Below are positions 1 to 64,000 of a stretch of DNA of 64,000 nucleotides, piece after piece. The notes below the pieces were generated by a model. That model had not been told where the DNA came from, ran no database searches, and was given only the letters and a program-made list of their open reading frames with translations. Numbering within the stretch: the stretch's first letter is position 1; each line of letters opens with the position of its first letter. The translations under genes and the position numbers were made by a program. Source of the stretch: Bacteroidales bacterium. GTDB taxonomy: Bacteria > Bacteroidota > Bacteroidia > Bacteroidales > P3. The stretch spans positions 6,949 through 70,948 of the forward strand of contig JAFUVR010000037.1 of the NCBI GenBank assembly GCA_017477485.1, given 5' to 3'.

Positions 1-1160
1 CAGGCTTGTTGGCAGATGCGGAAGGGTACGGGAGCCCTATAGCCCTTACGGCCCGACTGGAGGGAGTCCTTCTGCTGAGCGAAGAAGTAGGGGGTGCCGT
101 CGTAGATATAGCCGTTGGGGCCATCATAGTCGGCAGTGCGAGCAAGGTAGTCTTTCACGAAACGGTCGTAACAGTCTTCATAGACCTGGATGCCCGAGGC
201 GGGATGCAGGTTGAGCGCTGTTTTGAGGTTGAGGTCGTGGAGCTGGGAGAGAAAGCCTGCAGGATCGGGGAAGAGGTCGCGGTTCCACGTGTAGCCTGTC
301 CATCCGCGACGTTGGCCGAATTGGTCGCGTCCGGTGCGTTCGGTGAGCGGCTTCCATGTCTCGTGCCAGTCCATGTCGACAATCATGACGTCGATGGGGA
401 TGCCGCGACGACGCATCTCGCGGGCCAAATCCACCATCTCGTCGTCGGTGTAGATCCAATAACGGCTCCACCAGTAGCCGAAAGTATATTTGGGCGGCAT
501 GGGTATGCGACCGCAGATGCGCGTGAAGTCTTTCAAGGCGGCGGCATAGTCGTGTCCATAGGCAAAGAGGTAGAGGTCCAGCCTGTCGCCAGCAGGACGG
601 GGGGCGACCCACTCGCCCCAGTCCGAGCTGTTACGCTGGAGGAGATGCCTGTCCGACTCGTCGACGACGGCCCATCCGTCGCGCGAGAGGATGCCGCCCT
701 CCATATAGTTGTCGCGATAGCTTATCTTCTTAAAGCCCTCGCATCCGTCAAGGGTGCGGGTGGTGCCCAACAGGTTGCCCGAAGTGTCGGCCCCCGGGTG
801 CCATATCCGCTGACGACCGTTCAGGCGGAACGCGACAGAAAGGTTGTCCCTGTTGAAACGACCCCCCGAGTAGGTCAGCGTCAGGCGGGCGGTGCGGATG
901 ACAAGGTGTCCGTTGCCACGCGCTACGGTGAAGGCGGGCACCTCCGTCCTGCGGTTCACCACGCCCAGCGTGGCACGGTCCTCGAAGCGCCCATCGGCAC
1001 TCCACTCCATGCGTATCAGACGGTCGGTAAGCACGGTGAAACGGGCATTGCCCTCCACCACCATGGCCTTGGCGTCGGCCTGTGGGTCGTGGCTGGCGGG
1101 CTGGGCTACGAGTGTCCATGGCAAAGCCAGGAGCAAACAGAGTAGGGAAAGGACTCTCAT
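1..1160 (-). CDS. Glycoside hydrolase family 31 (alpha-glucosidase/alpha-xylosidase-like), N-terminal part; 3' end lies beyond the left window edge
   Basis: Absent from the ORF track because it is open at the window edge. Hand translation of the minus strand from ATG 1160-1158 gives MRVLSLLCLLLALPWTLVAQ (signal peptide), then GNLLGTTRTLDGC, PKYTFGYWWSRYW, GIPIDVMIVDMDWH and LNLHPASG, which are typical GH31 blocks. The listed + ORF 6..1145 is its antisense shadow. Confidence 0.8.
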   Translation of the reverse strand, partial: MRVLSLLCLLLALPWTLVAQPASHDPQADAKAMVVEGNARFTVLTDRLIRMEWSADGRFEDRATLGVVNRRTEVPAFTVARGNGHLVIRTARLTLTYSGGRFNRDNLSVAFRLNGRQRIWHPGADTSGNLLGTTRTLDGCEGFKKISYRDNYMEGGILSRDGWAVVDESDRHLLQRNSSDWGEWVAPRPAGDRLDLYLFAYGHDYAAALKDFTRICGRIPMPPKYTFGYWWSRYWIYTDDEMVDLAREMRRRGIPIDVMIVDMDWHETWKPLTERTGRDQFGQRRGWTGYTWNRDLFPDPAGFLSQLHDLNLKTALNLHPASGIQVYEDCYDRFVKDYLARTADYDGPNGYIYDGTPYFFAQQKDSLQSGRKGYRAPVPFRICQQA

Positions 1161-1222
1161 ACGGTCAGACATAGGTGTAGAATACGTTTGATGAATATTT
1201 GAAAAGGAACCGCACATGTAGA

Positions 1223-2760
1223 CTATCGTCCCCACGTGTCGCGGTCTAAGGAACGGTAATTGATAGCTTCGCTAAGGTGCTCGACGGTGATGGCGGGTGA
1301 GACGTCGAGGTCGGCAATGGTGCGGGCCACCTTGAGGATACGGTCGTAGGCACGTGCGGAGAGGCCCAGTTTCTCCATGGCCAGTTTCATGCGTTCCTGA
1401 CATTCGGCATCAAGGACGCAATGCTGACGGAAGAGACGGCTGTTCATCTGTGCATTGCAATGGATGCCAGGGCACCCGCGGAACCGCTCCTCCTGTATCT
1501 TGCGTGCCGCGATGACACGTTCGCGGATGGTCTGGCTGTTTTCGCCAGCCTTCATAGTGGCCAAGTTCTTGAAGGGGACGGGCGTAACCTCGATGTGAAG
1601 GTCGATGCGGTCGAGCAGAGGTCCCGACACCTTGTTCATATATTTGCGGACAGCGCCTGGGGCACAGGTACACTCGATGGTGGGGTGGTTGTAATAGCCG
1701 CAAGGACAAGGATTCATGGCGGCCACGAGCATGAAGCTGGCGGGATAGTCGACCGACATCTTGGCGCGCGAGATGGTCACGCGGCGTTCTTCCATAGGCT
1801 GTCGCAAGACTTCGAGCACCTGACGGCGGAACTCCGGCAACTCGTCAAGGAAGAGCACGCCATTGTGAGCCAGCGAGATCTCGCCCGGCTGCGGTTGGCG
1901 CCACCGCCCACGAGGGCCACGTCGCTCACGGTGTGGTGGGGGGCACGGAAGGGACGCACGGCGATGAGCGAATCCTCCTTGCGCATCTTGCCCGCCACGC
2001 TGTGTATCTGTGTGGTCTCCAACGACTCTTCGAGGCTCAGCGGCGGCAGGATAGAGGGCAGCCGTTTGGCCAACATGCTCTTTCCGGCGCCCGGAGGTCC
2101 AATCAGGATGACATTGTGGCCGCCTGCGGCAGCCACCTCCAGAGCACGTTTGACCCCTTCCTGCCCTTTGACGTCGGCAAAGTCGAACTCGTACTGGTTG
2201 AGATGCGAGGCAAACTCGCCGCGGGTGTCGACAACCGTAGGGAGCAGATCGCCCTCGCCGTTGAGCAGGTCCACAACCTCCTTGAGGTTATGGGCGCCGT
2301 AGACCTCAAGATTATTGACGATGGCGGCCTCACGGGCATTGTCGGCAGGCACGATGAGACCTTTGTAGTGCTGACGGCGTGCCTCGATGGCAATAGGCAA
2401 AGCACCCTTTATGGGGCGCAGGCCACCATCGAGCGAGAGTTCGCCCATGATGACATACTTGTCAAGGTCGTCGGCCCGCATCTGGCCCGAAGCACCGAGG
2501 ATGCCAATGGCAATGGTGAGGTCGTAGGAGGAGCCTTCCTTGCGTATGTCGGCAGGAGCCATATTGACCACGATGCGTTTGCCTGGAATATTGAAGCCGT
2601 ACTGCGACACAGCGGTGGCAATGCGCTGCTGGCTTTCCTTGACGGCATTGTCGGGCAGGCCCACCATGGTGAAGTTGATGCCTGGGTCGACGCTGACCTC
2701 TACTGTAACCATCATGGCATTGACACCAAAGATGGCGCTCCCGTAAGTCTTTACAAGCAT
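1223..2760 (-). pseudogene. comM: Mg-chelatase-like AAA+ protein ComM/YifB, split by a 1-nt frameshift (true pseudogene or homopolymer sequencing error)
   Basis: ORF 1777..2760 ([22 protein letters not shown]..., Walker A GPPGAGKS, ..[18 protein letters not shown]) and ORF 1223..1858 ([31 protein letters not shown]...) are the N- and C-halves of one YifB-family protein in different frames. Confidence 0.85.
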
Positions 2761-2867
2761 AGTTGATTGAGTTTCATTTTAGATTACAAAAATACGCAAA
2801 AAGTCAGAAACCACAACCCCACGCCGACCAAAAAGAGCGCCGGCTCGCCGACGAAAGCAAAAAAACG

Positions 2868-2875
2868 TATCTTTG
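2868..2875 (+). promoter_or_regulatory. Bacteroidetes-type -7 promoter box TATCTTTG (consensus TAnnTTTG)
   Basis: Exact consensus match 87 nt upstream of ATG 2962. Confidence 0.45.
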
Positions 2876-2961
2876 CACAACGATTGCCGACAGCAGGAAA
2901 GCCTGACGGCGAGCCGCACAAATCAATATATCGAATTGACCCACTTAACATTGAGCAACGC

Positions 2962-3660
2962 ATGACCGACGTATTCTTGTTTCACAGCCGCCAGCAGGTG
3001 CTGCAGCGAGTGCTGGACTGGGGTTTTCTGCCTTTTTTTGAGAACGGGATAGAGGGGTTCTCCATTGCCGAGCACACGCCGGAGGAGCTGTGGTTTGAGA
3101 AAGGCGTAGAAGGGCCATGGGAATGGAAAGGTCCCATCATAGGCGAATGGAAGTGTGCCTATGGCAAATTCTTTGCTGGCAAGGCGGGGTTCGTCAGCCT
3201 CGACTGGCTGCCGGACTTCATCAACTGGCGTCGCCACTTACGTCCGCTCTCTGCACTGGGCGACGAGGCCGCCCACGTGCTCGACGTGCTGAGAGAGAAA
3301 GAATCGCTCCTGTCGCACGAACTCAAACAGGCCGCAGGCTACAGCCTAAGCCGTCGTCGCTGGAAAGGCGACGCCATGCACTCCGTCCGCATCGAGAAGA
3401 CGGGGGCCGAGTGCGACAACCTGCTCAAAGAATTGGAGATGAGCACCTATGTCTGTATCGCCGACTTTGAATACAAATACACGCGAGGTGGCGAGCGCTA
3501 CGGATGGGGCGTGGCCCGCTACTGCACGCCGGAGGCCATGTACGGCAGTGGCATCGCGCACTGCGAGCGGACACCCGAGGAGTCGCGCCAGCGCATGACA
3601 GCCCATCTGGCACAACTCTTCCCTCAGGCCACACAACGCCAGATAGAACGCCTTATCTGA
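2962..3660 (+). CDS. Conserved hypothetical protein; resembles the ~230-aa Bacteroidales family I recall being annotated as AlkZ-related (winged-helix)
   Basis: ORF 2767..3660. Start placed at ATG 2962 (MTDVFLFHSRQQVLQRVLDWGFLPFFENGIEGFSIAEHTPEELWF..GPWEWKGPI) because the upstream part spans the promoter box and is low-complexity. The family assignment is from memory only. Confidence 0.6.
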   Translation: MTDVFLFHSRQQVLQRVLDWGFLPFFENGIEGFSIAEHTPEELWFEKGVEGPWEWKGPIIGEWKCAYGKFFAGKAGFVSLDWLPDFINWRRHLRPLSALGDEAAHVLDVLREKESLLSHELKQAAGYSLSRRRWKGDAMHSVRIEKTGAECDNLLKELEMSTYVCIADFEYKYTRGGERYGWGVARYCTPEAMYGSGIAHCERTPEESRQRMTAHLAQLFPQATQRQIERLI

Positions 3661-3792
3661 CCCCCATCGCCCACACATCTTCGCCCCTGCAGACACCTCC
3701 TATAGGCAAAAAAACAACAAAGAAACAAGCACATATACAACAAAATAGACAATAACGAGAAAAAATAATTTTGTCGGAATAAAAAAAGAGCT

Positions 3793-3800
3793 TATCTTTG
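3793..3800 (+). promoter_or_regulatory. -7 promoter box TATCTTTG for tRNA-Ala
   Basis: Consensus TAnnTTTG 16 nt upstream of the tRNA 5' end. Confidence 0.5.
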
Positions 3801-3815
3801 CAAACCGAAAACGAT

Positions 3816-3889
3816 GGGGTATTAGCTCACTTGGCTAGAGCGTTTGACTGGCAGTCAAAAGGTAATCGGTTCGATTCCGATATACTCCA
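3816..3889 (+). tRNA. tRNA-Ala (anticodon GGC)
   Basis: Cloverleaf by hand: acceptor GGGGTAT/ATACTCC with the G3:U70 Ala identity pair, anticodon stem TTTGA/TCAAA, loop CTGGCAG, T-loop GGTTCGATTCC. No encoded CCA. Confidence 0.9.
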
Positions 3890-3895
3890 CAAGAG

Positions 3896-3918
3896 AAGAG
3901 GCTAAGGCCTCTTTTTTT
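3896..3918 (+). terminator. Intrinsic terminator after tRNA-Ala(GGC)
   Basis: GAGGC-taag-GCCTC hairpin followed by T7. Confidence 0.6.
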
Positions 3919-3978
3919 GAATAGAGACAAGGTGAATGAAAAGGGCCAAGCAGACGACGTGCCGGCCACACAAAAAAA

Positions 3979-4051
3979 GGGGTATTAGCTCATCTGGTAG
4001 AGCGTTTGGTTCGCAATCAAAAGGTAATCGGTTCGAGTCCGATATACTCCA
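3979..4051 (+). tRNA. tRNA-Ala (anticodon CGC)
   Basis: Same acceptor stem with G3:U70, anticodon loop TTCGCAA, T-loop GGTTCGAGTCC. Confidence 0.9.
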
Positions 4052-4055
4052 CAAG

Positions 4056-4095
4056 AGGCAACTCCCACATCGGTCGGTTGCCTTTTTTGTTTTTC
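4056..4095 (+). terminator. Intrinsic terminator after tRNA-Ala(CGC)
   Basis: GGCAAC...GTTGCC hairpin followed by TTTTTTGTTTTT. Confidence 0.6.
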
Positions 4096-4111
4096 AAAAG
4101 CAAGACTATCT

Positions 4112-4864
4112 ATGAGGCCCAACCATCATTTCACCATCGTGTGCCTGCTCCTTGCCGTATGGATGTTCGGTGCCTGCGAAAAGACATCCGATGAAGCACA
4201 GCATGGCACAGTCCTCCTACAGGACTTCCCATTGTTGCAGCAAACGACCGATTACACATGTGGCAACACCTCGGCCCTCATGGTCCTCCGCTATTATGGC
4301 ATTGACGATGTGACCGAAGAGCAACTCGCCGTAGCCATGCATACCCACTCCGCCTCCGACCTTGACACGGTCAAGCCCGGCACGGCGCGACAACTGCTGG
4401 ACTATGGCACCAGCGTGGGCGAGATGTGGAACTACTTCGCCCAACGGACGGACTTCCGCATCGTGGCCTCCAGCTATGGGCAGGCGGACAGCCTGCCCCT
4501 GCTTGCCGACACCGCCCTCGTAGGCATACAGGCTGTCGGCAACCACGACCGTCCCTTTGCCGACTATGACGAGGCGGCACAATTCCTCGTCTCGCACATC
4601 AGACAAGGACGTCCCGTCATGGTATGCTGGAATCTGTGGGGCGGCCACTGGACGGTATGCATAGGCTATGACGACAATGCCACACCGTCGTTCTATGACG
4701 ACGACATCCTCGTCATGGCCGACCCCTACGACACCACCGACGGCAAGACAGAAGGGCTCACGCGCGTGAGCCTCGTCCAGTTCTTCTACGACTGGTTCTG
4801 CATCATGACGCCTAAACCATGGCAGCTCCAGCCCTATCTCGTCGTGGAGCGCATCCGCTCATAA
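4112..4864 (+). CDS. Lipoprotein, papain-like cysteine peptidase of the C39-like family
   Basis: Lipobox LLLAVWMFGAC. Candidate Cys nucleophile context TDYTCGNTSALMVLRYYG and His context GGHWTVCIGYDD. Confidence 0.65.
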   Translation: MRPNHHFTIVCLLLAVWMFGACEKTSDEAQHGTVLLQDFPLLQQTTDYTCGNTSALMVLRYYGIDDVTEEQLAVAMHTHSASDLDTVKPGTARQLLDYGTSVGEMWNYFAQRTDFRIVASSYGQADSLPLLADTALVGIQAVGNHDRPFADYDEAAQFLVSHIRQGRPVMVCWNLWGGHWTVCIGYDDNATPSFYDDDILVMADPYDTTDGKTEGLTRVSLVQFFYDWFCIMTPKPWQLQPYLVVERIRS

Positions 4865-5143
4865 ACCCTGGCCCTTCGGAGGGTTAGAGTCATTCTACAG
4901 CCTCTTCATTCTGCAACGGGCCACCTCGACGCAACAAGACGATGCATGCGGCGTGGTCTTGCATACACTGAAAAAAAAGGCGGAGACATGGGACGAATGC
5001 TGACGTCCCGTAGCAGGCCTGCCCGACAGCAAGAGAATCCGTATTTGCCTTCAGCCCGGAATGCGGAAAGCAGCGATTGCCACGGTTTGTCGGGAAAGGG
5101 ACTCTCCGAGGCCGTCGGCAATCCAAAGTTAAATTTTTTTTTG

Positions 5144-5151
5144 TACCTTTG
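5144..5151 (+). promoter_or_regulatory. -7 promoter box TACCTTTG
   Basis: 31 nt upstream of ATG 5182. Confidence 0.45.
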
Positions 5152-5181
5152 CAGAATTAACAATAAACAAGGAGGATAGCC

Positions 5182-6696
5182 ATGACGAACCATGATCTGA
5201 TGCAGCTTTTGAAAGAAGGAAAGATAGACGAAGCACACACCCATGCACTGGCCGACTATGAGCAGCAGGCCGACGATTCTGCGAGGCTGAACCTCGCCCT
5301 TGCCAAGGCAGCGCTGTGCGGACAGCAGGCCGAAGCGGGCGACTACGAAGGTTTTGCAGAGCAGCTGAGAGGGCTGTCGGACATCAAGGCATTGCCGATA
5401 GTACGGATTTCCAACACGCTCTGCTGGTCGTTTCTCAAGATGGCCAACCGTATGAGCGGCAGTCCCGAGGAGATGGCCCTGCGGTGCGACAGCATGGGCC
5501 ACTACGCCATGCAGCTGAATCCAGAACGGCCCAGCCAGAACGCGTCAATACTCTGCAAAGCCATGCTGGTGCTGCGCAAGAAGCACGGGTGGAGCCACTT
5601 TGCCACCTTCATGGACTGGTTCGGATGGGACGCCTTCCGGCTGGAAGACTACCAGTGCGAAGAGATGAGCGAGCGGCGGCGGATGCCCGTCTCGCTGGTT
5701 GAGAGTGCCTACGCGGCCTATGCACGAGACCTGCTGCACCGAGGCAATCAAGAGGCCATAGCGACCTTCTTGCCGCGCATGGAGGCCATGAGCGAACAGC
5801 ATCCCGAGATGACGTGGGTGGCCTACTACACTGGAAAGCTCCTCATAGCCCTTGGCAATCTCAACGACGACACCCGCCGGCGTGTCAAAGCCTTCGTCAA
5901 ACGCAAAAACCGCGATTTCTGGGCCTGGGACATGCTGGCCGACGTGGCCGGCGACGACGAGCTGCGCATGGCATGCTATTGCAAGGCCCTCACCTGCCCC
6001 TCGGAAGAACTCATGAAGCGGAACGTGCACATCAAACTGGCACGCCTGCTCCACGCCAAGGGGATGGATAGCGAGGCCAAAGCCGAATACCGCGCCATCA
6101 TGGCCGCCCTGCGGGCCGGGGGCTACACCGCCCCGCAGTACCTTGTCGAGATAGCGGCTGAAGAATGGTATCAACATGCCGCAGCACCTGACAACAATCG
6201 ACAATTCTACTACACGCTTGTACCGAAAGCCGAGGCATTTCTCTACGCCGGCATTGAAGAGCAAGACCTCTTCATCACCTACATCAACACCGAGAAACGC
6301 ACGGCACGCTACGTCACCAAGAACCATCAGGAGGGATTTCTCCACACCACGCACCTCAACCGTGGAAGGGGGGTGGCCCTCTATCACGTCTATCGCTGTC
6401 GCATGGAGCATGACGGACAACGCACACAGGTGTACACCTGCACCGAGATGACCGACATGGCACCCTATGAGGGCATCTTCATCCGTCGCGAGACAGGGGT
6501 ACTGAAAACCCTTGCCACAGGCACCGCCTTCGTGAACGGAATATTCGTTACCAAGGCGCTGGCCGAACCTTATGACAACGGGACGCATGTAGCCGTAAAA
6601 GCCATACTCAACTACAACAAAATCAAGCAAGAATGGAGTTGGCGTGCTCTGAAGCTGGCACCCGTCGAAAGCAGTGCGACCGACAGACAGCAATAG
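5182..6696 (+). CDS. Hypothetical protein: long alpha-helical (TPR-like) region plus C-terminal S1/cold-shock-like OB-fold
   Basis: 504-aa ORF with native codon usage. The C-terminus ETGVLKTLATGTAFVNGIFVTKALAEPYDNGTHVAVKAILNYNKIKQEWSWRALKL has the beta-strand pattern of an S1/CSD OB-fold. Confidence 0.6.
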   Translation: MTNHDLMQLLKEGKIDEAHTHALADYEQQADDSARLNLALAKAALCGQQAEAGDYEGFAEQLRGLSDIKALPIVRISNTLCWSFLKMANRMSGSPEEMALRCDSMGHYAMQLNPERPSQNASILCKAMLVLRKKHGWSHFATFMDWFGWDAFRLEDYQCEEMSERRRMPVSLVESAYAAYARDLLHRGNQEAIATFLPRMEAMSEQHPEMTWVAYYTGKLLIALGNLNDDTRRRVKAFVKRKNRDFWAWDMLADVAGDDELRMACYCKALTCPSEELMKRNVHIKLARLLHAKGMDSEAKAEYRAIMAALRAGGYTAPQYLVEIAAEEWYQHAAAPDNNRQFYYTLVPKAEAFLYAGIEEQDLFITYINTEKRTARYVTKNHQEGFLHTTHLNRGRGVALYHVYRCRMEHDGQRTQVYTCTEMTDMAPYEGIFIRRETGVLKTLATGTAFVNGIFVTKALAEPYDNGTHVAVKAILNYNKIKQEWSWRALKLAPVESSATDRQQ

Positions 6697-6795
6697 ATCC
6701 TCATCGCGCCACGCTGCGGGAGAGCCCGCCACACATAATCCGAACAACGAGACGAAAGGCAGACGGATTTTTGCCAAAAAAAGCCAGTTTTTTTC

Positions 6796-6803
6796 TATCT
6801 TTG
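6796..6803 (+). promoter_or_regulatory. -7 promoter box TATCTTTG
   Basis: Upstream of cls (ATG 6936). Confidence 0.4.
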
Positions 6804-6935
6804 CAAGCGGAATGACAAGACGTGGCCAAACGGCTATCCACCTCGTATCTATCAAGAGCATCGCAGGCATAACACACGAAAAAGAGCCACAAAGGTTGCC
6901 CCATCCCACAAACCCGAGGAGAAAAAAACAAAAAA

Positions 6936-8174
6936 ATGAAGCTGGTGTACTGGTTCCTATTATTGTTTACGACGATAGTGATAGCATGGGTGGCATGGCT
7001 GCTGAGCAAGCCCAAAGTGCTGCCAGCCATCAGCGCGCAACGCATGGCCGAGTTGGACCAATGGATGCCGCAGGAGAGCCGCGAGGGCAACACCATCAGC
7101 ACCTACACCCAGTTTGCCCCTATGCTGGAACAGCTGACAGCCGACATAGCCGATGCGAAGCATCATGTGCACATACAATTTTTCAAATTTGAAGACGACA
7201 GCGTGGGCAACCTGCTGGGCGACGCTCTCGCCTCACGGGTTGCGGAAGGCGTAGAGGCACGTCTGCTCTACGACGACCTCTGCTGTAGCAAGTGGAAGCC
7301 GCTCTACCGGCGACTGGAAGCGCAAGGCGTGCAGACAGCAGGCTACGGACGCGTGCCCTGGCCCTTCTTCCGAAAACGCGACAACTATCGCAACCACCGC
7401 AAAATCGTGGTCATCGATGGACGCGTGGCCTACATGGGAGGCATGAACATCGCCGACCGCTACTCCCACGGGCTCGACTGGGGGACATGGCACGACATCA
7501 TGATCCGCATCGAGGGCCCCACCGTGGCACAGCTGCAACGCTCCTTCCTCATCGACTGGCAGTATGCCACCGACAACCTGCCCCTCGGCCCACAGTATTT
7601 CCCATCCGTGACAAAGGTCGGCGACATGCCGATAGACATCGTCTGTTCCGGCCCTATCGGCGAGGGGCCGGCCATCATGCAGCGTCTCATCGAATTGCTC
7701 GACAAGAGCCGCGACTATGTCTACTGCGAGTCGCCCTACTTCATTCCTCCCGAGGAGTTGATGCAGGCTTTCTGCCGTGCTGCGCGACGCGGGGTAGATA
7801 TCCGCGTATTGCAGCCACTGCGCGGCGACCGTGGCGAGACCACGCAACATGCGTCGCACGCCCTCTTTGCCGAAGCCATGGAAGCCGGGGTACGTTTCGG
7901 CGTCTATCAACCGGGCTTCCTCCACACCAAACTGACGGTGGCCGACGACTCGGTAGCCATCGTTGCGTCGAGCAACATCGACTACCGGAGCATGCTCCTC
8001 TGCCAGGAGGTAGCCGCCATGGTGGCCGACAGCGGCTATGCCCTACAGGCCAAACGGCTGTTTGCAGCTGACGAAGAGCAGTCCCGCTATATAGCCCCCG
8101 AGGAATGGGGCAACCGTCCACGAACACAGAAACTTAAAGAATGGCTGGCCAGCATCATAGCCTCGCAGCTTTGA
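6936..8174 (+). CDS. cls: Cardiolipin synthase (phospholipase D superfamily)
   Basis: N-terminal TM segment and two HKD motifs: HRKIVVIDGRVAYMGGMN and LHTKLTVADDSVAIVASSN. Confidence 0.85.
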   Translation: MKLVYWFLLLFTTIVIAWVAWLLSKPKVLPAISAQRMAELDQWMPQESREGNTISTYTQFAPMLEQLTADIADAKHHVHIQFFKFEDDSVGNLLGDALASRVAEGVEARLLYDDLCCSKWKPLYRRLEAQGVQTAGYGRVPWPFFRKRDNYRNHRKIVVIDGRVAYMGGMNIADRYSHGLDWGTWHDIMIRIEGPTVAQLQRSFLIDWQYATDNLPLGPQYFPSVTKVGDMPIDIVCSGPIGEGPAIMQRLIELLDKSRDYVYCESPYFIPPEELMQAFCRAARRGVDIRVLQPLRGDRGETTQHASHALFAEAMEAGVRFGVYQPGFLHTKLTVADDSVAIVASSNIDYRSMLLCQEVAAMVADSGYALQAKRLFAADEEQSRYIAPEEWGNRPRTQKLKEWLASIIASQL

Positions 8175-8227
8175 CACCACGCCGCCGCCACCCGCCCCCT
8201 CCATTTCCAACAGAAAAAACCACCCTC

Positions 8228-8947
8228 ATGACCGACTCCGCACCCATCAAACAAGCACAACGCATACAGACCTCTTTTATCAACGGAATAGAGCGTAAAG
8301 CCCTCGTATGGCTGGCCGAACGGCAACCACGATGGATGACCTCCGACATGCTGACGGGCATCGGTATCGTAGGCGCCTTCCTCGTAGGTCTCGGCTTCGT
8401 ACTGACGCGATACGACATCCACTGGCTGTGGCTCAGCTGTGCGGGACTGGTCATCAACTGGTATGGAGACTCGCTTGACGGCACCCTGGCGCGCGTTCGG
8501 CAGTGCCAGCGCCCTATCTATGGCTACTATCTGGACCACACCATCGACTGTGTCAACGAAGCCTTCATGTTCATCGGAGCAGGCCTCTCGCCCCTGCTCA
8601 ACTTCAACCTTGCCCTGCTGGCCTTCATCCTCTACCTCTTCATGACCATCAACGTTAGCATCAACGCACATCTGAAGAGCGAGTTCCGCCTCACCTATGC
8701 CAAACTGGGTCCCACAGAGTTCCGCCTGCTCATCATCATTGCCTGTATTGTGGTGATGTCGTTCCCGTCGCTGGCAACCTACTACAGCGTCAACATCGCG
8801 GGCATAAGGACTGTGATTACCACCCTCGACATAGTAGCCCTCTTCATCATTGTGCTGCTAACGGTCATCTACATTGCCAGCATCATCAGCGATGCACGCA
8901 AGTATGCCGCCATCGACCCACCAAAAAAATATAAACAGGAGAAATAG
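8228..8947 (+). CDS. CDP-alcohol phosphatidyltransferase family protein
   Basis: Motif DSLDGTLARVRQCQRPIYGYYLDHTID (D-G-x2-A-R...G-x3-D-x3-D) and multiple TM segments. Start moved to ATG 8228 (MTDSAPIKQ) because the ORF 5' end overlaps cls. Confidence 0.8.
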   Translation: MTDSAPIKQAQRIQTSFINGIERKALVWLAERQPRWMTSDMLTGIGIVGAFLVGLGFVLTRYDIHWLWLSCAGLVINWYGDSLDGTLARVRQCQRPIYGYYLDHTIDCVNEAFMFIGAGLSPLLNFNLALLAFILYLFMTINVSINAHLKSEFRLTYAKLGPTEFRLLIIIACIVVMSFPSLATYYSVNIAGIRTVITTLDIVALFIIVLLTVIYIASIISDARKYAAIDPPKKYKQEK

Positions 8948-9049
8948 TCTGTCACCGCCGACCCCCGCATGCAATGGCCGCACAAGGCGATAGCAGACAC
9001 GGCTGCCAGACGCAGACACCAATTATTTGGCTGCATTGAAAAAAAGATT

Positions 9050-9057
9050 TATTTTTG
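9050..9057 (+). promoter_or_regulatory. -7 promoter box TATTTTTG
   Basis: 35 nt upstream of ATG 9092. Confidence 0.45.
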
Positions 9058-9091
9058 CAAAATCAAAACATCTACAAAATAAGCAAACATC

Positions 9092-9877
9092 ATGAGTATC
9101 ATTGAGTATTTCAACGCCCATTCGCCCATTTCCAATCTTCCCGACCTACTCAATCTCCACCACAGCGACCCGCTGGGCATGGGAACCGTCGCAATGCCTG
9201 TCATTATCTTCGTGCTGACCTTTGTCATGGCATGGGTCAACAACCGCATCCGCCGCCACGGCAAGTCGAACCTCTACAACCTGCTCTACGGGCTGCTGGG
9301 GGCCACGCTGGTGTGCGTCTACTATTATTGCTTCCAAGGCAACTTGCCGCTCCATTCGTTCTACGACAACGTGCCTGCGCATCCCGTCATCGGGTGGTTC
9401 TGCCAGCACGACCTCGTGGGCTGGGGCGTAGCCATCCCCTGCCTGCTGGCCATGACCTTCGTCATCTACAACCTGCTGACGGCCTGCATGCAGACCGTGG
9501 CACAGCTCTCGGTAGAGGCCAAACTGATAGAAGGCAAGCCATGGAAGGAATGGAAGACGGCAGTCTACATCCTGCTCATCGGCGTGCTGCTCATCGAACT
9601 CTCAGTCTTCATCAGCTACACCCTCTCCACATGGATGTTCGTGGCCACACAGGCAGCGCTGGTTATCTTCGTAATCTACAAAATCGTGGCCGACAGCCGT
9701 CGCTGCGGCAGCATCAAATGGGGATTGCTCATCGGTTGCACCGCCCTGGTCTGCATCGAGGCCTGCTTCATGCTCTCCGTGGAGTGTCTGAGCGGCGCCA
9801 TCTTCTTCATCGTCATCCTTGCCGCTTTCCTCACCCAGGCCAAGGCACGCAAGAAAAAAGTCGACAAAGCCCAATAG
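9092..9877 (+). CDS. Integral membrane protein, function unknown
   Basis: 261-aa ORF with about 7 hydrophobic segments. Followed by a strong terminator. Confidence 0.6.
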   Translation: MSIIEYFNAHSPISNLPDLLNLHHSDPLGMGTVAMPVIIFVLTFVMAWVNNRIRRHGKSNLYNLLYGLLGATLVCVYYYCFQGNLPLHSFYDNVPAHPVIGWFCQHDLVGWGVAIPCLLAMTFVIYNLLTACMQTVAQLSVEAKLIEGKPWKEWKTAVYILLIGVLLIELSVFISYTLSTWMFVATQAALVIFVIYKIVADSRRCGSIKWGLLIGCTALVCIEACFMLSVECLSGAIFFIVILAAFLTQAKARKKKVDKAQ

Positions 9878-9915
9878 GCCATACCCTCCGACCACACACC
9901 ATTCTCACCCATACT

Positions 9916-9958
9916 CATCCTCCCGTCTTCATGTGCAAGACGGGAGGATGTTTTCTTT
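9916..9958 (+). terminator. Intrinsic terminator
   Basis: CATCCTCCCGTCTT-catgtgc-AAGACGGGAGGATG followed by TTTTCTTT. Confidence 0.75.
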
Positions 9959-10035
9959 GTGGCTTAACCAAAAATGATGATGACAGCCAAACCAAATAAC
10001 CAATAGTAGTGATGCGGTGCAACGGGGGCATTCCC

Positions 10036-10043
10036 TACTTTTG
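10036..10043 (+). promoter_or_regulatory. -7 promoter box TACTTTTG
   Basis: 38 nt upstream of ATG 10081. Confidence 0.45.
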
Positions 10044-10080
10044 CCATCATAGAATAGTAAAGTACAACACACTCAACACA

Positions 10081-11394
10081 ATGAAAACAAAATACTTGAC
10101 ATTCATCTTCCTATCCTTTGCACTGCTATTCTCTGCATCCGACATCGCAGCCCAGACCCCGCCACCCAGCGAATCAACGCCCAGTCTGCTGAGCATCCGA
10201 CGCCTCAGCATAGGGGGCTACGGCGAAGCCGTATATCAATACAACTTCTTCAGCGACAATCCATTCCGCTATAGCAATGCCGACCGCTACAAAGACTCCA
10301 AAGGACACGGACGCGTCGATATGCCTCATGCCGTCATCAATCTGGGCTATGACTTTGGCCACGGATGGTCATTTGGCACCGAGATAGAGTTTGAGCATGG
10401 CGGTACCGAGGCCGCCGTAGAGATGGAGGCCGAAGAGAGCGGCGAATATGAGAAAGAGATAGAACGTGGCGGCGAGGTGGCCTTGGAGCAGTTCTGGCTT
10501 CAGAAGTCGTTCGGCGCTGCCGTCAACCTGCGCGCTGGCCACATCATAGTGCCCGTAGGCGGCACCAATGCAGCCCACGAGCCCGACAAATTCTTCGGGG
10601 TCTTCCGCCCCGAGGGGGAGAACACCATTCTCCCCTGCACATGGCATGAGACGGGACTGGAACTCTTCGGACGCATGGGCGACTGGCGCTACGACGTCAT
10701 GCTACTGCCCAGCCTCAACTCCAGCTATTTCACCGAGTCGGGATGGGCCAACGGGGCGTCAGCATCACCCTACGAATTTCGCGTGGCCAACCGGCTGGCC
10801 GGAGCCGCCCGCATCGACAACTATTCCGTGCCAGGCCTGCGGCTGAGCCTCAGCGGATTTGTGGGCAACACCTTCTTCAACGACATCGTGACCAACGAGA
10901 GTTCCAAGAAATACGGCTCGGTCAAAGGCCTGGTCTACATCGGAGCCTTCGATTTCAGCTATCGCCACGGCGGACTCGTGGTCCGTGGCAATGCCGACTA
11001 TGGCCATCTCGACGAGGCCGACATCATCTCCACCTACAACAAGAACCTGAGCCACGCCACCGGGTCGCCCTTTCCGCGCAGCCTCGTCGGCGAAGCCGCC
11101 TATGCGCTGGGCATAGAGGCCGGATACGACATCTTCAGCCTCTTTGACGGCACAATGGGCGGACGGCGCCTCTTCCTCTTTGGCCGCTATGACCGATACA
11201 ACTCTTACCTGCCGGCCGGCGTGCGCTCCACTATAGGGTGGACCGAACGGCAGTGCGTCAGTGCCGGTATCAACTATAGGCCCATCCCCGCCATCATCGT
11301 CAAAGCCGAGGGCGGCGTGCGCCTCATGGACAGCCAGTACAACAAAGAGCCGTGGATGGCCCTCGGCATCACGTGGGTGGGCATGTTCAACTAA
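10081..11394 (+). CDS. Outer-membrane beta-barrel, porin-like protein (first gene of the imelysin cluster)
   Basis: Signal peptide MKTKYLTFIFLSFALLFSASDIAAQ, alternating beta-strand pattern and C-terminal aromatic residue (..WVGMFN). Start moved to ATG 10081. Confidence 0.7.
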   Translation: MKTKYLTFIFLSFALLFSASDIAAQTPPPSESTPSLLSIRRLSIGGYGEAVYQYNFFSDNPFRYSNADRYKDSKGHGRVDMPHAVINLGYDFGHGWSFGTEIEFEHGGTEAAVEMEAEESGEYEKEIERGGEVALEQFWLQKSFGAAVNLRAGHIIVPVGGTNAAHEPDKFFGVFRPEGENTILPCTWHETGLELFGRMGDWRYDVMLLPSLNSSYFTESGWANGASASPYEFRVANRLAGAARIDNYSVPGLRLSLSGFVGNTFFNDIVTNESSKKYGSVKGLVYIGAFDFSYRHGGLVVRGNADYGHLDEADIISTYNKNLSHATGSPFPRSLVGEAAYALGIEAGYDIFSLFDGTMGGRRLFLFGRYDRYNSYLPAGVRSTIGWTERQCVSAGINYRPIPAIIVKAEGGVRLMDSQYNKEPWMALGITWVGMFN

Positions 11395-11457
11395 GCCCTT
11401 CACGCCAAGAAGCCTATCATCAAGACAGACAAAAACAACTCCTAAATAACTAAAACA

Positions 11458-12645
11458 ATGAAGAAAAAACTACGTAACCTGATGCTCATTGCAGCTGCCA
11501 TGACCTGCACCGTGGCCTTCACGAGCTGCAAAGATGACGATGACGACAAGTCCGTCAACAACGATTCTGCCGAGGCCGAATACAAGATGCTGGCCGAGCA
11601 GTATGTCAACAACACAGTGGTATACACCTACAAACAATTGGCCGCCCAGACCGAGCAGCTGGCCACCCAGCTCGCCACCCTGCAGGAGAGCAAGACCCAG
11701 GCCAACCTCGAACAAGTATGCACCACCTTTCTCGAAGCCCGCGAATGGTGGGAGAAGAGCGAGGCCTTCCTCTTTGGTCCTGCCACCAGTTTCGGCATCG
11801 ACCCCCACATCGACAGCTGGCCCCTCGACGCCACCCGTTTCGACGCACTGATGAGCAACGCCAACCAGCTTGAGCAACTCGGCGGCGAGGACGGCGACCT
11901 TGTAGCCAACGGTCTCGAAGCCACCCTGCTGGGATTCCACGGGCTGGAGTATGTGCTCTTTGCCGATGGCGCTGCCAAACAGGTCAGTGCTATCACCGAC
12001 AACCAGCTCATCTATGCCGTAGCCGTGGCAGGCGACCTGCGCAACTGCTGCTACCGTCTGGCCATCAGCTGGGCCGGCGAGGACAATGTGCCGACCCACT
12101 ATGTGGAGAAAATGGAAGAGGCCGAATGGGAATACACCGTCAATGGCAACGGACGCAGCTATGCCGACGACATGATGCGTGCTGGCAAAGCCGGCAGCAC
12201 CTACGAGAGTTTCGCCCACGTCATGCAGCAGATTGCCACCGGATGTGCCGACATAGCTGACGAGGTAGGCACCTCCAAGGTGGGCAGCGCCTATAAAGGC
12301 GAGGATGAGACCTACATCGAGAGCCCCTACAGCAAGAAGTCGCTCATTGACTTCCGCGACAACATGCTCAGCATCCAGAATGCCTACATGGGTGGCGTCG
12401 AAGGACAGCGCGACGAAAGCAAATCCATCCACAACTATGTCAAGAACCACAACGCAGCCCTTGACCAAGAAATCATGACGGCCCTCGACAACGCCATCAA
12501 CGAGTTCGAGACAAAGGCAGCCCAGGGGGCTTTCGTCGACACCTATATGAACGCCGGTGCCTATGACGATGCCATGCAGTACTGCTCCGACCTCGAAGAG
12601 GCAATGATAAAACTCAGAACCTTCTTTGGCGGTGCAGAAGAATAA
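11458..12645 (+). CDS. Imelysin-family (peptidase M75-like, EfeO/IrpA-like) lipoprotein
   Basis: Lipobox AFTSC. Contains the imelysin GxHxxE motif (LLGFHGLEYVLF) and IDPHIDSWPLD. Sits next to a DUF1111 di-haem protein, as is typical for this system. Confidence 0.75.
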   Translation: MKKKLRNLMLIAAAMTCTVAFTSCKDDDDDKSVNNDSAEAEYKMLAEQYVNNTVVYTYKQLAAQTEQLATQLATLQESKTQANLEQVCTTFLEAREWWEKSEAFLFGPATSFGIDPHIDSWPLDATRFDALMSNANQLEQLGGEDGDLVANGLEATLLGFHGLEYVLFADGAAKQVSAITDNQLIYAVAVAGDLRNCCYRLAISWAGEDNVPTHYVEKMEEAEWEYTVNGNGRSYADDMMRAGKAGSTYESFAHVMQQIATGCADIADEVGTSKVGSAYKGEDETYIESPYSKKSLIDFRDNMLSIQNAYMGGVEGQRDESKSIHNYVKNHNAALDQEIMTALDNAINEFETKAAQGAFVDTYMNAGAYDDAMQYCSDLEEAMIKLRTFFGGAEE

Positions 12646-12667
12646 ATCGGACATTCAACATATCCTT

Positions 12668-12719
12668 AAAGAGCGCACGACCCTCCGCAAAAGGGCGTGT
12701 GCTCTTTGAAAGTTTTTTT
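12668..12719 (+). terminator. Hairpin plus T-run between the imelysin and DUF1111 genes
   Basis: AAAGAGCGCACG...CGTGTGCTCTTT (one G.U), then T7 five nt downstream. Confidence 0.5.
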
Positions 12720-12769
12720 CAAACAACGCTTAATCATCCAATACTCACCCATAAAAACAAGAACCCACT

Positions 12770-14407
12770 ATGCGCAAGACATCCTATTGCATCAAACTGT
12801 TCATGAACTTAGCATTGGTTGCCGCCGTCTTTGCGGCCTGCAAGGACGACAACGACAACCGGTCGGCAGCCGAGGCTACCGCCAACCTGCCAGACTACCT
12901 CGTCGAGGAGACCTACGCCGGCGGCCAGCTCGACACCACCTTCAACAGCACCGCCTCGGCCTACGAGGTCCCCGCCCCCGCCGTAGAAGAGGCCGGCATG
13001 GTCAACGAATTCAAGTATGGCGAATACTTCTTCGAACGCCCCATCACCGTCAACAGCAAGCCCTTCAACGGTCTCGGTCCTCTCTACATCCGCAACTCGT
13101 GCGAGGCCTGCCACCCAGGCTATGGCCATGGCCGCCGCATGACGCGCTATCGCGCCGACGACTGGGGCAACGGCTACCTCCTCGTCTGCTACGACAAGCG
13201 CAACAATGCCTACATCTCCTCCCTCACCGGCATGCCGCAGACCAAAGCCGTGGCACCCTTCAAGGCTCCGCTGGATGAGACCCAGATCAACATAGCATGG
13301 AACACCTACACCGACGAATGGGGCAACCGTTTCCCCGACGGTGAGCCCTACGAGCTCATCTATCCCGAGGTGACCATTCCCGAGGCCGCCTACTACATCC
13401 CCTTCGGCGAAGGGGGCGAGCCCGTGCCCTACGAGCATGTGGGCGTGCTTCTCGAAGGCACCATAGGCATCTACGGCACCGGCCTCATCGACGCCATCCC
13501 CGACGACTCGCTCAAGGCCCAGTATCTGAAAGAGTACACCGACGGCTACATGCAGCACGGCCTCAACCCCGCCATGTGGGCTGGTGCCGACTGGGCCGCC
13601 ACAGGCCTTTACGGCAACACCAACCACCCCAAGCGCTACACTTATGCCCTCACTCGCGGTCCCTTGCAGGATGCTCCTGGCAGCAACGCCATCTGGAACA
13701 TCACCAACGTGACCCGCAGCAACAAGCAGGCCCACTACATGACCGCCATCTATGCTAACACCGCCAAGAACGACCCTGACGTGCGCCGCGAGTTCTACCG
13801 CTATTTCCCCGACATGAAAATCACCGGCGACACCGCACAGGACATCTATAACTACCTGATGTATGCCACCGACGAGGTCAAGAACCGTCTCGAACCCGAG
13901 ATGAGCGACCGCGACTATGTCAACTTCATGGTGTGGCACCGCGGCCTCGCCGTGCCCGCCGCCCGCAACCTCGGCGACGCCGAGGTGCAACGCGGACGCC
14001 AACTCTTCCGCGATCTCGGATGCGCCTACTGCCACCGTCCCAGCTGGACCACCGGCGACGACAATTTCACCGACCCTACCGGCTTCTTTGCCGACGGCGA
14101 CAGCCGACTGCCCCGCTTCCCCAACCAGAAGATATGGCCCTATAGCGACTTCGTCCAGCACAAGCTGATGATGAAGAACGACATCCGCACCGGCTGGTGC
14201 CGCACCACCCCGCTCTGGGGCCGCGGCCTCTCCGCCATCTGCACCGGCGCCGCCGACCGCCTGCACGACTATCGCGCCCGCAACGTCATCGAAGCCATCA
14301 TGTGGCACGGCGCCCCCGACAGCGATGCACGCCAAACGGTAGAGCAGTTCCGCCAGCTCAGCAAGAGCGACCGCGACGCCGTCGTCAAGTTCATCAACGC
14401 CATCTGA
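12770..14407 (+). CDS. Di-haem cytochrome c family protein (DUF1111, thiol oxidoreductase/peroxidase-like)
   Basis: Lipobox AAVFAAC. Two CxxCH haem-binding motifs (CEACH and CAYCH). Confidence 0.8.
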   Translation: MRKTSYCIKLFMNLALVAAVFAACKDDNDNRSAAEATANLPDYLVEETYAGGQLDTTFNSTASAYEVPAPAVEEAGMVNEFKYGEYFFERPITVNSKPFNGLGPLYIRNSCEACHPGYGHGRRMTRYRADDWGNGYLLVCYDKRNNAYISSLTGMPQTKAVAPFKAPLDETQINIAWNTYTDEWGNRFPDGEPYELIYPEVTIPEAAYYIPFGEGGEPVPYEHVGVLLEGTIGIYGTGLIDAIPDDSLKAQYLKEYTDGYMQHGLNPAMWAGADWAATGLYGNTNHPKRYTYALTRGPLQDAPGSNAIWNITNVTRSNKQAHYMTAIYANTAKNDPDVRREFYRYFPDMKITGDTAQDIYNYLMYATDEVKNRLEPEMSDRDYVNFMVWHRGLAVPAARNLGDAEVQRGRQLFRDLGCAYCHRPSWTTGDDNFTDPTGFFADGDSRLPRFPNQKIWPYSDFVQHKLMMKNDIRTGWCRTTPLWGRGLSAICTGAADRLHDYRARNVIEAIMWHGAPDSDARQTVEQFRQLSKSDRDAVVKFINAI

Positions 14408-14422
14408 TCCACTCCATCTCTC

Positions 14423-14457
14423 AAGGGGCCGTAGTCGCTATGGCCCCTTCTTTTTCT
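14423..14457 (+). terminator. Intrinsic terminator
   Basis: AAGGGGCC-gtagtcgctat-GGCCCCTT followed by CTTTTTCTT. Confidence 0.65.
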
Positions 14458-14544
14458 TCGCTTTCCACAATGCTCCGCATTGCCATAGCCACCCGAAAGG
14501 CATTCCGAAATCAAATCCTCATCAACAAACATATCAAAAAAAAC

Positions 14545-16773
14545 ATGAAACGCTGGGTTGTAGTCTCCATGGTGCTCACCATCATAGCCATGATAGTGGG
14601 CACGCTGCTTGAAAAATCCTTCGGGTCCGCCTTCGCCCTGACCCACGTCTATCGCACGCCGTGGTTTATGGCACTGCTGATCATCGTCGTGGCGCTGGGA
14701 TGCGTGGTGCTGTGGCAGCACAAGCTCTACCGTCGCCTGCCCACCGCGGGTATCCACTTCGCCTTTGTCTTCATCGTGGCAGGCATCATCCTCACCACCT
14801 TCACCGCCCAGTCCGGCCGGCTCACCCTCGCCGAGGGGCTCTCCGCCAACACCTTTCAGGCCACCGACGACGGCCGCTCTTGCGATGGCACGCTGCCCTT
14901 CGACGTGAAGCTACAGGACTTCGAGGTCGTCAACTATCCCGGCACCCATGCCCCGCAGGACTTCGTCACCTCCATTCTCTTCGTCGACCCCGACGGCAGC
15001 ACCACCGAGGCACAGGTGTCGATGAACAAGATAGCCCAACACCGCGGCTATCGCTTCTATCAGGCCGGCTACGACAACGAGGGCCACGACTTCCTCACGG
15101 TGGCCCACGACCCATGGGGCATCGGCTTCACCTATGCCGGCTATCTCATCCTCGCCCTCTCGTTCATAGGCTTCTTCTTCGACCGCCAGAGCAACTTCCG
15201 GCAGTTGCTGCGAGGTCCTGCGGCCAAAGCATCGGTCGTGGTCCTGCTCCTGCTGGCGGGGACAGGCACCCACGCTGCCGCCCGAGAGCAGACACCCCTG
15301 CCACGCACCCTGCCTGCCGAACAGGCCGAAACGCTGGGCCGCCTCTATGTGCTCTACAACGACCGCGTGTGCCCGCTCCAGACCCTCGCCACCGAATTCA
15401 CCACCAAACTCTACGGCAAAGCCTCCTATCGGGGGCTCTCTGCCGAACAGGTACTCAGCGGATGGATTTTCTATTACAGCGACTGGAGCCAAGAGCCCAT
15501 GTTCAAGATCAAGGGCGATGCCGTGCGCCAGACACTGGGCCTCTCGGGGCGCTATGCCTCGCTCAACGACTTCGTCGACGGCGACACCTATAAGCTCAAA
15601 GCGCCCATCGACAGCCTCGATTTTTCCAACCCCCTGCGCAACAAGATGCTGGCCGCCGACGAGAAATACAACCTCATCGCCATGCTCTACGGCGGACAGC
15701 TGCTCAAGATTTTCCCACTGACGGACTCGCTGGGGGCACTCCACTGGTATTCGCAATCCGACCAACTGCCCCTCACGGTGGCCGACGACGAATATCTCTT
15801 CATCAAGAAAAGCCTCTCCTACTGCCAAGAGCTGGTGGCTTTCGGCCGCTACGACCAGCTTGACACCACGCTCGTCAAGCTGCGTGCCTATCAGCAGCAG
15901 CGTGCCGGAGCACTGCTTCCCCCCAAGGGCCGGATTGCCGCCGAACGGCTGATCAACAGCCTCAACTACAGCCGCCTGCTCGCCATGTTCTTCATCACGC
16001 TCGGTCTCATCTGCTTTGTCTACACCATCGTGCGGATGGCCCAACGCCGACAGCTGCATGCCGCCGTGCGCATACTGGTGACATCGCTACTGGCCCTCCT
16101 GGCCGTCTACCTCTGTCTGATGTTCGTGCTGCGATGGATTGTATCGGGCCATGTACCACTGTCCAACGGCTATGAGACCATGCTCTTCCTCTCGCTCTGT
16201 GTGTCGCTCTTCGCCCTCTTCATGCAACGCCGACATGACATCGTGCTACCCGCCGGACTCCTGCTCGTCGGATTCACCCTCCTCGTGGCCATGATCGGAG
16301 GGTCCAACCCGTCGGTGACGCAACTCATGCCCGTGCTCAATTCGCCGTTGCTTTGCATCCATGTGGCCATCATCATGATCTCCTACTCGCTGCTGGCCTT
16401 CGCCATGCTCAACGGCATCGCGGGACTGGTGATAGGAGCCGTTGCCCGTCAGCCCCTGGACGAAGTGCAGCAGGCCCTCATGCGCATCAGCCAGCTGCTG
16501 CTCTACCCCGCCATCTTTTGTCTGGCCATAGGTATTTTCATCGGTGCCATTTGGGCCAACGTGTCGTGGGGCACCTACTGGTCGTGGGACCCCAAAGAGG
16601 TGTGGGCGCTCATCACCCTGCTGGTCTACGCCTTCCCGTTGCACGTGCGCTCTTTCCCGTGGCTGCGGAAGCCCAAGACCTTCCACCTATACATGGTATT
16701 GGCCTTCCTCACCGTGCTCATCACCTACTTCGGCGTCAACCTCATCCTCGGCGGAATGCACAGCTACGCCTGA
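14545..16773 (+). CDS. ccsA: Cytochrome c biogenesis system II protein, fused ResB/CcsB-CcsA (CcsBA)
   Basis: Trp-rich haem-handling motif WGTYWSWDPKEVWALITLLVY and many TM segments. Start placed at ATG 14545 (MKRWVVVSMVLTIIAMIVG) because the upstream part of ORF 14197.. overlaps the preceding gene and its terminator. Confidence 0.8.
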   Translation: MKRWVVVSMVLTIIAMIVGTLLEKSFGSAFALTHVYRTPWFMALLIIVVALGCVVLWQHKLYRRLPTAGIHFAFVFIVAGIILTTFTAQSGRLTLAEGLSANTFQATDDGRSCDGTLPFDVKLQDFEVVNYPGTHAPQDFVTSILFVDPDGSTTEAQVSMNKIAQHRGYRFYQAGYDNEGHDFLTVAHDPWGIGFTYAGYLILALSFIGFFFDRQSNFRQLLRGPAAKASVVVLLLLAGTGTHAAAREQTPLPRTLPAEQAETLGRLYVLYNDRVCPLQTLATEFTTKLYGKASYRGLSAEQVLSGWIFYYSDWSQEPMFKIKGDAVRQTLGLSGRYASLNDFVDGDTYKLKAPIDSLDFSNPLRNKMLAADEKYNLIAMLYGGQLLKIFPLTDSLGALHWYSQSDQLPLTVADDEYLFIKKSLSYCQELVAFGRYDQLDTTLVKLRAYQQQRAGALLPPKGRIAAERLINSLNYSRLLAMFFITLGLICFVYTIVRMAQRRQLHAAVRILVTSLLALLAVYLCLMFVLRWIVSGHVPLSNGYETMLFLSLCVSLFALFMQRRHDIVLPAGLLLVGFTLLVAMIGGSNPSVTQLMPVLNSPLLCIHVAIIMISYSLLAFAMLNGIAGLVIGAVARQPLDEVQQALMRISQLLLYPAIFCLAIGIFIGAIWANVSWGTYWSWDPKEVWALITLLVYAFPLHVRSFPWLRKPKTFHLYMVLAFLTVLITYFGVNLILGGMHSYA

Positions 16774-16797
16774 GGCCATGCCACGGCATCGCTCTCA

Positions 16798-17511
16798 TTG
16801 CCTGTATTCATTGAGCGACAGCAAAAACGCCCTTCCTCGATTAGTGGGGATAAAAAGAAGAAAGAGGGAAACGATGCCACCGATATACCAGACATTACAA
16901 ACATGGTGCCTACGGAGGCCAACGTGATTGCGAGTATTGGTGCAGAGCTACTCCGTGATACACAAGATACTACAAAAGAAGATAGGAAAATCGAGAATCA
17001 CGGCATCGGGAGCGACGCGATAGTGCTCTGTGCAATCGCAACACAGATTGCTGTCGAGAATGTCAGCGCTGCTCCGCAGGCATTGATGCTGATAGCGCGT
17101 ATCGCCAGATGCTTAGATAAAGATGACGAGAGAAAAAGGATCTGCCGGATGGTGGCTGAAAAGATTAGGAAAATCAACAATTCCAACTACCTACAGATCT
17201 GGGCCCAGCAACTGACCATCGAAGATGACCGAGAGAACGACCCGGTACCATACGACGAACCCTTGTGTTCCATAGCCATCGGGCAAAAGAAAAAACTATG
17301 GAACAACGACTGGCTCAAAAAATCCTTGACCAAAGGCTTCGAGGACGGCAACATCATTGTTCCTGACAAAGCAACCGACAATGCTTCCGAAACCTTCCCA
17401 ATCCTCACTCTCGAAGATTTGACCGGTGATTTCATTGACATCGACTTCGCTGAATTAGAACGGGTAATAAAAGAAGGGAAGGGTAAGGTCCTCTTTCCAT
17501 GTCAGTTTTAA
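16798..17511 (+). CDS. Hypothetical protein, AT-rich orphan ORF (possible remnant of acquired DNA)
   Basis: 237-aa ORF (TTG start; first ATG near 16903). Visibly lower GC than its neighbours. No motif recognised. About 270 nt of non-coding DNA follows. Confidence 0.4.
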   Translation: MPVFIERQQKRPSSISGDKKKKEGNDATDIPDITNMVPTEANVIASIGAELLRDTQDTTKEDRKIENHGIGSDAIVLCAIATQIAVENVSAAPQALMLIARIARCLDKDDERKRICRMVAEKIRKINNSNYLQIWAQQLTIEDDRENDPVPYDEPLCSIAIGQKKKLWNNDWLKKSLTKGFEDGNIIVPDKATDNASETFPILTLEDLTGDFIDIDFAELERVIKEGKGKVLFPCQF

Positions 17512-17779
17512 CTAAAACCGACATAGCGAAAAAAAGGAACATGATTTGACGCCGTCATCGAAGGGGAAAAACAAAAGAGACCCGTAACTTGACAACATCT
17601 AATCAACTCTTGTTCTATTCGTAAATAGCGTTCTATCACGGCATAAGAAGCAAACCGCTGAAGTAGTAACGACTTGGCGGTAGACTGTTATTCTTCACCC
17701 ATACCCCAAGCGGACGTACACCATTCGACTGAAAAGAGATTGCAGCCTAATGATGTGAGGACTGCTATAATCATGACCC

Positions 17780-18433
17780 TCAGTGGCTTTGATACTGGCG
17801 GGAGAGACGGGTGATGTCGGAGGGGGTGATGACTGTGCGGGGGTAGCCGTCGCGGACGAGTGCGAGCTGCGACTGGGCTATCTCCTTCATGCTGTTGGCT
17901 TGGCCGAGGAGACGGAAGAGCGGATAGAAAGGGATGAAGAGGTACTGCATGGCCTGCATGTGGCGCTGGCCGCGGGCCCACCGCATGATGGCTGGACGGA
18001 AGGCAAAGGCGCGACGGAAACCCATAGTCTGGATGGCGGTCTCGGTGTGGCCTTTCACCTGCTGCCAGAGCTGCGGTCCGGCGGGGTCGGTACCGGCGCC
18101 GCTGAGGTAGATGAAGGTCATACGCTCTTTGCAAGGCATGATGGCGGCAAAATGGAGTGGAATCTCTTGCGAGATAAGCACGTATTGGTCGCGCGGGGTG
18201 CCCACGGAGGTGACACCGGCGATGAAGAAGACGGCATCGTAGCCCTCGAAACGGGGGTCGCCCTCGCGCAGCTGCATGAAGTCGGCCACGAGGTATTCTT
18301 CCAGTTTGGGATGGCTGTGGCCCGAGGGGCGACGGCTGACGGAGAGCACCTTCTCGACAGCGTCGAGCCGGAGCAATTCGAGGAGGGTGCCTTCGCCCAC
18401 GTAGCCGGTGGCACCTGTCAGTATGATTTTCAT
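17780..18433 (-). CDS. NAD(P)H-binding, atypical SDR/epimerase-like protein
   Basis: N-terminal Rossmann motif MKIILTGATGYVGEG. Confidence 0.7.
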   Translation of the reverse strand: MKIILTGATGYVGEGTLLELLRLDAVEKVLSVSRRPSGHSHPKLEEYLVADFMQLREGDPRFEGYDAVFFIAGVTSVGTPRDQYVLISQEIPLHFAAIMPCKERMTFIYLSGAGTDPAGPQLWQQVKGHTETAIQTMGFRRAFAFRPAIMRWARGQRHMQAMQYLFIPFYPLFRLLGQANSMKEIAQSQLALVRDGYPRTVITPSDITRLSRQYQSH

Positions 18434-18495
18434 GGGTTGGGATTTATGGAACAGACTACAAAATTAATATTTTTAGCCGTGTGAGCAAAAAAATG

Positions 18496-18503
18496 TAATT
18501 TTG
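18496..18503 (+). promoter_or_regulatory. -7 promoter box TAATTTTG
   Basis: 48 nt upstream of start 18551. Confidence 0.4.
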
Positions 18504-18550
18504 TATGTTTTTAGAACATCGAGACGCTGTCTCCAAACACCGCCAAAGGA

Positions 18551-19231
18551 GTGCTAAAAAAACATTTGATAATCATAGTGGCCTGCTTTCTGAGTTGCAT
18601 GGCAGTAGCGCAGGAGCGGTCGCTGCACCGCATATATTTCGATAGCGACGAGGTCGCCGACGTGTCCTATAGCGACAGCCTGTGGCTCGACCCACCGCAG
18701 CGCCTGCATGGCCGCATCGGCCTGGGCGGAGGCGTGGTGAGCGGCTTCGGCCACACGGCAGGCTACACCTTCGTGATGCCAGAGCTGAGCTATAGGATTT
18801 CCGACCGGCTGACACTCGGCGGCGGGATAGGCATGATGCAAGGCACCGCCGACATAGCGCCGCGTCTGCAAGGCGTGGGCGAGCGCAGTCTGGCACCACG
18901 GCGCCGCAAGATGCTGAACAGCATGCACCTCGACGCCACCTTTCAGCCCAACGAGCGGCTGACGGTGGCCGCCTCGGTATTTATGATGCAGGGCAACCTG
19001 CTGCCGCTGCTCCGTCCCGACACGCCCGACGGCTACGCCCTCGGAGCATCGGCGGCACTGCATTACAGATTTGACGACAACCGTTACCTGTCGCTCTACA
19101 TAGAATACATACGCGGCGAGAACATGCCCCTGTGGCCCTACGGCGCGCCATGGGGCATGGAATGCTGGCCCTACTACGGCATGGCGGGACCCACAGGCTG
19201 CCGCCACATAGGGTTTGGCTTCGGCGAATAG
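18551..19231 (+). CDS. Secreted hypothetical protein (possible small beta-barrel)
   Basis: GTG start and signal peptide LKKHLIIIVACFLSCMAVAQE. No recognised motif. Confidence 0.5.
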   Translation: MLKKHLIIIVACFLSCMAVAQERSLHRIYFDSDEVADVSYSDSLWLDPPQRLHGRIGLGGGVVSGFGHTAGYTFVMPELSYRISDRLTLGGGIGMMQGTADIAPRLQGVGERSLAPRRRKMLNSMHLDATFQPNERLTVAASVFMMQGNLLPLLRPDTPDGYALGASAALHYRFDDNRYLSLYIEYIRGENMPLWPYGAPWGMECWPYYGMAGPTGCRHIGFGFGE

Positions 19232-19259
19232 CGACAGGCTAATATCTCCCACACACGCA

Positions 19260-19862
19260 ATGGAATACAACACACAAAGAGAGAAGATAGGCATCATGGA
19301 CTATGGGCGCAACGTGCAGAAGCTCATAGAGTATGCCAAGACCATCGAAGACCGTGAGAAACGCAACCAGACCGCCGACGCCATCATAGGCATCATGGCA
19401 CAGGTGAACCCCCACGTGCGCGACCACAGCGACTACCGCCGCAAATTATGGGACCACCTGATGATGCTGGCTGGCGGCGAGCTGGACGTTGACGTCCCCT
19501 TCGAGGTGAGCCATGAGACAGCAGTGCATTTCGAGCCCCACCGCATGAGCCACAGCAACGGCGAGGTGCACTACCGCCACTACGGCAAGCTGCTGGAAGC
19601 GATGGTGCGGCGCGTGGGCGACTACGAGCAGGGCGAAGAGCGCAGCCTGCTGGAGACCCAGCTGGCGCAGGACATGAAACGGGCCTACCTGACATGGAAC
19701 CGAGACACGGTGGAAGACAGCGTGATTGTTGACCAGATGCGACAGATGAGCGACGGGAAGATCCTCCTGCCAGAGGACAGCGAGATCGTGCTGCCCCACG
19801 GAGGCCAGCAACCCGACGACTTCGCAGAGCGCAAGAAAAGCAAGAAGAAAAAGAAAAAATAA
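19260..19862 (+). CDS. DUF4290 domain protein
   Basis: MEYNTQREKIGIMDYGRNVQKLIEY.. with a Lys-rich tail. Conserved position immediately upstream of murA in Bacteroidota (family assignment from memory). Confidence 0.7.
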   Translation: MEYNTQREKIGIMDYGRNVQKLIEYAKTIEDREKRNQTADAIIGIMAQVNPHVRDHSDYRRKLWDHLMMLAGGELDVDVPFEVSHETAVHFEPHRMSHSNGEVHYRHYGKLLEAMVRRVGDYEQGEERSLLETQLAQDMKRAYLTWNRDTVEDSVIVDQMRQMSDGKILLPEDSEIVLPHGGQQPDDFAERKKSKKKKKK

Positions 19863-19866
19863 CGTT

Positions 19867-21219
19867 ATGGCTTCTTTCGAGATTACGGGCGGATACAGCC
19901 TGAAAGGCGAGATAGTGCCGCAGGGGGCTAAGAACGAGGCCCTGCAAGTCATCAGCGCCGTGCTGCTGACCAGCGAGCGGGTAGTGATAGAAAACGTGCC
20001 CGACATACGCGATGTCAACAAGCTCATAGACCTGCTGATGCTGCTGGGCGTGAGGGTGCGCGAGGTGCAGCCCAGCACCCCGCTCCTCGACCCGTGGAGC
20101 CGCACCTACGAGTTTCAGACCGACCAGATCAACCTCGACCAGCTCTCCACGGCCTCTTTTGCCAAGCTGGCCACCGAGTTGCGCGGCAGCATCCTGCTGG
20201 TAGGGCCGCTGTTGTCACGCTTCGGACGGGCACTGATACCCCACCCGGGTGGCGACAAGATAGGCCGACGGCGCCTCGACACCCACTTCTTCGGCATGGA
20301 GAAGCTGGGGGCCACCGTAGAATACAAAGCCTACGGACGCAGCGGGAGCCGGATGAGCGGCTACGAGGTCAGCGCCGAACGACTGCGCGGCTGCTACATG
20401 CTGCTCGACGAAGCCAGCGTGACAGGCACGGCAAACATCGTGATGGCCTCGGTGCTGGCCGAAGGCACCACCACCATCATGAATGCCGCCTGCGAGCCCT
20501 ACGTCTACCAGCTGTGCAATATGCTCAACGCCATGGGGGCCAAGATTAGCGGCGTGGGCTCCAACCGGCTGACCATCGAGGGCGTGACGTCGCTGCACGG
20601 ATGCACCCACCGCCTGCTGCCCGACATGATAGAGGTGGGCAGCTTCATAGGCATGGCCGCCATGACGCAGGGCAACATCACCATCAAGAACGCACAGGTG
20701 GAACACCTCGGGCTGATACCGCAAGTGTTTCGGCGGCTGGGCGTCGACGTGTGGCAGAAAGGAGACGACCTCTATGTGCCACCTCAAGACCACTACGAGA
20801 TAGAACGCTTCATGGACGGCTCCATCATGACGGTGTCCGATGCACCGTGGCCCGGCTTCACCGCCGACCTCATCAGCATAGCCCTCGTGGTGGCCACCCA
20901 GGCCAAAGGCAGCGTGCTGATACACCAGAAGATGTTCGAGAGCCGCCTCTTCTTCGTGGACAAACTGATCGATATGGGAGCCCAGATTATCCTCTGCGAC
21001 CCTCACCGCGCCACCGTCATAGGGCTGGACCACCAGCACAAGCTGAGGGGGCTCAACATGGTGTCGCCCGACATACGTGCCGGCGTGGCCCTCCTCATAG
21101 CAGCCCTCAGCGCCGACGGCAAGAGCCGCATCGACAACATAGAGCAGATAGACCGCGGCTACCAGCACATCGACGAACGCCTCCGCCGCCTCGGTGCCAA
21201 CATCGTCCGGCTGGGATAG
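19867..21219 (+). CDS. murA: UDP-N-acetylglucosamine 1-carboxyvinyltransferase
   Basis: MASFEITGGYSLKGEIVPQGAKNEALQVISAVLLT.., 450 aa with full-length MurA architecture. Confidence 0.9.
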   Translation: MASFEITGGYSLKGEIVPQGAKNEALQVISAVLLTSERVVIENVPDIRDVNKLIDLLMLLGVRVREVQPSTPLLDPWSRTYEFQTDQINLDQLSTASFAKLATELRGSILLVGPLLSRFGRALIPHPGGDKIGRRRLDTHFFGMEKLGATVEYKAYGRSGSRMSGYEVSAERLRGCYMLLDEASVTGTANIVMASVLAEGTTTIMNAACEPYVYQLCNMLNAMGAKISGVGSNRLTIEGVTSLHGCTHRLLPDMIEVGSFIGMAAMTQGNITIKNAQVEHLGLIPQVFRRLGVDVWQKGDDLYVPPQDHYEIERFMDGSIMTVSDAPWPGFTADLISIALVVATQAKGSVLIHQKMFESRLFFVDKLIDMGAQIILCDPHRATVIGLDHQHKLRGLNMVSPDIRAGVALLIAALSADGKSRIDNIEQIDRGYQHIDERLRRLGANIVRLG

Positions 21220-21283
21220 AGCATCCTTGCCGACGGACTCTTCCACTACGCACCCCTCACCAACCACTAACAAGCAAAGCACG

Positions 21284-22048
21284 ATGTTTGAATTTCTGAG
21301 AAAGAAGAACAAGATAGAACCGATTTTCGAGGTGCTGGGCATCGACATGCACAACCACATGATACCCTGCGTCGACGACGGATCGGAGAGCCTTGAGATG
21401 AGTGCCGAATGCATCACCACCATGTGGCAGGCCGGATTCCGCCAGATGTATGTAACGCCGCACTTTAACTATCCCAAATACCCCAACGACGAGGACGATA
21501 TCACACGGCGCTACGGCGAACTGAAGCACTATCTCGCCGACCAAGGCGTAGAGATGGAGCTGCTGGGCATCGGCGGCGAATATCGCATTGACGACGGTTT
21601 CGCCGACCGGATGAAGGAGCCCCGCTTCCTCACCATAGGAAGCGACAACTACCTGCTGCTCGAAATCTCGCTCCACCACCACCGCATGGGCTTCGAGAAC
21701 ATCATCTACGACATACAGATGCTCGACCAGCAGGTCATCCTCGCCCACCCTGAACGATACCTGTATCTCGACGTAGACTCGTCGAAATTTGAAAAACTGA
21801 AAGACCAAGGGGTCATATTCCAGTGCAATATACTCTCCCTCAGCGGTTTTTATGGCAGCGAAGCACAGCGGCGCGCCTTGAAACTGATAGAGAAAGGATG
21901 GGTGGAACTGTTGGGCACCGACATGCACAACACCGCCTACGCCCGTGGCCTGCAGGAGGCCACACAGAACAAGACGGTACGCAAAGTGCTGGAACACTAT
22001 GAGTTTATGAACCGCGAATTGATAGAAAAAACACGCAAAAAACTATGA
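21284..22048 (+). CDS. PHP-family tyrosine-protein phosphatase (CpsB/CapC-like)
   Basis: Start at ATG 21284. Metal-binding motif GIDMHNHMIPCVDDG. Confidence 0.7.
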   Translation: MFEFLRKKNKIEPIFEVLGIDMHNHMIPCVDDGSESLEMSAECITTMWQAGFRQMYVTPHFNYPKYPNDEDDITRRYGELKHYLADQGVEMELLGIGGEYRIDDGFADRMKEPRFLTIGSDNYLLLEISLHHHRMGFENIIYDIQMLDQQVILAHPERYLYLDVDSSKFEKLKDQGVIFQCNILSLSGFYGSEAQRRALKLIEKGWVELLGTDMHNTAYARGLQEATQNKTVRKVLEHYEFMNRELIEKTRKKL

Positions 22049-23388
22049 ATACACTCCATGCAATCTCGCCCATCGACGGGCGTTATCGTGGCAAGGTAGA
22101 AAGCCTGGCCGCCTATTTCTCCGAAGGTGCACTGATACGTTATCGTGTGCGCGTGGAGATAGAATATTTCATCGCCCTGGCCCATCAACTCGGCTTCAGC
22201 AAAGAGATGGAAGATGCGTCGATGCAGGAACGTCTGCGCGACATCTATCGCCACTTCACCGATGCCGACGCCCAAGAGATCAAAGAAATCGAGAAGACCA
22301 CCAACCACGACGTGAAAGCCGTAGAATACTTCCTCAAACGGCATTTCGACGCCATGGGGTTGTCGCAATACAAAGAGTTCATCCATTTCGGTCTCACATC
22401 GCAGGACATCAATAACACCTCGGTGCCCCTCTCGATGCGCGAGTGCCACGAGCAGGTGCTGCTGCCCTACTACGAGAAGATTGCCGGCCTCGTGGAGGAA
22501 CGTGCCCAGGAATGGAAAGACATAGCCATGCTGGCCCACACCCACGGACAGCCCGCCTCGCCCACCACGCTGGGCAAGGAATTCGAGGTGATGGCCTACC
22601 GCCTGCGCCGCCAGATAGCGATGCTGAAGGCGATACCCTTCTCGGCCAAATTCGGCGGTGCCACAGGCAACATGAACGCCCACCTCGTGGCCTATCCCGA
22701 CGTGGACTGGCGCCAGTTTGCCAACCGTTTCGTCGGCGAGCAACTCGGGCTGGAGCGCCTGCAATACACCACACAGATCGAGAACTACGACAACATGGCG
22801 GCCTATTTCGATGCCTGCAAACGCATCAACGTGATACTGATAGACCTCTGCCGCGACATCTGGACCTACATCTCGATGAACTATTTCAAGCAGCGCATCA
22901 AGGCCGGCGAGGTGGGCAGTTCTGCCATGCCTCACAAGGTGAACCCCATAGACTTTGAGAATGCCGAAGGCAACCTCGGGCTGGCCAACGCCATCTTCGA
23001 ACACCTGAGCCACAAGCTGCCCATCTCGCGCATGCAGCGCGACCTGACCGACTCCACGGTGAGCCGCAACATCGGCGTCCCCATCGCCCACACCATCATC
23101 TCGCTGGCTTCCATAGAGAAGGGCATGGGCAAACTGCTGCTCAACGAGCAGGCCCTCTACGACGACCTCGAGAACAACTGGGCCGTGGTGGCCGAAGCCA
23201 TACAGACCATCCTGCGCAGCGTGGGCTTCCCCAACCCCTACGAGGCACTGAAGGCCCTGACACGCACCAATAGCAAGGTTACCGCCGAGACCATTGCCGA
23301 CTTTGTGGAACATCTCGACGTGGCCGACGAAGTGAAGGCACGCATCAAGCAAATCACACCTCACAACTACGTGGGCTACAAGCTGTAG
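22045..23388 (+). CDS. purB: Adenylosuccinate lyase
   Basis: Fumarate-lyase signature SSAMPHKVNPIDFEN. ATGA overlap with the preceding gene. Confidence 0.9.
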   Translation: MNTLHAISPIDGRYRGKVESLAAYFSEGALIRYRVRVEIEYFIALAHQLGFSKEMEDASMQERLRDIYRHFTDADAQEIKEIEKTTNHDVKAVEYFLKRHFDAMGLSQYKEFIHFGLTSQDINNTSVPLSMRECHEQVLLPYYEKIAGLVEERAQEWKDIAMLAHTHGQPASPTTLGKEFEVMAYRLRRQIAMLKAIPFSAKFGGATGNMNAHLVAYPDVDWRQFANRFVGEQLGLERLQYTTQIENYDNMAAYFDACKRINVILIDLCRDIWTYISMNYFKQRIKAGEVGSSAMPHKVNPIDFENAEGNLGLANAIFEHLSHKLPISRMQRDLTDSTVSRNIGVPIAHTIISLASIEKGMGKLLLNEQALYDDLENNWAVVAEAIQTILRSVGFPNPYEALKALTRTNSKVTAETIADFVEHLDVADEVKARIKQITPHNYVGYKL

Positions 23389-23639
23389 CATCGAGTACTG
23401 AAAGAAAAACGGGGCATCGCGCTGTCGTCCACCCTGCCCGGGAGGGCGACAGCACCATCCGCCGCCTCAGTCAGGCACATACCCTTCGAGCATCCGCTCA
23501 TCGAAGCCGCCGACACACCTCATGCTTTCGGCCCGACAACGAGCAATGGCATTATCACCAACAAAACATTATCGGTCAGCCGTCAAGCATAGGCAATACA
23601 CATCATTAAGAAACTGAAACGAGTCTGCCGACACGCCTC

Positions 23640-25472
23640 ATGCTCACCCCCCGCTACATACGCCGCCATGCCGGACGCACCGTCTTCTTTGTGGTGATGG
23701 TAGTGCTCATGGTGGTCACCGTCATGAGCACCGCACTATCGGTGGCAGACTTCCTGCGGCTGCTCTTCGGTGCCGAAGTGTCGGCCCTGCCCACGGCAGA
23801 GGGAAACCTGCTCATGCAGGGGCTCAACGAACTCTACGCATGGCTCATAGCCTTCGGACAACGAAAAGCCATACTGCTGTTCGCAATACTCATCTTCGTG
23901 GTCTATACGGTGAAAAACCTCTTCTCCTACACAGCCAACGTCCAGATAGCCATCATCCGGGCCAAAGTGGTGCGCGACCTGCGCAACGACCTCTTTGCCA
24001 AAGCGCTCCGACTGCCCCTCTCCTACTACGGCACCCATCGAAAAGGCGACCTCCTGGCGCGTTTCAGCAACGACATGGTGGAATACGAAGAAAACATCAT
24101 AGGGTCGCTCCAACTCCTCGCCACCGCCGTCATCAGCCTGCTGCTCTATCTCTCCATGCTCCTCTACATCAGCCCCACGCTGACGCTCTTCGTACTCTGC
24201 ACCCTGCCGCTGGTACTGCTCATCGTTTCGGGCATCAGCCACCGTCTGAAACGGCAGTCCAAAGCCGTGCAGGAGAAAAACGCCTACCTCATGGCACTCA
24301 TCGAAGAGACCATCATGGGACTGAAAGTCATCAAAGCCTATACCGCCATCGACTTCTCCAACCGCCGCTTCCGCCACAGCAGCCGCGAGCTGACGCTGAT
24401 GCGCAACCGTGTATACCGTCGTATCTATCTGGCCTCGCCGCTGAGCGAGTTTCTGAGCAGCGTGGTGGTGATAGGCATCCTGCTCTTCGGCTGCTGGCTG
24501 ATTTTCAGCGGTCGCGGAGCACTTACTCCCGAGCTCTTCATCTCCTACATCATGATGTTCGTCCTGATGATAGAGCCCATCAAAAACCTCTCCACCGCCG
24601 TATCGCAGATCAAGAAGGGACGGTCCTGCGCGGCACGTCTGCAACAGCTGCTTGACGAGGACGAGGGTAGCGTGCAGCAGCATCCGGGCCATCTGCCTTT
24701 CGACGGACTGCGGCACAGCATAGAATTCCGCCATGTAGACTTTGCCTACCAAGCCGATAACAACGTGCTGCACGACATCTGCCTCACCCTGCACAAAGGG
24801 CAGCGCGTGGCACTTGTAGGCAGCAGCGGCAGCGGCAAATCGACCATGGCCGACCTCATGGCTCGCTACTACGACGTTACGAGCGGCACGCTGCTCATCG
24901 ACGGCACAGACATCCGCGACTATCGTATAGACTCGTTGCGACGCCACATTGGCATCGTGGCGCAAGAGACCGTGCTCTTCAATGGCACCGTACGCGACAA
25001 CATAGCCTTCGGCATGGCTGATGCCAGCGACAGCGCCATCGAACAGGCCGCACGCATTGCCAACGCCCACGACTTCATCCTACAGCTGTCCGACGGCTAC
25101 GACACCCTCCTTGGCGACGACGGCGACACCCTCTCGGGTGGACAGCGCCAGCGCCTGAGCATTGCCCGTGCGGTGCTGCGCAACCCCGAAATCCTTATCA
25201 TGGACGAGGCCACCAGTGCTCTCGACACCGAGACCGAACGTCAGGTCCAGCAGGCCCTCGACAACGTCATGCAGGGACGCACTGCCCTCATCATCGCCCA
25301 CCGCCTCTCCACCATTGTGGGGGCCGACGAAATCATAGTGCTCGAACAGGGCCGCATCGTCGAACGCGGCACCCACGCTCAACTCTCAGCCCAACAAGGA
25401 CGCTACGCCCATCTTGTGGAGCTGCAAAACATCAAAACAGCCACAACAAAGCCCACCACTGAGCACAACTGA
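23640..25472 (+). CDS. ABC transporter, fused permease/ATPase (MsbA-like exporter)
   Basis: Six N-terminal TM helices, Walker A GSSGSGKST, signature LSGGQRQR and Walker B ILIMDEATSALD. Confidence 0.85.
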   Translation: MLTPRYIRRHAGRTVFFVVMVVLMVVTVMSTALSVADFLRLLFGAEVSALPTAEGNLLMQGLNELYAWLIAFGQRKAILLFAILIFVVYTVKNLFSYTANVQIAIIRAKVVRDLRNDLFAKALRLPLSYYGTHRKGDLLARFSNDMVEYEENIIGSLQLLATAVISLLLYLSMLLYISPTLTLFVLCTLPLVLLIVSGISHRLKRQSKAVQEKNAYLMALIEETIMGLKVIKAYTAIDFSNRRFRHSSRELTLMRNRVYRRIYLASPLSEFLSSVVVIGILLFGCWLIFSGRGALTPELFISYIMMFVLMIEPIKNLSTAVSQIKKGRSCAARLQQLLDEDEGSVQQHPGHLPFDGLRHSIEFRHVDFAYQADNNVLHDICLTLHKGQRVALVGSSGSGKSTMADLMARYYDVTSGTLLIDGTDIRDYRIDSLRRHIGIVAQETVLFNGTVRDNIAFGMADASDSAIEQAARIANAHDFILQLSDGYDTLLGDDGDTLSGGQRQRLSIARAVLRNPEILIMDEATSALDTETERQVQQALDNVMQGRTALIIAHRLSTIVGADEIIVLEQGRIVERGTHAQLSAQQGRYAHLVELQNIKTATTKPTTEHN

Positions 25473-25714
25473 AGCCTGCCTCTCAGAGCGGCATCCATGC
25501 ATGGCTCCTCGCATCGTTTCCAGCCTTTTCCGCCCTACATGAGTCGAGTGTAAACCAACGCATGCCGTTGGCATCATCATCGACCCATAAGCCTTTTGTG
25601 CAAGATGAGTTCTTCATGGTATTCCTCGAAGTCAGCAAAAAAGATTTGGACAGACTCGAAAGATTTCGGGGCATCATGAAAAAATCGAAAACCAGACAAC
25701 GCTTACAACGTAGC

Positions 25715-25748
25715 AAAAAAAAATGCTGCCCACTGGTGTGGACAGCAT
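25715..25748 (-). terminator. Intrinsic terminator of rplY
   Basis: ATGCTGCCCAC-tggt-GTGGACAGCAT hairpin. An A9 run on the + strand gives a U-run after the hairpin on the minus transcript. Confidence 0.65.
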
Positions 25749-25773
25749 AGTTGAAGCAATAAAAACCAAAGTA

Positions 25774-26349
25774 TTATTCTTCTGTCTCGGCAGCGGCGGT
25801 AGCAGCAGCACGGGTGCTGTTGACAACGACAACCTCGCTGCTCTTGGGGTTGAGAATCTGGAAGTTGTTGGCCTCGATATCCTGAACCTTGATACGCTGT
25901 GCCACATCAAGCTTGGTGATGTCGAGAAGAATCTCGCTGGGCATATTGGCGGGCAGAGCCTTGACATTGAGGCGTTTCTGTTTGTAAGCCAGTTTGCCGC
26001 CCTTCATTACGCCAACGGAGGTACCAGTGGTGTGGACAGGGATAGACATGACAACTGCCTTATCATCGCTCAGTTCATAGAAATCGGCATGATAGACAAT
26101 GTCGGTTACGGGATGGAACTGGATGTCCTTCAGCATGGCGCGACGTTTCTCACCGCCCAGCTCGATGTCGACGAAGCAAGGTGCGGGGTTGAAGAGGATG
26201 CGCTGGAAGTCGACCTGGTTGAGGGCGAACTGGACCTGCTCGGTCTTGCCATACATGACACAGGGGACTTTGTCCTCGCGACGCAAAGCCTTAGCATCTT
26301 TTTTCCCTACGTTCTCTCGGAGAGAACCGCTCATAGATACTATTCTCAT
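25774..26349 (-). CDS. rplY: 50S ribosomal protein L25/general stress protein Ctc
   Basis: MRIVSMSGSLRENVGKKDAKALRREDKVPCVMYG.., 191 aa. Confidence 0.85.
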   Translation of the reverse strand: MRIVSMSGSLRENVGKKDAKALRREDKVPCVMYGKTEQVQFALNQVDFQRILFNPAPCFVDIELGGEKRRAMLKDIQFHPVTDIVYHADFYELSDDKAVVMSIPVHTTGTSVGVMKGGKLAYKQKRLNVKALPANMPSEILLDITKLDVAQRIKVQDIEANNFQILNPKSSEVVVVNSTRAAATAAAETEE

Positions 26350-26400
26350 GGTTTTAAGAATTAAATTGTGAAAATAAAAAAATATGAATTAAAAAAAGGA

Positions 26401-27381
26401 TTACAACTTGTAAGGGACACCCTTGCGATGGATGGTGGTCTCATAGAGGTTGTCGATAGACTCGTGCTTGACGATGCGGTTGAGAGCCTCGGCAAAGAGC
26501 CAGTCGCAGGAGAGGACATGGATCTTGTCGGACTTGCGCCGCAGCGGGATGCTGTCGGTAACGACGAGTTCTTCGAGGGCAGAGGCCTCCACCTTCTCGA
26601 TGGCCTGGCCCGAGAGCACAGGATGGGTAATCATGGCACGCACACTCTTGGCACCATTGTCCATGATGATGCCGGCGGCCTTGCAGATGGTAGAGCCCGT
26701 GTCGATAATGTCGTCAAGGAGGATGACATGCTTGCCCTTGACATCGCCAATGAGGCGCATCTCGCCGATTTCGTTGGGCTTGTTGCGATGCTTATAGCAC
26801 ATCACAAAGCTGTTGCCGAGGGTCTTGGCATACTGGCCGGCACGGCGGCTGCCGCCGAGGTCGGGCGAGGCAAAGAGCACATCATCATAGTCGAACGTCT
26901 CACGGATATAAGGCATGAACAGCGAGCTGCCGAAGAGGTGATCGACGGGCAGGTCGAAATAGCCCTGGATCTGGTCGGCATGCAGGTCCATGGTCACCAC
27001 ACGGTTGACGCCGGCAGCACTCAGCATGTTGGCAATCATCTTGGAGGCAATGGGCACATGGGGCTTATCTTTGCGGTCCTGACGGGCAAAGCCGTAGTAG
27101 GGGATGACCGCCACCACCTTGTCGGCAGAGGCACGACGGGCAGCATCCACCATCATGAGGAGCTCGAAGAGGTTGTCCGTTGGCGGGATGGTGGACTGGA
27201 TGATAAAGACAATGCCGCCGCGAATGCTCTCCTCGAAAGAGGGCTGAAACTCGCCATCGGCATACTGAAAGACTTCCGATTTGCCCAGGGAGATGCCGTA
27301 TTTCTCGGCAATGCGGCTGGCGAGGTCGCGCGTGGCACGGCCTGCGAAAATGAATACTTTATCGTTGTAGTGATCGCTCAT
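26401..27381 (-). CDS. prs: Ribose-phosphate pyrophosphokinase
   Basis: DLHADQIQGYF and the PRPP-binding motif VILLDDIIDTGSTI. ATG 27381 is preferred over TTG 27405 because the -7 box lies at 27403-27410. Confidence 0.9.
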   Translation of the reverse strand: MSDHYNDKVFIFAGRATRDLASRIAEKYGISLGKSEVFQYADGEFQPSFEESIRGGIVFIIQSTIPPTDNLFELLMMVDAARRASADKVVAVIPYYGFARQDRKDKPHVPIASKMIANMLSAAGVNRVVTMDLHADQIQGYFDLPVDHLFGSSLFMPYIRETFDYDDVLFASPDLGGSRRAGQYAKTLGNSFVMCYKHRNKPNEIGEMRLIGDVKGKHVILLDDIIDTGSTICKAAGIIMDNGAKSVRAMITHPVLSGQAIEKVEASALEELVVTDSIPLRRKSDKIHVLSCDWLFAEALNRIVKHESIDNLYETTIHRKGVPYKL

Positions 27382-27402
27382 GGCGTTAGATTTTTGAGTG
27401 TG

Positions 27403-27410
27403 CAAAGGTA
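27403..27410 (-). promoter_or_regulatory. -7 promoter box TACCTTTG (minus strand) for prs
   Basis: + strand CAAAGGTA, 22 nt upstream of ATG 27381. Confidence 0.45.
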
Positions 27411-27462
27411 GTACTATTTTTGCGACCTACAAAAAATATTTTGTCGGTTGTGAAAAAGTGCG

Positions 27463-27470
27463 TATTTTTG
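27463..27470 (+). promoter_or_regulatory. -7 promoter box TATTTTTG for the tRNA-Leu/tRNA-Val pair
   Basis: 27 nt upstream of the tRNA-Leu 5' end. Confidence 0.45.
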
Positions 27471-27496
27471 CACCCGATTTCAAGCGGAGAAGTCAT

Positions 27497-27580
27497 GCCC
27501 AGGTGGCGGAATAGGTAGACGCGTCGGTCTCAAAAACCGATGGGGTAACACCCGTGCCGGTTCGACCCCGGCCCCGGGTA
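27497..27580 (+). tRNA. tRNA-Leu (anticodon CAA), class II with long variable arm
   Basis: Anticodon stem TCGGT/ACCGA, loop CTCAAAA, variable arm TGGGGTAACACCCGT, T-arm GCCGG-TTCGACC-CCGGC. The acceptor GCCCAGG/CCCGGGT carries G1.U72 and an A5.C68 mismatch. Confidence 0.8.
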
Positions 27581-27593
27581 CACAAGACGGATA

Positions 27594-27668
27594 GGGAGTT
27601 TAGCTCAGCTGGTTCAGAGCGCTTGCCTTACAAGCAAGAGGTCATTGGTTCGAGCCCAATAACTCCCA
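27594..27668 (+). tRNA. tRNA-Val (anticodon TAC)
   Basis: Acceptor GGGAGTT/AACTCCC, anticodon stem CTTGC/GCAAG, loop CTTACAA, T-loop GGTTCGAGCCC. Confidence 0.9.
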
Positions 27669-27678
27669 CAAAACGAAG

Positions 27679-27715
27679 CAACAGCCATAAGGAAACGAAG
27701 GGCTGTTGTTTTTTT
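27679..27715 (+). terminator. Intrinsic terminator after tRNA-Val
   Basis: CAACAGCC...GGCTGTTG followed by T7. Confidence 0.7.
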
Positions 27716-27809
27716 AGGTACCCGCGGAATATGCCGCTACCCACGCACCTGCAGGTATTGGTCGTTGCCGCAGCAAACGTCCCCGCCTGTTCAATCAACA
27801 ACGAACGCC

Positions 27810-28199
27810 ATGAAGACTATCCAGAAGAGCCTGACCATCATACTTCTCGCCATCGCCGTGGCCATGGCAGGCTGTAACCGCGACAGCGTGCCGGCGGGGA
27901 TAATGACCGAGGAGGAGATGATAGACTTCCTTTCCGAAGCCTACCTCATCGAGGGCTTCTACGCCATCGAGACGGGCTACAACTATGACAAACTGACCGA
28001 CGATATCGTCAATTCCTATCGAGAACTGCTCGACCGCAAAGGGCTGTCGCAGCAGAAGTTCGAGAAAAGCATCGAATACTATATGCGACACAGCGACCGC
28101 TACGAGCGTGTGCACCAAGCCGTTGTGGACCGTCTCGACGCCATGCAGCCCGACAAAGCCCGAGGCAGCGCATCGCCACAAAACCGGCTGCCGCGATAG
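27810..28199 (+). CDS. DUF4296-like lipoprotein
   Basis: Start at ATG 27810, MKTIQKSLTIILLAIAVAMAGC lipobox, then MTEEEMIDFLSEAYLIEG. Family name is from memory. Confidence 0.6.
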   Translation: MKTIQKSLTIILLAIAVAMAGCNRDSVPAGIMTEEEMIDFLSEAYLIEGFYAIETGYNYDKLTDDIVNSYRELLDRKGLSQQKFEKSIEYYMRHSDRYERVHQAVVDRLDAMQPDKARGSASPQNRLPR

Positions 28200-28460
28200 C
28201 ACCCGCCCACCACAACCCTCAGACAACGAGGGACTCACCTCCGTGATACCTCCGTCAGACCGTCTCGATAGCGCAAACGTCATCGCAACAGCGTGCTACC
28301 ATCCAATCCATCACCACCCGCCCCGACATAACATCACTGAGGGCTTCCGCCCTGACCGACAGAGATAGTATCGTCCGTTTTTTACATTTTTTTAGCATCA
28401 CCACAGATACTTATTTTCCACAAAAATAGTTTTTACATCAGAAAGGAGACAACCCACACC

Positions 28461-29615
28461 ATGAAAAAACTATTTTGCACATTATGCAACGTGGCCTTTG
28501 CCGCCATGTCGCTGACCATTCTGACCAGCTGCAATCAGGCCGACGGCATCCGACCGGATGTAGCCACACAGGTACCACACACCACGCCTGTCACCCACAC
28601 CGCACAGCTGAAATATGTCGATTTCTCGCAAGTGGCCGAGCAAACCATCGACGCCGTGGTGCACATCAAGACCGAGATGACCAAGCTGACCCCCCTCTAT
28701 GAGACCTTCTTCGGCATGATCATAGACCGCGGTGTGCAACGCAAGACTTATAACGCCTTTGGCTCAGGTGTCATCATCTCGCCCGACGGCTACATCGTCA
28801 CCAACAACCACGTGGTGCAAGACGCCGAACGCATCAGTGTTACGCTTAACGACAAGCGCACCCTGCCCGCCCAACTGATAGGCCACGACCCCGCCACCGA
28901 CCTGGCCCTCATCAAGATAGAGACCGACGGACTGCAATGGATTCCGTTCGGCAACAGCGACAGCGTGCGCATCGGCGAACCCGTGCTGGCCATAGGCAAC
29001 CCCTTCAACCTTACCTCCACCGTTACCGCCGGCATCATCAGCGCCAAAGCCCGCAACGTGGGCATCATCGAAAACACACGAGGCCTCGAAAGTCCCATCG
29101 AATCGTTTTTGCAGACCGATGCCGCCGTCAACTCCGGCAATTCCGGCGGCGCCCTCGTCAATGGCGATGCCCAGCTGATAGGCATCATCACCGCCATAGC
29201 GTCAGGCAACGGTTATTACACCGGCTATTCCTTCGCCATCCCCTCCGACCTGGCTCAGAAAGTGGTGGGCGACCTTAAGCAATACGGCTACACCCAACGC
29301 GCCTATCTCGGAGTCAACGTGACCGAAATGACCGAAGAACTGGCCGCCCAGCTCGGCACCCGCGAGCTCAAGGGAATGGTCATCACCCGCATCATCGCCG
29401 ACTGCGCCGCCGACCGTGCAGGCCTGCACGTGGGCGACATCCTCATGGAGGTGGCCGGCGTGGACATCCATTCCTATGCCGAGATGATGGAGGTGTTGGG
29501 CAAGTGCTCGCCAGGCGACAAGGTGGAAGTCGTATACCAACGCAACGGCCAGCCCAAAACCACCACGGTAACCCTGCTCAACGCCATGGGCAACACGCAG
29601 ATCCTACGCCGTTAA
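28461..29615 (+). CDS. HtrA/DegP-like serine protease with one PDZ domain
   Basis: Catalytic triad contexts TNNHVV, DLALIKI and GNSGGALVN, with a C-terminal PDZ-like region. Confidence 0.85.
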   Translation: MKKLFCTLCNVAFAAMSLTILTSCNQADGIRPDVATQVPHTTPVTHTAQLKYVDFSQVAEQTIDAVVHIKTEMTKLTPLYETFFGMIIDRGVQRKTYNAFGSGVIISPDGYIVTNNHVVQDAERISVTLNDKRTLPAQLIGHDPATDLALIKIETDGLQWIPFGNSDSVRIGEPVLAIGNPFNLTSTVTAGIISAKARNVGIIENTRGLESPIESFLQTDAAVNSGNSGGALVNGDAQLIGIITAIASGNGYYTGYSFAIPSDLAQKVVGDLKQYGYTQRAYLGVNVTEMTEELAAQLGTRELKGMVITRIIADCAADRAGLHVGDILMEVAGVDIHSYAEMMEVLGKCSPGDKVEVVYQRNGQPKTTTVTLLNAMGNTQILRR

Positions 29616-29661
29616 GGACATTGCCACATCCATCCAGGCCACAAAACAGCAGACATCCTCC

Positions 29662-30210
29662 GTGAAAAGCAATAACGCAATGAAACTCTACAAAAAGATC
29701 TACATCAAACTCCTCGTCTACCTCGGCAAAGCCGTGGACATCAGTTCCAGCGGCCACTACCCTGCCGACGTGCTGTCGAACATCAAGGGCAACAAATTCA
29801 CCATCGACGGCATTGAATGCGGCAGCATGGAAGGTTTTCTGCAAGCACTGAAACAAGACGATGCCGAGACCCAGCGCCACCTCTGTGCTCTCAAAGGACG
29901 CGAGGCACGCCGACGCGCCACCCGCGACTGGCAGCGCGACCAACGCCTCTGGTGGCAGGGACAGCCAATAGGCCGCGAGAGCGACGAATACCGTGCCCTC
30001 CTGTGCCGTGCCTACGACACACTCTTCGAGCAGAACGTAGCCTTCCGCATGGCACTCCTCTCCACCAAAGGCAAGCGGCTCTTCTACAGCCACGGACGCC
30101 ACAACCCCAAGAAAACCATCCTCACCGAACAAGAGTTTTGCCAGATACTGACCGACCTGCGTGCCAAGAACGCTGACCGCAAAACCTTCGGCACAGGCTC
30201 GCGCCACTGA
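29662..30210 (+). CDS. Hypothetical protein, possibly a divergent NADAR (YbiA/DUF1768-like) domain
   Basis: By-eye pattern match to the NADAR layout: LSNI..KFTIDGIECGSMEGFLQALKQDD...KGREARRR ... LFEQNVAFRMALLSTKGKRLFYSH ... EQEFCQILTDLR. The alternative start is ATG 29680. Its last 84 nt are duplicated at 31491-31577. Confidence 0.6.
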   Translation: MKSNNAMKLYKKIYIKLLVYLGKAVDISSSGHYPADVLSNIKGNKFTIDGIECGSMEGFLQALKQDDAETQRHLCALKGREARRRATRDWQRDQRLWWQGQPIGRESDEYRALLCRAYDTLFEQNVAFRMALLSTKGKRLFYSHGRHNPKKTILTEQEFCQILTDLRAKNADRKTFGTGSRH

Positions 30211-30213
30211 GGC
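30127..30213 (+). repeat. Direct repeat copy A (functional 3' end of the NADAR-like gene)
   Basis: 29-nt perfect core GAACAAGAGTTTTGCCAGATACTGACCGA and the shared end GCGCGCCACTGAGGC (copy A reads TCGCGCCACTGAGGC). 69/87 identical to 31491-31577 by hand alignment. Confidence 0.85.
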
Positions 30214-30368
30214 CTTTTTACCCAAGATACCCCTAACACGAAGTTGTGCCCCCTCCCCTCGTCCACATGATGAGAGGGAGGGGCTTGGCATTTGGGGCTA
30301 AAAACTGCATTCTATCTTACACAGCACCACCTTAATTCCCCTACCCTACCACCATAAAAGATTTTTTG

Positions 30369-30376
30369 TATCTTTG
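30369..30376 (+). promoter_or_regulatory. -7 promoter box TATCTTTG inside the insertion
   Basis: 121 nt upstream of ATG 30497. Confidence 0.4.
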
Positions 30377-30496
30377 CAACGATAAACAAACAAAACGCCG
30401 CCCCTATAACAGCAGAGAATTGCATCACACAAAAAAACTAATTCCACATCATAAAACAAGTCAATCAGCCCATAGCGCGAGCGATTATAGTCGGAA

Positions 30497-30715
30497 ATGG
30501 ATAAGAAAACATTGGAATTTGTAACCTACTGCATCGTTAAACTATCAGCGATGCTGAATTTGCCACAACGAGAAGTCTATAAGCGGCTTAAAGACTCGGG
30601 GATATTGTATGGCTATATCATTCCATCGTATGATGTGTTACATACGTTCAGTTCGAGGTACCTAATGGAAGACCTCACCGATTATATGAGAGAGAAAGGA
30701 GTGCTCTCGTCATGA
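30497..30715 (+). CDS. DUF3791 domain protein (copy 1)
   Basis: 72 aa, LEFVTYCIVKLSAMLNLPQREVYKRLKDSGILYGYIIPSYDVLHTFSSRYLMEDL, the typical DUF3791 pattern (from memory). 4-nt overlap with the next gene. Confidence 0.7.
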   Translation: MDKKTLEFVTYCIVKLSAMLNLPQREVYKRLKDSGILYGYIIPSYDVLHTFSSRYLMEDLTDYMREKGVLSS

Positions 30716-31182
30716 GGCTATATCATTCATCAAATATTATCGTTGAATGCCCTGACACGAAGCATTCGCGCCACTACCTTGATTTTGGTCGTGGTTTCTA
30801 CCTTACCTCGTTGCATGAACAGGCGGAGCGGTATGGGCAACGATTCAAGCGCAGAGGGCAACAGGCTTGGCTGAATACGTATGAGTTTGCTTGTGATGAC
30901 ACTCTTTGGAACATTAAACGTTTTGACAGTTATGACAAGCAATGGCTCGACTTTGTGGCACAATGTCGTGACGGAAAGGATGTAGGCGATTATGATCTGG
31001 TAATTGGCGGTATTGCCAACGACAGAGTAATTATCACGTTGGACCGGTATTTCACAAGAGAAATCACGCAGGAAGATGCCCTTGGAATGCTGCGATTTGA
31101 GAAACCGAACATTCAATACTGTATTCGGTCAGAAAGTATGTTGCGGGAATGTCTCACTTATATCGACAGTGAACAATTATGA
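30712..31182 (+). CDS. DUF3990 domain protein (ADP-ribosyltransferase-fold superfamily, candidate toxin)
   Basis: MRLYHSSNIIVECPD...LDFGRGFYLTSLHEQAERYG... matches the DUF3990 N-terminal signature (LYHGS...FG.GFYlT). Its membership of the Pfam ADP-ribosyl clan is from memory. Confidence 0.7.
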   Translation: MRLYHSSNIIVECPDTKHSRHYLDFGRGFYLTSLHEQAERYGQRFKRRGQQAWLNTYEFACDDTLWNIKRFDSYDKQWLDFVAQCRDGKDVGDYDLVIGGIANDRVIITLDRYFTREITQEDALGMLRFEKPNIQYCIRSESMLRECLTYIDSEQL

Positions 31183-31418
31183 GCGAAGAAGGCAGACAGG
31201 CTATGAGAAGCGCACAATGTGCACGAATCATTATGTGTATCAGCGAGATGTTTGGCGTCTCGCTCAATGACGCAACAGACATCTATTACAATTCCGACAC
31301 GGCCAATATGATAGAAGACGGCGTTGCCGACCTCCATTGTCGTAGTGACAAATATCTGGCAGAGGAAGTATGGAGAGAATATAAAGAATCCATCCCCACA
31401 GGTAAGGCATGTCATTAG
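31179..31418 (+). CDS. DUF3791 domain protein (copy 2)
   Basis: 79 aa, ARIIMCISEMFGVSLNDATDIYYNSDTANMIEDGVADLHCRSDKYLAEEV. 4-nt overlap with the DUF3990 gene. Confidence 0.65.
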   Translation: MSEEGRQAMRSAQCARIIMCISEMFGVSLNDATDIYYNSDTANMIEDGVADLHCRSDKYLAEEVWREYKESIPTGKACH

Positions 31419-31490
31419 TCGGCATAGGACCACCAACGTGTGAGCCATTTTTTTGGAGCAAACTCTAAAACCAAAGAGACAGAAGCGAGC

Positions 31491-31577
31491 GAACAAGAGT
31501 TTTGCCAGATACTGACCGAGTAGCGTGAGAGATATGCCGACCGCAAAATCATGGTCAATGGGGCGCGCCACTGAGGC
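31491..31577 (+). repeat. Direct repeat copy B (decayed, displaced 3' end; in-frame TAG)
   Basis: Reads ..EQEFCQILTE*RERYADRKIMVNGARH* in the frame homologous to copy A, and is followed by the hairpin 31596-31635. Confidence 0.85.
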
Positions 31578-31595
31578 AAGCATCCGTACTATTAC

Positions 31596-31635
31596 ACAAC
31601 GAGGGAGACCCAATCAGTTAGGTCTCCTTCGTTGT
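31596..31635. terminator. 15-bp hairpin between convergent units (island/old gene end vs tatC)
   Basis: ACAACGAGGGAGACC-caatcagtta-GGTCTCCTTCGTTGT (one G.U). There is no clean U-run on either strand. Confidence 0.45.
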
Positions 31636-31681
31636 TTGGTCAAAGATCCTTCACATTGACTCAGCATGGAGGGTAGTGCCG

Positions 31682-32452
31682 CTAATCGGTCTTGGCCGTC
31701 CACCGGACGACGCGGATGCTGACTTCATAAAGAAGATAGAGTGGCATCGAGACGAGTATGAGTGTCATCAGGTCGGGAGGGGTGATGACAGCTGCCACAA
31801 ACATGATGACGATAAAGGCGTGGCGACGGTAGCGTGATAGTAGCGCGGACGTAATCAATCCCATCTTTGCCAGAAAGAAAGCAATGATGGGCAGCTGGAA
31901 CACGAGGCCCATCACCAGCGTCAGCGATGTGAACGTGCGAATGTACGAATCAATTGTAATCGTACTATGTATTTGGTCGGAAACACTGTAGTTGCCCAAA
32001 AAGCGAAACGAGATGGGAAACAAAACAAAATAGGTCATCAGCACGCCCACGATGAAGAGTGCGTAGATAACAACGGCCACCGCCACGGAGTGGCGCCGCT
32101 CGTTATCGTACAAGGCTGGAGACACGAAGCGAAACAATTCAAAAAGGATGTAGGGCGATGCACCGAGCAGCCCAAGATGAAAAGCCGTGGTGATGTGACG
32201 CATAAACTGGCTCGACAGGTCGGTAGCGATGAGCTGTATGTGGTACTCGGCGAAATGGAAATCCACGCCCAGACCTTGCAGCAAGTGCTCTATCCAACGG
32301 TAGGTAACGAAATCCCACTGTGAGGGTGCCAACAGTAGACGCCACGTGGCATCCTTGAAGCAAAACACCACGACGGTTATAGCAAGCGTGACTGCGAGAA
32401 TGCGCAACAGCATTTGGCGAAGCACCTCCAAGTGTTCGCCAAATGTCATCAT
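31682..32452 (-). CDS. tatC: Twin-arginine translocase subunit TatC
   Basis: MMTFGEHLEVLRQMLLRILAVTLAI.. with six TM segments. Start set at ATG 32452, 16 nt after the tatA stop; the longer ORF overlaps tatA. Confidence 0.85.
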   Translation of the reverse strand: MMTFGEHLEVLRQMLLRILAVTLAITVVVFCFKDATWRLLLAPSQWDFVTYRWIEHLLQGLGVDFHFAEYHIQLIATDLSSQFMRHITTAFHLGLLGASPYILFELFRFVSPALYDNERRHSVAVAVVIYALFIVGVLMTYFVLFPISFRFLGNYSVSDQIHSTITIDSYIRTFTSLTLVMGLVFQLPIIAFFLAKMGLITSALLSRYRRHAFIVIMFVAAVITPPDLMTLILVSMPLYLLYEVSIRVVRWTAKTD

Positions 32453-32468
32453 CTGCTCCGTGGGCTGG

Positions 32469-32702
32469 CTATTGCCGCTCCCCGTCCTCGCCCGATGGCG
32501 GCTGTTGCGCAGGTGGTACTTCCTTTTCATCTTGCTGGTCGCCTGAATCTTCGGCCATGGGGTCGCTCATGCCTTTCTTGAAACTCTGCACGCCCTGTCC
32601 CAAACCTTTCATCATCTCGGGCAGTTTCTTGCCACCGAACAGTAGCAGGGCTATGCCGCTGATGAGCAGCAACTCGGTAGTACCGATAAATAGTAGTTTC
32701 AT
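32469..32702 (-). CDS. tatA: Twin-arginine translocase subunit TatA/E
   Basis: [45 protein letters not shown]: TM helix, hinge FGG and amphipathic helix. Confidence 0.85.
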
Positions 32703-32713
32703 AGCGGTTTATG

Positions 32714-33037
32714 TTATTCAGAAAGGAATATCTCGCAAGTCTCGAAGTTTATCTCCCAGTGGCCGTTCTCGGTACCTTGCCATTGATACTGGGCAGCCAT
32801 GCGGTCCCACCAGTTTTGAAATTTAGTGCCTGTCTCGCCCATATCCTTCACCAGTTTCTGATAGAGGACGTCGTTATCGGGAGTGAGAATTTTGGCCAAC
32901 TCGCTGAGGCCGTTGCGGCGTTCGAAGAGACTCTGTATCTCGTCGCGTTCCTCGGCAGTTACATATCCGATTTTTGTCTTCATGGTTCGTGTTTTTTCAA
33001 TGATATTTTGTTTGACATCTGTTATGAAATCAACCAT
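32714..33037 (-). CDS. Small accessory protein of the CXXX-repeat peptide modification system
   Basis: 107-aa ORF (internal start MKTKIGYVTAEERDEIQ at 32983 is equally possible). Predicted helical. It sits 11 nt upstream of tatA and 51 nt downstream of the SPASM gene. The family name is from memory of NCBI/TIGRFAM naming. Confidence 0.6.
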   Translation of the reverse strand: MVDFITDVKQNIIEKTRTMKTKIGYVTAEERDEIQSLFERRNGLSELAKILTPDNDVLYQKLVKDMGETGTKFQNWWDRMAAQYQWQGTENGHWEINFETCEIFLSE

Positions 33038-33088
33038 GCTTGATTGACAACCTAACCCTGGTCAATTGTTTTCTTGGTCAGGCGAAAG

Positions 33089-34036
33089 TTACCATTCTTT
33101 ACGCACGTCGAAGGGGTCGCTGTAGTCTATTTCCTTTATCTCCACTTCGGACATGAAGGTTGCCTTCTCCCTTACGTTCGCCAGCAACCGTCGCGTGGTT
33201 TCGCGCTCGGTGTGTGCCATGACACATTGCTCATGGCTTGGTGTATTCACCTCGTAAGTCATCTTGCGGTTCAGCCACACGCAGCGACGGCAATGCCACA
33301 CATCGCAGTGGCGGCACAGCGGGGCATGGTCCAGCCGCAACAACTGAGGGTTGCGGATGTCAAGTCCCTCCGCCACGGATCCCACGTTATCATCGGCATC
33401 AGTGTAGTAGAACGCCGGACAGAGGTAGAACCGCCCATTAGGTGCCAATGTGATGTTCTCTACGCCAGCGTTGCAGTGGTTAGGTTTATCCAGCATCATG
33501 CGGTCGGTTAGCAGGTTCAACTGCGGTGCGCACCCTGTAAGATACTCCGCCTTCACGACCTCCGCCAGCGTGTCCAGCACCTCTCTGTACTTCGGCAGCT
33601 CGGCATCCGTAATAGTCTCCACGTCGGTAATCACCACGTTGAGCCGTGCCACCTGCTGCGTCAACTGAGCCACAGCATCGACCGACTTGAAGAGCCCCGC
33701 CTTCGTTATCCGCAGCACGTACGGCACATTTCGGAGAACGGGCGACTCGCCCGAGAGTCCGTCCATGACCACCACATCGGGTTCCTGCACAGGTCTGTCG
33801 CCCGTGCCCCACGGCACAATGTCGTGGTGGTCAATGGTGTCTATTACGTCCAGATACTCCTGCGGCAGTGCGTAGTTGGGATAGACCATCTGCACCATCA
33901 AGTTCTCCATCATGGCATAGCGAATGCTCATGCGCAAGTCGTCGAGACCTATCAGTCGGCGTTCCTTGTGGGGATTGTCGCAATGGCAGTAGCTCACCGA
34001 TGTGTCGTCCAACAGTATTACAAGATATTGCATCAT
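33089..34036 (-). CDS. SPASM-domain protein lacking the canonical radical SAM CxxxCxxC motif (CXXX-repeat peptide maturase-like)
   Basis: Start chosen at MMQYLVILLDDTSVSYCHC (34036, 4 nt after the upstream stop); alternative ATG at 34081. The N-terminus has only CHC. The C-terminal Cys cluster is HCNAG..LCPAF..LCRHCDVWHCRRCVW..EQC. Confidence 0.7.
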   Translation of the reverse strand: MMQYLVILLDDTSVSYCHCDNPHKERRLIGLDDLRMSIRYAMMENLMVQMVYPNYALPQEYLDVIDTIDHHDIVPWGTGDRPVQEPDVVVMDGLSGESPVLRNVPYVLRITKAGLFKSVDAVAQLTQQVARLNVVITDVETITDAELPKYREVLDTLAEVVKAEYLTGCAPQLNLLTDRMMLDKPNHCNAGVENITLAPNGRFYLCPAFYYTDADDNVGSVAEGLDIRNPQLLRLDHAPLCRHCDVWHCRRCVWLNRKMTYEVNTPSHEQCVMAHTERETTRRLLANVREKATFMSEVEIKEIDYSDPFDVRKEW

Positions 34037-34040
34037 GACT

Positions 34041-35288
34041 TTAGCAGATTTCGGGGTTAGACTTACGGTGATTTTTCTCATACTCCTCACGGTGCTCCTC
34101 CAGTTCCAACTTACGGTAGAGCTTGTTCCAGTAGTAGTTGTTGGCCCGCACACGGGCTTTGTGCATCAGGCAAATGGCTGTCGAACGTTCATAGATAGTG
34201 TTGGTCCGTGCGGCATCGTAGTTCTCGCCCTGACACCATGCACAGCCACTCGCCACCTCGCAATCGAGGCACTTTTGTGGGCTCTGCGTCACACGATCCA
34301 GCGTCAGGAACGGCCGCAACAGGTTCTGGTTGATACCATCCTTGATGTTGCCGATAACGAGTGCTCTCTTCTCTCGCAGCGAATACTGCGCAAAGCGTGT
34401 GCAGGGGTACAATTTGCCCGCGGCGTCCACGCTCAGCATCCGTCCCGCGCCGCACCAGTTCTGGTTATCGCGCTCTGGATCCAGCGGTTTGCCTATCTGC
34501 TCGCTGAAGAACGAGCAGGCATAGTCCTCATAATAGCCACCGTCAATGATGGCATCGGCCAGTGTCATCAGCTGTTCCTCGAAGCGACTATCATCGCCCT
34601 CCTGCCACACATCCTCGAACACCACGTTGATGTTCACCTGATGGATGCCCAGCGAATAGAGGTGTAGCACACTTTCCGTGATATACGGAATGTCGGTACT
34701 GCTGATGGTTACCTTCGTCCCCGCATCAGGAAACTGCTTTAGCCACAGCGGGATGTTACGCACCACGTCGTTGTACGACCCTTTGTCCGACGACAGCGTG
34801 ATGCCGTTGGGGTCAGTGGATGGCTGCTTGTACACACGGTTCATATCGTGCTTCCGCTCCGTGCCGTCGATGGTGATACCTATCGACAGGTGGTCGCGGT
34901 TCTTCTCGATAAAACGCTGCACCTCGGGCGTGTGATAGTTGATGCCGTTGGTCGAGAACGAGAAACGGTACGAGTTGAACCAGTGATGGTTCAGTTCGAA
35001 CATACGCAACTTCAGGTAGTCGCATATGCGGTCAATCAGTGCAATCTCCAGAAATGGCTCACCGCCGATGAAGTCCCAAATCACACTTTCTTCCGGAAAT
35101 TCGCTCTCATGCGATAAAACATAGTCAATAAACTCCTTGGCCGTTTCCCACGACATCCGCTCTTTCATGTTCTTCCCCACCAAGTAGCAATACTTACAGG
35201 CCAGCTGACAGTCCTTCGTGACGATAAATGTAATATTCTTCGCCATGCCAGACTGCCATAGCAATGTTTCTTTTTTTATAGTATTCAT
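34041..35288 (-). CDS. Radical SAM/SPASM peptide maturase (anaerobic sulfatase-maturase-like), CXXX-repeat target type
   Basis: Radical SAM cluster motif ITFIVTKDCQLACKYCY. SPASM cysteines are WCGAG..YPCTRF..CLDCEVASGCAWCQG..AIC. Confidence 0.85.
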   Translation of the reverse strand: MNTIKKETLLWQSGMAKNITFIVTKDCQLACKYCYLVGKNMKERMSWETAKEFIDYVLSHESEFPEESVIWDFIGGEPFLEIALIDRICDYLKLRMFELNHHWFNSYRFSFSTNGINYHTPEVQRFIEKNRDHLSIGITIDGTERKHDMNRVYKQPSTDPNGITLSSDKGSYNDVVRNIPLWLKQFPDAGTKVTISSTDIPYITESVLHLYSLGIHQVNINVVFEDVWQEGDDSRFEEQLMTLADAIIDGGYYEDYACSFFSEQIGKPLDPERDNQNWCGAGRMLSVDAAGKLYPCTRFAQYSLREKRALVIGNIKDGINQNLLRPFLTLDRVTQSPQKCLDCEVASGCAWCQGENYDAARTNTIYERSTAICLMHKARVRANNYYWNKLYRKLELEEHREEYEKNHRKSNPEIC

Positions 35289-35351
35289 TTCTTTATAGGC
35301 AAAACACCACCAAAATATAAAATGTGTCGATTTTTACCATATATCCTTTGA

Positions 35352-36074
35352 CTAATTAATTTTTATTACCTGACTTGCTGGTGGGAAAACAAAAGACATC
35401 CCATAACAACTCCCTGTACAAAAACCAGCACAATTCCCGATACAGGAACTTGTACACAACGTTTTGCAACTATATTCACATGATTCCTTACAACTATGTT
35501 TACATGATTCCTTACAGGAATAATAGCATGACTCCTTACAGGTCTCAGAACAGGAACCACTACATCCTGATTTACAATCATGAGAACATGACTGCGCGCA
35601 ATTTGTAGTACATGTCCCACTGCACGTACTTTTACACCCACCAGAACAAGACGATTTACATCCAGCCTTACAGCTATCTTTGCACCCACCAGAGCAATCG
35701 CGACAACTTGAAGAAGTACTATGACTATTAGAGCTAGAACTATTGGAAGACGACCCCGCACAACTATAGCCACATGAGCCACTACATTGGTAATAGCACG
35801 AGCCTTGACATGTCCCTGTGCATCCTTGACACAGATTTGAACAGGAACCGCTACAACTACTTTTACATCCACCATAACATAACTGATAACATGTTTCAGT
35901 ACATGCAGTAGCACATGAATACGGGCATCCTGTAGGATGCAATTTCCCATCTGCTGCCGATGACATATCTACAACTGCTACCATTCCCAAAAGAGGAAGT
36001 AACCCATTGGCTGCCACTTTAAAGAAGGTCCTTCTGCTTTGTAATTTGTCTTCTTTTTTCATATCGTTTTTCAT
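35352..36074 (-). CDS. Tat-signal CXXX-repeat polycysteine protein (putative radical SAM substrate)
   Basis: Start at ATG 36074 (MKNDMKKEDKLQ) or 36062. Twin-arginine motif SRRTFFK plus an h-region and SSA-A. It has 41 Cys in two blocks (15 + 26), with 37 CX3C and 2 CX2C spacings, separated by the Ser/Asn linker AGSSSNSSSSNSHSTSSS. Confidence 0.8.
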   Translation of the reverse strand: MKNDMKKEDKLQSRRTFFKVAANGLLPLLGMVAVVDMSSAADGKLHPTGCPYSCATACTETCYQLCYGGCKSSCSGSCSNLCQGCTGTCQGSCYYQCSGSCGYSCAGSSSNSSSSNSHSTSSSCRDCSGGCKDSCKAGCKSSCSGGCKSTCSGTCTTNCAQSCSHDCKSGCSGSCSETCKESCYYSCKESCKHSCKESCEYSCKTLCTSSCIGNCAGFCTGSCYGMSFVFPPASQVIKIN

Positions 36075-36087
36075 AACTACAGGGTAT

Positions 36088-36334
36088 AAAAAAACCGCGG
36101 GCTTCTGTTGAGGCTCGTGGTTCTGGACTACCATCTATCAAACAAGAAAGCTCGCGATTGCTCACGAGCGTTCCGCTTCTTGTTGATAGATAAACAAATT
36201 TGTCCAGAATTTGAGCCTATCAAGAAAGCAAAAACGCTTTTTATCTATTTCCCTTCGATTCTAAATCTTCTCTATATTATTCGTATTCAGTTATTTTTTA
36301 TATACTACATTCACGGATTTGCACCACAAATATA
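36088..36334 (-). promoter_or_regulatory. Promoter (-7 box TATATTTG 36327-36334, -33 TTTG 36354-36357) plus ~245-nt structured leader, copy 1
   Basis: Nested helices at 36121-28/36202-09, 36135-48/36177-89 and 36150-69. Hairpin plus U7 at 36088-36120. The core is repeated at 63600-63730 (see findings). Confidence 0.6.
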
Positions 36335-36755
36335 CAAAAATTTTGTTTTGATACAAAGACCGTTAAATTAACACTTGTTTTTTTCAAGAAACATCCCTCG
36401 TCCGCCGTTATCGGGGCCTCCCCTGCGGCTTAGACCTTCTTTACGCATTTTCTTAATGTTTATCATCAGTCTTTATGGAAAAATGCAATGCCGCAGCGAT
36501 TTCAGCGTTGGATACTTCCGAATTGTTCGTAACCAGTCCCACATTTTTCACCCCACTTTTGGGGTAAATCATCTATTCTGCAAACATTATACGGAACGTT
36601 GAATCTGAGTAAATTGCCTCTACAGTCAAAACGTACCCTACCATACGGATGCAATGTGCGAAGCATTCCTAAATCCATCAGTTAAGGATAATAGCACAAC
36701 AGAAGGACAAAGGCGGAAAACGCAGATTAGAATTGCCGTTTTGGTGTGGAAATCG

Positions 36756-36763
36756 TATCTTTG
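36756..36763 (+). promoter_or_regulatory. -7 promoter box TATCTTTG
   Basis: 17 nt upstream of ATG 36780. Confidence 0.45.
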
Positions 36764-36779
36764 CGGCCTGTTTTCTGCG

Positions 36780-38279
36780 ATGCTGACAGTGACACACATA
36801 GTAGGTATCTTGCTGACCGTTGGGCTACTGCTGGTTATCGGCGTAATGTCGGGCCGGAAGGTGAAAGACGCGCGGGGTTTTGCCATAGGAGGCAAGGCTG
36901 GCAGCTGGATGGTGTGCGGCATCATTATGGGCACACTGGTAGGCGGACAATCGACCATAGGGACGTCGCAGATGGCCTACTGTTATGGCCTTTCGGCATG
37001 GCTCTTCTCGGCGGGAGTGGCTCTGGGCAGTCTGATACTGGGGTTGGTCTATACCGTGCCACTGCGGCGAAGCGGCTGTATGACCCTGGCAGAAATCATA
37101 GCCAAAGAATACGGCCACAAGGCCGAGACCATCGGGTCGTTGCTCTGCATGACCGGCATGTTTATCAGCATTGTGTCGCAAGTGATAGCCTCAACGGCAA
37201 TGATGACCTCGATGTTTGAGATGGAGCACACGGTGGCCGCGGTGTTGTCGGCGGCACTGATAGCTGCTTTCGTTTTCTTCGGCGGCATACGCAGTGCGGG
37301 GCTGGGAGGCATACTGAAGCTGGTGCTGCTCTACGTGGCATCGCTGACAGCGGCGGTGGTGGTGTGGCGGCTTTCGGGCAGCATAGGCAACGTTTACGAC
37401 AGCCTACACGAGGTCATGGAGACCCCCACCATTGCTGACCTCAATGGATTGTCCACATCGGAGTCCATAGACCATCGCTACGCCAACCCCGTAGGACGAG
37501 GTGTGGCGAAGGATATAGGGTCGGCCATCTCGCTGATTCTTGGCGTGCTGGCCACACAGACCTACGCCCAAGGCATTTGGGCCGCCCGCAGCGATCGCCA
37601 TGCGCGACGTGGCGCCGTGTGGTCGGCGCTGTTGGTGCCCGTCATAGGGGCGGCCTGCACACTGATTGGACTCTACATGCGTGGCCACTATATCACCCAC
37701 GAGGAACAGGCGGCACTGCTGGCCGCCGGCGAGCAAGTGCCCGAAGGAGTGAGGGTGATAGCCCACACTGCCGAGGTGTTTCCCCGATTCATCTTGGACA
37801 ACTGTCCAGCATGGATAGGGGGCATCGTGCTGGGCACCCTCTTCGTCACCATCCTCGGAGGCGGCAGCGGACTGACGCTGGGCACGGCGACAATACTGGT
37901 GCGCGACGTGTTCAGCAATATTCCTCGCCGCGACGGGGGACACTACGGTGAGTCGAAGAGCCTCTACCGTTTCAGCATCGTCTTCTTAGTCGGTATGGCG
38001 TTACTGGTGTCGCTGCTGAACAACCGAACACTCATCAACGAACTTGGCTTTCTCTCGCTGGGGCTACGTGCCACGGCGCTGCTGGTACCGTTGAGTGCGG
38101 CGCTCTTCATGCCCGGACGATTCAAACGCTACGAGGTCATCATGTCCATGGTCGTGGGCTGTGTCACCATGATTGCAGCCTCATCGCTCAGCCTACCGGG
38201 CGACGCCATCTTCTGGGGCATGGGCTCCGAACTGCTCATCATGGCAGCAGCCAGTGTCTACAGGAAGCACTCACACTGA
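36780..38279 (+). CDS. Sodium:solute symporter (SSS) family transporter
   Basis: Start at ATG 36780 (MLTVTHIVGILLTVGLLLVIG). About 13 TM segments, with GGKAGSWMVCGIIMGTLVGGQSTIGTSQ. Confidence 0.75.
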   Translation: MLTVTHIVGILLTVGLLLVIGVMSGRKVKDARGFAIGGKAGSWMVCGIIMGTLVGGQSTIGTSQMAYCYGLSAWLFSAGVALGSLILGLVYTVPLRRSGCMTLAEIIAKEYGHKAETIGSLLCMTGMFISIVSQVIASTAMMTSMFEMEHTVAAVLSAALIAAFVFFGGIRSAGLGGILKLVLLYVASLTAAVVVWRLSGSIGNVYDSLHEVMETPTIADLNGLSTSESIDHRYANPVGRGVAKDIGSAISLILGVLATQTYAQGIWAARSDRHARRGAVWSALLVPVIGAACTLIGLYMRGHYITHEEQAALLAAGEQVPEGVRVIAHTAEVFPRFILDNCPAWIGGIVLGTLFVTILGGGSGLTLGTATILVRDVFSNIPRRDGGHYGESKSLYRFSIVFLVGMALLVSLLNNRTLINELGFLSLGLRATALLVPLSAALFMPGRFKRYEVIMSMVVGCVTMIAASSLSLPGDAIFWGMGSELLIMAAASVYRKHSH

Positions 38280-38445
38280 CCGATACCCAAACTGAGCACC
38301 CTGTATTTCTAAGATTACAACTATTGCCACGGCAACGGGGTCCGATATCGACCTCGCATCCAAAGAATCGGACAAAAGAAAAGCCGACAGGGTGTCGCAT
38401 ATCGTAAAGCAACACCCTGTCGGAATAAGGAGGCAATGGAGCAGA

Positions 38446-39549
38446 TTATTTCAGGTTGAGACGGAAGAAATCCTCCAACTTATCGAATGGGATGACGCCT
38501 GCTTTGTCGTCGTAGAGGTCCACGTGTGAGGCACCGGGGATAATCAACAGTTCCTTGTTGCCTTTGGTCATACTTCTGCCTTCGGGGGCGATGCCCGTCA
38601 TGCGCTCGAACGCATATTCGCTGAAATAGCGGCTGTGGGCTTTCTCGCCATGGATGAGGAGTACGGGGTTCTCAATCTCGTGGGCCCAGCAGAGCAGTGG
38701 CTGATTGTAGAACGACTGGCATCCGATGACATTCCATCCGTCGGTAGAGTTGCCGCTGCGCTCATGATAGCCGCGGGCGGTGGCGTAGTAATCGGTATAA
38801 TCCTTCACGAACTGCGGGGTCTCGTCCGTCAGCATTTCTGGTTTCAGCACTCCTCCACCGCGTTTGTAAGTGCCCGTGCGATAGTCCTCGATGCGTTGGG
38901 CTGCCATCATGCGACGTTTCTCCATGCGCTGTGCCGGGGTGTCCTCGCTCTTGAAATAGCCCTCCACGCTCACCTTGCTCATGTCGTACATGGTGGAAGC
39001 CACAGTAGCCTTGATGCGGGGGTCGAGGGCTGCAGCATTGACGGCCATGCCGCCGAAGCCACAGATACCGATAATGCCAATGCGTTCGGGGTCCACATTG
39101 TCCTGCACCGAGAGGAAGTCGACGGCGGCAAGGAAGTCCTCGGTGTTGATGTCGGGCGAAGCCATGCGACGGGGAGTGCCGCCACTCTCGCCAGTAAAAC
39201 TGGGATCAAAGGCAAGCGCAAGAAAGCCGCGCTCGGCCATGTGTTGTGCATAGAGGCCACTGGACTGCTCTTTTACAGCGCCAAAAGGGCCACTCACAGC
39301 AATGGCTGCCAGTTTGCCCGTAGCCCCCTTAGGGGTATAGAGGTCGGCGGCCAGCTCGATGCCATAACGGTTGTGGAAGGTCACCTTGCGGTGCTCCACC
39401 TTGTCGCTCTTGGGGAAAGTCTTGTCCCACTCCTGGGTAAGGTTGAGAGATGTCATATCGGTTTCGTTTGTAGGGTTATTGGACTCATTGCTTGTGCATG
39501 CTGCCAACATGAGGATGGACAACATTGCGGAAAGGAAGATTGATTTCAT
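38446..39549 (-). CDS. Alpha/beta hydrolase lipoprotein
   Basis: Lipobox LMLAAC. The nucleophile elbow candidate is GICGFGG, so the nucleophile position holds Cys/Gly rather than the classic GxSxG. This was not examined further. Overall length and layout match the alpha/beta-hydrolase family. Confidence 0.6.
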   Translation of the reverse strand: MKSIFLSAMLSILMLAACTSNESNNPTNETDMTSLNLTQEWDKTFPKSDKVEHRKVTFHNRYGIELAADLYTPKGATGKLAAIAVSGPFGAVKEQSSGLYAQHMAERGFLALAFDPSFTGESGGTPRRMASPDINTEDFLAAVDFLSVQDNVDPERIGIIGICGFGGMAVNAAALDPRIKATVASTMYDMSKVSVEGYFKSEDTPAQRMEKRRMMAAQRIEDYRTGTYKRGGGVLKPEMLTDETPQFVKDYTDYYATARGYHERSGNSTDGWNVIGCQSFYNQPLLCWAHEIENPVLLIHGEKAHSRYFSEYAFERMTGIAPEGRSMTKGNKELLIIPGASHVDLYDDKAGVIPFDKLEDFFRLNLK

Positions 39550-39701
39550 AAAATTATCTATAAGTTAATGATTTTCGATACAATATGAAGAGGGAAAAAC
39601 AATCTGTTTCACAATGCAAAAATAAAAAGAAGCGGGCACACCGGCACTAAATGATTTGCGGATATAATAACCCTTTTTTCGGTTTTCTCGACATATTGTC
39701 G

Positions 39702-39907
39702 TATCTTTGTTGCCCTTTCCTGCGGGTCATTTCATTAGGCCGTTTTGTTGGCATGACCGTATTTGATTCAAAGATGCTCATGACCTTCGGTTCTCGCCTC
39801 ACCATATGAGCAAGCTCGTATGGTGAGGCGAGAAAACGGCCTAATGAAATTGAACGTTTTTTTAATCGGCACCTTATCCGACAACAAACTTCCTCTAAAA
39901 CCATACA
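39702..39907 (+). promoter_or_regulatory. -7 box TATCTTTG (39702-39709) followed by a leader with nested inverted repeats and a T7 run
   Basis: Outer arms 39729-39746/39833-39850 (18 nt, perfect). The inner near-perfect palindrome 39791-39834 has 21-nt arms with one mismatch. T7 lies at 39857-39863 and the ATG at 39908. Confidence 0.5.
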
Positions 39908-40228
39908 ATGATTCACCTATCCGTAATTGAAGACATAGAACAGGCGATAGTCAGCCACCGGCTGTGTCTCTTCTATATCCAATCGTCCGACTGCACGGTA
40001 TGCCGCATCATGCACGACCGCATCGCCCAAGTGGCCGAATGCCATAGCACACTCTATTCATTTTATACCGACATCGCCGAAGAGCCCCTGATAGCCAGCC
40101 GGTTCATGGTTTTCTCAGGTCCGACGGTGCTACTCCTGCTGGACGGCCACGAGACATATAGAGCCTCACAGTTCATCGACCTCGACGAGTTGAAACACCG
40201 TATAGGTCAGTGCATAGCATCGTTATAG
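39908..40228 (+). CDS. Thioredoxin-fold protein with atypical CxxC (SDCTVC)
   Basis: 106 aa with a thioredoxin-like layout: LFYIQSSDCTVCRIM ... GPTVLLLLDG. Confidence 0.6.
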   Translation: MIHLSVIEDIEQAIVSHRLCLFYIQSSDCTVCRIMHDRIAQVAECHSTLYSFYTDIAEEPLIASRFMVFSGPTVLLLLDGHETYRASQFIDLDELKHRIGQCIASL

Positions 40229-40329
40229 AACCTACCGCCGTCCAGCCATGGAACGTGAGCAACCGCCTCTGTCTGACATGTAACTGTGGCAATCGCCTAA
40301 AAGCACTCGCAAGTTACAGCTTTTTTTCG

Positions 40330-40337
40330 TAACTTTG
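40330..40337 (+). promoter_or_regulatory. -7 promoter box TAACTTTG
   Basis: 83 nt upstream of ATG 40420. Confidence 0.4.
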
Positions 40338-40419
40338 CAACGTTAAAAGTACATGCCATACGATTGGGTTGGTCCTTTGTACCAATCCATCCAGCATATT
40401 ACAACACATATAACACAAT

Positions 40420-41073
40420 ATGAACAAAGCATTTATCGTCGTTATCAGCCTATTAATTGGCTTCGTTGTAGGCTACAAAGTGGCTGAAATAAAAAAAGCA
40501 AAAGACATCCAAGTCGAGAAGGCTCCTTTCTGGGTTATTTCATCGAATGATGACCAAGTCGAGGAGGCTACTATTGGGGTTATTTCATCGAATGATGACC
40601 AGGATGACTCCTATACTATAACAGCCGAAACGGCGTCCGAAACACATCGCAAAGCCTCATCAGCGAACACCCAAACAAAACATAAAACTACCACTACACA
40701 GAGACCCGCGGAGCAGTCCACAGCCGTCGAAGCCAACAAACCACAACAAACTGCAAGCAACAGGCCGGCTCTGACCGTGATAAACTTTGAGCAAGGCTGT
40801 CTCGACCATCAAGCCACCGTAACCATTCGCAACAACACCGACAAGACCATCACGCATTTTTCTGGCACCATCATCTACAAGAACATGGCTGGCGAGGTCA
40901 TCGACTATGAAGAGATTGACCAGCGGCTTGAGATAGCGCCACACATGGCCAAACCGTTCAAGATAAAAGGCTATGGTCATGACCTCAACTACGCCTACTA
41001 CAAATCTGAGACATACGACCAACAGCATCGATTCAAATACGAGTTCCAACTGAAAGGCTACGCCACCAAGTAG
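40420..41073 (+). CDS. Membrane-anchored hypothetical protein with an internal 15-aa duplication
   Basis: N-terminal TM MNKAFIVVISLLIGFVVGY. A 25-bp perfect direct repeat at 40532-40556/40577-40601 encodes VISSNDDQ twice. Confidence 0.55.
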   Translation: MNKAFIVVISLLIGFVVGYKVAEIKKAKDIQVEKAPFWVISSNDDQVEEATIGVISSNDDQDDSYTITAETASETHRKASSANTQTKHKTTTTQRPAEQSTAVEANKPQQTASNRPALTVINFEQGCLDHQATVTIRNNTDKTITHFSGTIIYKNMAGEVIDYEEIDQRLEIAPHMAKPFKIKGYGHDLNYAYYKSETYDQQHRFKYEFQLKGYATK

Positions 41074-41229
41074 GACAAAAACATTGGCACAACCGCTAAA
41101 AGTGTTATCGCCAAAACCGAGAGCATACGAACAGGAACGACAGCCAAGGCGAGCCGACACAGAACGAGACAGGACGACGACAGATGTCCTCAAAACAATA
41201 GCAAAACAAAAACACAAAAAAATACGCCT

Positions 41230-42975
41230 ATGAAAATCAACCGTATTCTTGCAGGCCTATTCCTCGGCGCCGCCCTTATGGCAGGCAGCGTTGCCGACGC
41301 CTGCACCAACTTTCTCTTCACCAAAGGGTCTACCAAAGACGGCTCGACGATGATCACCTATGCCGCCGACTCCCACACCCTCTATGGCGAACTCTACTAC
41401 CGTCGTGCTGCCGACTATCCCGCCGGCACCATGTTCATGGTATACGACTGGGACAGCGGCCGTCCGCTCATCGAGATCCCGCAGGTGGCACACACCTACA
41501 ACGTGGTGGGCAACATGAACGAGCACCAGCTGGCCATTGGCGAGACCACCTATGGCGGTCGCAAGGAGCTGCAGGGCACCACAGGCATCGACTACGGTAG
41601 CCTGATTTACATCACCCTCCAGCGTGCCAAGAATGCCCGCGAGGCCATCAAGACCATTGCCGAACTGATGGACACCTACGGCTACGCCTCCTCGGGCGAG
41701 TCGTTCTCCATCTGCGACCCCAACGAGGTGTGGGTCATGGAACTCATCGGCAAAGGCAAAGCCCAGTATGACACCATCAAAGGCAAGCCCGTGCTGAAGA
41801 AAGAGTATAAAAACTTCAAAGAGGGCGCCGTATGGGTGGCCCGCCGCGTGCCCGACGGATACGTGTGCGGCCATGCCAATCAGGCCCGCATCACCACCTT
41901 CCCCCTGCAGAAGAAAGGATCGCACAAGAGCATCAGCAGCAAAGACATGAAACACATCTTCGATGCCGAAGTAGAATGTGTCTATGCGGCCGACGTCATC
42001 TCCTTTGCCCGCACTAAGGGCTATTTCAACGGCAAAGACGAGGAGTTCAGTTTTGCTGACGCCTACTGCCCACTCGACTTCAGCGGCATGCGTGGCTGCG
42101 ACGCCCGCGTGTATGCCATGTTTGCCCGCGTCAAGAAAGGCATCCGCGACCAGTATGCCGACTATGCCCTCGGACGCAACCGCCAGAACCGGCTGCCCCT
42201 CTGGATCCAACCCGACCACAAAGTCGATGTGCACGAGGTGATGAACCTCATGCGCGACCATTACGAGGGCACGCCGCTCGATATGACGCAGGATGTGGGC
42301 GCAGGTCCCTTCAGACTGCCCTACCGCTGGCGTCCCATGGGCTTCAAGGTTGGCGACCACAGCTATGTGCATGAGCGTGCCACGAGCACCCAGCAGACGG
42401 GCTTCAGTTTCGTGGCCCAGTGCCGCGGATGGTTGCCCAACAAGGTTGGCGGCATCCTCTGGTTTGGCGTCGACGACACCTACACCACCGTCTACTGCCC
42501 CATGTATTGCAGCCTCACCGAGATACCCGAATGCTTCCGCGAAGGCAACGGCAGTATGACCGAATACAGCGAGACCAGCGCCTTCTGGCTCTTCAACCGC
42601 GTCAGCAATTTCGCCTATCTGCGCTACTGCGACATGATAGTCGATATCCAGAAGACACAGGACGAGCTGGAACGCGGCTTCATTGCCGACGTGGAGAAGA
42701 ACGACAAGCGCGTGCAAAACGCCAACGAGGCCGAAATCGTCACGCTCAACAACGATTTCTCCAACCGTATGGCCAGCAAGATGATGAAACAATGGCGCAC
42801 TCTCGACCAATTCCTCCTGATGAAATTCATCGACGGCAATGTCAAGCACGCCACCAATGGCAAGCTCAACAAGGACAAATACGGTCATTGCGAATGGCCC
42901 GACCAGCCCGAATATCCTGCATGGTTCTACAAGCAGATTGTCGACGACCACGGCGATGTGGTCATCGAGAAATAA
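41230..42975 (+). CDS. Peptidase family C69 dipeptidase
   Basis: Signal peptide then the Ntn-type nucleophile context ADACTNFLFTKGSTKDGSTMITY. 581 aa. Confidence 0.8.
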   Translation: MKINRILAGLFLGAALMAGSVADACTNFLFTKGSTKDGSTMITYAADSHTLYGELYYRRAADYPAGTMFMVYDWDSGRPLIEIPQVAHTYNVVGNMNEHQLAIGETTYGGRKELQGTTGIDYGSLIYITLQRAKNAREAIKTIAELMDTYGYASSGESFSICDPNEVWVMELIGKGKAQYDTIKGKPVLKKEYKNFKEGAVWVARRVPDGYVCGHANQARITTFPLQKKGSHKSISSKDMKHIFDAEVECVYAADVISFARTKGYFNGKDEEFSFADAYCPLDFSGMRGCDARVYAMFARVKKGIRDQYADYALGRNRQNRLPLWIQPDHKVDVHEVMNLMRDHYEGTPLDMTQDVGAGPFRLPYRWRPMGFKVGDHSYVHERATSTQQTGFSFVAQCRGWLPNKVGGILWFGVDDTYTTVYCPMYCSLTEIPECFREGNGSMTEYSETSAFWLFNRVSNFAYLRYCDMIVDIQKTQDELERGFIADVEKNDKRVQNANEAEIVTLNNDFSNRMASKMMKQWRTLDQFLLMKFIDGNVKHATNGKLNKDKYGHCEWPDQPEYPAWFYKQIVDDHGDVVIEK

Positions 42976-43007
42976 TCCAGAACCATTGCCAACAAATAAA
43001 ACAACAT

Positions 43008-43044
43008 GGAAGGCACACCGAAAGGGTGCCTTCCTTTGTTTTTG
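43008..43044 (+). terminator. Intrinsic terminator of the dipeptidase gene
   Basis: GGAAGGCACACC-gaaa-GGGTGCCTTCC followed by TTTGTTTTTG. Confidence 0.7.
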
Positions 43045-43562
43045 TCCAATGAGGGCGTGCTGAGCAGTCCATTGCCTACGGCCATTCCAGAGTATAAGAA
43101 CAAGACCGCCTTGTACCCGAGAGGCAACATTGCGCACCAATCATTCGGAGTATCGCTTGCATGCGTGTTCCCATCAAATGGAGGTCTGCCCCTTTACTAT
43201 CACACACGCTTACGAGAAAGAATATAGGGGATAGAGAATACGCCTCGTAGGGTCAGTGCCTCTCGAATGACGTCCATAAGGACTTTTCGGGTCATGTATA
43301 GGGACAGAAAGAACACCTCGTAGGGCCGGCACCAGTTGATAGTACAAGTTTTCACGACCGCACCGCAATGTCACTCTGTTCCTATCCGCCCTTCACGATA
43401 GGACCAGCATCCGGAGAAACATCTGCATACTGCTTTGCTGACATCCAACCGACTGTGGACTCCTACGTAAAAGATAGCGTGGAACACAATTGTATCAACG
43501 ATTATTACAGCACGCAGAAAAGCGTAGGACAAAAAGGGAGGGACATGCAAAAGGCGTGCAAC

Positions 43563-43596
43563 GAAAAGGGTGGGACACGAATGACGCGTTCCACCC
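43563..43596 (-). terminator. Intrinsic terminator of the 43626..44615 gene
   Basis: Minus strand reads GGGTGGAACGCG-tcatt-CGTGTCCCACCC followed by TTTT. Confidence 0.55.
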
Positions 43597-43625
43597 TTTG
43601 TGTTGTAAGATAGAATAATCAGTCC

Positions 43626-44615
43626 TTATTTAGTATCCTGGACAAGGCGGCAGGAGGCACCGAGGTAGCGCTGGATTTCGCCATCATTGGCTCCCGGGCC
43701 GGGGGTATGAATACCACCAACGCCATTGAGGTCGGTGTAGCCCGTATTAAATACCAATCCATAGATGTAGTCAGCTCTCTGGGCATTGGGGTTGGCATTG
43801 ACAGACCAGTAAAGGCCGTTCATCTTCATCACACCGGGGCTTTTCAATGTTCTGTAGCCTGCCGCGGGCAAAAACACAGCGCCATTGCTCTGCATCTTGG
43901 TCCATGTTTCACCCTCAAATTTGTTTTCCGTGAAGATGCCATTGGGCTTGATGGTTCTCATTTCGCGGCTGTTCCAGTTGTCGGGAAGGATCACGACGCC
44001 ACACTCGTTGCATACCGTAGCAATGCAACGCAGATTGGCAGCATTCGTGCGTCCCGCGAAGATATAGGTCCATTCTTCGGCAGTCAGCGTGCGCCACATG
44101 CCAGCCTGATTGCCACCATTGGAGATAGCATTATACACACCCCAGTCGGCATTGGCATACTCACCTACGAGGTCATTGTTACTTGCGCCTCCAATCAAGA
44201 AATCCTCGGTTTCGGTGCTGAAGGAGTAAGGCATATAACCGGCTGCGCCACTTCCTTGCCAGCCGCTCGTACCCCATGCAAAAAGATCAATCCAACCCGT
44301 GTAGTTGGCGCCGATATTCTCGTTGTCTGCGCCAATATAAGTATACTGCTCTGTAGCAAAACGCCAAGTAGATGTGGAAGCCTGATACTGGAGGTTGCCC
44401 TTGGAGAAGTATACCTGCTTGCCCTCGGCCACAGAGAAAAGACCTGGCAGTTTGCCATCAGTATATACATCGGTAGAACTCATTGAAGTAGGATCGACTT
44501 CTTCCTGAGGATTCTGTTCCGGTGTGTTGTTTTGTTTTTCATCGTCCTTCTCGCATCCAGCCATGATCACAGCCAGGGAAAGACACAAAATAGAAAAGAA
44601 AGTGCGTTTTTTCAT
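43626..44615 (-). CDS. Lipoprotein with a FISUMP (Fibrobacter succinogenes major paralogous)-like C-terminal region
   Basis: Lipobox VIMAGC. Contains GNLQYQASTSTWRFA and the FLPAAGYR...GLYWS pattern typical of that family (from memory). Confidence 0.55.
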   Translation of the reverse strand: MKKRTFFSILCLSLAVIMAGCEKDDEKQNNTPEQNPQEEVDPTSMSSTDVYTDGKLPGLFSVAEGKQVYFSKGNLQYQASTSTWRFATEQYTYIGADNENIGANYTGWIDLFAWGTSGWQGSGAAGYMPYSFSTETEDFLIGGASNNDLVGEYANADWGVYNAISNGGNQAGMWRTLTAEEWTYIFAGRTNAANLRCIATVCNECGVVILPDNWNSREMRTIKPNGIFTENKFEGETWTKMQSNGAVFLPAAGYRTLKSPGVMKMNGLYWSVNANPNAQRADYIYGLVFNTGYTDLNGVGGIHTPGPGANDGEIQRYLGASCRLVQDTK

Positions 44616-44636
44616 AGTTATCTAAGTTTTTCGATG

Positions 44637-44644
44637 CAAAGATA
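44637..44644 (-). promoter_or_regulatory. -7 promoter box TATCTTTG (minus strand)
   Basis: + strand CAAAGATA, 22 nt upstream of ATG 44615. Confidence 0.45.
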
Positions 44645-44897
44645 CATTTTTTTACGCAAAATACAATAGTCTGACACCCTTATCAACCCTTTTCGACCAC
44701 ATCAGCAGTACCAGTCCATAACGATAGTGGCTACAATCCTCCAACAGCCCAGACGAACGGATATTCTCTAACGGTAACAATGCGGATAGCGGAGGGCAAA
44801 GGCTAACAGCCTGTGCGGCATACCTGTACAGAACAAACAGAGTGGCGTATCTATATAGAAACACCACTCTGTTGTTGTTTTCGGTATAACATCCACA

Positions 44898-46526
44898 TTA
44901 GGCCATCATAGCCAGAGCGTGTGCACTCTCGGCCAGGGCGCTATGGACGATGAAATCGGCAGAGTCGAGGAAGCGTTCGCTGCGCGTGCTGTCCATCAGA
45001 AGCAGATAGCCCATGATGATGTAGGCGAGGGTCTCGGTGAGGGCACGGGCGGTGTGCTCGAAGAGCGCATCGGTAGTGCCGTTGGCGGTGGCACGCTCAT
45101 AGAGTTTGTTGTAGCCCTCGGTAGCCTGACGGAGGAGGGCAAGCAGCTGTTGCTGACGCTCGTTGAGAGCGAGAGCCGAGGCTTGCTGGTCGTACTCCTC
45201 GATGCGTTTCAAATAGGCGCCGTTGGCAATGCCCTTGATGGCTGCCACCACCTGCAACTGGCTGGTGCCCTCGTAGATGGAAAGCACGCGGGCATCACGG
45301 TAGAGGCGTTCGCATGCATACTCTTTCATGAAGCCACTGCCGCCATGCACCTGTATGCAGTCGTAGGCATTGCGGTTGGAGAACTCGCTGGCCATGAGTT
45401 TGACCAGTGGGGTGAGGATGTCGGCCAGACGGGCGGCAGGCTTGGAAGACGCCGAGCGGTCGACGAGGCGAGCCGTCTCATACATCAGCGAGCGGGCACC
45501 ATCGGTGCGTGCACGCATGGCACGAAGCAGGTCTTGCACGGCAACAAACTGGTTGATGGGTTGTCCGAACTGCTGACGCGAGGCAGCATAGGCCTCCGCC
45601 TCTCGGCAGGCGGCCTCACAAAGGCCTATGGACTGGGAGCCCACGCCCAGACGGGCGGCGTTCATGAGCGACATGACATATTTGATAAGACCCATGCGAC
45701 GGTCGCCGACCAGATAGGCCGGAGCATTGGTGAAGACCAGCTCGGCGGTTGGCGAACCTTTGATGCCCATCTTGTTCTCGATGCGACGTACGGTGAGACC
45801 ACCGTCGGCACGGTCGAAGATGAAGTAGGAGAGGCCGCGTCCGTCGGTGCTGCCCTCCTCGCTGCGAGCAAGGACAAGGTGGAGGTCGGCATCACCATTG
45901 GTGATGAAGCGTTTCACGCCGTTGAGGCGCCAGCATCCGTTGGCCTCGTCGAGGGTGGCACGGAGACGCACCGACTGGAGGTCGCTGCCGGCATCGGGCT
46001 CGGTGAGGTCCATCGAGCATGTGGCACCGGCATAGATGCGGGGCAGGTATTTATCTTTCAGTTCCTGCGAGGCGAACTGCTGTATGGTATCGGCACAATC
46101 CTGCAGGCCCCAGATGGTGGCAAAGCCAACATCGGCACGGGCAATGGTCTCGCCAGCCATGACGGCCAGCACACGGGGGAAATTGAGCCCGTTGTAGCGG
46201 CGTTCGAGTGTCATGCCGTAGAGGCCGGCACGTATCATGGTGTCAAGGTTCTGACGGGTGCCCTTGGCATAGACCACACGGCCATTCTCGACGCGGGGAC
46301 CTTCGTGGTCGACGGCTTCGGCATTGGGAGCCACAACATCGGCAGTGATTTCGCCGATAAGACGCATCACACTGTCGTACTGTTCGATGGCCTCTTCGGC
46401 ATTGGCGGGAGCCTCGGGATGTTGGCCAGCCTCGGCAAAGTCATGTTCGCGCAGGGTGGCAATCTCGGCCATCTCAGGATGGTGGAGATAGAACGATAGA
46501 CTGTCGTTGTCGGTATAGAAATTCAT
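44898..46526 (-). CDS. Acyl-CoA dehydrogenase (long, ~540-aa form)
   Basis: ACAD fold motifs: RYNGLNFP, FITNGDADLHLVLAR and SIYEGTSQLQ. Starts 9 nt downstream of etfA. Confidence 0.8.
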   Translation of the reverse strand: MNFYTDNDSLSFYLHHPEMAEIATLREHDFAEAGQHPEAPANAEEAIEQYDSVMRLIGEITADVVAPNAEAVDHEGPRVENGRVVYAKGTRQNLDTMIRAGLYGMTLERRYNGLNFPRVLAVMAGETIARADVGFATIWGLQDCADTIQQFASQELKDKYLPRIYAGATCSMDLTEPDAGSDLQSVRLRATLDEANGCWRLNGVKRFITNGDADLHLVLARSEEGSTDGRGLSYFIFDRADGGLTVRRIENKMGIKGSPTAELVFTNAPAYLVGDRRMGLIKYVMSLMNAARLGVGSQSIGLCEAACREAEAYAASRQQFGQPINQFVAVQDLLRAMRARTDGARSLMYETARLVDRSASSKPAARLADILTPLVKLMASEFSNRNAYDCIQVHGGSGFMKEYACERLYRDARVLSIYEGTSQLQVVAAIKGIANGAYLKRIEEYDQQASALALNERQQQLLALLRQATEGYNKLYERATANGTTDALFEHTARALTETLAYIIMGYLLLMDSTRSERFLDSADFIVHSALAESAHALAMMA

Positions 46527-46535
46527 GGCACGTGG

Positions 46536-47558
46536 TTATTTCAGGTTGTTGTTATAGCAGGCTATCAACTTAGGCACTATGGTGCAGGCATCGCCAATGA
46601 TGGTGATGTCGGCGATAGCATTGATAGGTGCGTTGGGGTCGGTGTTGATAGAAATGATTTTGCCCGACTCGTCCATGCCGGCGGTGTGCTGGATAGCGCC
46701 GCTGATGCCGCAGGCGATGTAGAGCTTGGGACGGACGGTGACACCCGTCTGGCCTATCTGGCGTTCGGGCTCGCAGAAGCCAGCGTCGATGGCAGCACGC
46801 GTGGCGCCCACTTCGCCGCCTATGGTGTCGGCCAGTTGATGCAGCAGCTGGAAGTTCTCCTTGCTGCCCATGCCGTAGCCACCAGCCACTATGATGGAGG
46901 CGGGCTTGATATTGATGCTCTGCTCCTTGATCTCACGGCTGATGATGCGGACGGCCTTGTCGGCTTGGTCGATCTGACCGCCTACGGCGATGGTCTGTAC
47001 GATGCCCTTGTGGTTGGCATCGAACACCTCTTTGCGCATCACGCCTTCGCGCACCGTGGCCATCTGCGGACGCGTCTCGGGGCTCACGATGGTGGCCACG
47101 ATATTGCCGCCAAAGGCGGGGCGCATCTGGAGGAGTATGTTGTCGTAGGTGGTCTTGGTCTTGGCGTCGGTGTGGCTGCCAATCTCGAGCGAGGTGCAGT
47201 CGGCTGTCAGACCGCAGCGCAGATAGGACGAAATGCGAGGCGACATGTCGCGTCCGATGGTGGTGGCACCGAAGAGCACGATGTCGGGTTGCTGCTGCTT
47301 GATGACTGCCGAGAGGAGTTCGAAATGGGGAAGGGTACGATAGGGCGAGAGACGGACATCGTCGGCCTTGAAGACCTCGTCGACACCATAGGGATAGAGC
47401 TGCTGCTCAATGCCCTCCAGCCGATGGCCCAACACCACGGCCTGCAGGCGGCCATTGAGCTGGGAGGCCAGTTGGCGACCCTTGGTGCAGAGTTCCAGAC
47501 TGATGTCGGCAATATGGTTTTGCTCGGTGAGCTCGCAATATACTAATACGTTGTTCAT
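46536..47558 (-). CDS. etfA: Electron transfer flavoprotein subunit alpha
   Basis: FAD-binding signature LYIACGISGAIQHTAGM..INTDPNAPI. Confidence 0.85.
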   Translation of the reverse strand: MNNVLVYCELTEQNHIADISLELCTKGRQLASQLNGRLQAVVLGHRLEGIEQQLYPYGVDEVFKADDVRLSPYRTLPHFELLSAVIKQQQPDIVLFGATTIGRDMSPRISSYLRCGLTADCTSLEIGSHTDAKTKTTYDNILLQMRPAFGGNIVATIVSPETRPQMATVREGVMRKEVFDANHKGIVQTIAVGGQIDQADKAVRIISREIKEQSINIKPASIIVAGGYGMGSKENFQLLHQLADTIGGEVGATRAAIDAGFCEPERQIGQTGVTVRPKLYIACGISGAIQHTAGMDESGKIISINTDPNAPINAIADITIIGDACTIVPKLIACYNNNLK

Positions 47559-47570
47559 AGTCCTTAGGAT

Positions 47571-48365
47571 TTAGATTATATGCTCACTGATGAGCGAGTG
47601 CATCAATTCGTTGAGGTTGTCGTCGGTGGGGTCGAGTTGCACACTTTCTTTGTGAGCCAGCACCACGTTGTCCACCTTCTTGACCTTGGTGGGCGAGCCG
47701 TTGAGGCCGAGGCGCGCAAAGTCGGGGTTCACGTCATCGGCGGTCTTCACCTCGACCGGAGTCTTAGCGAAACGGAGCAGCCGGTGGGCATGCGGATAGC
47801 GGCAGTCGGGAGCCGCAGATGTCACGGTGACGAGGGCGGGCAGCGAGGCAGCCACCGTCTCGACGCCATGTTCCAGGCGGCGACGAATGACGATTTCCTG
47901 TTCGGAGATGCTTTCCAGCGACTCGGCATAGGTAATCTGGGGCAACGCCAGTTTCTCAGCCACCTGAGGTCCTACCTGTGCGGTGTCGCCATCGATAGCC
48001 TGACGGCCACAGAAGACGAGGTCGAAATGGCCAGCCGACTCAATGGCCTTGGAAAGGGCATAGGAGGTGGCGAGGGTATCCGATCCAGCAAAACGGGCAT
48101 CGCTGAGCACAAAACCATCGTCGGCACCACGCGAGCGAGCATCGCGCACAATCTCTTCGGCACGAGGAGGTCCCATGGTGATGACGGTGATGGTGCTGCC
48201 GGGCATTTGGTCCTTGACTTGCAGAGCCATCTCAAGGGCCTTGAGGTCTTCGGGGTTGAAGACGGTGGGCAGGGCCGCACGATTGATAGTGCCATCGGCC
48301 TTCATGGCGTTAGCACCCACATTGCGAGTGTCGGGCACCTGCTTGGCTAAAACTATTATTCTCAT
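47571..48365 (-). CDS. etfB: Electron transfer flavoprotein subunit beta
   Basis: Start at ATG 48365 (MRIIVLAKQVPDTRN). The longer listed ORF (to 48743) overlaps fabG in another frame. Confidence 0.85.
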   Translation of the reverse strand: MRIIVLAKQVPDTRNVGANAMKADGTINRAALPTVFNPEDLKALEMALQVKDQMPGSTITVITMGPPRAEEIVRDARSRGADDGFVLSDARFAGSDTLATSYALSKAIESAGHFDLVFCGRQAIDGDTAQVGPQVAEKLALPQITYAESLESISEQEIVIRRRLEHGVETVAASLPALVTVTSAAPDCRYPHAHRLLRFAKTPVEVKTADDVNPDFARLGLNGSPTKVKKVDNVVLAHKESVQLDPTDDNLNELMHSLISEHII

Positions 48366-48454
48366 GGTTATAGGATTCTTTTTTTTAGGTGAGGGAGGGG
48401 ACGTTACGTGAGCGTACCCGTGGTCATGGTGTAGAACGATGTCGAAAGGGAGGC

Positions 48455-49201
48455 TCAGATGGAGAGACCGCCGTCGCAGCGTATCACCTGTCCGGTAACA
48501 TAGCTGGCCAGTTCGGAAGCCAGGAAGAGCGACACATGGGCCACATCGGCGTCGGAGCCACCACGGTGCAACGGAATCTGGTTGAGCCAGCTCTGACGAT
48601 ACTCTTCGCCCAGCTGCTGCGTCATGGGAGTCTCGATAAAACCGGGGGCTATGGCATTGCAACGGATGTTGCGAGAGCCCAGCTCCTTGGCCAGCGAGCG
48701 GGTGAAACCAATGATGCCAGCCTTGGAGGCCGAATAGTTGCACTGGCCGGCATTGCCGTTGATACCCACAATAGAGCTGATATTGATGATGCTGCCCGAA
48801 CGTTGTTTGAGCATCATGGGCGAGAAAGCCTTGGAATAGTTGAACACCGAGCGCAGGTTGATATTGATGACGAGGTCCCAGTCTTCTGGGGTCATGCGGA
48901 GGAGGAGTTTGTCGCGCGTGATGCCCGCATTGTTGACAAGGATATCCAGACGGCCGTACTCTTTGGCCACCTGGGCGGCGACCGCCTCGGCCTGCTCGTA
49001 TTTAGAGGCATCGGAAGCGATGAAGGTGGCACGCACGCCTTTGGCCTTCAGCTCTTCTACCAACGACTGGCTGTTTTCGTTCTCAACGAGGTCGGTGAAG
49101 ATGATGTCGGCACCTTCGTCGGCAAACTGTTTGGCGATGCTACGGCCTATGCCACGCGATGCACCCGTGATGAGGGCTATTTTGTTTTCAAGAAGTTTCA
49201 T
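48455..49201 (-). CDS. fabG: 3-oxoacyl-ACP reductase
   Basis: TGASRGIGRSIA Rossmann motif and catalytic YSASKAG. Confidence 0.85.
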   Translation of the reverse strand: MKLLENKIALITGASRGIGRSIAKQFADEGADIIFTDLVENENSQSLVEELKAKGVRATFIASDASKYEQAEAVAAQVAKEYGRLDILVNNAGITRDKLLLRMTPEDWDLVININLRSVFNYSKAFSPMMLKQRSGSIINISSIVGINGNAGQCNYSASKAGIIGFTRSLAKELGSRNIRCNAIAPGFIETPMTQQLGEEYRQSWLNQIPLHRGGSDADVAHVSLFLASELASYVTGQVIRCDGGLSI

Positions 49202-49279
49202 AATCTGGTGTTTTATAATTTATCAAAAAAAGACGTCAGCCATCGGAGCAACAAGCCGATGGCAGACGTCAGGAATGGA

Positions 49280-49696
49280 TTATTTGTTATCAATCAACGA
49301 GAACATCAGTTTTCCCTTGCAGGCCAGCTGTCCGTCGACCGTTGCTTTGGCATCAACAAAGAATATCAAGCCGCGGCGGTCGGTGATGCGCCCCTCGATG
49401 GTGATGGTGTCGCCCGGGCGCACAGGACGCTTGAAGCGCACCTCGTTGAGGCCGGCATAGAAAGGGGTGCGGCCAGGAAGGTCATCCTTGATGAGGGTGC
49501 AACAGGACTGCCCCATAATCTCGCACAGGATGACGCCCGGCACCACGGGGTTGCCTGGGAAATGGCCTTGCAGAAAGTACTCGTCGCCACGCACATGATA
49601 ATGGGCTATGGCTACACCGTCGCTCACTTCCGAGTCGTCGACAAGCAACATGGGCTCACGGTGGGGAAGGAATGTTTTTATTTCGTCTCTATTCAT
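49280..49696 (-). CDS. fabZ: 3-hydroxyacyl-ACP dehydratase (stand-alone FabZ)
   Basis: LPHREPMLLVD ... GHFPGNPVVPGVILCE hot-dog signature. 138 aa. Confidence 0.8.
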   Translation of the reverse strand: MNRDEIKTFLPHREPMLLVDDSEVSDGVAIAHYHVRGDEYFLQGHFPGNPVVPGVILCEIMGQSCCTLIKDDLPGRTPFYAGLNEVRFKRPVRPGDTITIEGRITDRRGLIFFVDAKATVDGQLACKGKLMFSLIDNK

Positions 49697-49768
49697 ATTG
49701 TCTGGTAACTAAAAGGTTTTTAATTTATTGAACTGGCAATATAGGGCAGAGGAACCGCCCTCGACTGC

Positions 49769-51004
49769 TCAGATTTTTCGCAGAGCCACGCAGGCGTTGT
49801 GTCCACCAAAACCGAAGGTGTTGGAGATAGCCACGGAGGCAGCATATTGGCGAGCCGTGTTGGGCGTGTAGTCGAGGTCGCACTCTGGATCGGCCTGCTG
49901 CAGATTGATAGTAGGCGCCACTATGCCCTCCTGCAATGTCAAAGCACTGATGATGAGTTCCACGGCACCTGTGGCACCCAGCATGTGTCCCATCATCGAC
50001 TTGGTGGAGCTGATGACAGCCTTGCGGGCTTCGGCCTCGCCAAGGGCAATCTTGATGGCAGCAGTCTCCGACTTGTCGTTGAGCGGCGTGCCGGTACCAT
50101 GGGCATTGATGTAGAGGGCCTCGCCTTTGTAGCCACCCTCTTCGAGAGCCAGCTTCATGGCGTTGGCAGCGCACTTGCCGTCGGGACGTGGCGCGGTGTA
50201 GTGGTGGGCATCGCAGGTGTTGCCATAGCCTATCACCTCGGCATAGATATGTGCACCACGGCGGCGCGCCATCTCGTATTCTTCGAGAATCATCACGCCG
50301 GCACCCTCACCCATGACGAAACCTTTGCGACGGGCATCGAAGGGGAGAGAGGCTGCATTGGGGTCGGTGCTGGTAGAGAGGGCACGGCTGTTGGCAAAAC
50401 CACCGATGGCGATCTCGCAGATAGCAGCCTCGCTGCCGCCAGTAATCATGGCATCGGCCCGCCCTTCCTTGATCATACGGAAGGCCTCTCCCACAGAGTG
50501 TGTGCCCGTGGCACAGGCCGTAACGACAGGCAGACAGGGGCCTTCGGCATGGTGGGCAATGGCCACGTTGCCAGAAGCGATGTTAGCTATCATCATAGGG
50601 ATAAAAAGAGGCGACACGCGACGCGCGCCATTCTGAAGGAGGTTGGTGTGCTCGCTGTTGAAAGTATGGATGCCGCCGATGCCAGAGCCGATGGCAGTGC
50701 CCAGGCGTTCGGGGGCCACATCGACGCCCACATTGAGCCCGCTGTCCTTCATGGCCTGATTAGCAGCCGCCATGGCAAAGAGGGCGTAACGGTCGTTGTG
50801 ACGAACAGTGGGCTTGTCGAGGCCTTGCTCTTCGGGATTGAAATCGAGCACCTCGGCAGCCAGCTGCACGGGTATGGTGTCGAGCGGAATGGTGCTTATC
50901 TGACGGATGGCGTTCTCACCTTTCTTGAGACGCGTCCACATGGTGTCAATACTATTGCCTAAGGGCGAAATGCAGCCCAGGCCGGTGATTACAACTCTTT
51001 TCAT
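49769..51004 (-). CDS. fabF: Beta-ketoacyl-ACP synthase II
   Basis: MKRVVITGLGCISPLG with the active-site Cys context VVTACATGTHSVGEA. 411 aa. Confidence 0.85.
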   Translation of the reverse strand: MKRVVITGLGCISPLGNSIDTMWTRLKKGENAIRQISTIPLDTIPVQLAAEVLDFNPEEQGLDKPTVRHNDRYALFAMAAANQAMKDSGLNVGVDVAPERLGTAIGSGIGGIHTFNSEHTNLLQNGARRVSPLFIPMMIANIASGNVAIAHHAEGPCLPVVTACATGTHSVGEAFRMIKEGRADAMITGGSEAAICEIAIGGFANSRALSTSTDPNAASLPFDARRKGFVMGEGAGVMILEEYEMARRRGAHIYAEVIGYGNTCDAHHYTAPRPDGKCAANAMKLALEEGGYKGEALYINAHGTGTPLNDKSETAAIKIALGEAEARKAVISSTKSMMGHMLGATGAVELIISALTLQEGIVAPTINLQQADPECDLDYTPNTARQYAASVAISNTFGFGGHNACVALRKI

Positions 51005-51059
51005 ATCTTATTTATTAAGGGTTGGCAAAAAAAAACGTTTTTTGGGGACGACGGCAGAA

Positions 51060-52022
51060 TTATTCATGTCCCCACGTGATGATGGCGGCGGCGGTAACGA
51101 ATCCGGCACCAAAGGCACTCATCATCAATTTGTCGCCCTTGGCGAGCTTTCCGGAGCGTGCCACCTCGTCGAGGAGGAGAAGGATCGAGGCCGACGAACA
51201 GTTGCCCGTGTGGTCGATGATGGAGGGGAACCGTTCCTCGGGCAGTCCCAGATATTCCTGAATGGCATCGATGATGCGCTTGTTGGCCTGATGGAGCATG
51301 AAGAATTTGATGTCCTCCGCCTTCATATTGGCCTTCTGCAGGAGGTCTTTGATGTCGCGTTGCGAACAGAGCACCGCCATGCGGAACACGTCGCGTCCCT
51401 TCATAATCATGGGTTGGTCAACGGCCTGTCCCTCTTGCTCGAAAGGCGTTTTCTCCAGCTTCCGGCGGTAGGTGATGACCTCCTTGTAACGGGAGTCGCC
51501 CGTGAGGATGGTATAGCAAGGGCTGTCATCCTTGGCCACCACCATAGCGGCAGCACCATCGCCAAAGAGCACGCTGGTCTCACGCTGTGTCCAGTCGCAG
51601 AATTTCGTAACCTCCTCGGCAGCCACAATAAGGATGCGCTCCGCACGTCCGGTAGAGATATAGGCGTCAGCAATGTCAAGGGCATACAATGCTCCGGCAC
51701 AAGCCCCGTTGAGGTCTACAAAGGGGCACTTGCAGCCCAGGGCTTCTTGGATGAAGGCGCTGAGCGCCGGCGTGACATAGTTATTAGCAACATTCGAGCA
51801 GATGATGAAATCAATCTCTTCGGCCTTCAATCCCGAGTCGGTCAAGGCTTTCTGAGCTGCATCAATGGCAAGGGCTTGGAGCGTTTCGTCGGTGATAACC
51901 TGGCGAGACTTGATGCCCGTACGCGGCACAATCCACTCATCGCTGGTATCGAGAAATTCCGACAGTTGCGCGTTGGTTACCGTCCGTTTGGGCATGGCAC
52001 TACCAGTTCCGATAATTTTCAT
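51060..52022 (-). CDS. fabH: Beta-ketoacyl-ACP synthase III
   Basis: LDTSDEWIVPRTGIKSR with the active-site Cys context LNGACAGALYAL. 320 aa. Confidence 0.85.
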   Translation of the reverse strand: MKIIGTGSAMPKRTVTNAQLSEFLDTSDEWIVPRTGIKSRQVITDETLQALAIDAAQKALTDSGLKAEEIDFIICSNVANNYVTPALSAFIQEALGCKCPFVDLNGACAGALYALDIADAYISTGRAERILIVAAEEVTKFCDWTQRETSVLFGDGAAAMVVAKDDSPCYTILTGDSRYKEVITYRRKLEKTPFEQEGQAVDQPMIMKGRDVFRMAVLCSQRDIKDLLQKANMKAEDIKFFMLHQANKRIIDAIQEYLGLPEERFPSIIDHTGNCSSASILLLLDEVARSGKLAKGDKLMMSAFGAGFVTAAAIITWGHE

Positions 52023-52158
52023 AATGCAGTTGAGTTTAGTGTTGTCGCAAAATTCTCTTTTGCTTCTCTTACTTTTTTATTGTGTGCTTTGGCCCTATCA
52101 TCTCAGCACAGAGACTATGGCAACAATACACATCTATTATTATGCTTTGTCAAATTTG

Positions 52159-52166
52159 CAAAAATA
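52159..52166 (-). promoter_or_regulatory. -7 promoter box TATTTTTG (minus strand) upstream of fabH
   Basis: + strand CAAAAATA in an AT-rich stretch 137 nt upstream of ATG 52022. Confidence 0.4.
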
Positions 52167-52502
52167 TTAAAAAAACTTTTCCTAAATGTTAAAACGCACG
52201 CATTTTATATTAATTTGACTTAAAAAATAAAGGCAAGTATGCATGGTTCAACAAATAACGTCAATAGCCACACATGTTAAATAAAACCAGTTCCGCACCC
52301 CCTTCGTCAAACTTTCCGATGCAGATGGGCTCGAGAAAATGTTAAAAAGAACACCCCCGATGACAAAAACCATCACTTATCTGATACACGCTCCGTTCAC
52401 GTGCGATGCGGCGGACACACTCCGCAGAAAACCGAAGGGGGCAGCCATCACTTATCCGTTCCTCGAACAGGGAGAAAAGCCAAGGACTGGCAGTGCAGAC
52501 TC

Positions 52503-52660
52503 CTGACAGCCGATATAAAAGTCTTTATCGTGCACATCTACAGGCCTCCTCATGCATCATAGTCTTGACAGCCGGTATATTAGTCTTTATCGCAAGCATA
52601 TCTACAAGCCTCCTCATGCTTCATAGTCTTGACAGCCGGTATATTAGTCTTTATCGCAAT
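52503..52660. repeat. Tandem repeat, about 2.5 copies of a 62-64-bp unit
   Basis: Units at 52503-52564, 52565-52628 and 52629-52660 (partial). Unit consensus: TTGACAGCCGGTATATTAGTCTTTATCGCAAGCATATCTACAAGCCTCCTCATGCTTCATAGTC. Confidence 0.85.
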
Positions 52661-52699
52661 AGCATAATAAAGGTGGTTCTGGAACGGCACCTGCCGGAC

Positions 52700-53464
52700 C
52701 TACAGATGCCATATCTGATAACTCAGTTCGGCCTGGCGGTAGAGCATGGCGGCGCCACCGAATACCGCAGCACCCTGATGCGCGGCCTCCGACAGAAAGA
52801 GTGTCGGAGCCGGATTGTAGACAAGGTCGTAACAAAGATGGCGCGGGCTGAGCAATTCGGGTTCCGGCCATGGGGAGGCATCGTCATAAGGCATCATCCC
52901 GACGGGGGTAGCATTGATTAGCAAGCACCGATAGTCCACCTGCTCTATAGCCTGCCCGTAGGTGAGGGTCTGCCCGGGATGCGCAGACCGCGAGGGATTA
53001 CGGCTGACGAAACAGTAGTCGATGCCCAGCCGTCGCAACGCGTAGGCCACGGCTTCCGCCGCTCCACCCGTACCCATGACGAGGGCCGAACGATGATGCG
53101 GACGCAGCAGCGGGCATAGCGTCTGCTCGAAGGCAGGAGCATCGGTGTTGTGGCCCTTCAGTACTACACCGCCTGCCTGACGGCTCACCTCCACACAGTT
53201 AACAGCACCAATAGCCGATGCTTCCGTCGAGAGGCTGTCGAGCGAAGACAGGATGTTTTTTTTGTAGGGAATGGTTACGTTGAACCCCCTTATGTCGTTA
53301 TCCGCCACCCACGAGTGCAATGCCTCGTAGCCTGTCTGCTCTGCGACAAGAGGGTAGAGAGAATAGCGGCAGTCGTCGATGCCATGGCTGCCGCAATAGC
53401 GGGCAAAAATACTGGGTGAATGGCTGTGCGCAAGGGGCTGACCGATAAGTCCGTAATGTCTCAT
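52700..53464 (-). CDS. aroE: Shikimate dehydrogenase
   Basis: MRHYGLIGQPLAHSHSPSIF N-terminal signature and the GTGGAAEAV NADP motif. Confidence 0.85.
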   Translation of the reverse strand: MRHYGLIGQPLAHSHSPSIFARYCGSHGIDDCRYSLYPLVAEQTGYEALHSWVADNDIRGFNVTIPYKKNILSSLDSLSTEASAIGAVNCVEVSRQAGGVVLKGHNTDAPAFEQTLCPLLRPHHRSALVMGTGGAAEAVAYALRRLGIDYCFVSRNPSRSAHPGQTLTYGQAIEQVDYRCLLINATPVGMMPYDDASPWPEPELLSPRHLCYDLVYNPAPTLFLSEAAHQGAAVFGGAAMLYRQAELSYQIWHL

Positions 53465-53573
53465 GCAGTTGCTGGAAGGACAAGAGAGTTAATAACATAA
53501 AGACAAGGACTTATGGAATCGGAAAGAGTCCATAAGTCCTTGTTAGAGAAAACAACGGGAAACATGCCGAATA

Positions 53574-54143
53574 CTAACGGGCCGTCTGTTTGTGTCCTTC
53601 ACGGATGGCCGTTATGTTGGTAGCCACCACCTCGTCGCCCTTACGTCCGAAGATGTTGTGGATAGCCTTCTCAAGCTCCTCGAAGGCAATTTCGAGATAG
53701 GGGGCAGCAGCACCCAGCAGCACCATGTTGCCACGTGCCTTGATTTGCTTGGCAATAGCATTGGCGTCGAAAGCCACGCAGTTCTTCAACTTGGCCAGCT
53801 CGGCCTGCACCTTCTCAACCTCGGGGTAGTGCTTGATGTTGATGAAGGGGTCGCTGTTGGTGATGACCTGTCCGTCGGGGGCCAGGAAGGGGAGGTAGCG
53901 CAGGGCCTCCATGGGCTCGCTGCTGAGGATGATGTCGGCCTTGCCCTCGGGGATGACGTCGGAATGGATGGGATTGCTGCTGATGCGGAGGTGGGAGAAC
54001 ACGGAGCCGCCGCGCTGCGACATGCCGTGGATTTCGCTCTGCTTGACGTAGAGGCCGAGGTTAAGGGCGGCATCGCTGATGATTTTGGCCACGGAGACGA
54101 TACCATCGCCACCGACGCCACAAAGTATGATATCTTTTTTCAT
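53574..54143 (-). CDS. iorB: Indolepyruvate:ferredoxin oxidoreductase subunit beta
   Basis: MKKDIILCGVGGDGIVSVAKIIS.., 189 aa, starting 2 nt after iorA. Confidence 0.8.
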   Translation of the reverse strand: MKKDIILCGVGGDGIVSVAKIISDAALNLGLYVKQSEIHGMSQRGGSVFSHLRISSNPIHSDVIPEGKADIILSSEPMEALRYLPFLAPDGQVITNSDPFINIKHYPEVEKVQAELAKLKNCVAFDANAIAKQIKARGNMVLLGAAAPYLEIAFEELEKAIHNIFGRKGDEVVATNITAIREGHKQTAR

Positions 54144-54145
54144 GA

Positions 54146-55732
54146 TTATTTGCTGTTTTTCTGGGCCAGATGTTTCTTGAGTTCGACGAGGCAGGTGCGC
54201 TGCGGTATGATGACGCTGACACCGTTGTAGTTGATCTCCTCGTTGAGGATGCTGACAAACTCGTCGTGATTCTTAGGCAGCGGTACGATAGAGCGGATAT
54301 GGTCGGGCTCCACGCCAAGGCCGATGCAGATGTTGCGGATCTTCTGGTTGGCGCTGGAGGGCTGGCCGCCTGTCATGGCGGTGATGTCGTTGTCGAGGAT
54401 GATGACCACCACGTTGGCCTTCTCGTTGACGCAGTCCAGCAGGCCCGTCATGCCGCTATGGCCGAAAGTGCCGTCGCCAATGACTGCCAGCGAGGGGAAG
54501 ATGCCCATTTCAGAAGCACCCTTGGCCATGGTGATGGAGGCACCCATACAGACGGTGGTGTTGATGGCACCCATGTTATAGCCGAGCGTGTAGCATCCGA
54601 TGTCGCCAAAGACACGTCCTTCGGGATACTGCTTCATTACCTCTATCACCGCGTTATAGCTGTCGTGGTGGGGGCAGCCCTGGCAGAGTGCCGGCGGACG
54701 GTTGACCACCACATCGGGCACTGCGGGACCGCTGGCCACAGGCAGTCCGAGGGCCTTGGCCACCTTCTCGGCGTTGAGTTCGCCATCGCGGCGTATGGTC
54801 TCGTCCAGACGTCCGTGGATGGGCTTGCCCTTGGCAAGACCTTTCAGCTGTTCCTCGACAAAAGGCTGTCCATCTTCGAGCACGAGGATTTCGTCGCATT
54901 CGTCATAGAGACGGCCGAGCATTTTTTCCGGCAGCGGGTACTGGGTGATTTTGACCACGGGATAGGGGCACTGGCCGTCGGCAAAGTTTTCGAGCAGATA
55001 GTTGTAGGCGATGCCGGTAGTGACGATGCCGCGCTTGTGGTCCTTGCCGTCGATATACTTGTTGTTGCCGCTCGTTTCGGCTGATTCTTCAAAACGGGAC
55101 TGTTTGTCAATCAGTTCGCGATAGAGGCGCTTGGCATTGACGGGCAGGAGCACGAAACTCTTGGGGTCGGAGGGCATCGAGAGGGGGTTCTGCGGCAGCG
55201 GCTCGCGGCGTTCCACACCGGCGCGGCTGTGGGCCAGGCGTGTGGGGATGCGCATCAGCACGGGTGTGCCCAGACGCTCGCTGAGTTCGTAGCCGAAGAA
55301 CACCATGTCGTAAGCCTCTTGCTGGTTGGAGGGCTCAAGCATGGGAACCATGGCCCAATGGCCGTAGAAGCGGCTGTCCTGCTCGTCCTGCGAGGAGAAC
55401 ATGCTGGGGTCGTCGGCCACAACGAGGAGCACGCCCTTGGTGCCGATGATGGCGGCATTCATGAAGGGGTCGCCACACACGTTCATGCCCACATGCTTCA
55501 TGCAGGTCATGGCACGGCGTCCGCTATAGGCCACGCCGATAGAAGCCTCGAGGGCCGTTTTCTCGTTGGCGCACCAGTTGGCTCTGATGCCTTTGGCGGC
55601 AGCCTCTTTCGACTTCATCACGTATTCGGTGATCTGCGTCGAGGGCGTACCAGGATAACTATTGATGGCGCTTCCGCCGGCATCGATAAATGCCTGGGCT
55701 ATGGCTTCGTCGCCGAGGAGGAGTAATTTCAT
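54146..55732 (-). CDS. iorA: Indolepyruvate:ferredoxin oxidoreductase subunit alpha
   Basis: MKLLLLGDEAIAQAFIDAGG.. with the TPP motif VIGDGTFGHSG and the Cys motif CQGCPHH. Confidence 0.8.
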   Translation of the reverse strand: MKLLLLGDEAIAQAFIDAGGSAINSYPGTPSTQITEYVMKSKEAAAKGIRANWCANEKTALEASIGVAYSGRRAMTCMKHVGMNVCGDPFMNAAIIGTKGVLLVVADDPSMFSSQDEQDSRFYGHWAMVPMLEPSNQQEAYDMVFFGYELSERLGTPVLMRIPTRLAHSRAGVERREPLPQNPLSMPSDPKSFVLLPVNAKRLYRELIDKQSRFEESAETSGNNKYIDGKDHKRGIVTTGIAYNYLLENFADGQCPYPVVKITQYPLPEKMLGRLYDECDEILVLEDGQPFVEEQLKGLAKGKPIHGRLDETIRRDGELNAEKVAKALGLPVASGPAVPDVVVNRPPALCQGCPHHDSYNAVIEVMKQYPEGRVFGDIGCYTLGYNMGAINTTVCMGASITMAKGASEMGIFPSLAVIGDGTFGHSGMTGLLDCVNEKANVVVIILDNDITAMTGGQPSSANQKIRNICIGLGVEPDHIRSIVPLPKNHDEFVSILNEEINYNGVSVIIPQRTCLVELKKHLAQKNSK

Positions 55733-55790
55733 GCGATTGTTGTTTTAAGTATTATGATTTGTGATAACTTTCAATAATGATGGTTGCAGG

Positions 55791-56378
55791 CTAACGCCAG
55801 CGCAAGGTCTCGAGCAGGTGGTCAAGGTCCTGCTGGATATAGGTGATGAGAGGCCGCAGCGAGTCGTTGTTGGGCGTGCGGTCGAGATAGAACGAACCAT
55901 GGAGGAAGTGGCGGGAGCTGTCGGTGGCCCAGAACTGATAGGTGGAGGCCACGCTACGCCCGCCCAGCCGAAACGTGGAAGCGTAGACACGTCCCTCTTC
56001 GTTGACAAACTGCTGTTCGTCGACTCCGGAGGCGATGCTGTAGTGGCTCCGCACCATCTCGTAGGAGTCGCTGACATACTGGTCGAGGTCCTTGCGCTTG
56101 CCGATAGGCTTGTAGCTGAGAAACACCACGCCACGATAGCACGGATATTCGAGGTCGAGCCACTTCTCGCCCGTCGTGTTCCGCTTCACCTCGACGGTGG
56201 CACTGTCAGCAACCTCGAAGGTGAAAGGCAGCGACAACGTGTCGAACGTTCTGTAGGAGTGCTCGGGATAGGTGAGCCGCAGATAGGCCGTAGGCTTGGG
56301 CACATAGTCGTCCCCGCCACACGACGCCAGCAGAGCAGATAGCAGCAAGCCGAAACAGAGATTAATCAGTATTCTCAT
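55791..56378 (-). CDS. gldD: Gliding-motility/T9SS-associated lipoprotein GldD
   Basis: Lipobox LLASC followed by YVPKPTAYLRLTYPEHSY, the characteristic GldD N-terminus (from memory). 195 aa. Confidence 0.7.
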   Translation of the reverse strand: MRILINLCFGLLLSALLASCGGDDYVPKPTAYLRLTYPEHSYRTFDTLSLPFTFEVADSATVEVKRNTTGEKWLDLEYPCYRGVVFLSYKPIGKRKDLDQYVSDSYEMVRSHYSIASGVDEQQFVNEEGRVYASTFRLGGRSVASTYQFWATDSSRHFLHGSFYLDRTPNNDSLRPLITYIQQDLDHLLETLRWR

Positions 56379-56669
56379 CGGTTTGCAAATTTACATTAAT
56401 TCCACCAAACAAGCCACAAACGCACGAAAAAAAAATCACTGTGCACATCCAAGAGGTGAAAGAAAGGACACCTACGAGGGCAACCTATCGTTATTCTTGA
56501 AGGCTGTCAATAGAAACATCCTCACTCATCATTATGGGTGTTGGCTTCTTGTCAAACCCAAAAGAGAACCATTAGAAACGACTATTTGCCGAACCAATGG
56601 GCATGACTTGTTTTGCAAAAGCGAGGCAATGCTAACCATGCCTGAGACAACGCCGTGTAGCATTCGCTA

Positions 56670-57194
56670 TTATGGTCTGTCCCACATAAAGACGACATCA
56701 AAGTCGTCTTTATACACCAACGACTCATCGTCAACAAAGGTCACAGTGTAATCACGAGGGACTATGCCCCCCAACTGCATCGTGAAGATCTGGCGCAGAT
56801 GGTTCTTATCCAACGTCCAGCTGAACCTCTGTGCCTCATCGCGACTCACGTCGTCACTGGTGTCCCACTGAAGTCCAGTACTATCGGCAAAATACAATTC
56901 GTGCAAGGTCCCTTTCGTCCATTCACCCCACAGGGCTTTGGGGCTATAGAAGGTCTGGCTTTTGCGAGCAAAGATTCCCGCGTCAAGATTCTCCTCATCA
57001 TTATTCTGTCGATCGACTGGCGCAGTCTTGGCAGAATCTCCTTCCCTCGCCATCTCGCCAGCAGATGCCACACCAACCGTAGCATTCATCGCCGTATCAT
57101 CCACCTCTGCATTCGATGGCTGCTGACCTCCCCCACCGCAGCCTGCCACCAAAGCCATCATAGCACAAGCCAATGCCTGTTTCATCTTCATCAT
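56670..57194 (-). CDS. Hypothetical lipoprotein
   Basis: Lipobox ALVAGC, a low-complexity linker, then a ~110-aa beta-rich domain. Confidence 0.55.
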   Translation of the reverse strand: MMKMKQALACAMMALVAGCGGGGQQPSNAEVDDTAMNATVGVASAGEMAREGDSAKTAPVDRQNNDEENLDAGIFARKSQTFYSPKALWGEWTKGTLHELYFADSTGLQWDTSDDVSRDEAQRFSWTLDKNHLRQIFTMQLGGIVPRDYTVTFVDDESLVYKDDFDVVFMWDRP

Positions 57195-57216
57195 AATTCC
57201 ATCATATTGAAAGGTC

Positions 57217-58695
57217 CTACAACATCACAATACGAGCCTTGATGTCTTTATACTGAGACATTGACTCGCCTATTCCCGCCCCGATATAGGTAGGGTCGCA
57301 CACCGTAAAACGCCGTCCGTCCACCATGTAGTAACTGCCTGGCACCTCGCTGTCGAAACAAACAGCCGTGGCCATATGGTGGGGCAACACCAGCAACACC
57401 ACGTCCAGCCCTACCAACTCGCGCACCAGTATGCTGAACAGTATCGAGCGGTCCTCGCAGTCATTATAGGGGTGGAAGAAACTCTCGTCGCCGAAAAACG
57501 ATCGTTCGCGGCCAAACTGCTCTTGGTCGGTCTTATAGTCGAACGAGGTCTGCACAAAATCCAGCAGCATTTGCACCTGCTTTTTCTTGCTCTTTCCCTC
57601 CAGTCGCTGGCGGAGCGCAGGATAGAGTTGCTGTTTCACATTGTCGCTCAACGAAGCATTGACATAGTAGTTGTACGAGTTAGACTGCGGATAGTTGTCG
57701 AAAAAACTCATCAAGTTATTGTTGACGCTGACATCCGCCTTCATTGTAGCAAAATGCTTGGCAGCAAAGGGTCGCTGAGCATTATTATTCACCGGCAGGA
57801 GGGGCAACTGCTGTAGGCGTAAGGTAGCCGTATGTGTCTTGGGGAATGCCATATCGCACACCTGCACTTTGCCATCGTTTTTGTTGTCGAGGATATAGAA
57901 TCGCCGGTTGCTTTTCCGAATAAAAGAGTAACGGTATATATCTTCTTCGAACACCATCAGCAGCACGAAATGGCCGTTGGCCTTGGCCAACCGCAGCTCT
58001 ATGCCCGACTGCGAAAGCAGCCATGCCTGTAGCAGCGTAGCCTCGTCGCCCGCCTTGCCCATAGCCACGATGGCGGCCTGCCGCGTCAACTCCATATATC
58101 CCCAGTCTCCCAGTTGCATGGAGGAGCATAGCGATAGGCAGTCGCGCAGCAGTGCGTCATAGCGTCCGTCCGATAGTTCTTTCCATGCCTGCGCAGCAGC
58201 CTTTTCATTCACAGCTTTCAAAACCACCCGCCGCGTTGCGTCAATGTGCAAGTCGCATTTCTTGCCATAGAACGTCATCCCAACCGTAGGGTCTTGTGGT
58301 TCAGGCATAGGCAATTCGTCTATCATCTCGTCGGGGGCTATCGCAGGCGGTGGAACCCTTTCGGGCAGTGGAACCACCTCTGGCGTTGGCAGAGGCACAG
58401 GCTCCGACGGCGGCATACGGTCGGGCACCGCCACGGGCTGACGAATAGGCTTGGGCTTCCGCGGGGGCTCCTCACCTTTGAACACGCGCATCTCCTCCCA
58501 CGTCCGCTCCATAAAGCGAGCATAGTCCTCATTGGCCTTCTTGCGAAAGTCGTTATAGTCCTGCTGCGCCTTGTTGCGGAATGCAGAATACTCGCTTTGC
58601 ATCCGCCTTCTGAAAGCATCAAAATCATCATCCTGCGCCGAAAGAGTTCCAGCCAAAACCAGTGCTAAAAAAAATACTGCTGTTTTTTTCATCAT
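57217..58695 (-). CDS. Secreted hypothetical protein with a C-terminal transglutaminase-like Cys-His-Asp region
   Basis: Signal peptide, coiled-coil, a Pro-rich linker, and then FFHPYNDCEDRSILFSILVRELVGLDVVLLVLPHHMATAV.. Confidence 0.55.
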   Translation of the reverse strand: MMKKTAVFFLALVLAGTLSAQDDDFDAFRRRMQSEYSAFRNKAQQDYNDFRKKANEDYARFMERTWEEMRVFKGEEPPRKPKPIRQPVAVPDRMPPSEPVPLPTPEVVPLPERVPPPAIAPDEMIDELPMPEPQDPTVGMTFYGKKCDLHIDATRRVVLKAVNEKAAAQAWKELSDGRYDALLRDCLSLCSSMQLGDWGYMELTRQAAIVAMGKAGDEATLLQAWLLSQSGIELRLAKANGHFVLLMVFEEDIYRYSFIRKSNRRFYILDNKNDGKVQVCDMAFPKTHTATLRLQQLPLLPVNNNAQRPFAAKHFATMKADVSVNNNLMSFFDNYPQSNSYNYYVNASLSDNVKQQLYPALRQRLEGKSKKKQVQMLLDFVQTSFDYKTDQEQFGRERSFFGDESFFHPYNDCEDRSILFSILVRELVGLDVVLLVLPHHMATAVCFDSEVPGSYYMVDGRRFTVCDPTYIGAGIGESMSQYKDIKARIVML

Positions 58696-58840
58696 AATGG
58701 GCGAATAGAATGATTCTTTTTACTGTTTATAAATTCATTACGATTATTATAATAATTACTAATTAACGTTTTCGTTAAGCCGAATCCAGATATATCTTCT
58801 TAACAATTTACCTGTACATTGTGAGGTTTCTATATTGATT

Positions 58841-58881
58841 AAAAAGCCAAGCAATGGATGTTGGACGGGCACCCATTGCTT
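58841..58881 (-). terminator. Intrinsic terminator of the surface-protein operon
   Basis: Minus strand reads AAGCAATGG-(13-nt loop)-CCATTGCTT followed by GGCTTTTT. Confidence 0.6.
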
Positions 58882-58896
58882 GACAATGGGGATATA

Positions 58897-61425
58897 TTAG
58901 TTTTCTACGCGTATTGGACGAACGCATCCAAGATAACCACTAGTATATTCGCTACCACCACTATATCCGTTATCATATTCCCATCTACAATAATTACGAC
59001 TTCCTGATACCCATATGATAAAAAGATAACTACTACTATCTGAAGCAATACTTGAAGAATGATAAACGATTTTGTTGCCGGTTCTAAAACCACCTATTAT
59101 TTCCTTATACTGCCACATAGTTATCAGTTCATCAATGGTAGGCAACCTCCAATCATCATAGCTATAAGCTGCAAGCTGCTCACAATATAGCTGTGCACCT
59201 CGCCAAGACACATAAAAACCGGGATCGGGTGCTACTCGATAAGTATGGCCTTCAAAAACAAATGTCGGCAACATCAAATAATCCACGTCAACTTTGATTT
59301 GTTCGCCATAAGACGTGCCATTTGCATTGGTGGCGTATGCACGGACATAAAAGGTTCTTCCAACATTGATATCGACTACCGAAGTGAAATAGCCAGAGCC
59401 TGTGCCATCATTTGTATGGGCATAGGTCGCAGTGAGGTCTGGATTGGGATATACGCCATAAACGATGCCTCGCGCCGTTATGGGGAATCCGCCATTGTCG
59501 GTTATATGTCCCCCTGATACCACGTTGTCTCCACTTAAAGATGCAGCGGTAGTTGTGACCGTTGGCAATCCATCATGTGTTGTAAATGATATCTGTTCGC
59601 CATAGGTAGTTTCTATACTGGTAGTGGCATAGGCTCTGACATAATAGGTGGTGCCCATCTCAAGATTTGTCAATGAAGAAGTAAATGTTCCATTGCCGCC
59701 ACCTTCGATGCTATGGCTACCCATGATGGTCGGAAATTGCGTTGTGCTCCAACAAAGGCCTTTAGCCGTAACCACAATTCCACCGTTGCTTGTAACACTT
59801 CCCGTATATGTAGCCGTTGTAGCCGTGATATTGTTCACATTTCCAATGGAAATAGTAGGTCTGCCATTATTTGTTGTAAATGTAACCTCATTACCATAGG
59901 ATGTGAGGTGATTATTCGTGGCATACGCCCTCACATGATATGTTGTATTTACTGAAAGGTTATTCATATTGCAAACAAACGTGCCAGTGCCTGCTCCACT
60001 GGCAACATGAGCATCGTGTATGTCAGGATTGCCCGTAGTATTCCAGCAAATGCCTCGTTCGGTGACATCAAGTCCAGCATTGTCTGTTATATTGCCACCG
60101 CATTTTGCTGATGTCGCAGTTATATTTGAGGCAGCTGTAGTAGTCATCGAAACGATGCCCGACCTCGTGGTAAATGTTAGTTCGTTGCCATAGGCAGTAC
60201 CAACACTATTTGTGGCATATGCCCGCACATGATAAGTAGTGCCCGGCGTTAAATTAGTCATATTGCTACCGAACGTGCCATCACCTGATCCATCAGTGGA
60301 ATGAGCATTTTGTATATCTGGATTGCCTGTAGTATTCCAACAGACGCCACGTTCCGTAACACGAAAACCTCCATTATCAGTGATAGTACCTCCTCCTTTA
60401 GCAGAATTGCCAGTAATATCGCTGATTTCTTTCGTAGATAACGATGGCAGACCATTGGTGGTGACGAAACTCTTCTGCGGTCCATAGGAAGTGCCGCACG
60501 AGTTGGTTGCGTATGGACGATAATAGTATGTTATGCCTGGTTCAAGGTTCTGCAGGGTATGTCTGAATGCTCCCGTATCGGCACCATCGGTAGTGACATT
60601 GTCGCTGATGGTGGGTTCCTGCGTCTTAGCATAAACAAAACCGCGTTCTGTGATGGCATCGCCGCCATCATCGGACACCGTGCCGCCAATGGAGGCGGAA
60701 GTGGCCGTAATATTGGTGGCATCATAGGTGCTCAGTGTGGCCTCACCACTTTGTGTCGTGAACATTTTTTGCGCACCAAACGTAGTGGCAATATTGTTGG
60801 TAGCATAGGCACGCACATAGTAGGTTGTGGACTTGGTCAAGTTTGTCAGATTAATGGAATACTCGCCGAGACCCGTTCCAGCAGTGATAACCGAATCATC
60901 GAGTGTGGGAGTCTGATGCGTGGCATAGCAGATACCACGGACTAAGATTTCGTGTCCGCCATCGGCTGTAACATCGCCCGATACCCTTGCCGACAAAGCC
61001 CGTATAGCATTTACATCATTTGTCGTCACCCATGGCAGCAAATCGGCGTTGGTCTTGTCGTAGAGGATAATGTTTTTGTAGTCATAGACTTTGGAGCCAA
61101 GACCCATAAGAGGCTCTTGTCTGGACGGCAGGTCAAGAGCGGTACCATCAAGCCAGAGGTAGCAGTCGTCGCCAAGTTCGTCAAAGTTGACATCGGTAAG
61201 TTTGAACCTTCCGTTGCGGTCAGTAACACTCACGGCATAGACATGCGAGCCATCGGTAACCTGCACCGACACACCCTCCACGGGCTGCATGCTGCTTTTC
61301 TCCACCACAGTGCCTATATACTGTGTGGTGGTGCTTATACCTTCTTTTTCCAAATCTTTGACGCAGGCCCACACCATGCATAACACGGCGGCAGCAATGA
61401 TATACAATAAACTTCTTTTTTTCAT
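58897..61425 (-). CDS. Large surface lipoprotein: CarboxypepD_reg-like domain, six tandem ~98-aa Ig/FN3-like repeats, C-terminal DUF1566 (Lcl C-terminal)-like domain
   Basis: Lipobox VWAC. Contains GVSVQVTDGSHVYAVSVTDRNGRFKL. The repeats end in TTY(Y/H)VRAYATN..G..YG....FTT. The C-terminus WRLPTIDELITMW resembles DUF1566. Confidence 0.75.
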   Translation of the reverse strand: MKKRSLLYIIAAAVLCMVWACVKDLEKEGISTTTQYIGTVVEKSSMQPVEGVSVQVTDGSHVYAVSVTDRNGRFKLTDVNFDELGDDCYLWLDGTALDLPSRQEPLMGLGSKVYDYKNIILYDKTNADLLPWVTTNDVNAIRALSARVSGDVTADGGHEILVRGICYATHQTPTLDDSVITAGTGLGEYSINLTNLTKSTTYYVRAYATNNIATTFGAQKMFTTQSGEATLSTYDATNITATSASIGGTVSDDGGDAITERGFVYAKTQEPTISDNVTTDGADTGAFRHTLQNLEPGITYYYRPYATNSCGTSYGPQKSFVTTNGLPSLSTKEISDITGNSAKGGGTITDNGGFRVTERGVCWNTTGNPDIQNAHSTDGSGDGTFGSNMTNLTPGTTYHVRAYATNSVGTAYGNELTFTTRSGIVSMTTTAASNITATSAKCGGNITDNAGLDVTERGICWNTTGNPDIHDAHVASGAGTGTFVCNMNNLSVNTTYHVRAYATNNHLTSYGNEVTFTTNNGRPTISIGNVNNITATTATYTGSVTSNGGIVVTAKGLCWSTTQFPTIMGSHSIEGGGNGTFTSSLTNLEMGTTYYVRAYATTSIETTYGEQISFTTHDGLPTVTTTAASLSGDNVVSGGHITDNGGFPITARGIVYGVYPNPDLTATYAHTNDGTGSGYFTSVVDINVGRTFYVRAYATNANGTSYGEQIKVDVDYLMLPTFVFEGHTYRVAPDPGFYVSWRGAQLYCEQLAAYSYDDWRLPTIDELITMWQYKEIIGGFRTGNKIVYHSSSIASDSSSYLFIIWVSGSRNYCRWEYDNGYSGGSEYTSGYLGCVRPIRVEN
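59284..61029 (-). repeat. Six tandem coding repeats (~294 nt / 92-98 aa each) inside the 842-aa lipoprotein
   Basis: Hand-delimited units starting VTTNDVNA, QSGEATLS, TNGLPSLS, RSGIVSMT, NNGRPTIS and HDGLPTVT. The conserved core is ITERG.CW.T..NP....H...G.G.G.F...L.NL...TTY.VRAYATN. Confidence 0.8.
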
Positions 61426-61430
61426 GATTG

Positions 61431-62264
61431 TCAGAAATTAAGGGTTAGACCAAAACCTGCGGCAGCCTCGTCGCCAACGGGAGTGATGGCAGGATAGAAC
61501 GATAACGCTCCGTCGTCCTTCCTATACTTGGGCGACATGGAGTAGGCCCTGTAGAGGTTGAACACATAGAGTGCAGCCGCCGCAGAGAAAGAGGCGATGT
61601 TGACCGTACGCAAGGTGTTGTACGACTTCTTAGCTGCACTGAAGTCACCGATGCTTGTGGCGTTGTCCTTCATAATATTCAACTTGCTCTTTGCCATACT
61701 ATAGGAGGCCACACCCGTACCGATTAAGGCAACCTCGCCGATCAACGTGAACACGCCATTAGCCACACGGTTCTTACCCATCTGTCCAAGGCCTGGCATG
61801 ATGGCCGATTTGAAGAGTGCCGAAGAGTTGCTATAAGTGTTGATGTCGTTGCAGGCAGTGAATTCCGAAAAAACGGGATAGACACTGCCCGAGGTGGCAA
61901 CCATACACAGTACTGTGGCAACAAAGCCGTTATTGGTCTTGCGCATATATTCGCATACCTTGTTGACAGGGATGTTGAACTGCATAGCAACAGCACCCCA
62001 TTCGGCACCGCCCTGCAAACTCTTGTTGACCTCGTCCCACGAGACCGTGGTGCCGATACGCATCATAGTGCTTTGGAATACACGTGCCATAGCACGGTTA
62101 AGAGCCTCACTTGGCGTAGAACCCGACCCTGTCTCACGCACAAAGACGTAGGTGCTGTTCTCGGCCTTGGGTAGCGTGGTGACCCAGCCGGGCTTATCAA
62201 CCTCCTGCCCAATGGCAGAAAGAACCATAAAGAGAAAAAGAATAGGTAAAAGAATTTGTTTCAT
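61431..62264 (-). CDS. LPP20-like domain protein with a C-terminal membrane domain
   Basis: Start at MKQILLPILFLFMVLSAIGQ (62264). The N-domain is paralogous to 62291..62731 (PGWVTTLP / PRWVTQLP; NKVCEY in both). The C-terminal half has PGLGQMGKNR and hydrophobic segments. Confidence 0.6.
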   Translation of the reverse strand: MKQILLPILFLFMVLSAIGQEVDKPGWVTTLPKAENSTYVFVRETGSGSTPSEALNRAMARVFQSTMMRIGTTVSWDEVNKSLQGGAEWGAVAMQFNIPVNKVCEYMRKTNNGFVATVLCMVATSGSVYPVFSEFTACNDINTYSNSSALFKSAIMPGLGQMGKNRVANGVFTLIGEVALIGTGVASYSMAKSKLNIMKDNATSIGDFSAAKKSYNTLRTVNIASFSAAAALYVFNLYRAYSMSPKYRKDDGALSFYPAITPVGDEAAAGFGLTLNF

Positions 62265-62290
62265 GGTAGTATTGTTATACAAATCAAAAT

Positions 62291-62731
62291 CTATCTGCAA
62301 TCTCGGAAATCGTCAAACAATGGAGACATATTGCCGTAGCGTGCCACCTGCCAAAGAATGTAAATCTTGACGTTTCTCGACGTTGTCGGTTTCTCGACAT
62401 ATTCGCACACCTTGTTGAGTGGCAGCACCATCTGGGTCTCAGCGACATTGATATTTTCGGTTATACCCTTTTCGAGCACGTGTATGTCGTTCTTGGTGTC
62501 AACCGTAACGCCCAGTTTCCACGAACTCTCAAGAATAGCGGTAGCAAAAGCCTTGGCGTAAGCCTTCTCGTAGGTGTTGGCTTCGGCATGGGTAACACGA
62601 TAATAATAGGTCTCGTTGCTCGGCTCGGGCAACTGCGTAACCCATCGTGGCAGAGCAGAATATGTCTGCGAGACAACGCTCGCAGACATTCCTACAAACA
62701 TCAGAATAAAGAAAATGTATCGCATAATCAA
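62291..62731 (-). CDS. LPP20-like secreted protein
   Basis: Signal peptide, then LPRWVTQLPEPSNETYYYRVTHAEANTYEKAYAKAFATAI. 4-nt overlap with the upstream gene. Confidence 0.6.
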   Translation of the reverse strand: MIMRYIFFILMFVGMSASVVSQTYSALPRWVTQLPEPSNETYYYRVTHAEANTYEKAYAKAFATAILESSWKLGVTVDTKNDIHVLEKGITENINVAETQMVLPLNKVCEYVEKPTTSRNVKIYILWQVARYGNMSPLFDDFRDCR

Positions 62732-63426
62732 TAGCCAGCCTCTTTCTTTGAATCCTTCATGGCCTGCAGACGCTCGTCCATGAATTTCTGGAATTGGGCG
62801 GCGTTGAAGTCAATTCTATCGCTCTCTGCAGCAGCGACAGCCAGTTTTTGCTGCAACTCCACAACAGGAATTTCGACCACATAGTAGGCATCCCATGTGC
62901 CACGATTATTCTGAAAACATTTGTCACAGGTTTTTCGGGCACGGTTCAGCATACCTTCGACCACACTCATCATGCCTCCTTCCATTTTACTCTGCATATC
63001 ATTTCCAGCACTATTGCCCATAACGTTTCGCACATAGTCGGTGGAAAGACCTTGAACAAACTCGGCCATTTTATCTTTACAAACTTGTTTGGCTGCTAAT
63101 TCTGCAGCACGACGAGCTTGCATCTCATTGGCATTGGAGCCGATGCCCAATTCACGGATGTATGCGTCATCATCGTAAGATAAATCAACACAAGGCAACT
63201 CAACATACGTGCCGCGAGCATTCCGCTGTGTTCTTATTGCGTTAAGGGAGTCCATGATTAATTGCCGTTTCATAGCCTCTACTTCCGCCTGAAATTTCTG
63301 TTCCGCATCCCAAGCGGCTTTCTTGGCGGCTCTCTTTTCTTTGCGCGTCTGCGCCATCATGGGGTTGCTTACGGCCACCGACATGGCGATAATGAACAAC
63401 GAGAGAATAAACTTGATGTGTTTCAT
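62728..63426 (-). CDS. Secreted coiled-coil plus LPP20-like domain protein
   Basis: Signal peptide MKHIKFILSLFIIAMSVAVSNPMMAQ, a Lys-rich helix, and then IRELGIGSNANEMQARRAAELAAKQVCKDKMAEFV. Confidence 0.6.
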   Translation of the reverse strand: MKHIKFILSLFIIAMSVAVSNPMMAQTRKEKRAAKKAAWDAEQKFQAEVEAMKRQLIMDSLNAIRTQRNARGTYVELPCVDLSYDDDAYIRELGIGSNANEMQARRAAELAAKQVCKDKMAEFVQGLSTDYVRNVMGNSAGNDMQSKMEGGMMSVVEGMLNRARKTCDKCFQNNRGTWDAYYVVEIPVVELQQKLAVAAAESDRIDFNAAQFQKFMDERLQAMKDSKKEAGY

Positions 63427-63505
63427 GTTTTTTTGTTTTTTGTTGGTTAAAAAAGGGTTAATGAAAATGTATTTGTCTCTTCGTACGCTTGAGGGGGAGT
63501 GATAT

Positions 63506-63547
63506 AAAAAAAATCCCTGACCTTGCGTTTTCGCTTGATCAGGGATT
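63506..63547 (-). terminator. Strong intrinsic terminator inside the leader of the 63426 operon
   Basis: AATCCCTGA (63512-20) / TCAGGGATT (63539-47), 18-nt loop. An A8 run on the + strand gives U8 after the hairpin on the minus transcript. It lies 80 nt upstream of ATG 63426. Confidence 0.7.
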
Positions 63548-63819
63548 CCGTTAAGACAACAAAAAAATCCGCAGACTTATATTTCTTTATGTGTGCTGGG
63601 GTTCTGGACTACCTACTATCACATACAAGAAAGCCCACGGATGTCCGTGAGCGTTTCCCAGCCTTCTCTGTGATAGTGATGAAATTGTCCAGATTTCAGC
63701 ACACAAAAAAGCGAAAAACGCATTTTTTATGATAATAAATCCTCTAAACTCTTTTTATTAAGTTCCTTATAACTAAAGTATTAATTATTAATCGGGGTTA
63801 TAACACGTCCACAAAAATA
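63548..63819 (-). promoter_or_regulatory. Promoter (-7 box TATTTTTG 63812-63819) plus structured leader, copy 2
   Basis: The core 63600-63730 is collinear with 36119-36244. Helices at 63602-09/63687-93, 63616-23/63669-76 and 63636-40/63645-49. Confidence 0.6.
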
Positions 63820-64000
63820 TAAATTATTTCTCTGAAAGTGGGGGTAGTATGACTGAATCTTTTTTAGATAATAAGAGTCATATAAATAAAGTAAATAAAT
63901 GCAATTTTAAATGCTATTTTGTTTTTTGCTTTTTTATTTTAATTCTCATAGCTTCAATTAGCATGATAATTACATATATTATTTTTTTATGTGATAAAAA

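Follow-up and report, generated by a model that had tools for sequence, protein, structure and literature searches.

Two copies of a promoter and leader module lie on the minus strand of a 64,000-nt stretch of DNA (the window) from Bacteroidales bacterium GCA_017477485.1 (contig JAFUVR010000037.1, positions 6,949–70,948 of the forward strand), and the question raised by this locus is what such a leader does for the genes that follow it. The initial annotation described the copies as collinear over a series of shared blocks; all of these blocks are present, and the minus-strand alignment of copies A and B spans approximately 350 columns with a mean column identity of 73%. The similarity reaches the −7 box, as described, with TATTTTTG in copy B (63812–63819, minus strand, as for all features below) and TATATTTG in copy A (36327–36334) both located 126 nt 5′ of the motif UCUGGAC. 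Pairing is also kept where the sequences differ: the middle helix is CUAUCACA/UGUGAUAG in copy B and CUAUCAA/UUGAUAG in copy A, and the apical hairpin is CACGG/CCGUG in the former and CGUGAG/(A)UCGCG in the latter. When folding is compared with that of shuffled sequences, the two window copies do far better, with z scores of −8.6 and −5.4.

It had further been proposed that the two leaders define a small regulon joining two operons, a view that does not survive a wider search, the module being found ahead of hundreds of unrelated genes across many Bacteroidales families. The hunt for additional copies suggested in the initial annotation returned at least 118 loci from a pattern scan of Bacteroidales genomes and 100 loci from one of gut metagenomes (at least 218 overall), and single MAGs with at least three copies were found. 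Carriers comprise Prevotellaceae, Rikenellaceae, Muribaculaceae, Paludibacteraceae, and uncultured gut lineages. A covariance model, R1, built from 115 relatives recovers copy B at 63562–63740 (133.8 bits, E 1.5e-24) and copy A at 36088–36255 (116.5 bits, E 4e-21) as its sole sites within the 64-kb window; opposite-strand scores are 31 bits for B and 21 bits for A, 5- to 6-fold below the sense strand. Copies A and B are members of a widespread structured leader RNA of gut Bacteroidales that stands ahead of many accessory genes.

This family has no counterpart in Rfam 15. At the gathering threshold, the entire window yields four tRNAs and nothing else, and six further family members yield no match; at E ≤ 10, both window loci give only chance matches far under threshold, and at E ≤ 5, the element of one further member is without a match except for rimP, which scores 21.9 bits (threshold 47). 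The families left unmatched include riboswitches, T-box, leaders, FopS, Bacteroides-1/-2, and Bacteroidales-1. A literature search on the conserved 14- and 15-mers and on Bacteroidales leader or attenuator RNAs gave no relevant match.

The promoter and the position of the next gene give the first indication of function. Across the family, the −7 box, with the consensus TAnnTTTG (PMC7366714), lies at a modal distance of 97–98 nt upstream of the element (about 95 nt); in copy B, this σABfr-type box is read as the module promoter and is 96 nt 5′ of region 1, and copy A has the same spacing. A same-strand ORF starts within 250 nt of 88% of 203 elements, compared with 18% for a divergent ORF, and the gap between element and ORF has a median of 75 nt and is sometimes only 0–20 nt. 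The corresponding figure for random positions is 51%, which is inflated by in-frame internal ATGs, and hence, the association rests mainly on the tight distances and the divergent control. In copy A, 13 nt separate the U-tract from the ATG of a gene for a Cys-rich protein with a twin-arginine signal (35352–36074), leaving no space for a further promoter; a radical-SAM gene (34041–35288) and TatC (31682–32530) follow. Copy B is followed by a gene for a 232-aa protein with a signal-peptide-like N terminus and no Pfam match (62728–63426); this gene is the first of an operon that also encodes an 842-aa fn3/Lcl_C surface protein (58897–61425). Elsewhere, the downstream ORFs are very diverse, encoding BspA-type LRR surface proteins, restriction-modification enzymes, helicases, secreted proteins, and many unknowns, without an obvious physiological theme in common. 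Given its fixed coupling to the next ORF, the module would leave these genes without a promoter of their own; and because the leader ends in terminators, they must depend on read-through.

The same placement bears on the concern, voiced in the initial annotation, that the similarity might stem from a MITE-like sequence scattered irrespective of gene context, which the fixed orientation toward the next ORF shows not to be the case. A mobile palindromic repeat (MITE-, ERIC-, or Correia-like) with an outward promoter, spreading irrespective of function, would account for an imperfect palindrome that is multicopy, intergenic, and adjacent to accessory genes, and for the very similar flanks of different copies within a lineage. 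It is nevertheless extremely improbable: the next ORF lies at a fixed distance and in a fixed orientation, copies sharing a contig are not near-identical and are set apart by compensated substitutions, U-G pairs are kept on one strand only and are thus asymmetric between strands, and the reverse strand scores far lower with R1. In the flanks read, an unsystematic look revealed neither terminal inverted repeats beyond the RNA helices nor target duplications. The element also has a single match among 2.9 million IMG/VR viral contigs, which counts against a mobile repeat and on which a phage origin was rejected.

The conserved part of approximately 170 nt can be modelled as segments in the order 1-b-c-d-2-3-h-i-j-4-U7, which would adopt either of two folds. 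In the first, b, c, d, and 2 would pair with 3, h, i, and j to form a nearly perfect duplex, or rod, of approximately 45 bp. In copy B, the 5′ strand of helix S1, GUGUGCUG (63697–63704), finds its rod partner in CAGCACAC (63591–63598), as supported by folds and covariation, and the stretch AAA-UCUGGAC-AAUUUC (63681–63696) faces UAGGUA-GUCCAGA-ACCC (63599–63615), the 3′ strand of the central rod helix, such that UCUGGAC pairs with GUCCAGA and AUUU with AGGU. The 5′ strand of S2, which includes CUAUCACA (63669–63680), pairs with 63616–63623 within the 3′ strand UAUGUGAUAG (63616–63625), in agreement with the folds and the d:h energies. Copy A is built alike, from the S1 5′ strand GGCUC followed by AAAU-UCUGGAC-AAAUUUG (36195–36220; folds and R1 match), the S2 5′ strand together with region 2, CAAGAAGCGGAACGCUCGUGA (36162–36194; folds and duplex energies), and a 3′ part (36112–36141) that holds the S2 3′ strand, GGUAGUCCAGAACC (36119–36132), and the S1 3′ strand GAGCC.

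Over the family, the 25 modelled pairs of the rod are 96.5% paired, with slid controls at 29%–41%, and compensated cells number 435 against 127 ± 8 in shuffles; S1 alone has 35–61 compensated sequences per pair. Mean energies are −10.5 kcal/mol for b:j (−3.2 with permuted partners) and −12.4 kcal/mol for d:h (−4.7 with permuted partners), each with a z score of about −33. The c:i helix forms at least 6 bp in 95 of 96 members that were not selected for it, and does so with at least 12 different sequences. This variable helix is flanked by conserved nucleotides that are unpaired or in wobble pairs, and the rod contains the internal loops GAAA/ACCUC, an A-A mismatch, and a tandem G-U in AUUU/AGGU. 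We read the rod as an antiterminator.

The variability of c:i corrects two points. The 14-mer GGTAGTCCAGAACC shared by the two copies is only one among 12 or more sequences that a covarying helix adopts; neither it nor the block TCTGGACAA is invariant across the family, this helix being the fastest to covary. The idea that GGUAGUCCAGAACC and UCUGGACAA form a conserved sensor—an ops-like NusG-paralogue site, a T-box-like UGGN, or a common sRNA target—was dropped when an independent scan showed variation and covariation; both had been invariant in the first data set because the search pattern itself contained them. A T-box was likewise rejected on the grounds of no Rfam match, the position of UGGA in c within the variable helix, and the unrelated downstream genes.

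The initial annotation recognised helices that do exist but saw in them a single hairpin, overlooking a second fold that excludes the first. In copy B, region 1, AAAAAAUGCGUUUUUCGCUUUUUU (63705–63728), provides the 5′ strand of hairpin HP1 by pairing with region 2, GAGAAGGCUGGGAAACGCUCACGG (63645–63668), which has either region 1 or region 3 as its partner; the region 1:region 2 duplex is worth −18.8 kcal/mol, and through this pairing we read region 1 as the anti-antiterminator strand. G63697 and AAAU then pair with AUUUC (GAAAU/AUUUC), closing the 7-nt loop CUGGACA. Region 3, CCGUGGGCUUUCUUG (63626–63640), contributes the 3′ half of the rod's apical hairpin and can alternatively serve as the 5′ strand of a terminator stem with region 4, AAGUCUGCGG (63569–63578; duplex −14.8 kcal/mol), which is followed by A63568 and a U7 tract (63561–63567); GGU/ACC closes the loop AGUCCAGA within this second hairpin. 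In copy A, region 1 is AAAAAGCGUUUUUGCUUUCUUG (36221–36242; −17.7 kcal/mol with region 2), region 3 is UCGCGAGCUUUCUUGU (36142–36157; folds and duplex energies), and region 4, AAGCCCGCGG, with its U7 spans 36088–36104 (−13.2 kcal/mol with region 3).

Pairing in helices 1:2, x:y, and 3:4 reaches 91.6% (slid controls 29%–49%), and these helices have 164 compensated cells against 58 ± 10 when shuffled, a value reached in 0 of 500 shuffles. Region 4 has its best partner within region 3 in 93 of 94 sequences, with cognate pairs averaging −15.4 kcal/mol versus −11.1, and region 1 has its best partner within region 2 in 92 of 107 (cognate mean −15.15 kcal/mol versus −11.7 for non-cognate pairs; permutation sd 0.24). 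Where AAUUYC carries C, the upstream partner is G in 9/10 and the downstream partner G in 5/11, versus 3/70 otherwise. The middle parts of the hairpins receive weak support (b:d, z −8; h:j, z −2). When the two halves are folded separately, two hairpins result, with a helix abutting the U-run in 85 of 103 cases, and CRCG followed by at least five U residues is found in all 97 members not selected for this feature. In alignment A4, columns 190–197 have their rod partner in columns 115–122, and columns 190–196 their terminator partner in columns 313–319; both covary. Regions 1–4 have two alternative partners each and are conserved in sequence, and segments b:j, c:i, and d:h, each with a single partner, drift via compensatory changes. 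Covariation supports two mutually exclusive folds, both of which are under selection. Two candidate helices were discarded along the way: GCG-UUUUU-CGC is better viewed as the 5′ strand of the long 1:2 helix than as a stand-alone hairpin, and the sides of an outermost helix, GACAUA...AAAA/UUUUU-AUGUC, are often present with cognate energies (−4.2 kcal/mol) close to permuted ones (−4.0 ± 0.19).

We read the second hairpin, with its conserved U6–8 tract, as the terminator of the family. Its stem lies directly 5′ of the U-tract, between promoter and ORF, and the alternative structure sequesters one terminator strand; the loop that this stem encloses measures approximately 45 nt, an uncommon feature in intrinsic terminators. 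By tying up the 5′ strand of the rod, the first hairpin would act as an anti-antiterminator. The initial annotation was right that the copy B leader ends in a strong terminator, and the hairpin it described does exist (AAUCCCUGAUC at 63537–63547 pairing with GGUCAGGGAUU at 63512–63522, then U8; 63506–63547 in all), but this is an extra feature of copy B with no position in model R1, the family rows being aligned only to the first U run. The family terminators, AAGUCUGCGG and AAGCCCGCGG each with U7, had been missed, the former just upstream of the extra one.

A structural module without any switching would make less of these hairpins: the rod would be a processing or stability element (an RNase III substrate, a 5′ protective hairpin, or an insulator) that sets the half-life or level of the mRNA. 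The near-perfect and thermodynamically strongly favoured duplex suits this reading, as do the great diversity of the genes, with no common signal, and the conserved GACAUA 5′ of the element and UAUGUC 3′ of the U-tract, which could close read-through transcripts. It appears quite unlikely, however, since it leaves unexplained both the universal U-tract right after region 4 and the covariation seen in the helices competing with the rod (1:2, 3:4, and x:y); moreover, the outer GACAUA/UAUGUC pairing does not covary.

A promoter and a terminator of its own could also make the module a small RNA gene, with a transcript of approximately 250 nt that ends at the U-tract and acts in trans, by pairing or protein titration, and the genes being mere neighbours or reached by incidental read-through. 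Copy B, with its two terminators in tandem followed by 80 nt without a good −7 box, fits this arrangement, and multicopy sRNA families with σABfr promoters are known in Bacteroides (FopS; PMC11697453). A search of RNA runs returned none that contains the window genome. Homologous copies, some on short contigs, are present in gut metatranscriptomes, which speaks for transcription under the attenuator reading as well, although these contigs lack local depth and might include DNA; such contigs traverse the copy at one further locus, L043, although 3′ ends are not readable from them. We consider an sRNA gene unlikely in view of the fixed-orientation coupling to ORFs, of loops c and i—the putative seeds—which vary among copies and are complementary to each other, and of the selection on an antiterminator rod, which would have no purpose in a plain sRNA.

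If the element is an attenuator, the question becomes what it senses. A leader peptide is not conserved: an ATG over region 1 is found solely in copy B (AUGCG, where the family has AAGCG), and is absent from copy A and the other members inspected, on which basis a ribosome-mediated leader-peptide attenuator was rejected; some members have mini-ORFs of 2–7 codons further upstream, which are not universal. A metabolite or ion riboswitch, in which a ligand bound in the rod internal loops or the 1:2 helix would shift the balance of folds, would share the logic of a terminator/antiterminator expression platform and give a role to the conserved unpaired and wobble nucleotides beside the variable helix. 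Simple rods with internal loops are also known among validated riboswitches. Such a switch is very unlikely here: no conserved aptamer-like pocket was found in the family, the region enclosed by the would-be P1 (1:2) is mostly variable, LRR surface proteins, restriction enzymes, helicases, and unknowns fit no single metabolite, and there is no Rfam riboswitch match.

Taken together with the covariation, the arrangement makes it probable that the copies are cis-acting, two-state transcription attenuators without a leader peptide, likely functioning as an on/off switch of the downstream genes. Transcription would start from the module's own σABfr promoter, approximately 80–85 nt before the conserved part. 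In the read-through state, the rod would leave region 4 and the U-tract single-stranded, and RNA polymerase would therefore continue into the gene. In the termination state, region 1 would pair with region 2 to give HP1, with its GAAAU/AUUUC cap and c in the loop; this would release region 3 to pair with region 4 as HP2, with its GGU/ACC cap and i in the loop, and HP2, abutting the U-tract, would bring about termination. The choice between the two folds would thus decide termination. At equilibrium, the rod is favoured by approximately 15 kcal/mol over the two hairpins, so the terminator fold may rarely form, and we infer that termination needs either kinetic trapping or a factor that stabilises 1:2/3:4. 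By analogy with PyrR, the most likely candidate for such a factor is an RNA-binding protein acting on the anti-antiterminator.

This attenuator would share with the trp/his/leu and the PyrR- or TRAP-type systems the 1:2, 2:3, and 3:4 alternatives with a U-tract after 3:4, the anti-antiterminator/antiterminator/terminator logic, and a site between the promoter and the first gene. It differs from these systems in the lack of a conserved leader peptide and in the approximately 45 nt that the terminator stem encloses, and, since its outer strands also pair (b:j and c:i), the antiterminator is a 45-bp rod; the element also departs from them in preceding unrelated genes at its at least 218 loci. Riboswitch platforms and guanidine-II (mini-ykkC) likewise have mutually exclusive terminator and antiterminator folds and tandem related hairpins with loops able to pair; in the element, by contrast, the loops covary rather than being conserved, no ligand pocket is visible, the genes are non-metabolic, and Rfam gives no match. 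The FopS/GibS sRNAs are similarly Bacteroidales-specific, multicopy RNAs with canonical σABfr promoters and Rho-independent terminators (PMC11697453). FopS RNAs measure 65–70 nt and consist of a conserved 5′ seed (R1′) that is single-stranded, followed by one terminator hairpin; their targets in trans are susC mRNAs, and the family has, according to its authors, been deposited in Rfam (PMC11697453). The element has no such seed, being a conserved structure of approximately 170 nt that is almost fully self-complementary and fixed ahead of ORFs, and membership of FopS was ruled out by size, structure, and the lack of an Rfam match.

Loop pairing also recalls the countertranscript attenuation of pT181 and pIP501 and the kissing loops of ColE1, where pairing from complementary hairpin loops decides between terminator and read-through; in these plasmids, the complementary RNA is a separate antisense transcript, whereas in the element, both partners lie on the same RNA, which is chromosomal and not linked to replication genes. 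Loops c and i could in principle be addresses, displayed together in the two-hairpin state with at least 12 c/i codes, by which leaders or terminated RNAs of the same code would kiss in trans and couple or mutually exclude accessory loci. The outcome would be an RNA-only network of regulons over surface-protein, restriction-modification, and other accessory loci, in which the window copies would be co-regulated because both carry UCUGGAC/GUCCAGA; we give this extension little credence.

Few cis-acting RNA regulators are known from Bacteroidota beyond a handful of riboswitches, and for B. thetaiotaomicron, only TPP riboswitches, found by Rfam homology, are named (PMC7366714). Here, one leader design stands ahead of very many accessory genes across families of gut Bacteroidales. 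If it is a switch, surface and defence functions of dominant gut bacteria would make up a large regulon under post-initiation control, and an effector, be it a protein or a kinetic signal, would be implied. With two competing folds that covary unusually clearly, the element is a good and directly testable model for co-transcriptional RNA folding. For annotation, it is a marker of promoters and 5′ ends in hundreds of MAG operons with poor annotation. A σ70 promoter scan is not applicable to Bacteroidales; as a by-product, it showed that the apical hairpin together with UUUCUUGU is also terminator-like.

Two look-alike promoter–leader modules on the minus strand of the window had been described by the initial annotation, and both are real: copy B (63562-63740, minus strand) and copy A (36088-36255, minus strand) are collinear in alignment, and the shared blocks, compensated helices and -7 boxes listed for them were all found, with the box 126 nt to the 5′ side of UCUGGAC in each. 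Both fold as a long imperfect hairpin (stability against shuffled sequence z -8.6 for B, -5.4 for A). The finding proved wider than was first thought, the modules belonging to a family rather than forming a pair. A covariance model (CM) from 115 sequences (alignment A2) scores the two copies at 133.8 and 116.5 bits and detects no others in the window, their opposite strands reaching 31 and 21 bits.

Searching one genome per species with the pattern TCTGGACAA-N(55-85)-GGTAGTCCAGAACC returned at least 118 loci. Gut Bacteroidales account for nearly all of the matches listed (Prevotellaceae, Paraprevotella, Rikenellaceae, Muribaculaceae, Paludibacteraceae, Onthomorpha, Aphodosoma, Enterocola and many MAGs), and a single MAG often yields several. 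A second scan, of metagenomes, with anchors limited to two other conserved blocks (AAGCGTTTTTGCTT-N(60-90)-ACGCTCACG), added 100 further loci, and the CM revealed four additional, more divergent copies within the fetched loci. Second copies lie less than 8 kb from a first at L025:1321-1493 (-), L058:5461-5655 (+), L097:5932-6118 (+) and L023:5436-5669 (+); the c:i helix of each differs in sequence from its neighbour's, and in the L023 copy the apical loop is enlarged by an insertion of 50 nt. The window's own source is ruminant-gut metagenomes. A typical Onthomorpha-type copy (L065) sits on a 3.2-kb contig, JAZORK010000062.1, binned into a Firmicutes MAG labelled Acutalibacteraceae; misbinning is the most likely cause, not an occurrence beyond Bacteroidales. 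Only one match was obtained from 2.9 million viral contigs, and it is highly improbable that the element is a mobile palindromic repeat. Within one sub-lineage of the metagenome set (L120-L219), sequence after the terminator (e.g., AUGCCUUGAAGUCAAAGAAAGAAA...AAUCGCCAUU) is moderately conserved across copies preceding different genes, while helices b:j, c:i and d:h are wholly different; this pattern points to a scaffold that spreads like a cassette or is homogenised, while its single-partner helices change freely or diversify.

From the 5′ end, the element comprises a -7 box, TAnnTTTG, which is the sigma-ABfr -7 consensus (PMC7366714); a poorly conserved, A/U-rich leader of ~80-85 nt; region 1 (AAAGCGUUUUUGCUU...); variable segment b; GAAA-c-AAUUUC, with c variable; variable d; region 2 (..AAGC..GAAACGCUCACG); a variable loop; region 3 (CGUGGGCUUUUCUUAUU); variable h; UAGGUA-i-(G/A)ACCUC, with i variable; variable j; an A-rich spacer (GAUAAGAAAAAAG); region 4 (GUCCCACG); and U6-8. 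CRCG followed by at least five U occurs in 97/97 members of a set unselected for these features, and 77/87 unselected members have a -7 box no more than 130 nt from region 1 (mode 97-98 nt; 95-96 nt in the window copies). A subset of members (L009, L010, L011, L019, L023, L024, L028, L029, L033, L035, L041, L042, L044, L076, L084, L108 and L111) has a conserved GCCUAUG followed by a mini-ORF of 2-7 codons (such as AUG AUA UAA, AUG CCG UAA or AUG GAA UAG) early in the leader, ~25-30 nt 3′ of the -7 box; copies A and B lack it. GACAUA is found ~10 nt 5′ of region 1 in 52/76 members, and the complementary AUGU/AUGC(C) directly 3′ of the U-tract in 27/76 (L008 and L015 are examples); the window versions are weak (63729-63740; 36243-36255). 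In read-through transcripts these motifs could pair and so enclose the entire element, but they show no covariation (cognate -4.2 vs permuted -4.0 kcal/mol).

Regions 2 and 3 can pair with each other at the apical end of a long rod in which b:j, c:i and d:h are also paired; b:j, c:i and 2:3 are supported by RNAalifold and the CM alignment. The 25 modelled rod pairs are 96.5% paired (29-41% when partners are slid), with 435 compensated cells vs 127 +/- 8 in shuffles. In permutation comparisons, the variable helices are complementary to their own partners only, b:j averaging -10.5 vs -3.2 kcal/mol and d:h -12.4 vs -4.7 (z ~-33 for each). The appearance of c:i as an invariant helix was an artefact of the first set's search pattern, TCTGGACAA occurring in just 13/97 of an independent set; there, c:i complementarity of at least 6 bp is kept in 95/96, with at least 12 c sequences (e.g., UCUCGAC, CUUCGAC, CCUGAAC, UCCGCAA, CCUCGAAA, CCUGGAA). 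Conserved U-G pairs fix the strand, by which the predicted RNA is that of the window minus strand. The private regulon proposed to join the two window operons is unsupported as stated; copies A and B do share an identical c:i sequence, but code frequencies give an estimate of ~9% for such a match by chance in random pairs.

A second fold consists of two hairpins, HP1 (1:2) and HP2 (3:4). Region 4, immediately 5′ of the U-tract, finds its complement in region 3 and in none of the sequence nearby; its best 12-nt partner falls within region 3 in 93/94 sequences (cognate -15.4 vs non-cognate -11.1 kcal/mol), and variants change together (GCGUGAACCGUAUC with GAUACGGUUUACGC; ACGUGAACUGCUU with AAGCAGUUCAC). 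Complementarity between regions 1 and 2 spans 12-20 bp, with the best partner of region 1 in region 2 in 92/107 (mean -15.15 vs -11.7 kcal/mol non-cognate, permutation sd 0.24) and compensated variants GGCAUU/AGUGCC, AGCGAU/AUCGCU and GCAUAAG/CUUAUGC; GAAAU/AUUUC flanking c also covary. Counting in the CM alignment gives 91.6% pairing for the three helices (29-49% when slid), with 164 compensated cells vs 58 +/- 10 and 0/500 shuffles as high. Regions 2 and 3 thus each have two mutually exclusive partners, and covariation supports two competing folds. Folded separately, each half yields a single long hairpin: 1:2 closes HP1, which has a GAAAU/AUUUC cap and c in the loop, and 3:4 closes HP2, which has a GGU/ACC cap and i in the loop and adjoins the U-run in 85/103. 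The hairpin middles, b:d and h:j, are weakly supported (z -8 and -2).

The 1:2/2:3/3:4 arrangement follows transcription-attenuator logic, the outer strands also pairing such that the putative antiterminator becomes a 45-bp rod, and cis-acting attenuation is the best-supported and a reasonably probable reading of the family. At equilibrium the rod is the preferred fold (mean MFE -60.4 kcal/mol vs -45.1 for the two halves combined), and HP1 could form during transcription before region 3 is made. The choice would be kinetic, depending on whether invasion of HP1 by h-i-j and region 3 precedes synthesis of region 4 and the U-tract, and termination frequency may be set by polymerase speed or by a factor stabilising the conserved 1:2 and 3:4 helices. 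No conserved leader peptide was found over region 1. Between the two strands of 1:2, most of the sequence is variable (b, c and d vary, and GAAA and AAUUUC alone are conserved), which disfavours a small-molecule aptamer and makes a riboswitch improbable. That the element is a constitutive processing or stability module is unlikely, and that its product is a trans-acting sRNA is only slightly less so. FopS, the multicopy sRNAs of Bacteroides, are 65-70 nt long with a single-stranded seed, a difference that rules out identity with the present family (PMC11697453). Rfam 15 gave no match to the element in the window at gathering scores, where four tRNA genes in two pairs, 3816-4051 (+) and 27497-27668 (+), are the only matches; nothing relevant for either window locus at E<=10; and no match for six other members. 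A full-text literature search with the conserved 14-/15-mers and for Bacteroidales leader or attenuator RNAs likewise found nothing. On the attenuation reading, the elements form a candidate attenuator family in gut Bacteroidales that appears neither in Rfam 15 nor in the literature searched.

In copy B, the family terminator (63561-63578, minus strand) is followed by a second, non-family terminator (63506-63547, minus strand). This is the terminator previously reported 80 nt before ATG 63426; it exists but lies outside the family architecture, and the accompanying claim of no second promoter box holds for good boxes only, the interval containing a poor -7-like one (TACATTTT, final G missing). 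Hence, transcription of the copy B operon either has to pass both terminators or starts at a weak promoter. In copy B only, AUG replaces the family's AAG at the start of region 1, opening a 33-codon ORF (63621-63722, minus strand; stop UGA 63621-63623) across the 5′ half of the element; it has no counterpart in copy A or the relatives inspected and is thus probably fortuitous. In both copies, the apical hairpin GCUCACGG...CCGUGGGC (63633-63652 and 36150-36169, minus strand) is followed by a U-rich stretch, UUUCUUGU, and is flagged as terminator-like by a simple scan; polymerase could pause or weakly terminate at this earlier point within the element.

The window genome appeared in none of the RNA-seq runs; homologous copies are present in gut metatranscriptome assemblies, and mouse-gut metatranscriptome contigs run unbroken through a Muribaculaceae copy (L043), which fits transcription and read-through, although such contigs carry no local depth and may include DNA. 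In 88% of 203 elements, the U-tract is followed within 250 nt by the start of a same-strand ORF of at least 80 codons, against a random-position control of 51% that is inflated by internal in-frame ATGs; the median gap is 75 nt (interquartile range 53-94 nt), and a divergent ORF flanks the other side in only 18%. Pfam families over 95 first downstream ORFs include LRR_5 of BspA type (13), LRR_8 (10), ResIII and DEAD (7 each), SNF2 helicase (6), N6_Mtase, Mrr restriction endonuclease and PLD (3 each), and TPR/Sel1 (2); among the ORFs for which no family is listed, many translations show signal-peptide-like N-termini. The family thus accompanies accessory genes for surface, secreted and defence proteins, and no single pathway. 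Downstream of copy B come three small unknown proteins and a fn3/Lcl_C surface protein of 842 aa. The copy A operon (31682-36074, minus strand) encodes a Cys-rich protein with a twin-arginine signal and no Pfam match, a radical-SAM/4Fe-4S enzyme, an unknown protein and TatC, and resembles a gene set for maturing and exporting a secreted, Cys-rich protein or peptide.
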